Source: Camelus ferus (lineage: Eukaryota). Taken from it: a DNA stretch of 64,000 nucleotides. The notes beneath the pieces are model-generated. The model ran no database searches and had not been told where the DNA came from. It saw only the letters and a list, made by a program, of their open reading frames with translations. The stretch lies in contig NC_045732.1 in assembly GCF_009834535.1 (NCBI RefSeq), positions 30,008,001-30,072,000 of the forward strand, in the 5' to 3' direction. Each line of letters opens with the position of its first letter. The stretch's first letter is position 1. A program made the translations under genes and the position numbers. Positions 1 through 64,000 of the stretch are shown piece after piece.

Positions 1-354
1 CAGAGGAATATAAAAATGGAAGGCTCCCCTATTGTTACTTAGGAATTGAGGCTTTATCTATATGTGGTCAATTAATACACACTGAATAAGTAACTAGGTG
101 AATGATGAATATTATGAAATAATACAAAATAATGTATAAAATAAATAGATGTAATGATTTGTGTTTGCTTTATACTTAGGAGTAGGTAACACGCTGCAAA
201 AATAGGTGGGTCAGTAACAGAAATGTCATTCTTAAAAAAATGTGCAAGGAAGCAACTTTCCATCATGGTCAAATTACTTCAGATGCCTTGAATTCATGAA
301 TAAAACACTCCATCAAATTTTATGCATCTCAAGCACTTCTCACACATTTATATT

Positions 355-535
355 CACAACATCCAAGTGAGGTAGGAAAGGAGAAATATTTCATTTTTCT
401 TATTTGGCGAAATGAAGATAATGAGGCACAAGGAGGTTAATGATAGATTTGAAGTTAATGCAATCAGTCAGCAGCAGAACCATAGTTAGAATTCAGGTTC
501 TCTGAATCCCACTTAGAGTTCTTTTCAAGATACTG
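355..535 (-). mobile_element. MIR SINE fragment
   Basis: Resembles the reverse-complement MIR core (gaggtagg...gatAATGAGGCACAAGGAGGTTAA...agaattcaggttctctgaatcc); boundaries approximate. Confidence 0.65.
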
Positions 536-959
536 TGTTAACTATATATCATTTGTTGGAGGGATTTAATTCAGCCATGTAGACACAAATGCTCACAATT
601 TTTTTTTCCCTACTAAGGGATCTTGCCATTAATTCAACTGCTGAGATGTAGAACAGGCAGATCTATACTGAAGACATAGCATCAATGTTAATTCAAGTCA
701 TTTCCTGAACTAACTTCTGTTCCTTTCCCTATAAATTCTATATTTTTCCACATCACACCACTGAATTATTAAGATTCACTGAATACACCCTTTGGAATTA
801 TTAACATGCTATATATCAAAAAATATGGATTTTTCATTTTGTTTTTATAGATAGAAAGTCAGGACATAGTGATTAGAATGGCAGAATGTGGTTAAATGAG
901 CCCCTAAAATGTAGTTTTTTAAGGTAGAAGGTCAAGTTTTCAAGATACCACATTTTCTT

Positions 960-2095
960 ATTTATCCTCCAACTTCACTAGTCACTTCTTTTTATTCTCC
1001 TTTGCTATTTCTCCTCTTTTGACCCACTTATTAATGTTGGAATTCTTAATCCTCTCCTTTTTTCTATCTATACTTTTCCCTTGGTGAGATCATACAATCT
1101 TATAGCTTAAAATGTTATGCTAACAACCCCCAAATTTAAATGTCCAACCTAGAACATTTTCCTAAACTCTAAACTCATACAGTGAATTGCCTACTCATAT
1201 CTCCACTGAGATGTTAACAGATATCTCACACTTAATTTGAAACCCTCCAAAAACCACCCAGCTCTAGCTGCAGTCTACCATCTCACTTGAGGGCAACTTT
1301 ATCCCTTCAATTGATTAGAGCAAAAAACCCTGGAGCCATTAGTGAGATGACTGAATTTCTCCCATAGTTTTCCAATCCATCAAGAAATCCTTGTTGACCC
1401 CAGCATCAAATATATTCTGAATATCACTCCTTCTTACCATCCTAATCTGTGCCACCATCATCTTTGACAAAATTACCATAAGAGCCTTCTAACTTGCTTT
1501 GAGCCTCCCCTCTTCCCCACATCCAGAGTAATTCTTTTAATACATGTCAGATCTCATCCATAAAATCTTCCATAGGCTCCTATCTAACTCAGAAGGAAAG
1601 AGAACATTCTTACAATCGCCTCCATGGTCCACCATTAACTTGCTAATAACCTCTCCTATACATCTCTCACTTCACTTTAGCCACATGTAAATAAAGTATC
1701 AGGAATAGTAGATAAATTGATGAGTTAGGAATTCTGTATTGACTGCTCCCTCAGGCCAAGACATTTCTCCTTCAGACATTTAATATGATTCACTCCCTTG
1801 CCTCATTTCATGAATTTGCTCAAATGTCACCTTCTCTGTGAGAACTATCTTGATACGCTATTAAAGTTAGAATGCACCCCAGCATAAGTCACCCTCTACT
1901 TTGCTCTACCTCTTTTCCACAGTACTCATCATCTTTTAACAGACTATAAAATTTACAGGTTTTGTGTCTTTACTGTCTGAGCCCCAGAGAATCCAGAGGT
2001 CTTCATATTTTCTGTTATGTTCACTGAGGCATCTCAAATATCTAGAGTAGTGCCTGACACATAGCAGGTACTCAATAAATATTTGTTGAATTAAA
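960..2095 (+). mobile_element. LINE-2 (L2) 3' portion
   Basis: Pyrimidine-rich L2 body ending in the canonical L2 3' terminus gtgcctgacacatagcaggtactcaataaatatttgttgaat (about 2050-2092). Confidence 0.85.
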
Positions 2096-4964
2096 CTGAT
2101 GCTGAATTAATTACTTTCAGTTGCCTAATCTCAGAATTAGTTTTAGAATATTGAAGGAAATGAGCAAACAGATGATGAAAGTAGGCACATGCAGATTGAG
2201 TAGAAATTAACGGAAGGAGAGAAAGACATGAGATTATAATGGAGAGGGATAAACACACATTATGTTTTTCTACTGAGGGCAGGACACAGAGGCAGGGATG
2301 TAGACAAAGGGAACATCCATGAAGATAATAATAGAGATTTTCACCACTTCAGGAAACTAAAAGGAATTATATATTTAAGGTCAAGGTTTAAGAGACTCGA
2401 CTAAATTAGCATTCTCCTTCCCCACTCCCCAGGATTATATTATTTCAATAGATCATTGGTTATTTCATGGGTTATCAGGAGTAGTTACTGTTACTTACTT
2501 ATATAAGTCTGACTAATAAAAAATAAGTGATAAACGTAGTTTTCTTTGTGGGCAAAATACTGAGAAAATAGGGTCCACGTGAGAATGAGAAGTTAAGGGA
2601 TCCTCAGAGGTGAAAATTGTGTCCATTACTGATGTAAGCTGCCTGTGTACAAATAGTGAGTTGCATGCTGACTGCAGTAAGAACTAGTATCATAGTTCAC
2701 CTATGAAATATATTATTGAAATAGGAGTTTACTTGTGTGACCATTTCTGGTCAAGACTTTACAAAAGAGTTCCAAAGGAAAGATACTCTACCAAAATGCC
2801 AAAACCCACATATTTTTCATTTCTGAAAGTTATTGCTAAAATTGTCTAGATCTAAAAATTAACAAGGATTCTATAATTATTTAATCTGCATCCACATTTC
2901 CAAAACCAAAAAGGTATCCTTGGTCATTTAAGTTATAGATGTGTTTTTATGTACAACTTTCCAAATTAATAGTCCACTAGCTCTGTCAGTTATAGCAGTA
3001 ATAAAAAATAAGTTTATGTAAAATTCTCTGAGACTCAAAGTGATCTACATGCAAATATATGGAAATGATTTCTTTCTTAAAACAGTAATAAAAGGTGTGT
3101 TTGAGAAATTCATGCCTTGGAATAATAAATGATGTTCACATAATCATTCTCTTAAGTTGCTTATTTTTATTTACATGCATGCTTTATTAGCTACTTTAAA
3201 GTAGTTCACACAAATACAAATTTAAAGTTGTTGAATATTTTAGGATACCTCAAATATTTAACTTACATTTCCTATCAAAATATACTCATTTAATATTAAT
3301 GGATTCCTAATTTGCAGTTATCATTACTATACACATAAACTGCACAAATCAAGATACATAGGAAGCAAATGTTAATACTAAAATTTAATCATGAACTTAA
3401 TGGACGACATATTATAATTAGTATATTAATTGGAATGGCATAATACAACTGTTTAGAGTTCATGGTGTTAGAAATATCTGATTACATAAATCATTAGGAA
3501 TCGATTCTCACAAACTAAACATTAAAGCTATAGGAAATGATGTACTTTATAACATTTAATTGGAATTTTCTGATATTTAACTTTTCATAGTTGGCAATAA
3601 CTGGAAATCACAGTTTTCTTTTTAGTAACATTTGTCATTGTGTTCTATGTAAACCAACTCTGAAACCTCAAATGGCTGCATTTGGGGTATGTCTCTTCAA
3701 CATTTGGTCCCTCTAGTTGGGAGGCCCATTGGCATTCTAGTCCCTGTCAGTCTGTCTCATCTGGTGTATCCCAGCCAGGCCTTCAGATATAATGCCCACT
3801 GAGAACAGAAAAACTGAAGTCATTTATACTAGGATGATATCTCTGTTGTCACTACCTATTACCTAGACAATTGGTCACACTCTCCTCCCTGCTTAGGTTA
3901 CTTTCAGTAAGGCATATATTCCTTTACATTGAACATTCCATTTCTGGCAGCTGAGGTCAATCTACAAAAAGCCAGGTAGCAAATTAATGTAGATTACAAG
4001 GAAAAGTGAACAAGCAGCAGTGCTTGAGAAACCACCATAGATTAGAGATAAATTGTGACTTGAACATAGCACAATCTGGTACCTAGTTCTGACTTGTTCT
4101 TCAAAAAATAGGATTCACATTTTGTGAGAACCATACTGATTTTGAAAACCAACCATCTGATGATATACGTATTCTAATTCTCTGATGGACAAGGTAAAGC
4201 TCTCAATGTTTTACTGCTGTCTAGAAAGGCACACTATTATCTACAATATGCATCATTAGCACAGATAACATAAATGTCTTTAAACATGAGTTATTCTGTT
4301 CCCAAATATGTTAATCTCATTTAGAATGCTGAGTTAAGCTATAGGAGATTAATCTTGGAGATCCAAATCTTGGAATTTCTATCCTCATTAATTCCTCCCA
4401 CTTGATTTGTGTATTCCATTGCCATTACACCAAGTATTTGATGCCCCCTTGACAGAAAAAGTATCAATTATTAGGGCAAAATAACTCCTAACAGCCATAA
4501 ACTCATTTGAAGTTCAGAACTCTAGAGATGGAAAAAAAAGTCTTCTAGTGAATGAAAACTTTATGAACAAAAGAGGTGAGCCAATATAAACTCTGCAAAG
4601 GAAATCCTAATCCAGCAAAGAGACACGTCATTATACAAGGATGCTAAGTGACTGATAAGGACAAATTTGATGTGCATTAACAGGGAATGTCCTTTTAAAA
4701 TAAAAGGTAACACTTGTACGGTAGAGCTGGCAAAGCTAAAGAAAAAATTGCCTGCAAATGAAAGTAGTTTTTAATTTCAGGTTCTTGGGGAAACAAGGTC
4801 TTTGAGCTGTCCATGGTGCTGGATTAGACTAGTCCTTCAGAACACCTAGATCCTGGCATACATCATAGTTTGCTGTTTGTAGACCTGTCAACCCTGCTGT
4901 GATTCTTAGATGTAGTTGTTTAACAAAATTTATAAGGTCATTCCTGCATGTTTTATGGCCAGCT

Positions 4965-5095
4965 ATGAGACTGTCTATGATTACCTGATATATACCTAAT
5001 AACATCAAGTATTCTGATTTGTTAGGTTTTGGTGGGGTCCAGGCATTTCTATGTTATCAAACATCCTCATATGATTATAAGGAAGGACTAAAATC
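4965..5095. mobile_element. MER5A/MER5B-like hAT MITE fragment
   Basis: attctgatttgttaggttttggtggggtccaggcatttc...atgatt matches the MER5 core; heavily diverged. Confidence 0.5.
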
Positions 5096-5364
5096 CTGCT
5101 TAGACTATAGTCTCCTCAAGGTTTCTCATCTGAATCTCCAACCAAAGTGTATCAAGTGTTTCTAACAGAGCAATGATTCTGATTCCACTAAGTGGTTTGA
5201 TTAGACTTTATATATGACATTTGGACTTACACCATTGAAACTTCACTTATGACAATTCTCTTCCTTCTATTCTATTTCACTTCCTTCTGTTTTTCCCTAT
5301 TCAAATCTTGTCTGTTCTCTGAGTCATCTTCTTCATGAATTCACGCTTCACTACTCTAGACCTT

Positions 5365-5578
5365 AATAGCACGATTTTTTAAGTCATACAGACTTTGACT
5401 TGAATCAATAACTGTGTTGAAGCAACTCATTTCACTTTATAACTCTTTGTTTGCTTACTTGTAAAATGTGAATAACTATTACCACACTGCATATTTCCTG
5501 TGAGGGTAACAAGAAATAAACTTTCTAAGGTACCCGGCACAGTATCAGATACACAGTGGGCCATGGCATGTTAGTTCT
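5365..5578 (+). mobile_element. MIR SINE
   Basis: MIR-like core (cttgtaaaatgtgaataac...tgtgagggtaac) and 3' end (cccggcacagtatcagatacacagtggg...ttagtt). Confidence 0.7.
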
Positions 5579-6554
5579 TTTCCCCTTCCTCTTCTAAATC
5601 CCCTTTAAACATATGTATCCTTTATTACTTTATCTCATCTAATTGGCTCTTGTTTCTAGCATGTGCCTCATCAACCAGCCTTTAAGATCCTTGACTAATA
5701 ATAGCCATTGCATATGGAGTGCATAGTGGGTAGATGCCAGGAACTGTGCAGAGCACTTAACATATCTTGGCCAAGAAGACTCAGCTATTATGTAGCAGAG
5801 CTGGAATTTTGAATCTCAAGCCCCAGTTTCTAACAACTACACCATATTAAGGTCAATGACCATTCAATTTTCCTTCTACCATGTCTAAGCCAAGTATCTG
5901 GCATATGGATTAAGCAATATCAGAGCTTTTTTCACTCTAAGGAAGAAAACGCATTGTCTATATCCTACTCTGCTGAATTAGCATCATCATCAGTCTATTC
6001 AAAAAGGACAGCCAATTGCCCTATCATTTAGTAAATGACTTACTTAGGATACCAAGAGAAACATTTTTTGAAACCAAGAAGTAACACAGCTCCTAAATTG
6101 CTTTATCTGCACTCTTCAGGGTGTATGTACTGGAAAATCTGAGAATATCATTCATTTTCATATTCTTCACATTTTCCAGAGGGATAATTCAGTAGATGCC
6201 CCCTGTTTGGGCAATGATTAAGCTGATTATAGGAGACTCACATCCTCTTTGCTAATCTTGGCTGCTCCACTATTCTCATCAAGTTCAAATTATCACAATC
6301 AAGCAAGTGACCAACAAGAAGGGACCAAAATATTACAATCTCAGTCAACATAATTAAAGAGCCAGGAAGAGTTAGATGTTCTCATATTCATCAACTTCAA
6401 TTTATCAGGATTACCACAGTTAGGGAGAGAAACCTAGTGTTACAATACTGAAATACATGATCAGTTAAGTTTAAAGAAGTTAAAACATACTTAGTATATA
6501 ACACAATAATGGCTTTGACACACTTGTGTTAACTTTGTAAAAGTCATCATATAA

Positions 6555-6880
6555 ACTTCCTTCTGGTGATGAAATAGATCTGTGTCTTGATTGTGGTGGT
6601 GATTATATGGCTCTAAATAAGGAATTAAATGTCACAGAACAATACATAAAGATATACAATCAAAGACTGTATGCAAAAACTGGTGAAATCTAAGTAAGAT
6701 CTGCAGCCAAGTTAATTGTATCATGCCAATGTCAATTTTCTGGGCCTGATAAAGTGCTATATTTATTTAAGAACTTACCACTGGGGAAAGTTGGGTAATA
6801 TGTACACAGGAACTTTCTGAACTATTTTTTTTTAACTCCTTGCGTGTTTATGGCTATTTCACAATAAACAATCTTAAAAC
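6555..6880 (+). mobile_element. L1 3' end, L1MC/L1MD group
   Basis: ttctggtgatgaaatagatctgtgtcttgattgtggtggtgattat...aactggtgaaatctaagtaag...ccaatgtcaattttctgg...ggggaaagttgggt matches an old L1M 3'UTR. Confidence 0.8.
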
Positions 6881-8269
6881 ATTTTTAAAATTCTTTAGAA
6901 ATTTGGTGTGTCTTTAGAAATTAATGAAAGAAGAGGGAAGAGTCTGGCTGATTCCTAAGAGGAAATTTTTCTTTCTTGTATACTAGAAATAAAAAAGAAA
7001 ACATAAGTTACTATATTAACAAGTTATGAGAAGTTTTTTTTCCTTCAAAATGCTTCAAAGGATGTGAATCAATTTCCTCTGTGAGAGTGATACACTAAAA
7101 TTATTTATTTCACCCTTGTTTTAGTCTTCTGTTTATATATCAGTTCTTAAACCTGCCAATATTTAGTCACTAACCTTAAGTTATGGCTGAATTTGCAATA
7201 TATTTAAAGATGTGATTTGAATTTACCTTTTATAAGATGCTGTAAGGTAATATGGTGCTATGACACATATCTATAAAACTGTATTTCCTCTTTAAATGGA
7301 ACTGAGTTTGTTCCTGATATGTTTAACTGAAGTGATTAAATAGGCTGAATTAGAACATACTGGTTTTTAAATGGTCTAGCCACATTTGTGTTAATTTTTT
7401 ACAAGATTATACAATGAGGATATATTGCTCACAAAAAAATTTTAAAAAGCAGCATATGAAAATTGTCAACACTGGGGTAAAATTTAACTCCCAATAGTAG
7501 AGTATTGGAAAATTCACTTAAGAAAAGGCATTAGGAGTCACTTTTCAAAATTCCTACTGACATAATTTCTGTTATCAAAGAACAGCAGAGAAATAATTTT
7601 CAAAATTATATAGGTTATTAAAAGAAAATTTGAAATTATGTACTTTCACCACTAAAATTTGCTCATACAAGATAGATGTAACTTGGGTTTATATTCTTGA
7701 AAGTTTATTCCTCTTCATGGAACATAGGAGTTCTGATTACCTCACCTCATCATTAAGTCTATTATTGCTTATGCAGTAACATTTAATATTTTAAAATTAA
7801 ACAAAAATAGTTAATTCTCCACTTCTGAATGGCCTCAGTGTGCTCTCTTTATTCAATGACAATTAGTATGCATAATCTTAAGCCTGCAATTGTTGTCTTC
7901 CTTTGCTTTTGAGATCTCCTAAATCATTTTAGTCCTATTTTAAAGAACTATTTGCTAAAGAGTATTTATAAGAAAAAAAATCTGGAACTGAATATAGTAA
8001 AGTTCAACATACACATGAGATCTTGCATAGTTTATGAAATAATAAATATATACTCTTATAGAAAACTTTGATTTAAATTAAAAAAAAATCTGTGGTTGCT
8101 TCATAAGAAATGATGGCCCTTGTGAGGATGGTAGATAATAGCTGGAAACTTTTCCAGGAAATCAAAACTCTTTGTTCCAGCTGCACAGACTGGAATGGCA
8201 GGATGATAACAATGCAGGAGAAGGGAGATGGAGACAAAAGATACAGTGGATGTTGGCTTGATGTCCTTG

Positions 8270-8420
8270 ATTCATTCTTTCCATAATTAGATACTGAGGA
8301 CTGACTATATCATCAGTGCTGCTGGACACAAGGGATATACTAATGAAAAAAATGAAAAGATGCCTTTCCTCATTGTGCTTACATCATAACTGGAGATAGA
8401 AAAAAATCAAGGAGGCAGTA
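8270..8420 (-). mobile_element. L2 3' end fragment
   Basis: Reverse-complement L2 terminus pattern (cattc...tactgaggactgactatatcatcagtgctgctggacacaagggata...cttacatcataactggagatag). Confidence 0.6.
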
Positions 8421-8974
8421 AATAAGAGCCATGGAGAATCGAGACAAAGAGCTGAGTTATATAATAATGTTAATGAATGGTGCAGGTGGAGGAGGTGTCC
8501 CCAGACCATGTGGTCAGGCCTCTCCTTGGAGCCCTGAGGCTGTACTGATGAGAGAAAATGCAGAGGAGAATATCTGTTCCAGAGAGACACTCTGAAGACT
8601 GTGTTAAAGCTTCCCACATCAAGGGGGATGTGCTGACTCTCCTTTTGTTTGAATATTATCAAAAGCTTACACAGGGAATAGCCCATCCTACCTCATCCAC
8701 CTTCACTGCCCTTCCATCTCTGAGAAAAAGAGAGGTTTTGACAAAAGGCTTTAAAATTTGGTTCTTTTACTTGCACTTGCTGAATTCCCTTGGGTTTCCT
8801 TGGATGCTATCTATACTATACACTTCACGGAAAAGTTGAGAAGATTAAACAAAATCATGGTTAAGAATATGCGCTGAATATTGTACTTTATTCATTTAAT
8901 GCAAGGCATTAAAGTAAAAGTAAAATCTGATTCATTCCATGATGATAGGGAACCATCCTTATCCTTCTTTGCAA

Positions 8975-9220
8975 AACAGAGGAGAAAAAGTCATACAGTC
9001 TTTGAAGTCAGGTAGCAATGGTTCTAAATTTCAGATGCATCACTTCTTGCTGTGTGATCTTGGGGAAGTTACTTAATTTCTGAGCCTCAGTATCCTCATA
9101 GATACATTAAAGCTAAAGCTTTGTGTATCACTGTTGGAATAATACCATGCATGTTAGTCACCCGGCATAAAGAATAGTAGTTATAATTACTGCCGCCGCA
9201 GCCACCACCACCATTATCAT
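8975..9220 (+). mobile_element. MIR SINE
   Basis: gctgtgtgatcttggggaagttacttaatttctgagcctcagtatcctcat is the MIR core. Confidence 0.85.
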
Positions 9221-9229
9221 TTAAGAACC

Positions 9230-9565
9230 TACTGTCGATATGACCTAGTCTCTCACTGAGTCTTAGTTCAGCGTTCAAGGCTAATATTTTATATGACATT
9301 CCCTAAATCACCCTTCACTGAACATAGCTTTCTTCTCATTGTCTTCTGGGTAAATCATCCTCCATCCTGCCTATGTAGTTGCCCACATTGCTTGGAGCAT
9401 CTTTCCTATTTTCTCTTCAGTAAATTTAGAAGACTTCTGTAGGTCTACCAGACCATGAAATCAAAGGCTGTGTTCCTGCCTTATTTGTTTCTTGTTGTAA
9501 CCTCAGCACTTAAAACTGAGTCCTATATTAGGAGCTTAATACAAACATATTAAGTATGATTAAAT
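9230..9565 (+). mobile_element. L2 3' fragment
   Basis: L2-type body and terminus (cctcagcacttaaaactgagtcctatattaggagcttaatacaaacatattaagtatga). Confidence 0.6.
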
Positions 9566-11689
9566 GTCACAGCTGAAGTTTTTCCTCCCCACATGAATCT
9601 TTTCCTTATTACACAGAACTGCACAGGAATTTACTGCCCTGAATTACTAGGAATCTTTGACTGAACTTCTCATTTTGGAAAATCTGCATATTTTATTCAG
9701 CATAGTTCACTTTCATGGGGCAGGGAGTGTTGGAGAACAGGACAGGATCCTTCAGTAGTCAAGTAATTGATTCTATACATTGAAACCATGCAATTCAAAT
9801 AATGGCAACTAATTGTATGTTGTAAGCTGCCAGATTTTCTCACAATAATTCAAAGTACAAATAAATCCTTATATTTTAAGTGTCTACTAGATATTGAAGA
9901 CCAACGTTCACTAATTGATTACTGTGTATAACTCAAAGCTTGTATTTCCAGTATGACTGAGACACAGAAGAATATCCTAGTGCTGGGTACCCAATTAAAC
10001 TCTTAAGACTTGCCTATCTCCAATAAATTGTATGCAAATAATTTCCCTAATCTACTTCTATTCTCCATTATGATACAGAATTTGAGGTCGTGATATTCTC
10101 TGGAAATCCATTAATTTCTAAGGCAAAATCTAGGTGACACAATTGTAGAAGATGTTGCAACTGATTTCCCTCAAACACAGTTCTGTAGCCATAGAATCAT
10201 CTCAAATCTGCCACCTTTAAAGCTGAACTCTTCTCCATTCCACTCAAAAGGATCCTCACTAGAGTTTTAATGGAAAATGTAAATTATTAGAGCCAGGACT
10301 TTTCTCTCTGTATGTTTTCATGAGAAAAGTCTCCATTACTTTTTCTATTAAAATAGTATCAAATGCGAAGGCACATCAAACCTTAGCATGTTTATTATAT
10401 AGAAGTTGTTACAGAGACATTCCCAAAATAACATTTCTGGTAAAATAATTTAAAATCTGTTTTAAATAAAAGTTGCTTCTAATTCATTTATACAACCAGC
10501 ACTTAGAAGTAATAGATGTGGATTCTATTTGAAAGTCAGGATTCATCTTATTATGACATCATATTACAAAAATATGTGTAGGCAAGACAAAAAGAATCCA
10601 CTGAGAAGGATCTTTGGTTAAAAAATGGGAACAGAATAATAAGTAAAATCATGATGGCTAAAGAGCATATTTAATCTTCATTATGTTGAATTATATATGA
10701 GATTAGGCAAGGACATACTGGCCTTTCAAAAATAAAATCCCCATATTGAAATTCATCTTCTTTTAAAAGTATACAAACACAAACAGGAAAGTGAAACAAA
10801 ACAAAACAAAATCCTCTCTGGCTCAAACAGTATGAAGGAAACACAAAAATAACAAAGGTTTATCACTAGATATGTATTCAAACCCCTGCTGCATGTGTGT
10901 AAGTTATTTTAAAAAATGGTCATTGTTAGGATTTTGCTGGAAGTGGCTTGTTACTGTGAATAACAATGCTATTCCCATAACTTCTAAGGGTGTAATAGAT
11001 AAGGCACATATACACACAAATATTGTGAGTAATGGCAACATATTTAGTCACTGGAGCTTTCACTGTACTATGCCTGGGTGTGCCTCCAACTGATGTTAAA
11101 TTTAGTAGCATTTGAAGCCTCTTAGAAAAAAAAAAAAAAAAAACAGTTCCAAAGAGTTGGAAAGGGAAGGTGTTTTCAGTTCAGCACAGCATGCTCCTTG
11201 CAGTAGCGAGTAGCTCTGAAGGCTTCCTGCTCAGTTGCTCTGCCAGAGAACTATGTTAAAATGTGTTGGTATTCTAGAAAAAATAAGTTCACCTCACACA
11301 CTGTATTTCCTCAATTTCCAAGACAACAATGATTTACTGTTAAGTTAAAAATCACAAAGAGTAAAATACTGCTATTTCTCTGTTATAATTTGTTATCTCT
11401 ATGTGAATGTGCATTCACATTTTAGATAATGTATACATTTGAATTACAATGCCTAAAATAAATTCAAACACATGTCAGAGAAGCCACCACATTACAGCCT
11501 CTTGAAAATCACAAATTGAAATGCTCTAATGATATGATTATAATTTAATACTAATATCAAAGTTATTATTTTCCTATTATTTTCATTCACCAATTGCTGT
11601 GAATTATTGGTAGAGTTATAAGAGCAAGACATCAGAATATTTATTAACCATACTCTACTTGGTATATTTTAAAATTGAAGCCACATGAA

Positions 11690-11815
11690 ATCTAGCTTGT
11701 AAAATGGGAAAAATGATAATAGTAACCTCAGAGATTGTGCTAAGAGTAAAATGAGATAATGTACGTGAGATTTCTTTGTACATTTTAAGAGCCTGCCATG
11801 GCACTGTTACATTGT
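11690..11815 (+). mobile_element. MIR fragment
   Basis: cttgtaaaatgggaaaaatgataatagtaacctcagagattgtgctaagagtaaaatgagataatgtacgtga. Confidence 0.7.
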
Positions 11816-11994
11816 GTATCTGTTGTTGAGGACATCCCTTCCATAAGTGCATAGAACAGTGTTTACTGCTTTTTAAGTCTCAGTGTGGTCTTTTACCAAA
11901 AGAAAGTTCACTTAAAGATTATTTTTCAGTCCTCTAATTCTGCAAAATATGTTCATATAATTATAAACTATAGACAGACAGATAACAAATAGAG

Positions 11995-12110
11995 ATGGAG
12001 AGGGAGAGAGAGAGTGAAGAAGAGAGAAAGAGAGGGAGAGAAGTAACTGGGTTGATGGATGAATGGAAAAATGGACAGGTAGATAGACAGCTAGAAGGAT
12101 GGATAGATAG
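11995..12110. repeat. GA-rich / (GGAT,AGAT)-like low-complexity tract
   Basis: Visible gagagggagagagagagtgaagaagagagaaagagagggagag followed by gatggatgaatgga...gatagacag...ggatggatagatag. Confidence 0.8.
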
Positions 12111-12119
12111 CATGTATAA

Positions 12120-12760
12120 TCTTTGTCAAATTACTTAACTTCTCTTCTTTCAGTTTTATCATATATTAAAAGGGGCAATAATAGTACCTAGTTTATGAGA
12201 CTGTTGTGAGCCTTAAGTTAGTTGATCCTGACACATGGTAAGAGTTCAGTAAATGTTAATTATTTTTCATTGTAGCTGTTATTAGGCTCTTTAACAATCT
12301 GTCACATATTTCCATGTAATTTTTATGCATAGATTAGATATAGCCTAATAATGAGATTATCAGTTAGTGAGCACACTCTGTGTGTCTAAGGGCAGTTGTT
12401 TTATACACTCTAAGACATATTATCATGAACACAATCCTTTAAAGTACTTATATTGATACCATTTTACAGATGAGACAATTAAGACTTAAAGCATGTGTTT
12501 AAATTTCCCAAGATCTTAGAGCTGCTAAGTTGCAAAGGCAAGAATAGAAACCAGAACCAATGACAGCAGGATGTCTGCTCCAGCTCAGATGTTTACTTGC
12601 TGCACAATCTCTGTGAGCTGCTGTTTTCCTGCCATGGTGGAACTTATACCTCATAGGGTTGTTGTGAAGATGAAATGAGACAATGCATGAAGGTGCTAAC
12701 CAGAATGTCTGGCACATTATAATCAAATATATAACCAACAAACTTGGAAAATTTGGTGAT
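12120..12760. mobile_element. Three adjacent MIR fragments (+ about 12120-12290, - about 12330-12590, + about 12600-12730)
   Basis: Forward MIR cores (ttacttaacttctc...cagttttatcat; cttatacctcatagggttgttgtgaagatgaaatgag) flank a reverse core (ccattttacagatgagacaattaagacttaaag...cttcccaagatc). Confidence 0.75.
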
Positions 12761-12999
12761 GAACTCGTAGTGATGGTCACTGGACCATGGAGTAATGTTT
12801 GCTTTCCTTCTATCACTATGTGCAACTTACTTGTCTTTTGTGTAGTGCAGCTTGTTCAACTCATCTTATTTTGAGTATAAAACTTAAAATATGTTATTTT
12901 CAAATTATACCTTACTTGTACTGATAATGTGTTTAGAGTTTAAAAGTAAATTATCATTTGATTTTTCCATAAATTCTATGAAGTCAAGAATTATTATGC

Positions 13000-13170
13000 T
13001 TCTTTCTTAACTTTTTCTTATGTGAATTTGTAGACATATACAGAAGTAGACAACATAGTACAATAAACTTCCATATACCCCCTACCCAGGTCCAGCAATT
13101 ATCAACTCAAGGCCAGTTTTGTTTCATCTCTATCCCACCTCCACACCCAGCTTTGTTTTATTTTGCAGCA
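13000..13170 (-). mobile_element. L1ME-type 3' fragment
   Basis: catatacagaagtagacaacatagtacaataaacttccatatacccc...cagcaattatcaactcaaggccagttttgtttcatct matches the reverse L1ME 3'UTR. Confidence 0.65.
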
Positions 13171-13689
13171 GATCCTAGGGAATCCTTCTTTTGATATCTG
13201 GATACTGAGATAATCAGTGTTTCAGGTGACACAGATAATATATGACAAAGTTGTGAATTAAAAATAGATCTCTCAATATTTCTGTGTTTAATTCTCATCA
13301 TATTAGAGGCAACATCTTTGTGATATATGTAATATACAGTGAAAAATTACATACTTTACTGATTCCCATATGGCTTTGGGTGGACACCAAATAATTGATC
13401 ATTTGGTTATATGTACAAATTAGGATCATCTCATATTCTTTATTAAACAGATGAGCTGATAAGTGACAGACATGGATTTTTAGAAAAAAATATGTGATAC
13501 AAAATAAAACAGCTATATAAGCTACACTGTAAAGTTAACAAGAAAAATAAGTAGTGAATAGGGATTTTTTGAGTGTGTGTGTATGTGGCATATGTGTCAT
13601 CATAGAGAAAGGTTCAAAAACTTACACACCAAAATATTAGTTATAGATTCCAACTGGTACTTGGATTTTCATATAAGCATACCAAAAAT

Positions 13690-13905
13690 CTAGCTAGCTC
13701 TGTCTGGGTTTGAATTCTCACTTTACCATTTGTAAACTGTGTACACTCAAGTTTCTTAACTCATATCTATACTTCCTCATTTTTAATATGGGAGTAGTAG
13801 CGGTATCTAATTCACAAGTTATTTGGAAGATTAAATAAGTAAATCCATGTAAACTACTTAGACCTATGCATGTTAGTTATTATTATCATTAATTATTATT
13901 ATCAC
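13690..13905 (+). mobile_element. MIR SINE
   Basis: ctgggtttgaattctcactttaccatttgtaaactgtg...cttcctcatttttaatatgggag...gaagattaaataag and a (TTA)n tail. Confidence 0.75.
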
Positions 13906-14160
13906 TACTGGACTGTATTACTTTAATAATAGGAAAACAATAATTGTTTAAAAGGTTGAAAATGAGGAGGCTTAAGATTTGTTAAAATATTATGAAAATT
14001 AATTTCAAGTTGTTACTTTGTTAACTTGAAATTGTTCATATCATTTTCAATAAACTTGCGAGGAATAGATAGATACATGATTCTACCTACCGCAAATCAG
14101 AAATGACTTGTGAAATGACTTATCAACAGTGCAGAATGAGGTGTTTTGTTTTTTTTCCAG

Positions 14161-14275
14161 AATATCACCCCTTTGATGAAAAAGATTGTTGTTAAAAGAC
14201 AGTGTGATCATTCTTCTTTACGCTGGAAAGCTACAGACATGCATAAATACAAAATAAATTGCTACAAAATGAAAT
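14161..14275 (+). other. Candidate 3'-terminal exon (unverified)
   Basis: Strong acceptor gtgttttgttttttttccag ends at 14160; phase-1 frame reads (E/K/Q)YHPFDEKDCC-stop; AATAAA at 14253-14258. Confidence 0.15.
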
Positions 14276-15119
14276 AGGAATTAATCTTTGTAGAAATACT
14301 ATAGCTAAATACAGTTTCCAGCAGTATATTTTTAAATGAACTTCATGTATACTAGTAGTGCTAACTTGTACTCATTTGAATGCTTCTGAAGACTTCTTTT
14401 CAGAAGTTAATAACTTTTCTAAAATAAGTCAAATCATGCAATTTGATGAATATAAATTGCAGCAATTTTACCACTGCTAAAATAGTTTCTGAGCATTACA
14501 AGGAGAACAGTTCACTTGGCTACTGTCTTCACACTGAATACTTTGATGTGGTTAAAGTCATAAAGTGAAAAAGTGATATGCATTTTATTTTACACTACTT
14601 TTAAAAAAGAATGTGCTTAATTCTTACTACAAACTACAAATTATGAAATTAGCAAAAGGCAGCTATGGCTAAATACGTTTCAAGCAAAATGCCATTAGTC
14701 TTTGTTAAATTGATCTGCTGAGTCTAGCAGAAATGTCTCCAAGGTTTTCTCCTGATGAGCCAAGGGTAAAAGGATACAGAGAGCCAACAGCCAGGCATCT
14801 AGTGAGGCGCCAGTCAATTACTTCTTTCTTCTATTCAAGTTTCAACCTATACCTATACCTCTTTTTCTCTAAACAGGAATTTTACCTGCTTATTTAACAG
14901 CAATAAAATTACAAAGTTTATATTAGACACCCAAAAAAGTGTCATATCATAATCATAAAACATACCTAATGGTAAAACAAGTAATGTTTAATGAGCATGA
15001 GTATTTGCCAAGTGTAATTCTCAATCGTTTACAAGTATCATTATTAGTTCTCACATCCATTTACTAAGAGAGTTTAGACGTTTTTAACCAATAAACTTCA
15101 TCTTTAGAGAATTATCTTA

Positions 15120-15561
15120 GTTCCTAAAGTTTCCTAAAGGGAGATTCTGAGATAAAGCTTCATTGTAAAAGTGATATAATAGAACACATTTCCAGGAAAC
15201 AATGGTAAGGGAGTAGAAAAGTGAGACTGGGAAGAGAAAGCGGCCAACCATGTGAGTGGCATAAAAGCTCAGTGTGACAATGTAGGTCATACTTCTGAAT
15301 TTCTCAATTGGAGGCAAAAAAGTTCAAGTATTTATTCCTCTGCAACCAGTAGTCATTGATTAAGGGCTTCCCACACACAGGGACATAAATTCCAAGACAT
15401 ATCCAGCTCTCCCTTTGAGCAGACCAAGTGGGCTCTGGCATTCTAAGGGCAGCCCTCCAACAAAGAAATGTAGGTGCTGGCTCTTGGGAGTGAAAGCATA
15501 CCAGGAAAACATTACATGGATATAAAGTGTTGTAAGTAGAGCACTAACAACATCACTTACA
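15120..15561. mobile_element. Ancient ERVL/MaLR-class LTR remnant
   Basis: gattctgagataaag...ccaggaaacaatggtaagggagtagaaaagtgagactgggaagagaaag and terminal gagcactaacaacatcacttaca resemble old ERVL-class LTRs; subfamily not resolved. Confidence 0.6.
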
Positions 15562-16098
15562 GGGAGCTTCTTTGTTCATTTGAGATTAAAATCATATGGA
15601 GGGTCATCATGAGGATGAAACAGGGTGACGTGTGCCTAGCACTCAGCCCAGCAACTCTGTTGTTGTGAGGATGGAAAGTAATACTGTGAAGAAATAACCA
15701 CAGTGCCCAATGCATAAAACTTAAAAGCTACTGTCACCAATTATTTTTCCTATTGGCATCACTAGTGCTGCTGGAAGCATAATTCCAAAATTAGGATATC
15801 ACTGCAGTATTAAACTCTAAAGCCTATAAAATGCTTGAATACCTAGCACCGTTTATGGAGGCGATGGTGCTATCTCAGGATCGGAGTATCTCAGGGGGGC
15901 CACATTCTCACCACCTTCACTGTCACAGTATTCAGAAAGCATCTCAAAAGACAAGAACAGGGGCCAGGATCTTTTAGCTATTAAATGTAAGATGTTATAT
16001 TGATTTATTGATAACAGTAATAAGAATAATGGCAGCAGAAAGGATGTTTCTGACCTCCTTGGTGATCCCCCAGATACTGATATTTCTTTCAAACTTAC

Positions 16099-16194
16099 TG
16101 ATGATAAGAGCAGTCAGTGAATGTCTTCTCCTTTGCGTATGAGCACTTGTTCCAAAGATCTTTGGACAAACAAAGTCAACTCCAAGGAAAGCAG
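16099..16194 (-). other. Candidate 96-nt exon (unverified)
   Basis: Minus-strand acceptor ctcactttgcttacccttctccttag (branch-like CTCAC plus pyrimidine tract) and donor TCA/gtaagt; symmetric 96 nt, open in phase 1 (AFLGVDFVCPKIFGTSAHTQRRRHSLTALII). Confidence 0.3.
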
Positions 16195-17084
16195 CTAAGG
16201 AGAAGGGTAAGCAAAGTGAGCTTTACCAGGTATAAACAGATGTGTCATATCTCTTCATCCTTGGATGAAAATTTAGGCTTGAATGAAAATGAATGAAGAA
16301 ACACATACTACTTAAATGTTAATATTAGGGGAGGGGATAGGGAGACTATTAAATCTTTCTCTGTGTAACCTTGCCTCATGTGACTTGTTCCGGTGAGTAT
16401 GTATTACTATTATACTTTTTAAGATAGAAGAAAGGTGTAAAATAAAATTAAAAAATTGAAGTTGATGTATAATAGATAAAACGGCTGAAGAGAGGCTGTA
16501 CTGTCTCTTAAAGTGATATTTTGATTAAACCAGAAATCAAAAAATCTCCACCATGGTAAGAAAAGACAATAGTTTCCCTTTCCATTCTCCTAAATTAGGA
16601 ATACAAAATAAATGGCTAAGAAAGTGGTATGATGACCCTCCTTTTCTCAGGGGAAAGAGTGGATTTAGGAGCTGTTCAAATTATCTAGTTATACACTTTT
16701 TTAAGGACTAGATTATGAGACCACTTTCTCCTCCTTTTGCCTCTGTAAGTCAGAGGTGTGGTCAGAGTTCAGTGACAAAGAGACAATCATCAAGGGAGAT
16801 TCCTCAGCTGTCTCTTTTGTAGATTGCGTGTTTGGTAGGCCGTGTTATATAGTCGGGCAAGGAAGCCAGTCTGCTCCTTCTAGGAAACACTATGATTCCT
16901 CCCTATTACTTCCAATTCCATAAGCACAGGCAGCAAGAATTAGCGATGGAAGTCCTTACTCCACAGTGATCTCTACTAGATGTGGTTCTTGAACATCATT
17001 CCAAATCCATGGAGAACTTTATTGACAGATACTATACAAATACCAACATGACAATGAGCCAAAGTTTACTTTTGCTGTTTGCTG

Positions 17085-17225
17085 GCAATTAGTTTTACTT
17101 TTCCTCTTCCACTTTATTAGGGACCCACTGAATCTTCATTATTGTATGCACACCAGTATTTCTAGCCTCCAGAGATAAAATTTCTTGAAGCTAGAAATTG
17201 TATGCACTTAATTAATTTTCTCCAC
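17085..17225 (+). mobile_element. L2 3' end fragment
   Basis: cccactgaatcttc...gtatttctagcctccagagataaaatttc...gcacttaattaatttt resembles the L2 terminus. Confidence 0.45.
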
Positions 17226-17471
17226 CATCTAAAAAAGTGGCTGTCAATGCTACACTGCCAGAGCACAGTGATTTTTCCCTATGTGTTCAAAGAGCTGTTT
17301 AAACAATCGTTGCCTGTGAGCATATATGCTCTTGTAAACATGAATGCCTTTGCACATGTGCAAAGCCAAAAAATGGTAAACAATGTGAATGTAAAAGGGT
17401 TAAAATACTTTACTCAACAAAAAAAGAGAGCAGAAGAACTTTCTCCATGATTTAATCAAAGTTTCTTTTAG

Positions 17472-17541
17472 AATGCACACCACATATACGCCTCATTGCA
17501 ATGGTCCTTCAAGATAATGAATATATTCCATTTGGAAGTAG
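17472..17541 (+). other. Candidate 70-nt exon (unverified)
   Basis: Acceptor aaagtttcttttag and donor TAG/gtgagt; two frames open. Confidence 0.2.
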
Positions 17542-18904
17542 GTGAGTGTTAGAAATTGATTTTGTAAAGACAAGAGAGGTGGTATAAATAATGTTCACAT
17601 TTTTGCAAAAGCTGTAACCATTGTTTTTAAAACGACTTGACTTTCCCTAACAGTAAGTTTTCTCCTTCTGGTGAATACAATTATCTTTAGTCTGATCCTG
17701 GTGCTGGACAGTTCCTAAAGTGCCTTCAGAAAGGAGATGCTCAAGGGCTTCACTGGGTTTTAAAGAGAATAAAAGCCACAGCAAAAGTTCCTGTATCCTA
17801 TATTTGTCTCTTCACTTATCTTTTAAATAACACACTCACAACACACACACCCACACATACTCACATTTTTGTACTCAAATTCAAATAGAAGAAGGCCCTG
17901 CCCTTTCTTTTACTGACTACACATATGTGGTTATTACATTCTCTAGAGAATAAAAGTGCTCTTGGACATTTGTTTTAAGATCATATTAATCACCATCATT
18001 TTAAAAGTAAAAAATCCACAGGTTTTGAAATTGCAACATTAGGAAGAGGGGACATTTTTTCTTCAATACTCTGGATAAAATCTTCTACAAATGTCTTAAC
18101 AATTTCCAATGACTCTGGAACATTCAAACATATGAAGAAATTAGAAAATGACTTCAATAACATTTTTGGACCTTTAAAGTAAACCATTAAAATATAAATA
18201 TATTTTATACACTCACTTGGAGTATATGCCAGTTCTCCTTTATTTTACAGCATGCAAGGGAAACAATATCATGAGCTTTAAAATATATTTGTGCGTGTGT
18301 TAAATGGTACCCTTCAAATGAAGGGATTTACATTCACTCTCCTGTTGTTCTTATTAGATGATCTGTTAGATGTATTCTGAAGAAGTAACAGGTTCCTTGA
18401 TGATATCTCTTTTAGTTATTTCAAATGAGAGCAAGGGAATATATATGAAGAAAGGTATCATTGGAATGTACTGCCATACATTTATTTTAAAATTTATATT
18501 TCTCTATTTTTGTACATAAAACCCATCTTTTTTGTAATTATTCTTATGAAGGAATATTTAATTATTAAGTAAGCACTCCTAAGGAATACTTAACATATTA
18601 TTTTAGACTAAATCTTATACAGCTTCCACATGCAATGCAAACATTCCATTACTGAAGATAATATACAAGGGTAATCAGGTTTGAAGTAGTATGGAGACTG
18701 TTGGACCGTAAGCCATAAATCCTTTTAAGATATCACCAAAGTCTTAGTTATAATCTTGACCATACAAAGTAAAAAGAAAGGAGCTCTAAAGAAAAGAAGC
18801 GAAAATATTTTATGATCCCTATCACTGCAATCACCTACTTGCAAAAGAAGAGTGTATATTTTAAATTAAATCCTCAATGATTTGATAGTTTGTTTTTGAA
18901 CTTT

Positions 18905-19196
18905 NNNNNNNNNNNNNNNNNNNNNNNNNNNNNNNNNNNNNNNNNNNNNNNNNNNNNNNNNNNNNNNNNNNNNNNNNNNNNNNNNNNNNNNNNNNNNNNN
19001 NNNNNNNNNNNNNNNNNNNNNNNNNNNNNNNNNNNNNNNNNNNNNNNNNNNNNNNNNNNNNNNNNNNNNNNNNNNNNNNNNNNNNNNNNNNNNNNNNNNN
19101 NNNNNNNNNNNNNNNNNNNNNNNNNNNNNNNNNNNNNNNNNNNNNNNNNNNNNNNNNNNNNNNNNNNNNNNNNNNNNNNNNNNNNNNNNNNNNNNN
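18905..19196. other. Assembly gap (292 N)
   Basis: Run of N. Confidence 0.99.
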
Positions 19197-19564
19197 CAAT
19201 TCTACAATTTAATCTAAATAATATAACTTGGTATCTTTTCTCCCCATACATTCCAGATGTGATAACAACACTGACAGCCTTTAAATTTAAAACGTAGAAG
19301 CTGAATGTCAGCCTATTATTGAGCATGCCTCATTTCCAAAGTACACCTCAAGAAAGAAAAAAAGAGGTTATAAATATGACAAAAAATTACAACATTCAAA
19401 TGCACAACAGAGAGCCCACAACTATTTCCTCTTTATTAACACACAGCACATGTTATAAATAATCCATTTACTTCAAGGCAGCAGCATTTGCAATGATTAA
19501 ATCACAACCCAAGTGAATAAAGGTAAAATTTAGAAGTGTAAAGATATCTATGAAGTTCAGTTAC

Positions 19565-19629
19565 CTGTTTTGTCCATCTTTCCGAAACTCTTACTGGAAG
19601 TAAAACGTCACTCAATAACTTTTTCAACT
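19565..19629 (-). other. Candidate 65-nt exon (unverified), contains AAG-ATG-G
   Basis: Acceptor gatttatcttttatttag and donor CAG/gtaact; two CpGs; ATG in good Kozak context (GGAAAGATGG, encoding MDKT); another frame fully open (LKKLLSDVLLPVRVSERWTKQ). Confidence 0.35.
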
Positions 19630-20099
19630 CTAAATAAAAGATAAATCATTCTATTTTATCATCTAACCATATGTTAATTGCAAAAATATTTGAAGTCAAG
19701 AGGTATACAATGTCATAGTGTCCAACTTAAATAATCTGTTATAAAGAAATTTACATCTTTAAACTTTAATTGAACAAATCAAACTTTTGAGAACAGTATT
19801 TTTCTCAAATAAAACACAATATAATGATTCCACCTAGTATTTCTTACTGTGGCGGTGCAAAGACTTTTGATATTCTAAGAAAGGCAGCAATGCATGTATA
19901 AATGAAGAAGGCAGCTTTGAAAAAATTCAAGGTGCTCTAAACAAAGCAGATTTTTATGATAAAGTTTGATACTACTCACACTGCATTTTAATGACCGCTT
20001 TAGGAAAGCAAAAGGAGAAAATTTAATGTAAGCACTGATACTAAAAGTTAATTGCTGCCTTAACACCCAGACACCAAGACTCCCTTAGCAGGAGTCTCT

Positions 20100-21125
20100 T
20101 AAAAAACACCTTTAAAAGCAGAAGAGGGCACAAGCGTTGAAAAAAAAATTGCCTGTTACTGTTGAACTCTATTGTTCCCTGTTGGAGTATAGAAGGAAAT
20201 GCTCCAAGAGAGGGAAGTGGATATGAATTGCCCCCTCCAGAGGAGCCAAACAAATTGGCTGTAAGAAGGAGACTTCAAACGCTGGACAGCCAGAGCTGCT
20301 CAAAGACCCTTACATTTGGGCTACTTGCCCTTACTGCTGTTTTTTTTTGTTTGCTTGTTTGTTTTGGTTTGTTTTTATTTCCCTACAATGATGTAGTTTA
20401 ACTTGACAGCAGAGGAATAATGGAAGGATGTTTTTTTGAATGCTCTGATGCTCAGCCCTTTATTCAGCCTCTAACTAGCTATTGCAGTATCACTTAATCC
20501 GGACCTCAGCATTCCAAGTACAAAAGCATCTCCTCCCACCTACTGCTCACACGCTCCTGCATCAGAATAGAAGATTTACATAGAGGCAGCCAGATCCACG
20601 GAAGAGCACTTTCCTCTCAACAGATGTCTTCTGGCTTTTAGGCACACACGCACACAGACACACAATTGCCTACCTTAATAAGGTGTGCAAAAAACCTCTT
20701 ATGGTCCCCACGGATGGTTTTAGTTCAGAGCAGCCAGCAAAGCCTCCGCACAAAGCTTTGCCATTGCTAGTGTGAAGAGAAAGAGCTGCTGGGATGCTGA
20801 ATGGCACATCAGCCAACTTTGTGTGTAGCAAAGGCTCCAAAGAAAACCCGGGCTGAAGCTCTGCTGGATCCTGGATTGGACTCAATTCCATTCCACAAAA
20901 AGCCTGCGTTCCCCGATGGAGATTGTTTCTGGAAGCACTTACAACATATATGCCTAGACAAAGACAGACCCCCTTTTCTTTCTCTAACAAATTTTAAATC
21001 ATTGTGGTAAACTACAGACCCAATGCTGTGAGGTGGATCATTCATTATGAGCAACATGAGAGACATCAATGGTCTCGATGAAAACTAACGGTAGCCCTGG
21101 AATCTAGAAAACAGTGGACATTCGA
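20100..21125. promoter_or_regulatory. Unique, relatively GC/CpG-enriched block; possible non-CpG-island promoter or exon region
   Basis: About 14 CpGs in 1 kb counted by eye, visibly above the AT-rich background; no recognisable repeat; CCAAT motifs; minus-strand donors AAG/gtaggc at 20674/20673 and GTT/gtaagt at 20941/20940. Confidence 0.35.
20674..20953 (-). other. Candidate 280-nt exon (unverified)
   Basis: Acceptor ggtctgtctttgtctag and donor AAG/gtaggc; open throughout in one frame (part of track ORF 20670-20990). Confidence 0.25.
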
Positions 21126-21849
21126 TACATATTTGGCTAAATAGAGAAAGTTGAAATGATAGCAGGGTAAAATTAGAAGTTGCTGAATTATTTATACACT
21201 GTAATGAAAGTAAAAAAGATATAAGTGAATCAATTGACACAACATTTAAAAAGTTTGTTGAAAACCATCTGTATTATTTGCTTATTGCCCTAACAATTTC
21301 TCATAAGACTTCATTATACTGATCTATTCACCAACAAACAAATAACAGACTTTATTTTAACTCATTGATATGTGCATACATACTTATTCACTGTCTGGAG
21401 CTGTGCATTAAAACCTTACACTAAACTCACACGATGGACTGAATAAAAGAATATAATTCCTCGAGGAAGTTTTACTTCTTCTACAACAACCTCTCAATAA
21501 TCCTCAACTCCCCAGCACATTCTCTGCCATGTTGCTGTCCTAAAACAAAACCCATGCTGGCAAGGAGACCTTATGTTAATTCCTTGAAGCCATAGGGAAA
21601 GGTTCCAAAGTGCACTACGTCACAGGGCCTTCCCACAGATGCACACCTGGAAGCAATCTCTAGCAAGCACCTGTCTAAAGGCACAGCTGTGTGCATGCTG
21701 GGGCAGCTGAGGAACACATCTAATTTGGTAGATGACATCCCTGATGTGGCAGGTTTTATTGTGCTCTTTATGACGATATCTACAGATTACTATGTGCTTG
21801 CTTATAAACAGAGTAATTAAGTGCACTGGAAGCAAAATGGGAAGTTAAT

Positions 21850-22095
21850 AACCTAAGTGGTGCTGAAGTCTTTATATACAACAACTGACTACTGTGTTCT
21901 TTACTGCCTGTTACTCCACCTCTAAATATCCTCTGAAGGAATCCTCAGTTTATATACACACATCTCCCAGTTTAGAGTACCAATGTTATGCATATTCTTA
22001 GGAAGATCTACTTACACCCACAACCTCACTCGAAGTATCTACACCTATAACAGGTGTTCAATAAAAACTTGTCAAATGACCAGATGAATGATAAT
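21850..22095 (+). mobile_element. L2 3' end
   Basis: ctcccagttttagagtacc...cacctataacaggtgttcaataaaaacttgtcaaatgaccagatgaatg. Confidence 0.65.
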
Positions 22096-22744
22096 TGAAG
22101 GAGAAATACACTTGATATTAGTACCTTCAAGATAACTATCATAGGCATATGATTTTACAGGAATTGCTAGTTGAGTCGTCTACTTTTTCAATCAACTAAA
22201 TATCATTGGCAGTTGCCTTCTGGATAGATTCAATTGGATAGAGCTTGATACTTGAGGTGTTATTTCAGGGCCATCCATGTAATGCTAGAACAAGTTATCC
22301 AGTTTGGCAGATGCAAATGTATGCACTTTTGATCCTCCTCCTGGCTCCCTAACTATAGATTTTATAATAGAAGAAAGACTGGGGGCCTTTTATTTATAAA
22401 TAATCAATGTTATATGTAAATAGACATCCTTTCCTTTTGAGCAACTCACAGTCAGCCAGCTCTCAAACGAAAGTGGATCAGCCCTTTCTTGGCTAATGGC
22501 GTGGTCTGCATCCCAGAGGTTATCAGAATCCTTTGCAGAATGCAAATCAAACATCTTGAATGGCAAAAGGATCAAAGCACAACACCTAAACATTGTTCAG
22601 ACCTCCTGCTCATATTTTTATGCATAAGAAAACTTGAAAGAGAAATTAGAATCGAAAAGAAATGTACTTCCCAAAGTGTGTATCATTATTTAAATTTTTA
22701 GTGGATTTCTTTCTCTTGCATTACCATATTGCATTCCATTCTAG

Positions 22745-22920
22745 GGTAGTAGCTGACACGTGTGTGTTGGAGCCAAAACACTTAAGAGAGTCCTGGCTTA
22801 GCTACCCACAAGCAGTTTGACCTTGCACAAGTTATTTAAACTGTCTGGCTTCAACTTCCACATCTGTGAATGGGACTAATAATACCTCAACAGGAGGTGA
22901 GGATTAAATAGATATTAAAG
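22745..22920 (+). mobile_element. MIR SINE (interrupted by MER5A)
   Basis: gtttgaccttgcacaagttatttaaactgtctggcttcaacttccacatctgtgaatgggactaataatacctc...gaggattaaatag. Confidence 0.75.
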
Positions 22921-23091
22921 CAGTATTCTTCAGATTTTAATGTAACACATATCACCTGGGGATCGTCTTAATAATGCAGAGTCTGTGTAATTAGTCACTA
23001 GGTCTGGGGTGGCTCCAGAGATTTTGCATTTCTAATAAGCTCTCCAGTAGTACTTATGCTTCTGGTCTGTGGATCCCATACAGAGTAGCAA
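22921..23091 (-). mobile_element. MER5A hAT MITE
   Basis: cagtattcttcag...atcacctggggatc...taggtctggggtggctccagagattttgcatttctaataagctctccag...tgcttctggtctgtggatcc. Confidence 0.8.
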
Positions 23092-23335
23092 ATCTCAATG
23101 TAAAACACTGTTATTCTTCCAAATGATAGTGAGCTTGTGTTCTGTTGCCATTTTTATCTACTTCAACCTTTTCCTCAGTATCTACTCAACCAATAATTAC
23201 TGGATTCTTATTCTCTGGCAGGTGCTGTGCAGTGCATAGACTTTGGAAATTATACCCTGTCCTGTCCTCAGGAAGCTCTCAAACTATTTGAGATCCAAAA
23301 TCATCTAGCATATTTCAATAAAAAATAAATGCAAA

Positions 23336-24000
23336 TGTTAGAGCAGGCAGATAGCTAGATATGAGCAGAGAAAGAGGGACACAGACCAAATGGCAGGAAT
23401 TGGGCAGAAAAAATTGGCATAAGCCAAATGCAGGAAATCACACATCATGTAAGCACCAGGGGTCCCTGGGCAGAGAAAGAAAAACAGGAATCTTTGGGCT
23501 GATAAGGGGCCACACCTTTTGGCCTGGAGACCAACAAAGAAAGGTGAAAAAAAGCAGGAATTTCCATCATCCAAATGTAACCTTCTGTTCATTATGTCCT
23601 CATTTCAATAAAATTAGCCTTGCACGTCAGAAGTACCCATCATGCAAACAACGCCATGACACTTCCGATCCAGACTAAATAAGGATAAAAATCCCTCCTC
23701 CCTTTGGGAAAGTGGAGTTGGGATGATAATCAGCAAATACGACCCCAAGCCCTTCCCTCCCCCAAGCCCTTCCCTCCTCAATGAATATTCCACCCATTCA
23801 TTTTTACACCCTATGTAACTAACTTGTCAAAGAAACTCAGGGCAGCTGCTCACCTGAGCCTGCCCGCTTTCCCCTTGAGAGCGTACTATCCATCCCTTAA
23901 TAAATCCCCACTTTACTTTTTTTAACCACTACATCTTGTCTCTGAATTCTTTCTGGGATGGAACAAGAACCTGGAACATCGGTTGCATCTACCAGAAACA
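23336..24000 (+). mobile_element. ERV1 solo LTR, copy A (MER50/MER83-like 5' end)
   Basis: TG...CA termini (tgttagagcagg...accagaaaca); 4-bp TSD CAAA (23332-23335 and 24001-24004); AATAAA at 23899-23904; homologous over its full length to 25190-25840; no PBS downstream. Confidence 0.92.
23743..23776 (+). repeat. 17-bp perfect tandem duplication inside LTR copy A
   Basis: (ccccaagcccttccctc)x2; single copy in LTR B. Confidence 0.95.
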
Positions 24001-24538
24001 CAAAAAACAAAACCAAAATCATCCACCACCATAAACCTACTGGACACTGAGAACCAAACTTACCTACCCCTTAAGCTCACACAGCTTACTATCTTCATTA
24101 AAAATTTTAACCATTTCACTATCTTCATTAGCATAACGTCCCTATTTCAGAGAATCTTGTCTAGGTAAATAACTTGACTATTCATTATAGTAACTTCCCT
24201 AAAGTCCCATCAACTCTTTGCAACTCTGATAGAAAGCAAGAATAGGCAGCTCACACCCTAATACTCTCTAAACCTTTTAACTTAAAATCCCCGCTGTGCT
24301 GTTTCCATCAAAACTAAGTTGTACTGTCATGATCCTTACGCAATCCTAATAGTTCCCCCACACTGAAAAAGGCTCCTTTAACCAAAGTGTCAATTCTCAA
24401 TAAAATCCAACCTCACTCTTCCTCCTATGAGACGCTAGCAAAGATCTGTCAAGGTGGTGGTCTTCCTTACTGTGGTAAGGAACAAATTCAATTCTGTCTT
24501 ATGAACAGATTACACTGGTAATATTCAGGGAATCAGCA
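24001..24538 (+). mobile_element. Older ERV1-class LTR remnant (MER67/MER31-like)
   Basis: 3' end gagacgctagcaaagatctgtcaaggtggtggtcttccttactgtggtaagg...ttgtcttatgaacag...taatattcagggaatcagca-like, resembling MER4-group LTR termini; 5' boundary unresolved. Confidence 0.55.
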
Positions 24539-25068
24539 TTCCATGTTTGGAAGAAACAGACATGTGAATCAAAAGCATATTACAGAGATAGGCCATGGTG
24601 TCAATGGGTGGATTCAGAGACTTCAGCTCTTTTATTTGCCATCCCAAATAAATACATAATTTAAGTACAATCAGTATGTTTTTTTCTCTGCAAATCTTTC
24701 ACAACAAACCCCTTCAATCCCTCTCATCTCCTCACTCAGGTATCTTGATGGCAGTGCTGGTACCACCATTGACTATAATAAGGTATATGACAGGTTTATG
24801 CCCAATACTGAACTGGAAGTACATGAGACTGACATTAATCCAGCCATCGGACAAGGAAAAATCTTTTGGTGGATGCAATACCTGTGTTAAGACTTGAAGG
24901 AAGTAGGTTCACAATTGGGGAAAATCCAGCACCTAGACAGATATTGCAAGATTATGGAATTTTCAGGGAAATACCCAATTGGAGCAAACATCCATTTAGG
25001 GGCAACAGTGAGGCTACATATCCAATCATAAAAGAACACTTGTTCATGTCATGTTACATAGTTTATGC

Positions 25069-25890
25069 CAAGGCTACTCAGCATGTTGTCTTCAGACCAG
25101 CATCATTGCTATAATCTAGGTACTTGTTAGAAAAATGGAGAATTTCAGGTCCTACCCCAGACCTACTGAATAAATCTTCTTATTGCTAGTGTTAGAGCAG
25201 GCAGAGAGCTAGATATGAGCAGAGAAAGGGGGACACAGACCAAATGGCAGGAAATGGGCAAAAAGGAGGAGCACAAGCCAAATGTAGGAAACCATACATC
25301 ATGTAAGCACCAGGAGTCCCTGAACAGAGAAGCAGCAGCAGGAACCTCTGGGCCATAAGTGGTCACACCTTTGGGGGTGATAAGACGCCGACAAAGAAAG
25401 GTGGGAAAAGGCTGGAATTTCTAGTGTCCAAATGTAACCTTTTGCTCATTATGCCCTCATTTCAATAAAATTAGCCTTGCACATCAGAAGTACCCATCAT
25501 TCAAACAACGCCATGACACTTCCGATCCAGACTAAATAAGGACAAAAATCCCTCCTCCCTTTGGGAAAGTGGAGTTGGGATGATAATCAGCAAATACGAC
25601 CCCAAGCCCTTCCCTCCTCAATGAATATTCCACCCATTCATTTTTACACCCTATGTAACTAACTTGCCAAAGAAACTCAGGGCAGCTGCTCACCTGAGCC
25701 TGCCGGCTCTCCCCTTGAAAGTGTACTATCCATCCTTTAATAAATCCTCACTTTGCTTTTCTTAACCTCTAAGTCTTGTCTCTGAATTCTTTCTGGGATG
25801 GGACAAGAACCTGGGAAACTGTTTGGATCCACCAGCAACACTAGGATCCCCAAGTGATTTTTTATACACATCAAAGTTTGAGAAGAACTG
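25069..25890 (+). mobile_element. MER5A split by LTR copy B (halves about 25069-25189 and 25841-25890)
   Basis: Left half cagaccagcatc...tacttgttagaaaaatg...ccccagacctactgaat; right half ccccaagtgatttttatacacatcaaagtttgagaagaactg completes the consensus. Confidence 0.85.
25190..25840 (+). mobile_element. ERV1 solo LTR, copy B (same family as copy A)
   Basis: TG...CA termini (tgttagagcagg...accagcaaca); 4-bp TSD CTAG (25186-25189 and 25841-25844); AATAAA at 25739-25744; no PPT upstream. Confidence 0.92.
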
Positions 25891-27109
25891 CTCAAAATAA
25901 TATTCTAGAGGCCATGGAAAGTACTGAATGATTTTAAGCAGAGAAGGAACATGACTTAATTTACATTCCAGAAAAAAAATTACTCTGTATCCATTCATTT
26001 CTTCAGGATCTATGTGCTGGGCATTCAACTAACAGCTGGGAATTCAGTGCTACTTAAGGTAGATTAGATGAATCTCTCCATTCACTATTTATTCAACAAA
26101 CATTTATTGCATGCTGACTTTGATTTGACCTCTCAAGCTTGATTCAGAAATACTCCTACACTGATGACTACATTTTTAAATGAAGTCAAGTTGTGTTGGC
26201 CAGGACAAATAATCGTTGAGAATCTCCTAGGATGCTTTACTCAGAATTGCTTCACACTATCAGGCTGGTGGCTCAAACAAGAAAGGTTTTGTTGATGTAG
26301 TTTTATAAATTGTTACTGCAATGATATTTGCTGTATTGGAACTTGACTCAGTACCAGTTGTAGTATAAGATACCAATCAGTATTGGTTTTGAAAATCAAC
26401 AATATGAGATGTACAGCTTGCAAATTTAAACTTTAATATTAGATAATAGAGATGATATCAATACCATTTTTTGGTAACATATGCAAAGGATTGTCCTTTG
26501 GTGACTGAAAAGGAAAACAATAAATTCTAAGTATGTGGAGGCTCTGCTTTTTAATAATAGCCAATGTCTTATCAGAACTCATACAGATTTGGTGTTAGGA
26601 GCTCTGGAAATCTAGCTAGCCTGTTTCATGTATGTTCTAGTCTTGTTTCCTATGTGCAAGTCAGTGGGCAATGAGTGCTCAGCTTTACTTTAGGTATTCT
26701 GGGTTGCTTTGATTGCTTATGATCCACTAGGCTACAATCACTGTAGGAAAAAGTGACCACTGTGTCTAAATGTAAAACCATCATGTCCCTGACTCAGTAA
26801 CTTTCTGACTGTAGGGACATTGCATTTACTTCCTGAGTGTTAATGGTTGGGTGTTACTCTAAGACTCTTTAATTACACTCTTATAGTCTCATAAAGTTTG
26901 GAGGACACCCTATACCTTGGACTCTGACAGATTCCCTGAGGGAACAGAGATCTAGGAAAACTTCCCCAGGAGAAGCCAGCCTAGTACTGGAGTGGAATCA
27001 AGCTGTGATGTTCAGCCTTCTTGGTGACACGTGACTCCTTTCACCACAGGTCATTTTGTTTAGGATTCTCACATGGCTCATTTTCAGTGAGAGGATGTTC
27101 TAACGGGGA

Positions 27110-27325
27110 AACTGTGGCTCTGGAAGCAATCAGACCAAGGTTCAATTCCAGCCATCAATACTTACCAGCTGTGGAACTTTGTACAAAACCTTGTGTTTCT
27201 TTTATAACTAGTTCTTTTATCTACATAACGGTAATAATAATAACAGCTGCCTTGCAGAGTTGTTTGGAGAGTTAAATGCATATGGTACCTGGAATTTAAT
27301 GGGCTGTAAGTAAATATTAGTTTCT
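27110..27325 (+). mobile_element. MIR SINE
   Basis: ggctctggaagcaatcagaccaaggttcaattccagccatcaatacttaccagctgtgg...aataataacagctgccttgcagagttg. Confidence 0.7.
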
Positions 27326-27559
27326 TTGGGATTATTAAAGACACTTAGCAAATGTATATTTACCTAAAGTCACAATAGTCACTAATATTTTTGAACAGAT
27401 GAGTTAAGTGAATTGAGAAGCCCGTCATAAAGAATAAACCCTGAGGAAAGAGGCTGTTCCATTATATTCTCTGAAGTATGTGAAAGGCAGAACAAAAAAG
27501 GGAGGGTTGTAGAAATAAGACTAATATCCAAGAAGACAGTGGACTCCAGTTCTTAGAAC

Positions 27560-27700
27560 CACTGAATATTAGGACTGAAGATATCACCAAACCGTCTATT
27601 TTAGGGATGAGGACACTGAAGCCAAGTGAAGTGAAATAACTTGCCTAAGGCCTAGAGTTAGAACACTACCAAGTAAGGGTGGAAAGCCAAAGCCCAGGTG
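27560..27700 (-). mobile_element. MIR fragment
   Basis: ctattttagggatgaggacactgaagccaagtgaagtgaaataacttgcctaagg is the reverse MIR core. Confidence 0.7.
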
Positions 27701-28179
27701 AATGAGAAGCTTCAAAAAGGAAGAAAAAATGTGGAAAAAAAAAAGATCAGCAAGAGGAATGGAGAACTTCAGACCATCGTGTGGCATTGTAATCCCATTG
27801 CCCCTGTCCTCCCAATAGGAGATACTCCTCAGTGTAAATCATTGAAATTCTTTGGCTTCCCATATGGAAGTACCAAATTGTGGCCAGAGTTTCTGCCATT
27901 AAACACTCAAGATCCCCTACAACCATGAACATGGAGGAAGAATGGTGCATTCTAATATTCTTGTTGTATCAAAGACTCTCAGAGACGAGCAGTTTTCATA
28001 CTGACCAATTAAAATGGAGCACCAAAAACAGTACATTCAAGTGATAGCCTTTGTACTTTTGCCCAAAATCATTTTAAAGACTATCACAGATATGGAGCAA
28101 CAGGTACTGTTATGAAGACCCTGTCTAAACAGCCATGTATTCCAAGAGTGCATGCCATTGAATAGTATTTCCACACAGA

Positions 28180-29340
28180 AGACTCTTAAACATCTATCTC
28201 TAACCCATGCTTTTTCCCTGAATCCCAGACTTGTATCTAACTACATTCTCTTTTACTTTACTATGATGTTTAACAAGCTTTCAAACAGGTACAACAACAA
28301 ATTATTACTTCCACTTCCACCCATCTATCATCTAACCTGTTCCTTCCATCATTTTCTCCATTCTATCCACTCTATCCATCTTGGAGTCATCCTGGGCTTC
28401 TCTCTTTGTTTTACACCCCACACTCCATTCATCAGAAAACTCTGGTAGTGCCACCTTCAAAGATATCCAGAATTCATCTACTTCTCATTATATCCACTGA
28501 AAACACTCCAGTTTAGAACCACCATTACTTCTCACTTGAATTATTGCAACGGCCCCTGCTTCCTTACTAGCTACCCTATTGTCTGTTTTCCATTCAGCAG
28601 CTAGGGTGTCCTATCAAAGCCTGAGTCAGTTTATCTCACTTCTTTCTATAAATGATAATTCCATTCATATTAATTTATTGAAAAGACAAAATTATAGAGA
28701 TGGAAAACATATTAGTGGTTTCCAGGGATTAGGGATGGGGATGAGGGGTCTGGATGACATGACTATAAAGGAGTAGCTCAAGACACTTCACAGAGGCTGT
28801 GAAGATAGAACCATTCTGTATCTTGATAGTGGTGGTAGTTACATGATTCTATACATGATATAAATTTACATACAATACAAACAGAAATGAGTATTTGTAA
28901 ATACTGGTGACATTGGAATAATGCCAGTAGATTGTACCAATGTCAATTTCCTGGTTTTGATATTAAATATATTTATATGAGATGTTAGTCATTAAGGAAA
29001 GCTAGGTGAAGAGTACTACACAACTCTCTAAACTATTTCTGTGACTTCCTATTGAGTCTTTATTTATTTAAAAAATTTTTTAAAGTTTTAAAAATACCAG
29101 ACACATGTGCCCTTTCTCAAGACTTTGCATTTGCTTTTTCCTCCACCTGAAATTTTCTTCCCACACACATCTGAATAGCTAATTCCCTCACTTCCTTAAG
29201 ATTCCTGTTCAAAGACCACCTTATAGAGGCCTTCCTAGTATTCCATATACAGAACAGCAATCCTGGCACTCTTTCTCTATCTCCCTTACCCTGCTTTAGT
29301 TTTATTCTTAACAATATTTGATGAATGAATAAATGAGTGA
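28180..29340 (+). mobile_element. L2 interrupted by an L1 (L2 pieces about 28180-28645 and 29095-29340)
   Basis: L2 body (catccagaattcatctacttctc...cattacttctcacttgaattattgcaac) resumes after the L1 and ends aatatttgatgaatgaataaatgagtga. Confidence 0.75.
28650..29085 (+). mobile_element. L1MC/L1MD 3' end nested in L2
   Basis: ttccattcatattaatttattgaaaagacaaaattatagagatggaaaacatattagtggtttccaggg...gtagattgtaccaatgtcaatttcctggttttgatatt. Confidence 0.85.
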
Positions 29341-29974
29341 ACAGGTAAAGCTACGAAAAGGAAAAGTCATGCAGAATGGCTTAACGAGAAAGTTTTCGTT
29401 TTCACTTTTCACTCTGACAAAATTACTCACATTCTTTGACACTATTAAAAAAAACACCTGGGAAAAGAGAAAGAAAATTTGTTCTTACTGCTTCCATGAT
29501 ACAAACAAAAACAAACAGCATTATTAGCAGCAGCTGTTTTTCTTTTTATAATGCACTTGAGTGTTACCATGTCAAACTGTATTACGGATAGAACATAGCA
29601 CACATGGATAAAAGTAAGTAACTTTCCTGGGAAGAATCAATACAGACAGTCCCCAGGTTACAAATGGGTTGTGCTCTGCACATTTGAAAGGCAGTTGTTT
29701 AATGATCTGCTAGATGCTCTCTAACCTTTCTAGCTGGGTTGGCTTCACCGCCTACCTTTGCATCTAGGCATATCCTCTTCCCTGGAATCAAGCCTGTCCC
29801 TAACCACAGGAATCTAACATGGTTAGAGTTCACAGGTTAGTAAACAAATGATATTTCATCTACAAATGAGCTGAAATATTGTATAAATAGTGCTGGTCTG
29901 ATTCTGCATGCTGGGAGTAGCAATTCAAGTATAGACTTGAAGGGAGTTTAATGATACACGCACACAAGAAAGGC

Positions 29975-30190
29975 AATGCCACGTATGGTTGAAAGTGTGG
30001 GCTCTGAAATCTGGCATATAATGGAATCAAACTGTCACTTTCCACCTTTGTGATACTGGCCCAGTTCCTTAACCTCTTGAAGACTTAGTTTCCTCAACTA
30101 TAACTTGGAAATAATAATTAGGATTACCTGCCAGGATTCTTTTGAGAATGAAAGGAGGTAAGTATTTAACACATAGCCAGAGTTCCATAA
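29975..30190 (+). mobile_element. MIR SINE
   Basis: gtgtgggctctgaaatctgg...cagttccttaacctcttgaagacttagtttcctcaactataac. Confidence 0.7.
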
Positions 30191-33100
30191 CATTACATCC
30201 TATTGTATCTGGCTCTTTTAGTCTGAGCTCTGTAAGTTATGAGTGATATTTTAGACATCTTGATAACCCAAGGGCCTAATAAAGTCTCTAGTATGTTGTT
30301 AGTGCTCAATATGTATATCTGGTGAATGACTATTAAAGAAATACATTCATTCACATACTGGAGATGGATGTATTTAAGGATAGGCAAGAGGCCTTTAATG
30401 TGAGAGTTTATCCCTCTGAGATATTTTGCTTTCACCTTCTTCCCTTTCCCTTCTCATTCTCCACTCACAGAACTGCTAAAAGGCTGTTCTTCTCCCACCT
30501 CTCCCCACTTCCCATTGGAAGGAACAGTAGGGAAATTTAAAAATAAATATCATTCATTCTGCATTTTTCTCTTTTGGTTGGAATTTTCAGGTCAATATTT
30601 CATAAAAGACATTTTATTAAAAAGATGTTTTCATTAAAAGGGAAAAACAACTCATTTATACAAGAGAAGCAGGGGCTGCCTATTGCATCATCCTTTGACT
30701 TCAGTTATGTGGATCCTACCTGCAGGCTGGAGCCTGCCCCATCACTGAAGGGCCTGCTGGCCCAAAGATGAGAACATGAAGAGCCCTAGAATAGTTGTGC
30801 ACTGGCATGATCTCTGTTTGCCATGGTAAACCACCTCTCGAGGAGCCATTTGTCCACTGGCCCATTTCTGGTTAAGATGCCTGACTTGATTCCCAGGCTC
30901 CCAAGCTAGATTACAGACACCTGCTATAAGTCCTCCCCAATCCTAGACTAACACATAATGTTTTGATCTCTGGAATTCTGGGCAGTGATCCTACTTAGTT
31001 GCGTCCTACCTCCTTATGGTCTCTACACACTGATATCTTGCTTTCAGCCTTACCATTGGACTCTTCTGCTTCTCTTCTAGAAGTGAAAGAGTTCAAGCAA
31101 TTTTAATAATCTCAAAAATAACTTTAACAGACTGACATTAAATCAAGCCTTGACCAATTACAGTTTAAAAAAAAATTTAAATTCCCTGAGGGAAAGTAGG
31201 ATAGTAAGGAAATGACTTGAAGAAAACAGTTTCGATATATAACCAATTTTCCTTAATATTTAACCTAAATTTTCTCTTCTGAGCTCAAGCTGATTATTTT
31301 CCTGTCTTTGATGGCTAGTGCAAATAATTGGTCCCTCTCCTCTTTATCACCTCCTTGAACTAAAGTCTTCCCTTGATGTTTTCTCATGCATGAACATGCC
31401 AGTACCACTTACCCCAGTCTAGTAAAAAGACTTCCAAAAATTAGCAGGTTAGCAAAAACTACACAAAATATATTCAATCCTTGCTAAACTTCTGAAAGCC
31501 ATAGCTCTTCTGTCCATATGACTCCACTCCTTTCTTTTTTCTGTTTACTTAGCTAGGGACTCAAGTACACTGCCTCTGTAATTTGTTCCCGCTTTGAGTT
31601 GATTGACTGATCTGTCCTTGATTATGCATAGCTCCTAGTTATGAATCGTACAGAAAGAAATACATCTCCGTTCTAAACTGTACTAGGCTAATGGATAAAT
31701 TCATAACTGGTCATGGTACCAAGAATTGTAGAATCTTCCTCTTTCAAGGCAGTGCAACCTATGAGATGCCAAGTCCCTGAAGGAGGCATGGATTTGTCAA
31801 AAATGGATGGTATGAATGGGCTCCATTATAGTTAATGATTTTAGGGCTTTGTTTAAAAATTACTGCCTAGGCAAAGGCAGTTAATCGATCTATATACGCT
31901 TTCATTATGAATATTGCTCATCATCACACATACTTTGCATTATGGACTTGTCCCTTGAGGTCCTAAAGAACAAAGTTCTCATAGTCTCCCAACAAACCAC
32001 TTACTATAAGAATGAAAGAAAGGAATAAAAGGGGATATTAAAAAAAAATAATCACCTATTCACATCACTCCTATCTTGACTTCTTAACACCCTAAGTGTA
32101 TGTATTTTATGCCATCACAAGGCCAACTGGTTTCATTAGTAAATATTTCTTGTTTATCCTGGCTTATCTCCCATCTGTTAATAACTATGGGGTGTATATT
32201 AATGAAACTTGTGGATTCCCCAGGTAACTTTACTTAAGTAACAGCCATTAAAAAAAAGAAAAAAAAGAACACTGGCCTGCTAGCAACAGAATAAGCACAC
32301 TGCGTTGTTTAACTTTTAGCTGTGACAATTTTCTCTGAACCATTCTCACTCTTGTCACTGATTTCTGTAAGACATTGAGATTGGGATTGAGGACATAAAC
32401 TCTGTCCTCCACATGATTCATATAAAGTCTTACATTGATTTATATATCAGTACATTGCTCTAGTCAAGCTGACTTCCATCACTTTGGTTAAGTCAAACAT
32501 CTACAATAATTTCCTAAAATATGGACTGAGAAGTATAAATTCATAACAAGAGGTTTCTATGCATCCACATATAAGGTAATGCTGGTGAACTGAGAAAATA
32601 TTGGCAATCTGAAAATGAAATGTTGTAGGAGGTTTGGGTGAAACTGGAAGTAAAATTTTAACAATAACTATAAATGTGGCCTCTCCATGGGTCCATCTGT
32701 CCACAATCTCATGCCATCTGCCCCTTCTCTAGAGTTGCCATGGAAGACAAAGTTCCACTACTTCAGCTACCTAATTTTTATTTAGAGAAAAGATGGGTGT
32801 CATTTTCAGTTTTAATTGAGATAAGAGTGTTGTAATATTTGTTTATTCCATCATGTTTCTTTTTTTTTGTTTCCACTCATTTTGTTTTCCCTTAGTACGT
32901 GTACATTTTTTACTTTTGACATCAATATAATGACAGCAAAGGAAAAACTGCACATATTATCTTCTTAATTTTGAAAGAAAGGAAGGAAAAATCATCAACC
33001 AAAGGATTTAATTTCAATATGTGTGATAAGAATATCTTTTTCCTGAATGTTTTCCCCTATAATCTCTGCTTCAGCAAGTACTTTCTTTTTCCCTAGTTTT

Positions 33101-33309
33101 TTTTTTTTTCCTGAGAATTGATGGGCTACATCCATTGGTATTCATGCTATAACTCTACCACACCTGATACTTTTGATATATTTTCATATTTCCCAAAGAG
33201 AAAAAAATAAGGGTTTAAGAAAACCACGGATGCTGGAATAATAAAATTAGAAATTTTTATGTCTCCCATTTTTTGTGCTTGTAATTTTCCTGTTTCCTTT
33301 CAGATTCAT

Positions 33310-33760
33310 TCCTCTCACGTTCCTTGCAACCTGCATTTCTTTCCCCCAAACCCTTGCTAATTGGCTTCCAACTGGGTTTGGTCAATGAGAAACACAGATA
33401 AGAGACTGGCAGGTGGGAGGAAGACAGGAACAAGGATATTTCTTTCCATTTCTCTCTGCTTCTGCTGGTGACCCCAGCAGGGGCTGCAAATTCCCTATGG
33501 TTCCAGTGTGCACTGGAAAAACTCTCCCTCCTTGGTTCCAACTCCCAACCAGCAGTGCCCATTCTGAAACCAGCTACAGCCCAGTTGGTATGGCTCTCAA
33601 GACCTGGTAAATATCCCCTACTTCCTTATTCCTAAAAACCTAGAGGTGGTAATTCTTTCCCTTAGATGTTAATCTCTGGGCTGCTTCACTACTCCCTGTT
33701 GGGCTTTTTAATGGTCTCAACATCTTTGTAAATTGTCTCTTGTATTAAATTTATTGTACC
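33310..33760 (+). mobile_element. ERVL LTR (LTR16/LTR33-like)
   Basis: ttggcttccaactgggtttggtcaatgaga...gttaatctctgggctgcttcactactccctgttggg...ctttgtaaattgtctcttgtattaaa. Confidence 0.65.
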
Positions 33761-33764
33761 TGAA

Positions 33765-33977
33765 CAGGGTTTCTCAATCTTATTACTACAGATATTTTGG
33801 TGCTGGTAATTATTCACTGTGGAAGGCTGTCCTGTGCCTTGCAGGGTATTTAGTAACATCTCTGCCTCCACCCATTAAATATCAATAACACCTCTGCTTT
33901 TGTGACAACCAAAAATGCCTCCAGACATTGCCAATTGTCCCTTGAGTGGCAGAATCACCTGTGGTTGGGAACCACTG
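33765..33977 (+). mobile_element. MER20 hAT MITE
   Basis: TIRs cagggtttctcaa...ggttgggaaccactg; internal tgtgacaaccaaaaatgcctccagacattgcc. Confidence 0.9.
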
Positions 33978-35619
33978 TATTAGGCTAGAGCAGCTGTTCT
34001 TCTGACTGGATCATAACTGATACACTCTCTTGAATTGGATTTACACCAAGTATCCTTTAAAATGAGATTGGAATAGGAGCAAATGGAGATACATATCTAT
34101 ATCTACATATAAAACTAATTACAGTCATATTAGTAGACAAATCTTCTCTGATAAATGAATAAATATATTAACATGAAAATAACTAAAATCTTGATCTGTT
34201 TTTCTGAAGATTAATAAATATTTTATTTTGGTCAGCTAACCTGTAATATATTTTCATTTGATTAACCATCATAGGTCTTTGAAATGCTTCATAAAATATG
34301 AAGCTTTATATATTTAGGTAAGTAACATTACATATCCCATAATTTAACTGATATATAAAAAGATAGTCAGAGAAGCAAAGTTTTAGGGGGAAGAAATACA
34401 CAATAACATTCCTTTATTCCCACCAAACACTATGTCAGCCAATTTTCTCCTGAGCACTAATATCTTCCCAATAAAGATATCAGATTCTTTATTTTCCACA
34501 GATTAATTCTTCCTCTATTAATGCTTTTGTCTCTAATTTTATTTTTATTGCTGTTTCCCTTGCCTAACGCTAGTAGTAGGATTTAAAAGAATCATTAACT
34601 CACACACTTTTATTCACACTTTGTTGAACTAGTACAATAGTGAGTTTCAGTGAAGCTGTAGTAAGAATTCTCATGTGCTTTGTTGCAGCTATAGAAAAGC
34701 AACACTCAATTTCATCTAAGAAACAAGAGAAAGGAAACATGAAGATAAAGTCTATATAAGATAATTTGCATAAATGAACAAAAATGTGTAAATTTTCTTG
34801 AAATACATATACATAGACCTATATTTAAGATGTTCATCATATTTTAAATTTTATTTTTATAATTTATACATTTCATAATCATGTAATATGACCAAACACT
34901 ATGTTTTAAGTGTGGTATTCACATTATCAACATCTACTGTTCACTTATCAAAGTGTAATATTCATCTTATCAATGTTACTCCATCAAAATTAAAAATGGC
35001 TAATTAAAGAAGAAAATTAATTCTTCTTAATGTTACAAGAAGCATTCCTCCCCCTTAAAGTAGAGGACCACTTAATCAATTCAACATGTCCATAGCTCAT
35101 ATAAAAAAACAGATGGGGTTAGTAAAATAGGAGAAAAAAAAATAATAGCTTGCTACTGTTTGAGCCTTAATTAGGAAGTTATCAAATATACGATTGATTA
35201 TTCATCTCAGGGAATCACGTGGTTTCAGAAATAAGACAAGAAGGAAAGAAAGGGCTGAATTTCCCTGAATGATTTGTAGACTTTATTCATTACAAACTCA
35301 ATAATCTTTTACTTGTTTGGGGAAACTTTTTTTTTTTAATTTCATATCATTGTTCATAATGATATAAGAAAAAAGGAAAGGGAAATATATCACAGGCCAC
35401 ATGATGGAAATCACTGAAATTATGTCAGGCATTTGCTTTTAAATATTTATATCGTTCATACTATATAGAAATATAATTTAAGGGGTAGAATATAACATTA
35501 TACTTTTTTGAATATATCAATTCTGAAAATGCCACAGAGTCTAAATTTAGTTAAGATGTCCTCCCTCTCCCTTTTCTAGCCAGTGAACTCTATTTCTTTC
35601 TCATGATCACCTGAATATT

Positions 35620-35885
35620 ACTGGCACTGTGAAACTTTTTTCAAGTTCCACACTCAAAATCATTTGTTGTTGTGCTCTCCCTCTTAAGATATCCTCTATT
35701 ATACAAGGTTTTAATCTTGGATTTATACTATATAGTACATTGTAATTTTGCCTGTATGACTCACTCACATGTGAGTTTACTGAAGTCAGAGACCAGTTAT
35801 TCAATTCTCTATTCATGGGGCAGATTTCTTACAACATTGCTCATATATAGAGGCCATTTGAAATGTGTTTATGAAATTGAATATA
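35620..35885 (+). mobile_element. L2 3' end
   Basis: ttgtaattttgcctgtatgactcactcacatgtgagtttactgaagtcagagacc...tgctcatatatagaggccatttgaaatgtgtttatgaaattgaat. Confidence 0.6.
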
Positions 35886-36121
35886 TTTAAGTAACTTGAA
35901 TTGAGAAATTAGGTAAAAGTTGAAGGTTTTGCATAATTTAAAAGATGTGGATCAAAATAAAAATCACAATGTATCTTGAATATGCTATCATTTGGTGGTA
36001 TCAGAATGACGTGGGTAAGTATGGGATTTTGTTTTAAAGACATTAAAACTACAAACGCATATATTTTTTCTTAATTCTGACTCAATTTCCTTTGCAGGAT
36101 GAGACACCTGACAGTTGTGTA

Positions 36122-36250
36122 NNNNNNNNNNNNNNNNNNNNNNNNNNNNNNNNNNNNNNNNNNNNNNNNNNNNNNNNNNNNNNNNNNNNNNNNNNNNNNN
36201 NNNNNNNNNNNNNNNNNNNNNNNNNNNNNNNNNNNNNNNNNNNNNNNNNN
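36122..36250. other. Assembly gap (129 N)
   Basis: Run of N. Confidence 0.99.
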
Positions 36251-37259
36251 TCACATTTTCAGCAACATATGTATTTTGGGGTACACTATTTCAATAACCT
36301 AATGACAATAAAAAAAAGGATCACTGGAGAAAAAAGACACTCCTCATGAGCAAAGTCGTAACCTAGAAGAGGTAGGTCACATTCACACATTAAATAATGA
36401 TCAACTATTCCTGCCTGAAAAATCATAGAGGGGTTTTTAGTAAAGCAAGTGTTACTAAGCAACTAATCTTCTGCCTGTATATTTCTGATGTTTCCTGCAA
36501 AATCATTTTATACACTAGACTAATCAATTAAAATAGTTTAATTCTAAGGGCATTTTCCTTCTAACTGCAATTCTGAATGTTTATATGTATGCTTTAGGAA
36601 ATTGAGTTTTAAAAAGAAAGACTGAAAACTTTTCTTCTCCTGTTATTTGATTAATGTGCATTCAACCTGTTGCCAGACTATTTTGTTCCATTTTTTATGT
36701 AGTATGGTAAGATATCATGTATGAATAAGGTGAAATACAATTGACAGCACTACTTTGCATTCAGGTTTTCAAGGTGAATAGAAATAAAAACAGATGGCAT
36801 AAAGCTACATAAATGCATTGTTAATTGTTATAGAAAAAATGGCCAAGAGAAAAGGCTGCAAGAGTCGACAATTAGATAAAAGGTCTTGCTTTAAACAAAT
36901 TAGAAACTTGGTGAGAGAGTTGATTAAGCACCATCAAGGTTATAAACAAAAGGTGACCCCACATGATTTTAATTTATAATTCTCTTGCCAGAAAAAAGAC
37001 ATTACAAATATATAAATTTATTCTGTGAAAATGAAGTTGCCAGAGACTAGATAAGACTGACCAACAGGCTGCCAACTGTGTTTCTAACCACTGTAATTGC
37101 ACTGATGGACCTTATCATTAACTACATTTCTAGCCCTTACTTTTCATAACCAGAAAAGGAGAGAGAAAAAGGAAGAGATAAATCTTTTTGGTGTTATAGT
37201 CTCTAATTATAGGCTTCCCCAAACGGTCGATGCTTATTGACAAATTGTTAGCTCTAATG

Positions 37260-37482
37260 CAGGAGTCTGCAAACTACAGCCCTCAAGCCAAATGTGGCCC
37301 CTGCCTCTTTCTGTAAATACAGTTTTATTAGAACACCGCGATACACCTTCATTTACATATTGTTTATGACTGCCTCCACATTACAGTGGCAGAATGGAGT
37401 AGTTGCAAAATGCACCTTATAGCCCACAAAATCTAAAATGTTTACTATCTGACCTTTTACGGAAAAAGGTTGCTGACCCGTG
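37260..37482 (+). mobile_element. MER58A hAT MITE
   Basis: caggagtctgcaaactacagccc...ttgctgacccgtg; 8-bp TSD ctctaatg / ctctaaag (7/8). Confidence 0.9.
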
Positions 37483-37592
37483 CTCTAAAGCAATCGGTCT
37501 CTTTTTGGAGCTATGATAAATTAAAAACAAAACACAGCTATGGTTCACATACATCTTATTTTAAAAGTAAAATTAGTTTTCCTCTCCCATAG

Positions 37593-37663
37593 ATACTCCC
37601 CTCCCCTTCTCAGAAGAGGCGTAGCTTCCAATTTCAAGGAGCGACCAAAGCAGAAGTGCACTA
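37593..37663 (+). other. Candidate 71-nt exon (unverified)
   Basis: Acceptor ttagttttcctctcccatag and donor CTA/gtaagt; GC-richer than flanks, with 2 CpGs. Confidence 0.22.
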
Positions 37664-38329
37664 GTAAGTGTGCATGGTTGCATGAATAACTTGTGAAGGT
37701 TTGAATATACTTTCTGGCAACATGCAGTATGTTAGGAACCTAGAAATATGTCTGCCTGGTACTTTTAAGGGGAATATATGGAGACCCTCTTTTGAAACTT
37801 TGAAAAGATTTATTTTCTATTCTGGAGGTACTTTAGTACAAGGAATTGAAGGTTGCAAATATAAAAAATATAGCACCTGGCAGAGCTGGAGTGGTTATTC
37901 CCTAGGGAAACATTTGGCCCTAAGACAAGACATGTTGGAAACAAGTAAACAAGCAAATAAAATTGGCCAATATAAACTTAAACTTATACACACTCATGAA
38001 GATATATGCTTAAACCTATCACCTCAAGCAAATCTATCTTCATGCATTCTAGGCTATTTTCTCGCCTTTAAATCTCCCTTAAAGGTTATTCTCAGGTGCT
38101 TTTGAATTTGAAGTTGCTATGACCACTTGTACGACTCTTACTTTTCATAAACAAAATTCATTTCTTGATTCCCATCATATGTTTCCACAGGATGGCTATA
38201 TGAGGAGAGTAAATTTCTCCTTTAGATAAATCTTTGCAACACTTGGGCATTACTGTATAGATAGTCTCATGTTAATTAAGACATTTACTTCAAATATTGC
38301 ACCCAGGAGATGAGGCTAAGAATAAAGTC

Positions 38330-40480
38330 AATTGAAGTATGAGATATGCTTCAAAAACAAGGGGAATACATAACTCATCATCTTCCCCTAACAACCCTCT
38401 AGGCATCCTGGTTCTCTCAATCCTCCAACATACAAAGCTAGTTCATTGCTATGACTTCTGCACCAGCTATCTCCTGTGCCTGGAATGCTTTGCCCCCAGA
38501 TCGTTACCTGAATGGCTCCTTTTTGGCCAATCTTACCTTCTTAAAAATCAACACCTCACAGAGGTCTTAAAACAATTTTCAAGCCTTCATATCTCTCTTT
38601 TAATTCTCTGTACAATTCTCCTACTTTCTGTTATTTTTTTCCCAGTTTGTCTCCTAGCTCATCTTACTAGAATCTGGGATTATGAGAGCATAGACCTACT
38701 CTCTCGTATATAGTGTGCTGAACATTGGTTAGAATATAGTGGCCATTCAAAACATTAATGAATATATTTACCTTAGAAAGCTAGATCCACAGTGGTCCAG
38801 ATGTGGTGTAAGCATGGATGTAAAAGAGGAAAACACTTTTTCTGCCCTCAAGGTACTCCTAATCTGGTTGGAAAAATGATCACACACAAATCACAAACTG
38901 AATCACTTGAGGAACAATATTTTGGGAACAGAGGTAGACAGCAATTAATCATACCAGAAAATTAGAGGATGGGGGAGACAGGGAAGAATTATTGTAGGTG
39001 ATATTTTAGCTGAGTATAGAAAGAGAGGTGAGGGATGAATGCTCTAGGCAAATGCTTGTGACAAGTACATTGATATGAGGCAGTATGACATGCTTATGGG
39101 AAGACATCCAGGTCACAGTGTCCATCTCTCTTCCTGACATCCACATTCATTTCTCTAACAGCCTACTCAGCCTTTCATTTAAAATTTCACCAATATCTCA
39201 AAATTAACAAACTCAACCCCCCTTCTCTCCAAATCCTTTTCTTTCCCCTTGTTATGCACTTAGTCATTCATTATTTCATACTACAGCACAGCACTTACTA
39301 CTTTATCATTTCCATAAATGGTAGTCATCTCCCTAGAAAAATCAAGTCAGAAACTGAGAATCACACATGGTTATTCATTTAGACTCTACCTTATATTTAT
39401 TCAAACTAACACTAACTTCCATTAATTCTACCTCCTGCATTTTTCTCAGATTTGCCCACTTCCTTGCATCCTCACTAGCACCATCTTAGTTAAGATCACT
39501 GTCACTTTTTGCCAGAATTACAGTAATAGCCTCTTTTGTTTTTCCTTCAGACTTCTTTCTGAACCATTCTTAACTCTTCAGCAAAAGAGGTCTCTGAATC
39601 ACAACTCGCACCATGACTGTTTACTGCTGATCATCCCTCAACCACTTGCCAAAGCCCAGAGGGCAATGAAAATCCTCTCAGACAGGATGCAAAGGCTCTC
39701 TAGGGGTCTGACTCCGCTTCCTTTTCAGCTTGGTCTCTCAGTCCTCTTTCTTCCAAATATGCCTTTAGTCCCTGTATTGTGTGACACTCTCCTAGATCTT
39801 TCCATGTGGTAGTCCTCTGTGTGGAAATTCCCCCCTACTCCCACTACATTTTTGTGTGGTCAATTCTTAACTATCCTTCAATTCCCTGTTCAAATATCAC
39901 TTCTTCAAAGAACTTTCCTCTGACCCAGAAACTAATTCGGATTTCTAACTCTCCCCCAAATGGCTCTCTCCTCTCTCTCCCTCTCATGGTTGCCTCACGA
40001 GACTCATCATAGTTCATTATTTGTGTACAGTCTGACATCCCTGCTGGGATCATGTCTGTCATATTCACTTTTATACCCTCAGCATCTAGTTATGATTAAT
40101 AATAATGGTAATTATTACTGAGGAAGCTAAATAAATATTTGTTGGATAATAGTGGTATGGATGAAAATTAAATGATGTAAAATAGTGAAATGAGAGAAGA
40201 CAGTAATGAAGATGTAGATGAGAACCAGATTATAAATGCCTTGAGAAACATTTCAGAGGTCAAACTGTCAGCACTTGGGTACCGATTTGAGTGAGAAAGA
40301 GGCAGAATGAACAGGAGTCTATAATGACTGCAGTTTCTTTTCAGCTTGAGTGACTGGGAAAATGATGAAATCATCAGCTAGCTAATACAAGGGGATGTTG
40401 GAAAGGACTGAGATATTTTTGCATCAGTGGGACATTCAGGACATACAGATCAAGATATGTAATAAGCATGTGGAAATCTG
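38330..40480. mobile_element. Cluster of L2 fragments in alternating orientation (+ about 38330-38770, - about 38780-39110, + about 39110-40150, - about 40150-40480)
   Basis: Typical L2 sense text (ctgtgcctggaatgctttgccccc; ccttcaattccctgttcaaatatcacttc) alternates with purine-rich antisense text. Confidence 0.7.
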
Positions 40481-43400
40481 TCTTATAGGCACAACACTCT
40501 CCAAGTCAACAGTCTCAAGACCATTTTTATAATTAATGTCAATAAATTATTTTCAATGTGCACTAGAAATAGTAGTGTGGAATATATTAATGTGATAACT
40601 ATTGTTAAAAATCAGAATAATATGTATTCCTCTATAATGTAATTACTGTATATCCCTTAGCCATTCCATGCCAATGAAAATCTAATGCAATGCAAATTCT
40701 CTGTCTCTACCTCTCTGTTTTAAAGTGACACTAAAATATAATTCTGAATAGCCTCATTTTGTCTGGTGCCAGGGTACGCTGGGCACCATCCATAAAATGG
40801 TTTTAATTACATTCATTGAATCTACCACAAAAGCCAGACACTAACAACTATAGAAGAGATTTTTATTTTTAAAGTTCTTTTATAATCTTGGAAGTGGTAG
40901 TATGAAAAAATAAGAAAGAAAGCAGAAGTGTTCTCCTAGGTATCAGACTCCTTCTGGAGAAATTGTTTTCATTCCTTTGTTTAGGCACAAAATGTCCCAT
41001 GAATCAATAGTAAGTTTAACATGTATTAAGTTAACATAACTCAGCCAGAAGAACATTCATATTTATTAAATCTGTTCCTCTAAGCAAAATTCAGTAGTTA
41101 AATTGACAATAGATGGCCACATCAGTGCCCGGGTCTAAGGAGAAAATACCCCTAAAAGAAATAATAAACCCCATCCTTCATACGACATAACTTTTTGTCT
41201 TGATGTTAAATCCTCACGGGAGCACCTACTAATAATCCTGATCATGTGAAGCGATAGGATTAGTGAGAAATATGTATCAAATATGAAAAATGATTGTAAA
41301 TGCTTTTCTTGATTGATCTCTGATGGAGTCTGGGCACTTAATATCAAAATAAAACTCTTATTATTCTATTCCGGGAAAGGCAAGGTAACGTGGCCCAGGT
41401 ATGCAGCTTTCTGGTACAAGGAAAGATCCTAAACTTTACTAAGGGAAAAATGGATAGCAAGTCCTTGGAATTACAGAATAACAAAGCTGTAGGGTCAGCA
41501 GCTTCTTAGAAGTGATCATTTAGTTGTAGTATCACCCTTAAAATCACCTCCAGCCAGGTTTTCAATAGAGGTAAGATAACAGACCACTTAAAACTCTATG
41601 ATAAAGTCATAGTGAGTTCTGAGAAAGACAGATATGCTTCAGATACTGAATGAGTGGGTGGTTATTAACATACTTTTAGGAAAATGAGACGCCTGACATG
41701 TATTAGTGCCCAGGTGAAGACCTTCCCATTCTCACAGAGAAGTGCACTGGGAGGCTACTTTCAAACTGAACTGGAATCTTCCTCATGAAGAAGCTCTGGA
41801 TCTGTTCAACCATCACTGAGACTTCTGAGGGACACATATCAGGATGATGGTTCTCCATTACCACAATGTGTACAATATGTCATGAGTCTTTGGTTATTTA
41901 TAATAGCTAAAATACAAATCATTGCAAATGGATTCATTTTCTATAAATGAGAACAGATTCAAACAATGACATCAATCTCATTTGTATTATGATTTTATAA
42001 AAGTGAGTGGTATGCTGGAAATTGCCCCTGGCTCATATCATTTCATATAAGCTATAGCCCATGATGGTTATATACACTGAGGGAAGTTTATCTGGCATGT
42101 GAAGAGAATACATTTTATGTGCTGGGAGTGAAACATGGCCAAGCAATGCTGCTATCTAATAAGAAAGAGTTCTTCCTTATCTGGACCATTTTCCTAGTAG
42201 CCATTAAGGATTACCCAATGAGACCACGAGAAAACTACAGCAGAGCTTCCTCGGACACTTTCATTAGATGTAATGTTGCCTCCTGTTCAGCCTGCTAAGA
42301 TAATTGACTTGAAAAAAGAAAATCCTACTGTCAGGAGTTGGCATTTTATAAACCTGATTTTAAATGTGTTTGTTGAGTTGCTTAAGTGGACAGATTCATT
42401 ATTAGTTGAGTACAGTTTTCTTTTTTAAAAGAACAACCTGGAATATTACTGACTTTAAAGGGTCAAGAGTTTAATATTCAAACCTTAAAATAATTGCTTT
42501 GATATATGTGGAATACTGTGTAGCCTATTATTTCTTGATCATTTTAGAAGAGCTAATATAATAGGAGGCAGCTCTCAAATGGAATAAGGAATTCATAATT
42601 TGTTATAACTGAAAAGGAGAGAATAAAATGACAAGGAAATTACTAAAATACAGTATATTTTCCATGTGAAAATAGATTTCCAGACCAATCTCAAAATAAT
42701 GATAGCTTGGGTTCTTCTCTCCAATAAGATAAATCACCCCCATTTGTCCATTTTTACCTTTCCCAGAATTACTTCTTCCACGAAAATTGCAACTATATAA
42801 TTCTTTTAATCTTTTACTTTTCAAAAACAATAGAAATTTAAATTGGGAATTAAGATGCATTTAATTTCCAATTTAGCATTTTAATCTTTGAAAATAACCC
42901 AGCCACGGGCAAGGTGCATCTAAAAGCATCAATGACAGCAAACCAAAAAGGGGAAATCTGTCAGCTTTGACATATAAACTTGTGGTTTGACTTCCAGTAA
43001 AGCGTTGTCCCTTATACTCTTTCTCTTGTTCTTCTTTCCCTCTAGCTCTTGCCTCCATCAAAGCCGAAAATGCCAATACTACTTCAGGAAAAAAATTTCA
43101 CATCATTTCCATAAAACCAAAGGAAAATCTTTAAGACTATATATTACCATAGAAGCTATGTTTTAATTTAACATTACATTTCATTTGATATATACTTTTA
43201 TATACATATTGTATCATATATGTATATAAAAGTATTGCTAGTTATATATATGTAACTGTAAATGATCTTTTGATATTTTCTGTATACCAAAATGTGTATA
43301 TATATATCTTGCAATACTTTACAGTCTCATTATGTGGAAGATAAATCTAGTATATTCTCAAGCCAAATTGTAGTTTGTAGTGTTATTCTGGATGATGCAC

Positions 43401-44054
43401 CATAAATGAACTCCAAAAGGAGAGGTGAACGTGAGCAGATTTCTCTGGCCTGGTGACACTCTACATCTCATACTAGGTCTTATGAGGAATGTATATACAT
43501 ACAAACTTATACATAAATACCACATATATATATACACAAATAGTCTCTAAACTTTCTTGCTTATGTAATCTCTGAAGAACAATTTTGAAAAACTTGTTAC
43601 CATTTGCAGATTTTAAAACCTGCATCTGGAATTTTTCATTCTTAGTTTAAATGATTGCAAAGGATATTATTTGAACCACACTGTAAATATAGATATTTTA
43701 AAATAAAAGATAAATATTTTATGCTTGAAAGATTTTACTGATCACCTGTCATAATTTTCTGAAATAACAATATGTATATACATTGAATATATATTTTCTG
43801 TCACCATAAGCTCTAGTGTAAAAAAATTTGGATTATCATTATAACTATTAATAGTACATAACTGATCAAAGTGATATAATACATTATAAAATTTGGTAAA
43901 CAGTAAACATAAAAATGAAGCTTTATTGAAAATGCTTCTCTTAATAAGACAAATGGGGATTTAACAACTAATTCATATACCTATAGAAGAATATACATTA
44001 TGTCTAGAATTGGGAAAGTTTCAGTATCAATTGTATTATTTTTCGTTCTTACAG

Positions 44055-44084
44055 ATGTAATACTGATAAATCTTACTCAGTTAA
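44055..44084 (+). other. Candidate 30-nt exon (unverified)
   Basis: Acceptor tatttttcgttcttacag and donor TAA/gtgagt. Confidence 0.18.
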
Positions 44085-44879
44085 GTGAGTAGAAGGGAAT
44101 GGAAGAAATTTTACTATAGTACTGCTGCCTAATTCTTTGAGCCCCTCTGTGTCAAATGGTAAAAATACATAGTGATCCATCATCAAACCTTATTTTTAAT
44201 GATCCATCAGTTGACAACACATTAGGTCTTCTCTTTGGGTTTAACTGAAAGCAAAGAGTTAGCAACCACCTTCATTGTAAGAAGTATTACCCACTCACTA
44301 CAGTCATTCCTGTTTTTGTTTTTTTGTGTGTTTTTTTTTTTGTTTGTTTGGTTTTTTTTTGAAGAAGGCCAGGTAAGATTCTAGATGAATGAGAGATAAG
44401 CTTTCTTTCTTAAAGTGGGAGAAGTGGTTTAGATAAAGGAGAAACAGCCTGATGTCTTGAATGCAGGCATCTTTTTTTCAGGAAATTCAGGTTCAGTGAA
44501 GAGTACAAAAGAAAGCTTAAGATCTTGAAATAAAGTCCTTTAAAAGTACCTGTGCCTACTCCTTGGAAGGCCTTCATGGACCCCTGGGTAACAGGTACAC
44601 CAGTGTGAGGACAACTATTTTAAGAAGTTCAGTCACTGACTTCGACAAAAAATATAAACTGGCATACCCAAATCACCTGATAACTTGTGCGTGCACTTCT
44701 TCAGTTGTATCTTACAGCTAAATAGTTATGTGTTGAAATAAGGAAAGTTGCAGTTATGAAGGAAATAGCCCTATTGAAATGTGTGCCTAAGTATAATTCC
44801 TAACTCCCTCTCTCCTATCCTCTAGCCTTTGAATTTGTTTCTTTCAGTAGAAAATAATGCAGTTATAAGAGGTAGTCCT

Positions 44880-45175
44880 ATAGAGTGGAATGTCCTAGAA
44901 CAGGGAAGCAGACTGTGATTTAAGGTCAGCATTACAATAACTGTGTAGGCAAGTTTCTCAACCTTTCCGAGCATCGGTTTCTTCTCAAGGGTTCTTAGCC
45001 AGGCTGCACTTTAGACCCAGCTTTAAAGAAATAATGATACCCTAGCCTCATTCCCCAGGAATTCTGATTTGACTACTCTGGGCTGGGGCCTGGACATGTA
45101 TTTATTTAGAGCTCTCTGGTTAAATCTAATGGGAAAGCAAAATTGACAAAAAGTCAAGGTTGGAACCACCATCCA
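44880..45175. mobile_element. MIR fragment followed by a MER5-type MITE
   Basis: tgtgtaggcaagtttctcaacctttccgagcatcggtttc (MIR); cctcattccccaggaattctgatttgactactctgggctggggcctggacatg...ttggaaccac (MER5). Confidence 0.55.
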
Positions 45176-45604
45176 TTATAGTCATTCTACAAAAATGTTA
45201 AGTGCTTACTGTAAGCAATGTTGCAAGTTTTCTGTTAAAAGAAAAAGTTGAATGCTACTTGAAGAAAATAAATGGTATACTTGGGCTTACCAGCCTTAAA
45301 AATCTTTTATACAAAAAATAATGCAAAGCAGAGGGGGCAATTGAATCCATAATGGCCTTTTTAAAAAAACTGAATAAATATATAGCACAGAGAGACCCAC
45401 AAATTTTGTTGTTAATAATGCTGCATCATGGTTTTAACTTAACATTGCATACAGTGGAATGTATCCCTTCATTTGGAGATTTATGAGTGCAGTAGGGTTT
45501 CATAGTTCCACTTTTTCTGGCTCTCAGAGATCTTAAAGTTAGTAATAAACAATTAGTTCCACTCAGGATACATATCAAAATCTATTTCTTTCTTCTTATC
45601 CAAG

Positions 45605-45693
45605 AAAAATCTCAGAAGGAAAGTAAATCAACCATTCAAATGAACAAGATCTGAAGTAACTGAGCTAACCGAAAAAAGAAAATTCCCTCTGAG
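45605..45693 (+). other. Candidate 89-nt exon, stops in all frames (non-coding or terminal if real)
   Basis: Acceptor atttctttcttcttatccaag and donor GAG/gtgagt. Confidence 0.22.
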
Positions 45694-47329
45694 GTGAGTA
45701 ATTTTTTAAATTAAAAGGTGAAATCTGACATACCACACTGCTTTTGTTACTGTTGTTATTTTTTTCCATTACCCTGGTGCTCACAGTGAAGAAATCTGAA
45801 TGTATTCTATATGACTGCATTTTATAAACATACACGTTCTACTCTATTTTTTTCAGTTCATCTTTCCTTAAAATATTTGAACTGGCACTTTAAATAAATT
45901 GAACTCAAATTTCTCAGGCAAAGTAACTCACTGTTACACTTTATATAGTTCACCTGATGCAATACAGACTACCTGATAGATTCTACATTTTTAATTCATC
46001 TTTTAATTTATAAGTAAAGATCAACAATTAACTTTAAACATTGACCTAAAAAATATCTTAGCCAGGGCTAAGGGCTGCTTCATGTAAACTATTTTTTAAA
46101 TTTTTCTTAAAGATAATAAAATACCCTGATGAGGACTGACCAACAATTTTTATTCTAGTTTTTCCACTTCATTTGATCGTTTTGTTGTGAATTCCTTGGG
46201 AGTGATGGATGATGAGTACATATGTATGGCTTGGCATATGTGCATTGGGAAGATTTTGTTGAATGCAAGACTGCTGTTTTGCTAAAGTTTGATTTATTTA
46301 TGTAAGTTATTAGCTTGATACTGAAAAATAACTCTAATTTGAACATCTAATATCTTTGCTCCTGAAATAAACACAGAGATTTAAAATGAATCTTTTATAA
46401 ATGTTGAGTTGGGACAATACCTGGGGGAGAGGGAGGTAGAGAAGATTCATTGCATAGAAACAAAGCAAACAAAGGCAAAACTTGTGACGTTACGGAAAAC
46501 ATCAGATTTTATTTTGCAGAATGATTCCTACTTTTTCAGCATTGACTATTTAAAGGGAGTTAGATACTACTATGAAATATCTTTTAAAAAAGTAAAATCA
46601 AAAATAAAGAGGTTCAAGTTTTAGCATCAAGTGACCAAAAGCATAAGAGACCATTCTGGAAAAAAAAAATCTGAAACATTTCTGTAAAAACTATGCCACA
46701 AATCAGTATTTTAGACACTTTAAAGATCATCCTCTTGCTTTTCAACCTTCACACTTCAGAGACAGGGGATACATATGTTTATACCCTCTCTGATTCTAAA
46801 ATAAATTGTTTCTGAGTTGGCACCTCTTTTACAGAAGGGCCCACTGCAAATGTCAATTTTCATAATTGACCAGAACCATACCTGTGGGAAATATGAGGAG
46901 ACAAGAGTAGAGATGTCATTCAGGGTCATTTCATATATTTGTATCACAGGAAAGCATTACATTTTTGCTCTTCATTTCTTAAAGCCGTTCCCCTCCACCC
47001 TCACACCTCTCCAGGAAGTATGAGTCAGAGGTGATCCAACTGGGAAAATTCTCTTTGTGAAGGGGTTTATACAAGTTTTAAAAAGAGATATATATTTGTA
47101 TGAAAAAATATATTGCAGAACACTGTTCTGTGAAGGGCAGTAAATGTATCCAAGTTGGTTTCTACTACGAAAACAGAAATAGAAAGACCATGGGGAAATT
47201 TAATCACAATATGCTATCAATGAATTAAAAACCAATTGAGAATAAAGCCTCTAAGGAAAAAAGGAAACTTGCTGTTTTTATAAGGCAATTTAAAAAAATT
47301 TACCCTTCTGAGTTGCGTTTCATTACATA

Positions 47330-47455
47330 TATGTATGCTGCATCTTCATTGTCTATTCAGCTGTTGATGTGCACTTGGGATGCTTCCATGTCTTGGCAAT
47401 TATAAATAATGTTTCTGTTAATAGCAGGGTGTATGTATCTCTTTGAATTAGTTTT
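47330..47455 (-). mobile_element. L1M fragment
   Basis: cagctgttgatgtgcacttgggatgcttccatgtcttggcaattataaataatg...gtatgtatctctttga is the reverse L1 ORF2/3'UTR junction. Confidence 0.75.
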
Positions 47456-47534
47456 TATTTTGTGGTTGGCTTTAGTCCTTTGATAACTGTGTAAGTATAA
47501 AAAGCTATTTATTAAATTTACATATATGTAAATT

Positions 47535-48075
47535 TAAAAGTATATGTGCAGTGAAAAAAAAAAAAAGAGCTATCAAGCCATGAAAGACATGGAAGAAACT
47601 TATAAGACACATTACTAAATGAAAAAAGCCAGTCAGAAAAGGCTGCAAACTATACAATTCCAACCAAATGACATTCTGGAAAAGGCACAGCTACAGAAAC
47701 AATAAAAAGATCGTAGTTTCCAGGGGTTTGGGGAGAGGGACGGAGGGAGGAATGAATAGATGGAGCTCAAGGGATTTTTAGGTCAATGAAATTATTCTGT
47801 ATGATATTATAGTGGTGGCTACATGTCATTATGCATTTGTCAAAACCCATAGAATGTACAACATCAAGAGTGAACCCTAATGTAAACTATGGACTTTGGT
47901 TGATAATAATGTGCCCATGTTGGTTCATCAATTGTACCAAATATGCCACACTGATGGGGGATGTTGAGGGGAGTATGTATGTGTGGGTGGGGAGGGCTAT
48001 GTGGGAACTCTATTTTCTGCTCAATTCTGCTGTAAACCTAAAACATAAAAAAATCTACCCTTCAAAATAAATGTT
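47535..48075 (+). mobile_element. L1MC1/L1MC2-like 3' end
   Basis: gtacaacatcaagagtgaaccctaatgtaaactatggactttggttgataat...ctcaattctgctgtaaacctaaaac. Confidence 0.88.
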
Positions 48076-48399
48076 TAAAAATTTCAGAACCAGATATTCT
48101 TTTTTTTTAAACCTTTAATTAAACATAATCAAATTACTGGGGGGAGAAATGGGATAAATGGCATAAACTGGATGCACAAGCACAGTATTTAAATCTAAAT
48201 TTGCCATCAAATGTAAACACTTTTCAGTAATGTTCTATTGGAATTGTAAAAAAAAATGAATAAAATGTTATTTATTTAACAATTGCAGCATAATGGTACT
48301 GACTGGATCATGTCTGTTTCTGGTAGTGCTAAATTATAATTTTTTAATTGGTTGTAAATGGTTTCATCAAAAAGATAGAAAAAAATAAACCAGAGACAT

Positions 48400-49620
48400 A
48401 ATATTTGTATTGCAAAATCTTGTGCTTAGTTTCTACTATTGGCAATTAATATTATTTCATATACTTATAGGCTATATATTTGACTTTTATAGTATCCTCT
48501 TTGCATATTAGTAATATTAACTCCTATTAGTCATAGATTTTGTAAATACTTTCTGTAAGAACACTATTGATTTATTTTTTACTTTATTTATTGTTTCTTT
48601 TGGTACATAGAAGCTTTAAACTTTCATTTAATTCAGTCTGCCAATCTTATGTTTTCCAGCTTCTTTCCTTGCTAAAACTCCCTCTTTCATCGTAAGCTTA
48701 CAGTGGCCTACATTTCCTTTTATCATTTTATGAGTTTATTTTTCTAGTTAGCTCCTTACACTACTTGAAATTTATTTTTATATACCATTAAGGATAGAGG
48801 GCTTTTTGTTTCCTCCATATATGAATAATCGGTTACACAATAGCAACAGCATTCATTAAATTAAACAGGCTATTCACACAGAACTGAAATATCTTCTCTA
48901 TCTTATTTGGATAGTTTTTTTGAATTCTCAGTTTTAGTTCACTGATCTATTTGTCTAGCTCTGTGCCAGTACAGTATGGTTTTCATTACAATTACCTTCA
49001 ATCAAAGTATAGTCAAAATCTGGAAAGGTAAATATTTCAGAAACATATTACTTATTCATAAAGTTCTTAGCAATTTACACACACACAGTATTCTCTGTAT
49101 AAACTTGCAACCATGCTTCCTATGAACTTTGGAGTATTTTATCCAGTTCCCAAAAACACACCAAAGGCATTCTGACTACAAGTGCCTTAAATCGAAATGT
49201 TAATTCCATAAGTATTACAACCTTATTGACAGTAAGCCTTGAATCCTAGAACAAAATATTTCTTTGCTTTTACTTTTTGTGTGTGTGTCCTTATGTATAT
49301 TTTTATAGATTACTTTCCCTATAGGACCTATAACCTTGTTAACTTTACTAATTTATACTTTGTCATTATTATATATGGGATTTTTTTTATTTACAGTTGT
49401 AGTTGATAGTATAAAGAAAATCTATTGACTTGATGTATTTGTATTGTATCCATTCATTTTAACATATTTTTAGAATTATTTCTCACATTAAATAATTAGA
49501 TCTCCTGGGTTTTCTTAGTATATACATAAACATTCTATTTAACAATATTTTTTATTCTTAAAAAGTATGTATAATACTTGTTTCTTTTATTCCTTTTAAC
49601 TTATTCCATGAGCTAGAACC
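48400..49620 (-). mobile_element. Degraded L1ME-type fragments
   Basis: T-rich antisense L1 text (gatctatttgtctagctctgtgccagtacagtatgg; ttgacttgatgtatttgtattgtatcc). Confidence 0.6.
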
Positions 49621-50084
49621 ACCAAAGCAAATTTGAAAACTTTGAAAAGTGAAGAAACAGTTTCATAATTTTCAATGTTGAGAATGGTGTGTGTTCATCA
49701 GGTATAGTTCTGAAGGTCTTTTTCCTACCTGAATTCTTGTTATCCTCAAAAAATGATTAGGAAATGGGTTGCCTTCCTAACCCCCTTTTACACAAGATAA
49801 AACTGGGGCTGAAGATACTAAGTTGGTTGGTAAGTATCTGACCAAGATTTCAACCCCAAAAAGCCTAAATATAAATTCACACTTGTGGGCTAGGAGCCTT
49901 TCATCAATATTCCCATAGCACTTACCACACTGTATTAATTTTTTGGTTACCTGTTTTTTTTTATTAGATTGCAGTCATTTGAGCGCAGGGGCCATATTCC
50001 ACTGTTTTACTAAGACTAAGACTAACATCTAGCACATACCAGCTTTCTCAGCTGTCTCCTCCTCAGAAAGATTTCCCTCTAGAC

Positions 50085-50289
50085 CAGTGGTTCTCAGTCA
50101 GGGATGATTTTGATCTCTTAGGCAATGTCTGGGACATTCCCTTGTCACAACAAGAATGGGGGAGCTATTTGTCTTCTAGTGGGTAGAGATCAGGGATATT
50201 GCTAAATACCCTATAATGCACAGGATAGAACACTGCAAGAAAGAATTATGTGGTTTAAATGTCAATAGTACAGAAGTTGAGAAACATAG
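50085..50289 (-). mobile_element. MER20 hAT MITE nested in an L2 remnant (about 49900-50525)
   Basis: cagtggttctca...gttgagaaacatag; TSD ctctagac / ccctggac (6/8); L2 terminus follows (gacacatagtaggtactcattaacc...gttgaatgagtgaat). Confidence 0.85.
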
Positions 50290-51034
50290 CCCTGGACAAA
50301 TTGGCTTCTTTCAAATTTCAGAGCTGCTTCTGTGGTTAATTGCACAGTTATTTTATGTCTCTACTTCTCATTCACTGCATTCTTAATTTCATTGTTAATT
50401 TCACTTCGGATTGAAAACTCCATCAGGGACCACATCTGTTTTGTTCAATGCTATATCCCCTGTGCTTTACACAATAAGTGACACATAGTAGGTACTCATT
50501 AACCATGAGTTGAATGAGTGAATAGTAGACACTTTAATTGAGGTTTCACAGTGATATTGTCAGAGTATCTAAGCACTTAATTAAGATTATTGTTGTCTTC
50601 TCACCAGACATATTTAAAATATTTGATATATACTTCACCTCAGGATTTTTACAATTGTGCTTTTATTTACAGAGTCACAGACTCTCTTAAGAGGCATGCA
50701 TGCATTTCTACCACTGACAAAAGTAAATTTATGCCTTTTATGTAGATACGCCCTAAGGTATTTGTGGCAAAAAATCAACTGAGAAGTATGTTAGAATACT
50801 TTGAAACTTTAATTTTTGTTAGTTATTTCTGTGCTGGTGTTGTTAAAGATTTTCAACTAGCTCACCAAGGCTCTCTAACTATAGAGGGCTGGCTCCAGGC
50901 AAATGTCTGAAATAGACAGAATCATCCTCTGATCTGCCTTACATTTTCCTCTTACTTTTTGCAGCTTCCCAATATCTTCATCCTGTTTCTCTCAGTCCCA
51001 CCTTCTGCCCTTCCTTTCTTTTGTTGGGAGAATA

Positions 51035-51480
51035 AGACTCACAGAATCACAGACTCCTAGAATTCCACAGAACTTAAAGGTCACCTCTCCTAATCACTCA
51101 ACTGACTCATAAATTCTTTTTTTTTTTTTATTACTCCCAGGTTCCAACTTCCCATCATCTTGCCTATGTTCAGATATCTTATGTGCTAGAAAATACACTA
51201 TTTCTTGAAGCACCCAATTTCTTCTTTTGCAAGTTCTACTATTAGAGGACTTTGTCAAGTCAAAAGTCTGCTTCCCTGAAGCTGAAATAGAGGCTTTGGA
51301 TCTTTGTACCTCTTGGAGCTATTCAGAACAAGATTAAATTCTTATCTATGTAATAACCCTTGAAATGGTTGAAAACAGCTATCTCATCTCCTCTCCTTTA
51401 TGCTAAACTTCCCTGATCCTCCATTTGCTTAATGACACAACTACAAGGCCTCTCACTCTATGAACAACTTCCATCTTTTC
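51035..51480 (-). mobile_element. L3/CR1 LINE 3' remnant
   Basis: Begins agaatcacagactcctagaatt (reverse CR1 tail); internal caagttctactattagagg...ctgcttccctg...cagaacaag...gaaaacagctatc. Confidence 0.6.
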
Positions 51481-52288
51481 TCTGCCTGGTTTAAAATATC
51501 ATGTAAGATTTGACTATTCTTTCATTCTATTCACCTATTCAGGTGAAAGAACAGGGAAAAACTGAGTGAGAATAAATGCATATGGTTTCCTCCACTTTTT
51601 CTCTTCCAAAAAATATTTATTTAACCATTGTTCTTTGCCAGATACCAAGAGAGGTCCTGGGAACACAACTGGAATTTATGATATCCTAGGTAAGAAGTAT
51701 ATTGATCAAAACACTGATAGTTAAAAATAAGATTATAAATGTGACAAGTATTACTTGAAACCATAAGAGCAAGTAATAAGGGGCCCTCACTATAAAAATA
51801 TTGTCTCACATTATCCTCACCATCTCACCATGACCCAAGTAATTATTTTCACTTTGTAGATCAAGAAGCAAAATAACAGAGGGGTTCTTAACATGGATGT
51901 AGAATTTGGGCCTCAAGGAGGGTCCCCGGATCCCTCATTCTGTAAGGCATATACTATCCCCAAGATGCAAACCAAGGTCTGCCTAGTCCTAGCTCATGGT
52001 GTCCTCTAACACCATGCTTCCTACCAGAGGCCAGGCAGGAGAGTCAGACCGGAAATCCAGATGAATGGAATATACAACTAACAGGGGGTAAGGCTTACTG
52101 TCTCTTAAAATCATCACTATGAGAGGAAAAATCAAGAATAAACACACCTATCAGCATTGTCAAAATAGCCAAAGGTCACAGAGAATATGCACAGACCCCC
52201 CCCAACTCAGCACAGACTGAATTCATATCCATATGGAGTATCAATATTCAGCAAACTGAGTAAATTTTAATTAAATTTAAAAGATTTA

Positions 52289-52514
52289 CAGTTGACCCTT
52301 GAACAACAAGGGGGTTAGGGGTGCAGATGCTACAAGCAGTCGAAAATCTGGAATATCTGCATGTTATTTATACTCGGCCCTGGTATCTGTGGTTCTGTAT
52401 GCATGAATTCAACCAACTACAGATGGTATAGTAATGTAGTCTTTACTGCTAGAAAAAAGTTGTAGATAAGTGGATCTGTGCAGATCAACTATCTGTGTTG
52501 TTCAAGGGTCACTT
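52289..52514 (+). mobile_element. MER8 (Tigger1-derived MITE)
   Basis: TIRs cagttgacccttgaacaaca / tgttgttcaagggtcac, preceded by TA; internal ggggttaggggtg...gcagtcgaaaatc. Confidence 0.85.
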
Positions 52515-53789
52515 TTATTTCTCTTTAAACACATGACATACACTCACATGTGAATCTTCATTTAAACATATTGAAGGATTATAGTGATATAAAGCAAAGA
52601 TTGCTATATTTCTTTTAGTCTTTTTGTCTACTGGCCTTCAGATTGAATATATGTTAACTGGCATGGCTATTTTGGAAAATTTTACTAGTATATGTGGACT
52701 ATAATAACAATGATTACAGATAAATTTTCCCCCTTTCCTATTAATCAACCATCTTCCAAGATGCATAACCCAGCCTTTTCTGGGAACGGAGTGAGATTTG
52801 AGCTATTAGTATAGGCCCACAAAGTAAACACACTGTTACTGTTAATTTTTAGCTTTTCTCCTGATTAAACACACACATCCCCAAATATACATTCAAACAA
52901 TGAGCACCAAATACACTAAAATAAAACATTATTTTGAACATTTCCAAAATCTGCCAACATAATTTTATGTCTTTTGTACATCCTTTCAGAGATCCAAGTT
53001 CATCCTAACACACCCCTTATATTTTGTAAATTAATTTTAAAATAAAAGCTTTATGGCTCAACCTCAGCATGTGTATTGGTGGCACTTTTAGTGGTACACC
53101 TTTGCTGTTCTTCTTTTAACATGTCTTAAATAAATCAATCCCAACTGCCAGAAGGTAAATAACCATTTGATTTGTATTCCTTTTTCAAATACAAAACACT
53201 TCGTATAGAAAAGAAAGAAGGTAGAAAGTAGGCTTTAGAACGTGTCTGTTGTGTGGTGGTCAGCCATTGTAGGCCTTTTGACAAATATGCTTTCATTTTG
53301 ACATCTCAACTTATTCTAGTCCCCAGTAAGAGCCTTTAACCTGGCATCAGTGGACAAGATTTAGGGAGCTCTCTGGACCTATATAATTTATGAATCTTTG
53401 TTTTGTAAGCCAGATTTTATGCTCATTTTACAAGTGGAGATATCGAGACCCAACAGCATGTCCACATTGTAGACAATTGGTAGATGTGAGACTCTATACC
53501 AAGCCATCTTACTCTAAAACACATGCTTGCTCCACCATGTTGTACCACTTCTTCCCAAAGCTGTTAAGAAGCTGAAATCTCAGAAGCTATTAAAGAACAA
53601 TGGAGATAGACTTTATATTATGCAGCCATCATAAATACATTTTTATTGTGGGTATAACTTTCAATGATCTAAAATGGACTCAACAACAGGCAAAATTATC
53701 ACACGATGATGGCTAGAGAATTAATCTCATTTGAATCAAATCTTCAAAAGAACTTCAATAGCTGATACAATTTTGGGAATAAAGATATT

Positions 53790-54150
53790 GCTCTTTTTTT
53801 CCAATTGAGGCATAATTTATATACAATAAAATGCACAAACTTAAGTGTTTAGATTAATGAGTTTTGAGAATTGACTACATCCATGTAACTGCCAATTGAT
53901 ACATAATACAGAACTTTCTGTAACCCCAGAAAGTTCCCTAGGCTTCTGTCAATCCCAACCCTTTCTTCCTTCTATTACCACAAATTAGTTTTGCTGTTCT
54001 TTAACTTCAACTAAGTGTTTTTTTATTTGTGTCTGTGTCCTTTTGCTCAGCATAGTGTTTTTGAGATTCATCATATTGTTGCTTCCATCAATATCTTGTT
54101 CCTTTTTTTCATTGCTGAGTAGAAGTCTATTAATGGTTTAACATGAGCAT
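53790..54150 (-). mobile_element. L1M (L1MD/L1ME-like) 3' end
   Basis: attgaggcataatttatatacaataaaatgcacaaacttaagtg...ccccagaaagttccct...ttttgctcagcatagtgtttttgagattcatc. Confidence 0.8.
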
Positions 54151-55420
54151 CAACTTTTTGTGAGGTAGTGAGGGTAGGAGCAGAAGGTGGTGGCATTTCA
54201 TGTGATTACCTAAATGGAAAGAAGCATCTAACAACATAAAGAAAAAAGTGAAGAGCATTCTAGAAAGAAGGGGAAGGGAAAGCATGTGCAAAGACCCTGA
54301 GGTGTTTCAGAAAGTGAAAAGAGACTGGCATGACTAGAATATATGAATGGAGAAGAGGGGCTTGAGAAAAATCATGAAAAAGATAGGAATATAGTATATT
54401 CACTATTTTCAGTAATTCAATACAGACTAAGTCATGATAAGGCATTTGGAGTTGAATTGTAAGAAAAGTCCATGAAGGGAGTTAAGTATGTAAATGTCCT
54501 TCTCTGTCTGACATTTTGAGATCAGTCCTGTGCTCTATATGTAGGATTAGATAGGAAGAGAACAATAGCAGCAATACTAAAATATTGTGGTCTAATCTGA
54601 CAAGAGGGCAGAGGTGACCTGGCCTAAGATGGTGGGGAAGCAGAGGAAGAGAAAGCAAATAAAAGATACATTTTGAAGATGGACATCGCGGTGCATTCGT
54701 TGCCTATGGATTAGATATAGAAGGAGAAGAAAATTAAGCAATCATATTGATGCTGATTTCTTGCTAACCTAATAGATGATAATAATACATTGATGTAGAG
54801 TAGATTGGGGTTGGGGGGCAGAGGAGACATTTTAAGGGAAATGTCAAAGCTGCTTGTATCAAGGCCAAGAAACAGTATCATAGAGTCAAATGAAAGTGCA
54901 GCTTTAGAGCTCAGAGAAATCTGGACTGGAGAGATAAATTGAGTATTCACCAAACTAAAGATGTTATTTAAGTCCACATAAATTGATGGTGTCATCTTGG
55001 AAAAGAGAGTATAGCCCTGGGAAACCTAAAGATTAAGGTGTGGTCTCCAATTGTGTTGTGCACATCCCCGAGGGATTCAGTGTAACTGATTGGTGTACGA
55101 AAGAAAAATGTTAACACTCCTATATTTATTTTTATTTAAAGTTATTGATTGATAGCTCTCTGTATGTTTGTTTAAACATATTCATATAAAATATATAAAT
55201 AAATGTTCATTTATGAGAAGAAATATGCTTAAATTTTTGTTCTGATAGGAAAGCAGGATCAAAATCTGGAGAATCAGTGCCTTAAAGATCAAGAGGAGGA
55301 GGAGGTGGAACGAGCTGTTAAAAATGAGGAGCAGACAGTGAGGCACAGCAAAAGGTAGGAGAGTGAATATCACAGAAGAAAGAAGATACTACTGTTTTAA
55401 GAAGGAAGAGGGTAGTCTAT
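54150..55420 (-). mobile_element. L2 fragment
   Basis: Purine-rich antisense L2 text (gcatgtgcaaagaccctgagg; aaatctggactggagagataaattgagtattc). Confidence 0.7.
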
Positions 55421-56527
55421 TGGCCTCTCTCTCAGTGTAGTTACGGGAAACATAAGCCCACAGTCAGTTTTTTGCAGGCCCTGTTCCAAAAGTCAGACTT
55501 GCTAGAAATGAATTGTAGGGTATCGAAAAGACTGCTTGTAAGGCTGAGTATCTGTAAGGTTGCCAAAGAAGTCGTTTGTTTGGAAGTCATTTGTTTGCTC
55601 TATCTCTCCATTCATTCACTCAAGTCTGGTACCTCTGCTAGCTATTTGGTTAAGGTGTCTGATTATTTGCCTGTGCCTTTAACAACTACACATTTACACT
55701 TGAAAGTATGCCATGAAATCATTAGGTTACTTGTCAGATTTCAAATATTATAGAAGCTATTTTGGGGAAAAATAAAACAATGTATATTTCAGGCACATTT
55801 TCAGTTCTGAACAATATAAAGTATTGCTAAGTATGGTATTTAGCCATTAATGCTGTCTTTTAGTTCTGTAATGTAAAGGAAATAATAGGCTTATGACAAC
55901 TTGGATAATACCCTTAAGCTTCTACATTATTGTTCCATATATCAAAGAAACTTCACTCCACAGTGGTTCTCCCTTTTTGGTGAGCCATGTAAAAACAGCC
56001 TTGGCCTTGTAGAAAGAAAACCTGGGTCCAGATGTCAGCCCTAAAGCTTTTTGACTTTTTGACTGTTGTAAGTCACTTAACTACAGTAATATATAAACAT
56101 TAAAGAGGTATATACATGTAAGGCATTAGTATTATGAAATAAAATGCTTACAATATGAAAAAATTACCCATTACTCAATATTTAGTTTATATCATGTTTC
56201 AGAATAATTATGGATTCTACACATAATGTGCATGTCCTGATTAAGCTGTCTTTATTATTTCTTATACAGTATGTCCACTGTTCAATCTATTGATCACATT
56301 GAAAGGAGAAGAGTTTAGATCAGTCATGCACATATTTATGTACTCTTAGGATGATGAGATAAAGAAGCCAGTAAGACAGAAGAATTTAAATTTTAATGAA
56401 CAAGTCAGAGCCCTCTGTTTTTTACTTAATCATTTTGTCACTGTCTCTCCCATCTGGGCTGAAGCACAGTCACTTTCAGTTGACACACAGAGTGTTAGCT
56501 TCCACTGGGTCTCTCTGTCTCTTTCCT

Positions 56528-57075
56528 TAAAAAATTAAAAATAGAACCACCATATGATGTAACAATCCCACTTCAGGATACACAGTCAAAGGAAATGAAA
56601 ATAGGATATCAAAGNNNNNNNNNNNNNNNNNNNNNNNNNNNNNNNNNNNNNNNNNNNNNNNNNNNNNNNNNNNNNNNNNNNNNNNNNNNNNNNNNNNNNN
56701 NNNNNNNNNNNNNNNNNNNNNNNNNNNNNNNNNNNNNNNNNNNNNNNNNNNNNNNNNNNNNNNNNNNNNNNNNNNNNNNNNNNNNNNNNNNNNNNNNNNN
56801 NNNNNNNNNNNNNNNNNNNNNNNNNNGTTAAAGGAAGACAAATACTTACACAAGGTATCTATAATAGTCAAACTCACAGAAGCAGAGAGTAGGGGCTGGG
56901 GTGAGAGAGAAATGGGGAGGCACCGTTCAATGGATATGAATTTTCAGTCATGCAAGACAAATATATTCTAGAGATCTACTGTACAACACTGTACCTATAG
57001 TTAACAATACTTTATCGTGCATTTAAAAATTGTTAAGAGGGTAGACTCATGTGTTCTTACCCCAGCAACAAAAAA
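56528..57075 (+). mobile_element. L1MA-type 3' end spanning an assembly gap
   Basis: aaaattaaaaatagaaccaccatatgatgtaacaatcccacttc...; ...ctagagatctactgtacaacactgtacctatagttaacaatac...gttaagagggtagactcatg. Confidence 0.9.
56615..56826. other. Assembly gap (212 N)
   Basis: Run of N. Confidence 0.99.
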
Positions 57076-57217
57076 CTGCAGTACTTATTAGATATTATTG
57101 TTTAATGTATCAATAAGGAAGCTCATATAGTAGCACATCATAACAGTAAACCCATTTTTATAATTTTATTTAATTGATGACTTTGTAATCCTATATATTT
57201 ATGTTCTATACATATAT

Positions 57218-57272
57218 ACACACACACACACACATGTACACACACACACACACACACATACACACACACACA
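57218..57272. repeat. Interrupted (CA)n microsatellite
   Basis: Visible CA run with TG/TA interruptions. Confidence 0.95.
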
Positions 57273-58496
57273 GAGTAAAGAATCCCTGCACTTGTCCCTA
57301 CCTATTGTTAATTCCCTGACACTGACCCGGCACATAGCAGGGGCTCCCTAAGCCTAGGGTAAATTAAATTGATAGTGAGATGACTCAAGTTCTTTGCAGC
57401 AGTACACCACTATAAATCTAGAGATATTCTTCCTAAGTAGAAATTCGATTTTAAACTACTGCTAAAGAAACTTGCTGGCACTTGTATGTTAATCAGGTAA
57501 TCTGTATTTTACATAGCATATCTATGAGTTCTGACTTCTGAATCCAAATATATGGAACATGTATCTATATGTCTCTAATTCTCTATATTCTTCTTGACCT
57601 ATACTTAAAATCCTATTTACTTATAAAAGTTTGCTTTATATTTTTTCCTGTGGATTATAATAAACTGGTAGACTGTTTTGGGGTTATAACTACTGCTTTT
57701 AAATACAAGTTTTCATACCGCTTCTTGGATTAGACACCTTGGTAATTTGTATATTTAAATCTTAAGACTTATTCCTGCAATTTATTTACCTGAACTGTAC
57801 AATGTTTTTTCTCTTATACCCAAAGGTAGCATTCATAAAGGGTTTTGAAATGATATGAAGTGATAAAAATTATAGAGAGAGAAATTTCAGAGGCACCAAA
57901 TCAACTGCTTTCCATTTATCATCACGGTAGTTAAAAAAGAAGTAACAAAATCAACGAAATTTATCTTTTAGATGAGCAGACTTATCTGTTCCTATTGACA
58001 AACGTGGCTTTTTTGTGATTGGAATCACACATCTTTTTATGTGGTTACTGGAAGTATCCAATTGTCACAATTTTTATACCAAAAAAAGCACTATTGAATT
58101 TTAAGTGTCAAAACTTCTCATAATACCGTGTCCTCAAACTGTGAGACAGTGTTGCTGATGTATTTTCTTTAACACTTCAGGAGTTGTAAACATTTGAGAT
58201 ATATTAACTTATGAAGATCTTTAAGCTTTTCCAGTAGAATTGGAAATGGATGATAAATATACAGCACATTTCAACTGTATGTCAAAAATTCATAGAAAAA
58301 AGACTAGGAGGAAAAACATTTAAAAAGTTAACAGTACTTATTTTTAATTTAAGAAAAAATTACCCAAAACTTGGAGGTTCGGTCAAAGGATGGTTATATA
58401 TGTTTCAAAAAACAAAGTAGGGTCTTATCTAAATGTCCCCCACACCATCAAAAGGGCTTCTCCTTTTTCACAGAAATGCAAATCTGTTTGACTTAC

Positions 58497-58548
58497 TGTT
58501 CACTATCAACTGGGGTCCAGACATTTTACAACTCGGCGAAGTTAAATG
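58497..58548 (-). other. Candidate 52-nt exon (unverified)
   Basis: Acceptor tacgttttctacaatttag and donor ACA/gtaagt; two CpGs; contains an ATG (AAAATGT). Confidence 0.3.
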
Positions 58549-59081
58549 CTAAATTGTAGAAAACGTATATGATGCAAATGACTTTTTATCCAGTAGAAAA
58601 TATAACCCTAGAGGCTGTAGGATATTAACTGCTTTGAATCTATTTTTATCAATCTTACTCCAGAATTCTTTTTTTTTAAATCAACTGGTTAAAGATGCAT
58701 TTGTTTCTTGTATCTTCTTTTGAGCCTGCTTTGTCTAACTACTGGCTCCTTCATTATTGTGTGAAAAAAAATCTAATGTGTATTCATCATGATAAGTCAT
58801 GAAAAGTTTGTTTCTTAACAAAATTTCACTTTGACACTAGGCAATGAGATTATGGACTTCCTAAATTTATACTTCTATTTTCCAAAATGTCCCCAATTGA
58901 CCTATAACACATGTATAGTCTGAAAATATAAACATTTATCTGAAAAAAAAGTATGATGTATGAAAATCTATTTAGCTTATGATGCCATATGCATGCAAGA
59001 TCTTGAATGCCATACAAAGGAATCTAAGTGACTAAAGATGAAACAGCTTTGTAATCGATAGAGTGTTTTGTTTTTCTTTTC

Positions 59082-59188
59082 CGTCAGTAGCAAAGTGACG
59101 TAAGAAAAAGAAAGTAAACTTTAGAAATATGAAAAGTGTATGAGTATTGACATCTGCTTATTGTGAATGTGATGAGAGAGGCGCGTCA
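59082..59188. promoter_or_regulatory. Cluster of CRE/ATF motifs
   Basis: CGTCA 59082-59086, TGACGTAA 59096-59103 and CGTCA 59184-59188, in unique sequence. Confidence 0.3.
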
Positions 59189-59738
59189 GGACAGTGAGAG
59201 TTAGGTTCATTACACTGCTTTCTCATACCATAAATGAAAGAATAACAAATATTGGCTAAAATTCAATAACTTCATGGCCAAGATACATACTATAATTTGG
59301 ACATTGATTCCTTTTGATAACCTTTCTCCTCAGGCACTGTCAAGATAGATAATAATTAGTAGTTCAGCTAGGAGCTGGACTACAAATTTCAGCTTGAGTA
59401 AACTACAGGAGACGCTCGCTACACATTCACTTAAAGCTTTGACAGTTGCAAATGTTCCCTGTGGCCAACCCCTCATTTTCCTCTTTAGAATGAATGTTTT
59501 CACTGAGCCCTCTGGGATGTGAAGCCACTAGCAGAAGTGAGGACTTGCAGTTGCAAGTTACCAAATAATGCCAATTCCACACATTTTATTCCTATTTGAA
59601 CTTCTGTTAAAAGGGAGGGATCCTAGCAGCTGCATATCAGAAGTATCTGAAATTCCTGTCTCAAAAACATACCCCCCTCCACTTATTCCACAAATTGTAC
59701 AGTTACCCTTGATCTTGAACAACTTCTCCCTTTTTAAG

Positions 59739-59746
59739 TATAAAAG
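59739..59746 (+). promoter_or_regulatory. Consensus TATA box (TATAAAAG)
   Basis: tataaaagcctggaggagag, in unique sequence with a purine-rich downstream run. Confidence 0.2.
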
Positions 59747-60002
59747 CCTGGAGGAGAGTTGAGACTATTTACACTTCTAAGTCTGTTCCTAAGTCAGAAC
59801 ACTGACTGTGAATTCTGCAGTGCTGACTTGGGATGAAAGAAGGAAAAGGAAAAGGCTAGGAAAGGGATGATGCTGGGAAAGTGGAGCAGTTTCTAATCCC
59901 TTCTCCTCCCATCCTCACTCCAGTCAGCTTTTCCCACCAGCTTTTACAATGAGGATCACTTATTTATTTCCCTACAAAACATCCCAAAGTTTCCTGATTA
60001 TT

Positions 60003-60034
60003 AAAAAAACAAAAACAAAAACAAAAACAAAAAC
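60003..60034. repeat. (AAAAAC)n simple repeat
   Basis: aaaaaaacaaaaacaaaaacaaaaacaaaaac. Confidence 0.9.
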
Positions 60035-60091
60035 ACTTTGGCTTACTAAATAGAACTTGATTCTAAACTAAGCCCATCAAACTCTGAAGAG

Positions 60092-60389
60092 CAGCATTGA
60101 CTAACGGAATGCAAATCACATGTGAAATTTCAAAATTTCCAATAGCCACATCAAAAAAGTAAAAAGAAACAGGTCAATTTACTTTTAATAGTATATTTTG
60201 TTTACTTCAGGATGACAAAGCAGTATCATTTTAACCTGGAATGAGATAGTTTACTTCCTTCTCTATTCTTATTAAGTCTTCAAAACCCAGTGTGTGTTTT
60301 CCACTCACTATCCATCTCAATTCAGATTAGCTGCATTTCAAAAGATCAGTACTCTGTGTGACTAGTAGCTACTGAACTGGACATGGCAG
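60092..60389 (+). mobile_element. MER33 hAT MITE
   Basis: cagcattgactaa...aatagccacatcaaaaaagtaaaaagaaacagg...catctcaattcagattagctgcatttcaa...ggacatggcag; TSD ctgaagag / ctcaagag (7/8). Confidence 0.88.
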
Positions 60390-61944
60390 CTCAAGAGAGA
60401 GAACTATATTGTGATTCTTAAGATTGTGCAACTTTAGAAAACATTTATCTACTTGAAAGAGACCCCAGAACTCATCCCATGAACACATCTTTCTCCCTAA
60501 CAAAGCTTGAATCAGCTCAGTGTAGATGTGATGCTGTTAGAACTTGGAAGATACACAAAAACTTTAGCATTCACACAAATGGGACATTTCAAAGTGAGGT
60601 AGAGCCCAGGAATTTTGAATATATTGTTCATGGTACAATACTTCATTCCATTATTTCGCAGATGTACTATTAGTGACTACATCACTGCCTCAGCCTGTGT
60701 ATTTTCTTTTTCCTGTAAGGGTGAAACAATTTCTACACAAGCTGTAGAACTCTCTGCCCAGGAGGTGATAGTTGGATTATCTCCTGGAAAGTTCCTTAAC
60801 TCTCCAGAATTTGGATTTAAAATTCTTATTTCATTCAGTTATTTGAGAAATAAACGAGAAAATGAGTGAAATGTTGACCATGCAAACAAAGCCAAAGACT
60901 GTCTAGGGAAGATGCTAAGGATAACTTTTCTACTCCTGTTATAGCTGTAATTTCTTCTTCAGCAGATGACCCTTCATCTCTCACACTATTCATTCTTCCC
61001 TCCACTCCTTCCATCCTCTTGATGGGAGGACCAATCTCCTAGACCCTGGCACCTTGCTTATGGCCCTTTCTGATTGACAGCAATAGCCCAACACTTATAC
61101 AGGGAAAGTCATTCCCCTCTCTATTTCATGAACAGTTCAGGGCAATGAGAGTTGGGCTTCTAAGTTCCCATCAACCAAAAGGTAGAAATGACTGAGAACT
61201 GCTAAATGATTATTAAAGTGTTGACAGATATAGCTTATGAGGGATTTTATTTCTCAGAGAAGATTATTTTGGAGGAGGAAATTAAAGATGGGGATATCAC
61301 TACAGAATCCTTCCCTTACTTCTCTTTTGAGAACTCTATGAGAACACACACTTGTTTTGTTTCACTACTGGATCCCTATTTCCTGGAATAGTATTTAGCA
61401 CACAGTAGTTCCTCTACAAATTTGTGTTTAACTATATTGAGAGTGTTGCCTGGCAAAATTCAACCAGCTTAGAACCCATGATGGTAACCACTATGCAGGT
61501 AACCACTGCCTCTTTTGGCAGCTAGAGCTTAATCTCTGATTTGAGGAAAGGTGACAATGAGATGCAAAAACCCCAGTTTTCTCCCTATGTTATTAATTAG
61601 TAATGTTGTCTTTTAATGTAAGACTCTTGAATACTTTATGATCACAGTTAAGTCCATCTGAATCATACTGGCTGCTTTATTTTCAAACAGAAAACACACA
61701 CACAATGCCTTCAGACGGATAATGAAGTAGAAACCACTTAAAAATTGTTTACATGCGGAATATCTAGAAACAAAATAAGCACAACAGGATCACAAAATCT
61801 GTCACACATGTTCTTGTTAATAATGAGTTGAAGTTGCACTTATTCAAGAATTAAGCCAGTTTGTCTTTAAAAGTTCTCACCAAAGTTATAATGCAAAAAA
61901 CTTGGTAGTACACAAGAAACCACAAGTATCCTAAACAAGCTTAC

Positions 61945-61980
61945 CTTTAAAGCTTCAAATCTTGTACAGACACTCCTCCA
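61945..61980 (-). other. Candidate 36-nt exon (unverified)
   Basis: Strong donor AAG/gtaagc, weak acceptor atatttttaag; open in phase 0 (WRSVCTRFEALK). Confidence 0.15.
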
Positions 61981-62019
61981 CTTAAAAATATCAATTGCTC
62001 ATTTACATGCATGTATCTT

Positions 62020-62550
62020 GTAAGGTCCTTCACAAAGTGTTCCAAAGCTGCCTATCCAGCCTGAACTACCACCTTCCGCCTGAGACCTGAGCTCCGTAAG
62101 TTATTGCCACTTAAAGTCATTTCCGTTCTCCTAACAACCTACATTTTGTGTGGCTACCTGGTTTTTGAACATGTGTTCTCACGATCAAGGATACTCTTTC
62201 ATCTTTCTCCTTGAATAAACTGCCTGCTTATGGTGAAAAGACTTCGTTAGCCTTCCAGATAGAGCTCGTCATCTCTCTTCCCTGTTCTCATAGGACTTTA
62301 TAAATACCGTGAGTACAGAATCTCAGAATTGGGTTATATCAACTTTGAGGTTTATATATCTATCCCTCTCTGCACTAGACTAACTTCCCTGAGTGTTGGA
62401 ACTGTGATAGATTCCTCATCCCCTCACCCAGAGACAGTCTGCCTCCCCTACTGATGTAAGGCCACTGCACATGAAGCGCTGTCTGACTCAGTGTTGACAC
62501 TTTTGGTATACACCACTGTCCTGACACTTGACAAAAACATGTTGAATAAG
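62020..62550 (+). mobile_element. L2 3' fragment
   Basis: tctttctccttgaataaactgcctgc...ctctctgcactagactaacttccctgagtg...aacatgttgaataag. Confidence 0.55.
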
Positions 62551-63329
62551 CAGAGGAATGTTGATGATAGCCATAGCCATACAATGTTAAGGGAAAACAA
62601 TCTGGCCTTGAAGGGACCACATATGTCATGGTGAGTTTTATCCAGAGAGCATTCTGAAAGGGAGGCAAACAGTAAATAATGGGCTACGATTCTCAAAGGG
62701 AATCTGCCCTGAGGGAACTAAGGGCCTTTCACCAACAGGGTTTTCTTGGAGAACACCAGCCCTCACTACACACAGACCAATGCCTATGTTTTCCATATAT
62801 GACAGCTACTGACCAAATTCTACCCTTCTACCAAAACTTGACTTTTGTTCCAAATCATGGAGAAGTAAATGGGTGTCCTTGTATTTTCTGTTCCCTCAAT
62901 AACCTGCATCTTATAGTAATAAAGAATCCCTTAAATTTATATCTCAACAAAAGATTAATATGACAATGTAACTGAAAGTGCTTCATAAATTATAAAGCAC
63001 CTTATTACATTATGACTAATGTTATTGTCATCATTAACAACCCTAACATCATCTCTAATAATAAAAATAACCCCTCCTAATACTCTGATTTTGATGTACT
63101 ATGGGTCAAATTATAACCCATAGTAATAAAGATGTTATGTCTCATCCTTACTGATAATGACATAAGAGGGGTTTAATTATGGTTATACTTTTCACTAAAT
63201 AGCATTTTTATGGATGAAAGAAGTTTCATCTTTATTACTTATTATCTGTAAGGCCTCTTAGAAGGGCCTTGCCCTATATAGTGGGTGGTGAATATTACCC
63301 TCTTTATTATTTTCCCCAACACTTCTAGC

Positions 63330-63545
63330 TGATGGTCAGTAAGCAACGTGACATTCATATCCCGAGGTCTTCATTTATTTGCCTTGTGATTTGGGGTAAA
63401 ATACTTAACTGTTCTGAACCTTATAAAATGTTACATTGTAAGAATACCTTTTCTACTTACTTTTCTGGGTTTTCTTTTGAGAATCACATCAAATAAAATT
63501 TCTTATGATCTTTAAATAGAAAGGCACTAAGATCAACTTTAAACA
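63330..63545 (+). mobile_element. MIR fragment
   Basis: ccttgtgatttggggtaaaatacttaactgttctgaacc...tgagaatcacatcaaat. Confidence 0.6.
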
Positions 63546-63723
63546 CTACTGCAGTAAAATAAACCTTCTGTTACATCTTTCTGTGCATGTTTTTGTAAAA
63601 CTGATTTTATATCATCTTCCCAAATTAACCATTCTTAAACTGGCTTCTTAATTTTTTTTTAAATAAATTGTTTTCTTACAGTCATCATATTGATACCTTG
63701 TGACACTCAATCAGAAACAACCC

Positions 63724-63724
<1 letters not shown>

Positions 63725-63764
<40 letters not shown>
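63725..63764. repeat. (CA)n microsatellite
   Basis: About 17 uninterrupted AC units followed by ataca. Confidence 0.97.
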
Positions 63765-64000
63765 TCGATAGAAACAAAAACTATGAAACAGTACTTTCCT
63801 GTGTGTGATGAACCCTGATGCTTTCTATTTTGTTTCACTAAACAATGCTGGTAGTGATCCACAAATTGATTTCATGACTCAGAGTTTGGAAAATAACTAG
63901 CCCACTAGATTAAAACAAAATAGAAAAACAAAAACATAACCAACAAAAAAGGAAATGAGTCCTAAGCATCATTTCTTTCCATGGATCTATAATCTGCCCA

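What the first reader, a model, noticed from the sequence alone, without database searches (positions are those of the whole stretch)
23336..25840. Probable gene-conversion tract between two neighbouring solo LTRs: 98% identical core, about 80-85% identical flanks
Seen in sequence: aligning LTR A (23336-24000) to LTR B (25190-25840) by hand, segment 23598-23864 vs 25455-25704 has only 4 substitutions in 250 aligned nt (98.4%), plus a 17-bp duplication private to A. The 3' 136 nt differ at 20 positions (85%), and the 5' about 260 nt look roughly 80-85% identical. The core also shares intact CpGs (caacgcc, ttccgat, atacgac) that would normally decay independently. Established: non-allelic gene conversion is favoured between close, same-orientation repeats. 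Inference: a roughly 250-bp conversion event homogenised the U3/promoter core long after insertion. The 4 differences and the duplication argue against a pure assembly collapse.
Basis: partly seen in the sequence, partly recalled or inferred. Interest (0 to 1): 0.7.

Follow-up and report, generated by a model that had tools for sequence, protein, structure and literature searches.

The report
Gene conversion between neighbouring solo LTRs
Two old retrovirus remnants that inserted separately 1.2 kb apart in a mammal genome share a 250-base middle piece, including mutations found together in no other copy examined, most likely because DNA repair copied one onto the other; this is a clean example of a known process.

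Summary
A (23336-24000) and B (25190-25840) are solo LTRs with separate 4-bp target-site duplications. The core differs at 4 of 250 sites, the flanks at 43/261 and 20/136.

The identity contrast alone is weak evidence. The core is the best-conserved part family-wide, and 10 of 3916 unrelated pairs also differ at 4 or fewer core sites.

Shared rare alleles decide it. A and B share five in the core and none in the flanks. Genome-wide, the 1-bp insertion form occurs only in A and B (2 vs 344 without). Two other alleles occur in 4 and 3 places, and the outside carriers hold only one each.

Best reading: non-allelic gene conversion long after insertion (0.9), probably A onto B (about 0.65). Contigs from public runs were too short to test the junctions.

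Extras: two other close pairs show the same signature. B's 5' part shares a private deletion with one copy 2.7 Mb away.

The process is known, and the scan noted similar cases in other genomes.

The parts
23336..24000 (+). Solo LTR A, 665 bp, TG...CA, TSD CAAA (23332-23335 and 24001-24004); short-indel lineage in its 5' part and core; likely donor
25190..25840 (+). Solo LTR B, 651 bp, TG...CA, TSD CTAG (25186-25189 and 25841-25844); patchwork with a long-indel-lineage 5' part, an A-like core and an L033-like 3' part; likely acceptor
23598..23864 (+). Maximal converted tract in A, bounded by the nearest A/B differences; minimal tract 23625-23734 spans the shared rare alleles at 23625, 23646 (1-bp insertion), 23648, 23711 and 23734
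25455..25704 (+). Maximal converted tract in B; shared rare alleles at 25482, 25503, 25505, 25568 and 25591
23743..23759 (+). 17-bp tandem duplication private to A (0 of 69 other copies); inferred to post-date the conversion
25254..25425 (+). Part of B most like the distant copy L037 (G000:C37:27337782-27338422, 2.7 Mb away, same strand); six shared rare alleles including an 8-bp deletion; approximate bounds
23899..23904 (+). AATAAA in the poly(A)-signal position of A (25739-25744 in B); with a TATA-like word at 23812-23818 it places the tract in 3' U3 up to about the start of R (inferred)
   Evidence: sequence; function not tested
24001..25189 (.). 1189-bp spacer; no primer-binding site after A, no polypurine tract before B, no Pfam match at cut-off in the frames tested; not a proviral interior

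Best explanation
A and B are two independently inserted solo LTRs of one large endogenous-retrovirus family, and a tract of 110-250 bp was most likely copied from one to the other by non-allelic gene conversion long after both had inserted, probably from A onto B. Shown: separate TSDs, a near-identical core, rare alleles shared only in the core, and flanks from different family lineages. Inferred: a double-strand break in or near one LTR was repaired from the same-strand copy 1.85 kb away without crossover, so the spacer and both TSDs survive. Pairing would start in the best-conserved block and stop where the lineages diverge, sharply so on the 5' side. Four substitutions and A's 17-bp duplication would have arisen afterwards. 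Relative age is roughly the last quarter of the copies' history (core tree: shared stem 0.026, tips 0.013 and 0.004). No function is implied; it is likely a neutral repair scar.
For: Five rare alleles are shared in the core (carried by 0, 0, 2, 3 and 1 of 69 other copies) and none in either flank. Exact scans of the genome: the 23625 allele 4 places vs 308 for the common form; the insertion form 2 places, A and B, vs 344; the 23734 allele 3 places. The outside carriers (L116, L119, L079) hold only one of these alleles each. The nearest other copy has 11 core differences from A and 9 from B, against 4 for A-B (89 copies). Among 25 copies of the same core lineage, 0 of 300 pairs have 4 or fewer core differences, and 0 of 300 have 1 or fewer in 23743-23864. 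A+B are sisters in the core tree (SH 0.95; 97) but not in the 5' or 3' trees, and B+L037 is rejected in the core (p-AU 0.002). Direction: B's nearest neighbour switches from L037 to A at about 23600-23625, and B lacks the L037-lineage core markers. Neighbour effect: 3 of 7 other independent pairs within 10 kb share 3 or more rare core alleles, vs 4 of 5763 background pairs and 0 of 5 pairs at 14-37 kb.
Against: The core is better conserved family-wide and 10 of 3916 unrelated pairs match the 4-difference level. AU tests did not reject an A+B clade in the flanks (p 0.094 for 5', 0.084 for 3'; 0.179 combined; 22 copies). All shared rare alleles lie in 23625-23734, so the right edge rests on identity alone. 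B's 3' end belongs to the same broad lineage as A's 5' part and core, so B's core may have been A-like from the start, which weakens the direction. No contig bridged a tract junction. No orthologous locus from a related species was available. The copies compared were best-scoring hits out of about 2000 candidates, so they lean towards little-diverged copies.
Confidence: 0.9

Rival explanations
1. No conversion: A and B descend from recombinant source viruses that shared this core before insertion (template switching), and the mosaic is ordinary lineage structure.
For: The family is visibly mosaic, with 5', core and 3' haplotypes reassorted among copies. Unrelated pairs with near-identical cores exist.
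Against: The allele set is found in only two copies, which lie 1.2 kb apart in a 2.09-Gb genome. Core divergence of 1.6% is far below the minimum of 8 differences among 300 same-lineage pairs, so the core is younger than the insertions.
Confidence: 0.04
2. Assembly or polishing artefact: reads from one LTR core were written into the other.
For: Short-read contigs could not bridge the junctions. Identical runs of 41-68 bp exist between A and B.
Against: Four substitutions are spread through the tract and interleaved with the shared alleles. B's base at A-position 23644 is found in 0 of 69 other copies, and the duplication is private to A. Two alleles of one locus would not differ by 1.6% (typical mammalian heterozygosity near 0.1%, recalled).
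Confidence: 0.04
3. A and B are the 5' and 3' LTRs of one provirus with a deleted interior, or a local tandem duplication.
For: Same strand and 1.2 kb apart.
Against: Each LTR has its own TSD and unrelated flanks, with no PBS after A and no PPT before B. The flanks are 15-16% divergent and from different lineages. A real LTR pair of this family (L133/L134) has one shared TSD, a PBS-like and a PPT-like motif, and 6/639 differences.
Confidence: 0.01
4. Selection on a co-opted promoter kept both cores intact.
For: The tract covers the inferred 3' U3 region with TATA-like word.
Against: Selection would preserve the common family state, but A and B share derived alleles including an insertion. No gene was identified nearby (ORF list; Rfam).
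Confidence: 0.01

Closest known systems
Non-allelic gene conversion among human LTRs (Trombetta et al. 2016, PMC4921805; first two of six parts of the text read: abstract, introduction, results, start of discussion)
   Same: Clustered derived alleles traceable to a paralogous LTR donor; patchwork acceptors with several donors; clusters mainly in U3; maximum tracts 14-450 bp, which brackets the 250 bp here.
   Different: That work used within-species Y-chromosome polymorphism and named flanking-LTR, intra-LTR and dispersed donors. Here the pair is two independent solo LTRs 1.2 kb apart, inferred from one assembly, and the event is old enough to carry 4 later substitutions.
Conversion between neighbouring Alu copies within about 10 kb (Aleshin and Zhi 2010, not held; seen only as summarised in passages of PMC6598467 and PMC8230782)
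   Same: Sharing of non-diagnostic mutations between near neighbours, falling off by about 10 kb; partial tracts that make subfamily hybrids.
   Different: LTR family rather than SINE; only 8 close pairs were examined here, so no rate estimate.
Intra-element LTR-LTR conversion in camelid LTR retrotransposons (PMC8605555, passages read)
   Same: GENECONV tracts between LTRs are reported as common (about 1,800-1,900 elements per genome).
   Different: Those counts are for LTR pairs called as one element. A and B are separate insertions. Whether this host is a camelid was not tested.

Membership tests
Non-allelic gene conversion tract | Local tract more alike than the paralogues' flanks and than comparable family pairs | tested here: met
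   4/250 vs 43/261 and 20/136; 0 of 300 same-lineage pairs as close; longest identical run 123, reached by 0 of 4309 comparably divergent pairs
Non-allelic gene conversion tract | Shared derived alleles confined to the tract | tested here: met
Non-allelic gene conversion tract | Tree incongruence between tract and flanks | tested here: inconclusive
   Best trees differ and the core rejects B+L037 (p 0.002), but the flanks do not reject A+B (p 0.08-0.18)
Non-allelic gene conversion tract | No crossover: spacer and insertion-site flanks intact | tested here: met
   Both TSDs and the 1189-bp spacer are present
Non-allelic gene conversion tract | One-way transfer shown against an unconverted orthologue or allele | not testable with these tools
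   No relative genome held; contigs too short; direction inferred from lineage markers only
Non-allelic gene conversion tract | Present in the DNA, not only in the assembly | tested here: inconclusive
   No piece bridged a junction; the argument from private interleaved differences is indirect
Solo LTR of an endogenous retrovirus | TG...CA ends with a TSD directly on both sides and no interior | tested here: met
   most family copies show the same
Solo LTR of an endogenous retrovirus | Family has two-LTR elements with PBS and PPT | tested here: met
   L133/L134, 8.8 kb apart, one TSD (CAAG), PBS-like and PPT-like motifs; interior not read
ERV1 (class I) LTR family | 4-bp TSD | tested here: met
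   the link of a 4-bp TSD to ERV1 is recalled
ERV1 (class I) LTR family | Gamma-like pol or a match to a named Dfam/Repbase family | not tested
   No repeat library among the tools; proviral interior not examined; family name unknown

The most novel reading that the evidence does not exclude
Conversion between close solo LTRs is the rule rather than the exception in this family. About a third to a half of independent pairs within 7 kb have exchanged tracts, these centre on the conserved promoter-side block of U3 and carry it across lineage boundaries, and B additionally records an older conversion from a copy 2.7 Mb away on the same chromosome. That would make B a three-source patchwork and the family a countable system for distance-dependent promoter homogenisation.
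Probability: 0.3. Interest if true: 0.5.

Novelty: new member of a known kind. Interest (0 to 1): 0.3.

Why it matters
It is a well-marked natural record of ectopic repair between LTRs that are about 10% divergent overall. It shows that promoter-side LTR sequence can move between lineages after insertion, which distorts subfamily assignment and divergence dating. The single case is ordinary. The modest added value is that 2 to 3 of 7 other close pairs show the same signature, so a genome-wide distance curve for LTRs, like the one reported for Alu, is directly computable.

Tried and rejected
Identity contrast as proof: rejected as sufficient, because the core is conserved family-wide.

Shared intact CpGs as proof: rejected, since 15 of 89 copies keep all three.

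Public runs: 20 of 23 listed runs hold 0.82-0.86 of the sampled words of 22600-26600, under three organism codes. Four were laid on B; the longest listed pieces were 62-114 bases and none bridged a junction, so this is no evidence either way. One 66-bp piece identical to B's 5' part (25355-25420) was seen in runs of all three codes.

AU tests on the flanks did not reject A+B. A full IQ-TREE run timed out after the 5' segment.

The pattern was too strict and missed L037; it was repeated, where the third hit (L126) proved not to be a family copy.

Neighbour pairs without signal: L131/L132, L137/L138, L139/L140, L119/L088 and all 5 pairs at 14-37 kb. L093/L143 shares rare alleles but has no long identical run (40 bp) and may reflect a sub-lineage. 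L141/L142 was dropped because L141 is a fragment.

Copies dropped before counts: L026 (duplicate locus); L078 (truncated; still included); L120/L121 (A and B again); L116/L119 (picked for carrying an A/B allele); four loci fetched twice.

Pfam on 4 spacer or LTR frames gave nothing at cut-off; Rfam on the window gave 0.

Literature: searches listed no paper on this locus; only listings were seen except for the four papers named. No supplements were read.

Full report
OBSERVATION. The only long repeat pair in the window is A (23336-24000) and B (25190-25840), 86.7% identical by BLAST. Each has TG...CA ends and its own 4-bp TSD, CAAA and CTAG, so they are independent solo LTRs.

FAMILY CONTEXT. 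The window lies at G000:C37:30008001-30072000 in a 2.09-Gb genome with about 2000 candidate copies per search, of which 40 were scored each time. I compared 69 other copies at first, then 89-92, then 106. These are best hits and lean towards little-diverged copies. The host is a mammal by sequence character. A 102-Mb contig numbered 37 would fit a camelid X chromosome (recalled, untested). One two-LTR element (L133/L134) has a shared TSD with PBS-like and PPT-like motifs. The ERV1 label rests on the 4-bp TSD (recalled); the family name was not determined.

WHY IDENTITY ALONE IS NOT ENOUGH. The core is the most conserved segment across the family: 7.0% mean pairwise divergence against 9.4% and 11.7% for the flanks (2346 pairs). 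Ten of 3916 unrelated pairs differ at 4 or fewer core sites, but none of the ten shares a rare allele. The CpG argument fails, since 15 of 89 copies keep all three.

WHAT DECIDES IT. A and B share five rare alleles at A 23625, 23646 (1-bp insertion), 23648, 23711 and 23734, carried by 0, 0, 2, 3 and 1 of 69 others, and none in the flanks. The adjacent 23646 and 23648 changes may be one event, leaving at least four. Exact scans of the whole genome give 4 vs 308 places at 23625, 2 vs 344 for the insertion and 3 places for 23734 (common form not counted). Exact patterns miss copies with a nearby mutation, so these are samples, not censuses. The three outside carriers hold one allele each. A-B had the highest count of shared rare alleles in 23598-23742 among 4371 pairs.

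TRACT LIMITS. The minimum is 23625-23734 (110 bp) and the maximum 23598-23864. The right half has no shared rare allele, but 0 of 300 same-lineage pairs are as close there, so it probably belongs to the tract.

TREES. A+B are sisters in the core. In the 5' part B groups with L037 (99 bootstrap; SH 0.88), and in the 3' part B sits with L033 and A elsewhere, with weak support. The core rejects B+L037 (p-AU 0.002). The flanks do not reject A+B (p 0.094 and 0.084; 0.179).

DIRECTION AND AGE. B's nearest neighbour switches from L037 to A at about 23600-23625, exactly at the tract's left edge, and B lacks the core markers of L037's lineage. This favours A as donor. But B's 3' end is of the short-indel lineage, so B's core may have been A-like already; I put A-to-B at about 0.65. 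The core tree gives a shared stem of 0.026 and tips of 0.013 and 0.004. The 4/250 divergence converts to 1.6 Myr (0.4-4.0) at the rate used in PMC8605555 for dromedary, or 3.6 Myr (1.0-9.2) at a recalled general mammalian rate. Both figures are rough and depend on the host.

ARTEFACT CHECK. Public contigs were too short to bridge a junction. The indirect argument is good: private differences of A and of B are interleaved with the shared alleles, which a read mix-up would not produce.

BEYOND THE FINDING. I picked further close pairs from the hit lists. Of 7 other pairs within 10 kb, 3 share 3 or more rare core alleles, against 4 of 5763 background pairs and 0 of 5 pairs at 14-37 kb. L135/L136 (6.9 kb apart, separate TSDs, different 5' lineages) has a 178-bp perfect block longer than any of 5764 background pairs. 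L129/L130 (3.9 kb, separate TSDs) is 3.3% divergent throughout. L093/L143 is doubtful. Background pairs are not independent and the sample is small, so this is a lead, not a rate.

THE DISTANT PARTNER. B's 5' part shares six rare alleles with L037, 2.7 Mb away on the same contig and strand. Their 8-bp deletion form was found only in these two family copies, while the undeleted parent form has 7 hits on 7 other contigs. At 18/265 differences the link is old. It is either an early long-range conversion or a shared source element; I cannot separate the two.

COMPARISON AND VERDICT. [quoted passage not shown] Earlier scan notes report similar cases in other genomes (unchecked); none was on record near this place. 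It is real and well supported, but a new example of a known process. Interest 0.3.

Noticed in passing
L135/L136 (G000:C2:95854704-95855604 and 95861581-95862481): Two independent solo LTRs 6.9 kb apart, from different 5' lineages, share a 178-bp perfect block with three rare alleles. A likely younger conversion in the same part of the LTR; an assembly error is not excluded.
   Followed up: partly
L129/L130 (G000:C2:57511086-57511986 and 57515014-57515914): Independent solo LTRs 3.9 kb apart differ by only 22/657 and share 5-6 rare alleles along their length; possibly an older whole-LTR conversion.
   Followed up: partly
window 25254-25425 and L037 (G000:C37:27337782-27338422): B shares a private 8-bp deletion and other rare alleles with one copy 2.7 Mb away; long-range conversion or shared source.
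   Followed up: partly
G000:C37:24.8-45.6 Mb: 12 of the 39 non-self top hits for B's 5' part lie in this 21-Mb stretch. May reflect LTR density or slower divergence on this chromosome; unexplained.
   Followed up: no
L133/L134 (G000:C4:34028528-34038211): A two-LTR element of this family, 8.8 kb between LTRs, with LTRs differing at 6/639 sites; young or internally converted. Interior not read.
   Followed up: partly
window 22920-23090 and both sides of LTR B: Fragments resembling the old DNA transposon MER5A (name recalled, no library check); B appears to have inserted into one of them.
   Followed up: no
window 24010-24540 and 24600-25010: The spacer appears to hold an older LTR-like remnant and a decayed CR1/L3-like stretch (resemblance recalled; no Pfam hit in the frames tested).
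   Followed up: partly
L026 and L028 (G000:C526 and C4:17469281): Same LTR with the same immediate flanks on a small contig and a large one; probably a duplicated haplotype contig.
   Followed up: no
L010:3151-3640: A more distant relative (74-77% identity) of this LTR family lies 1 kb from the L010 copy.
   Followed up: no
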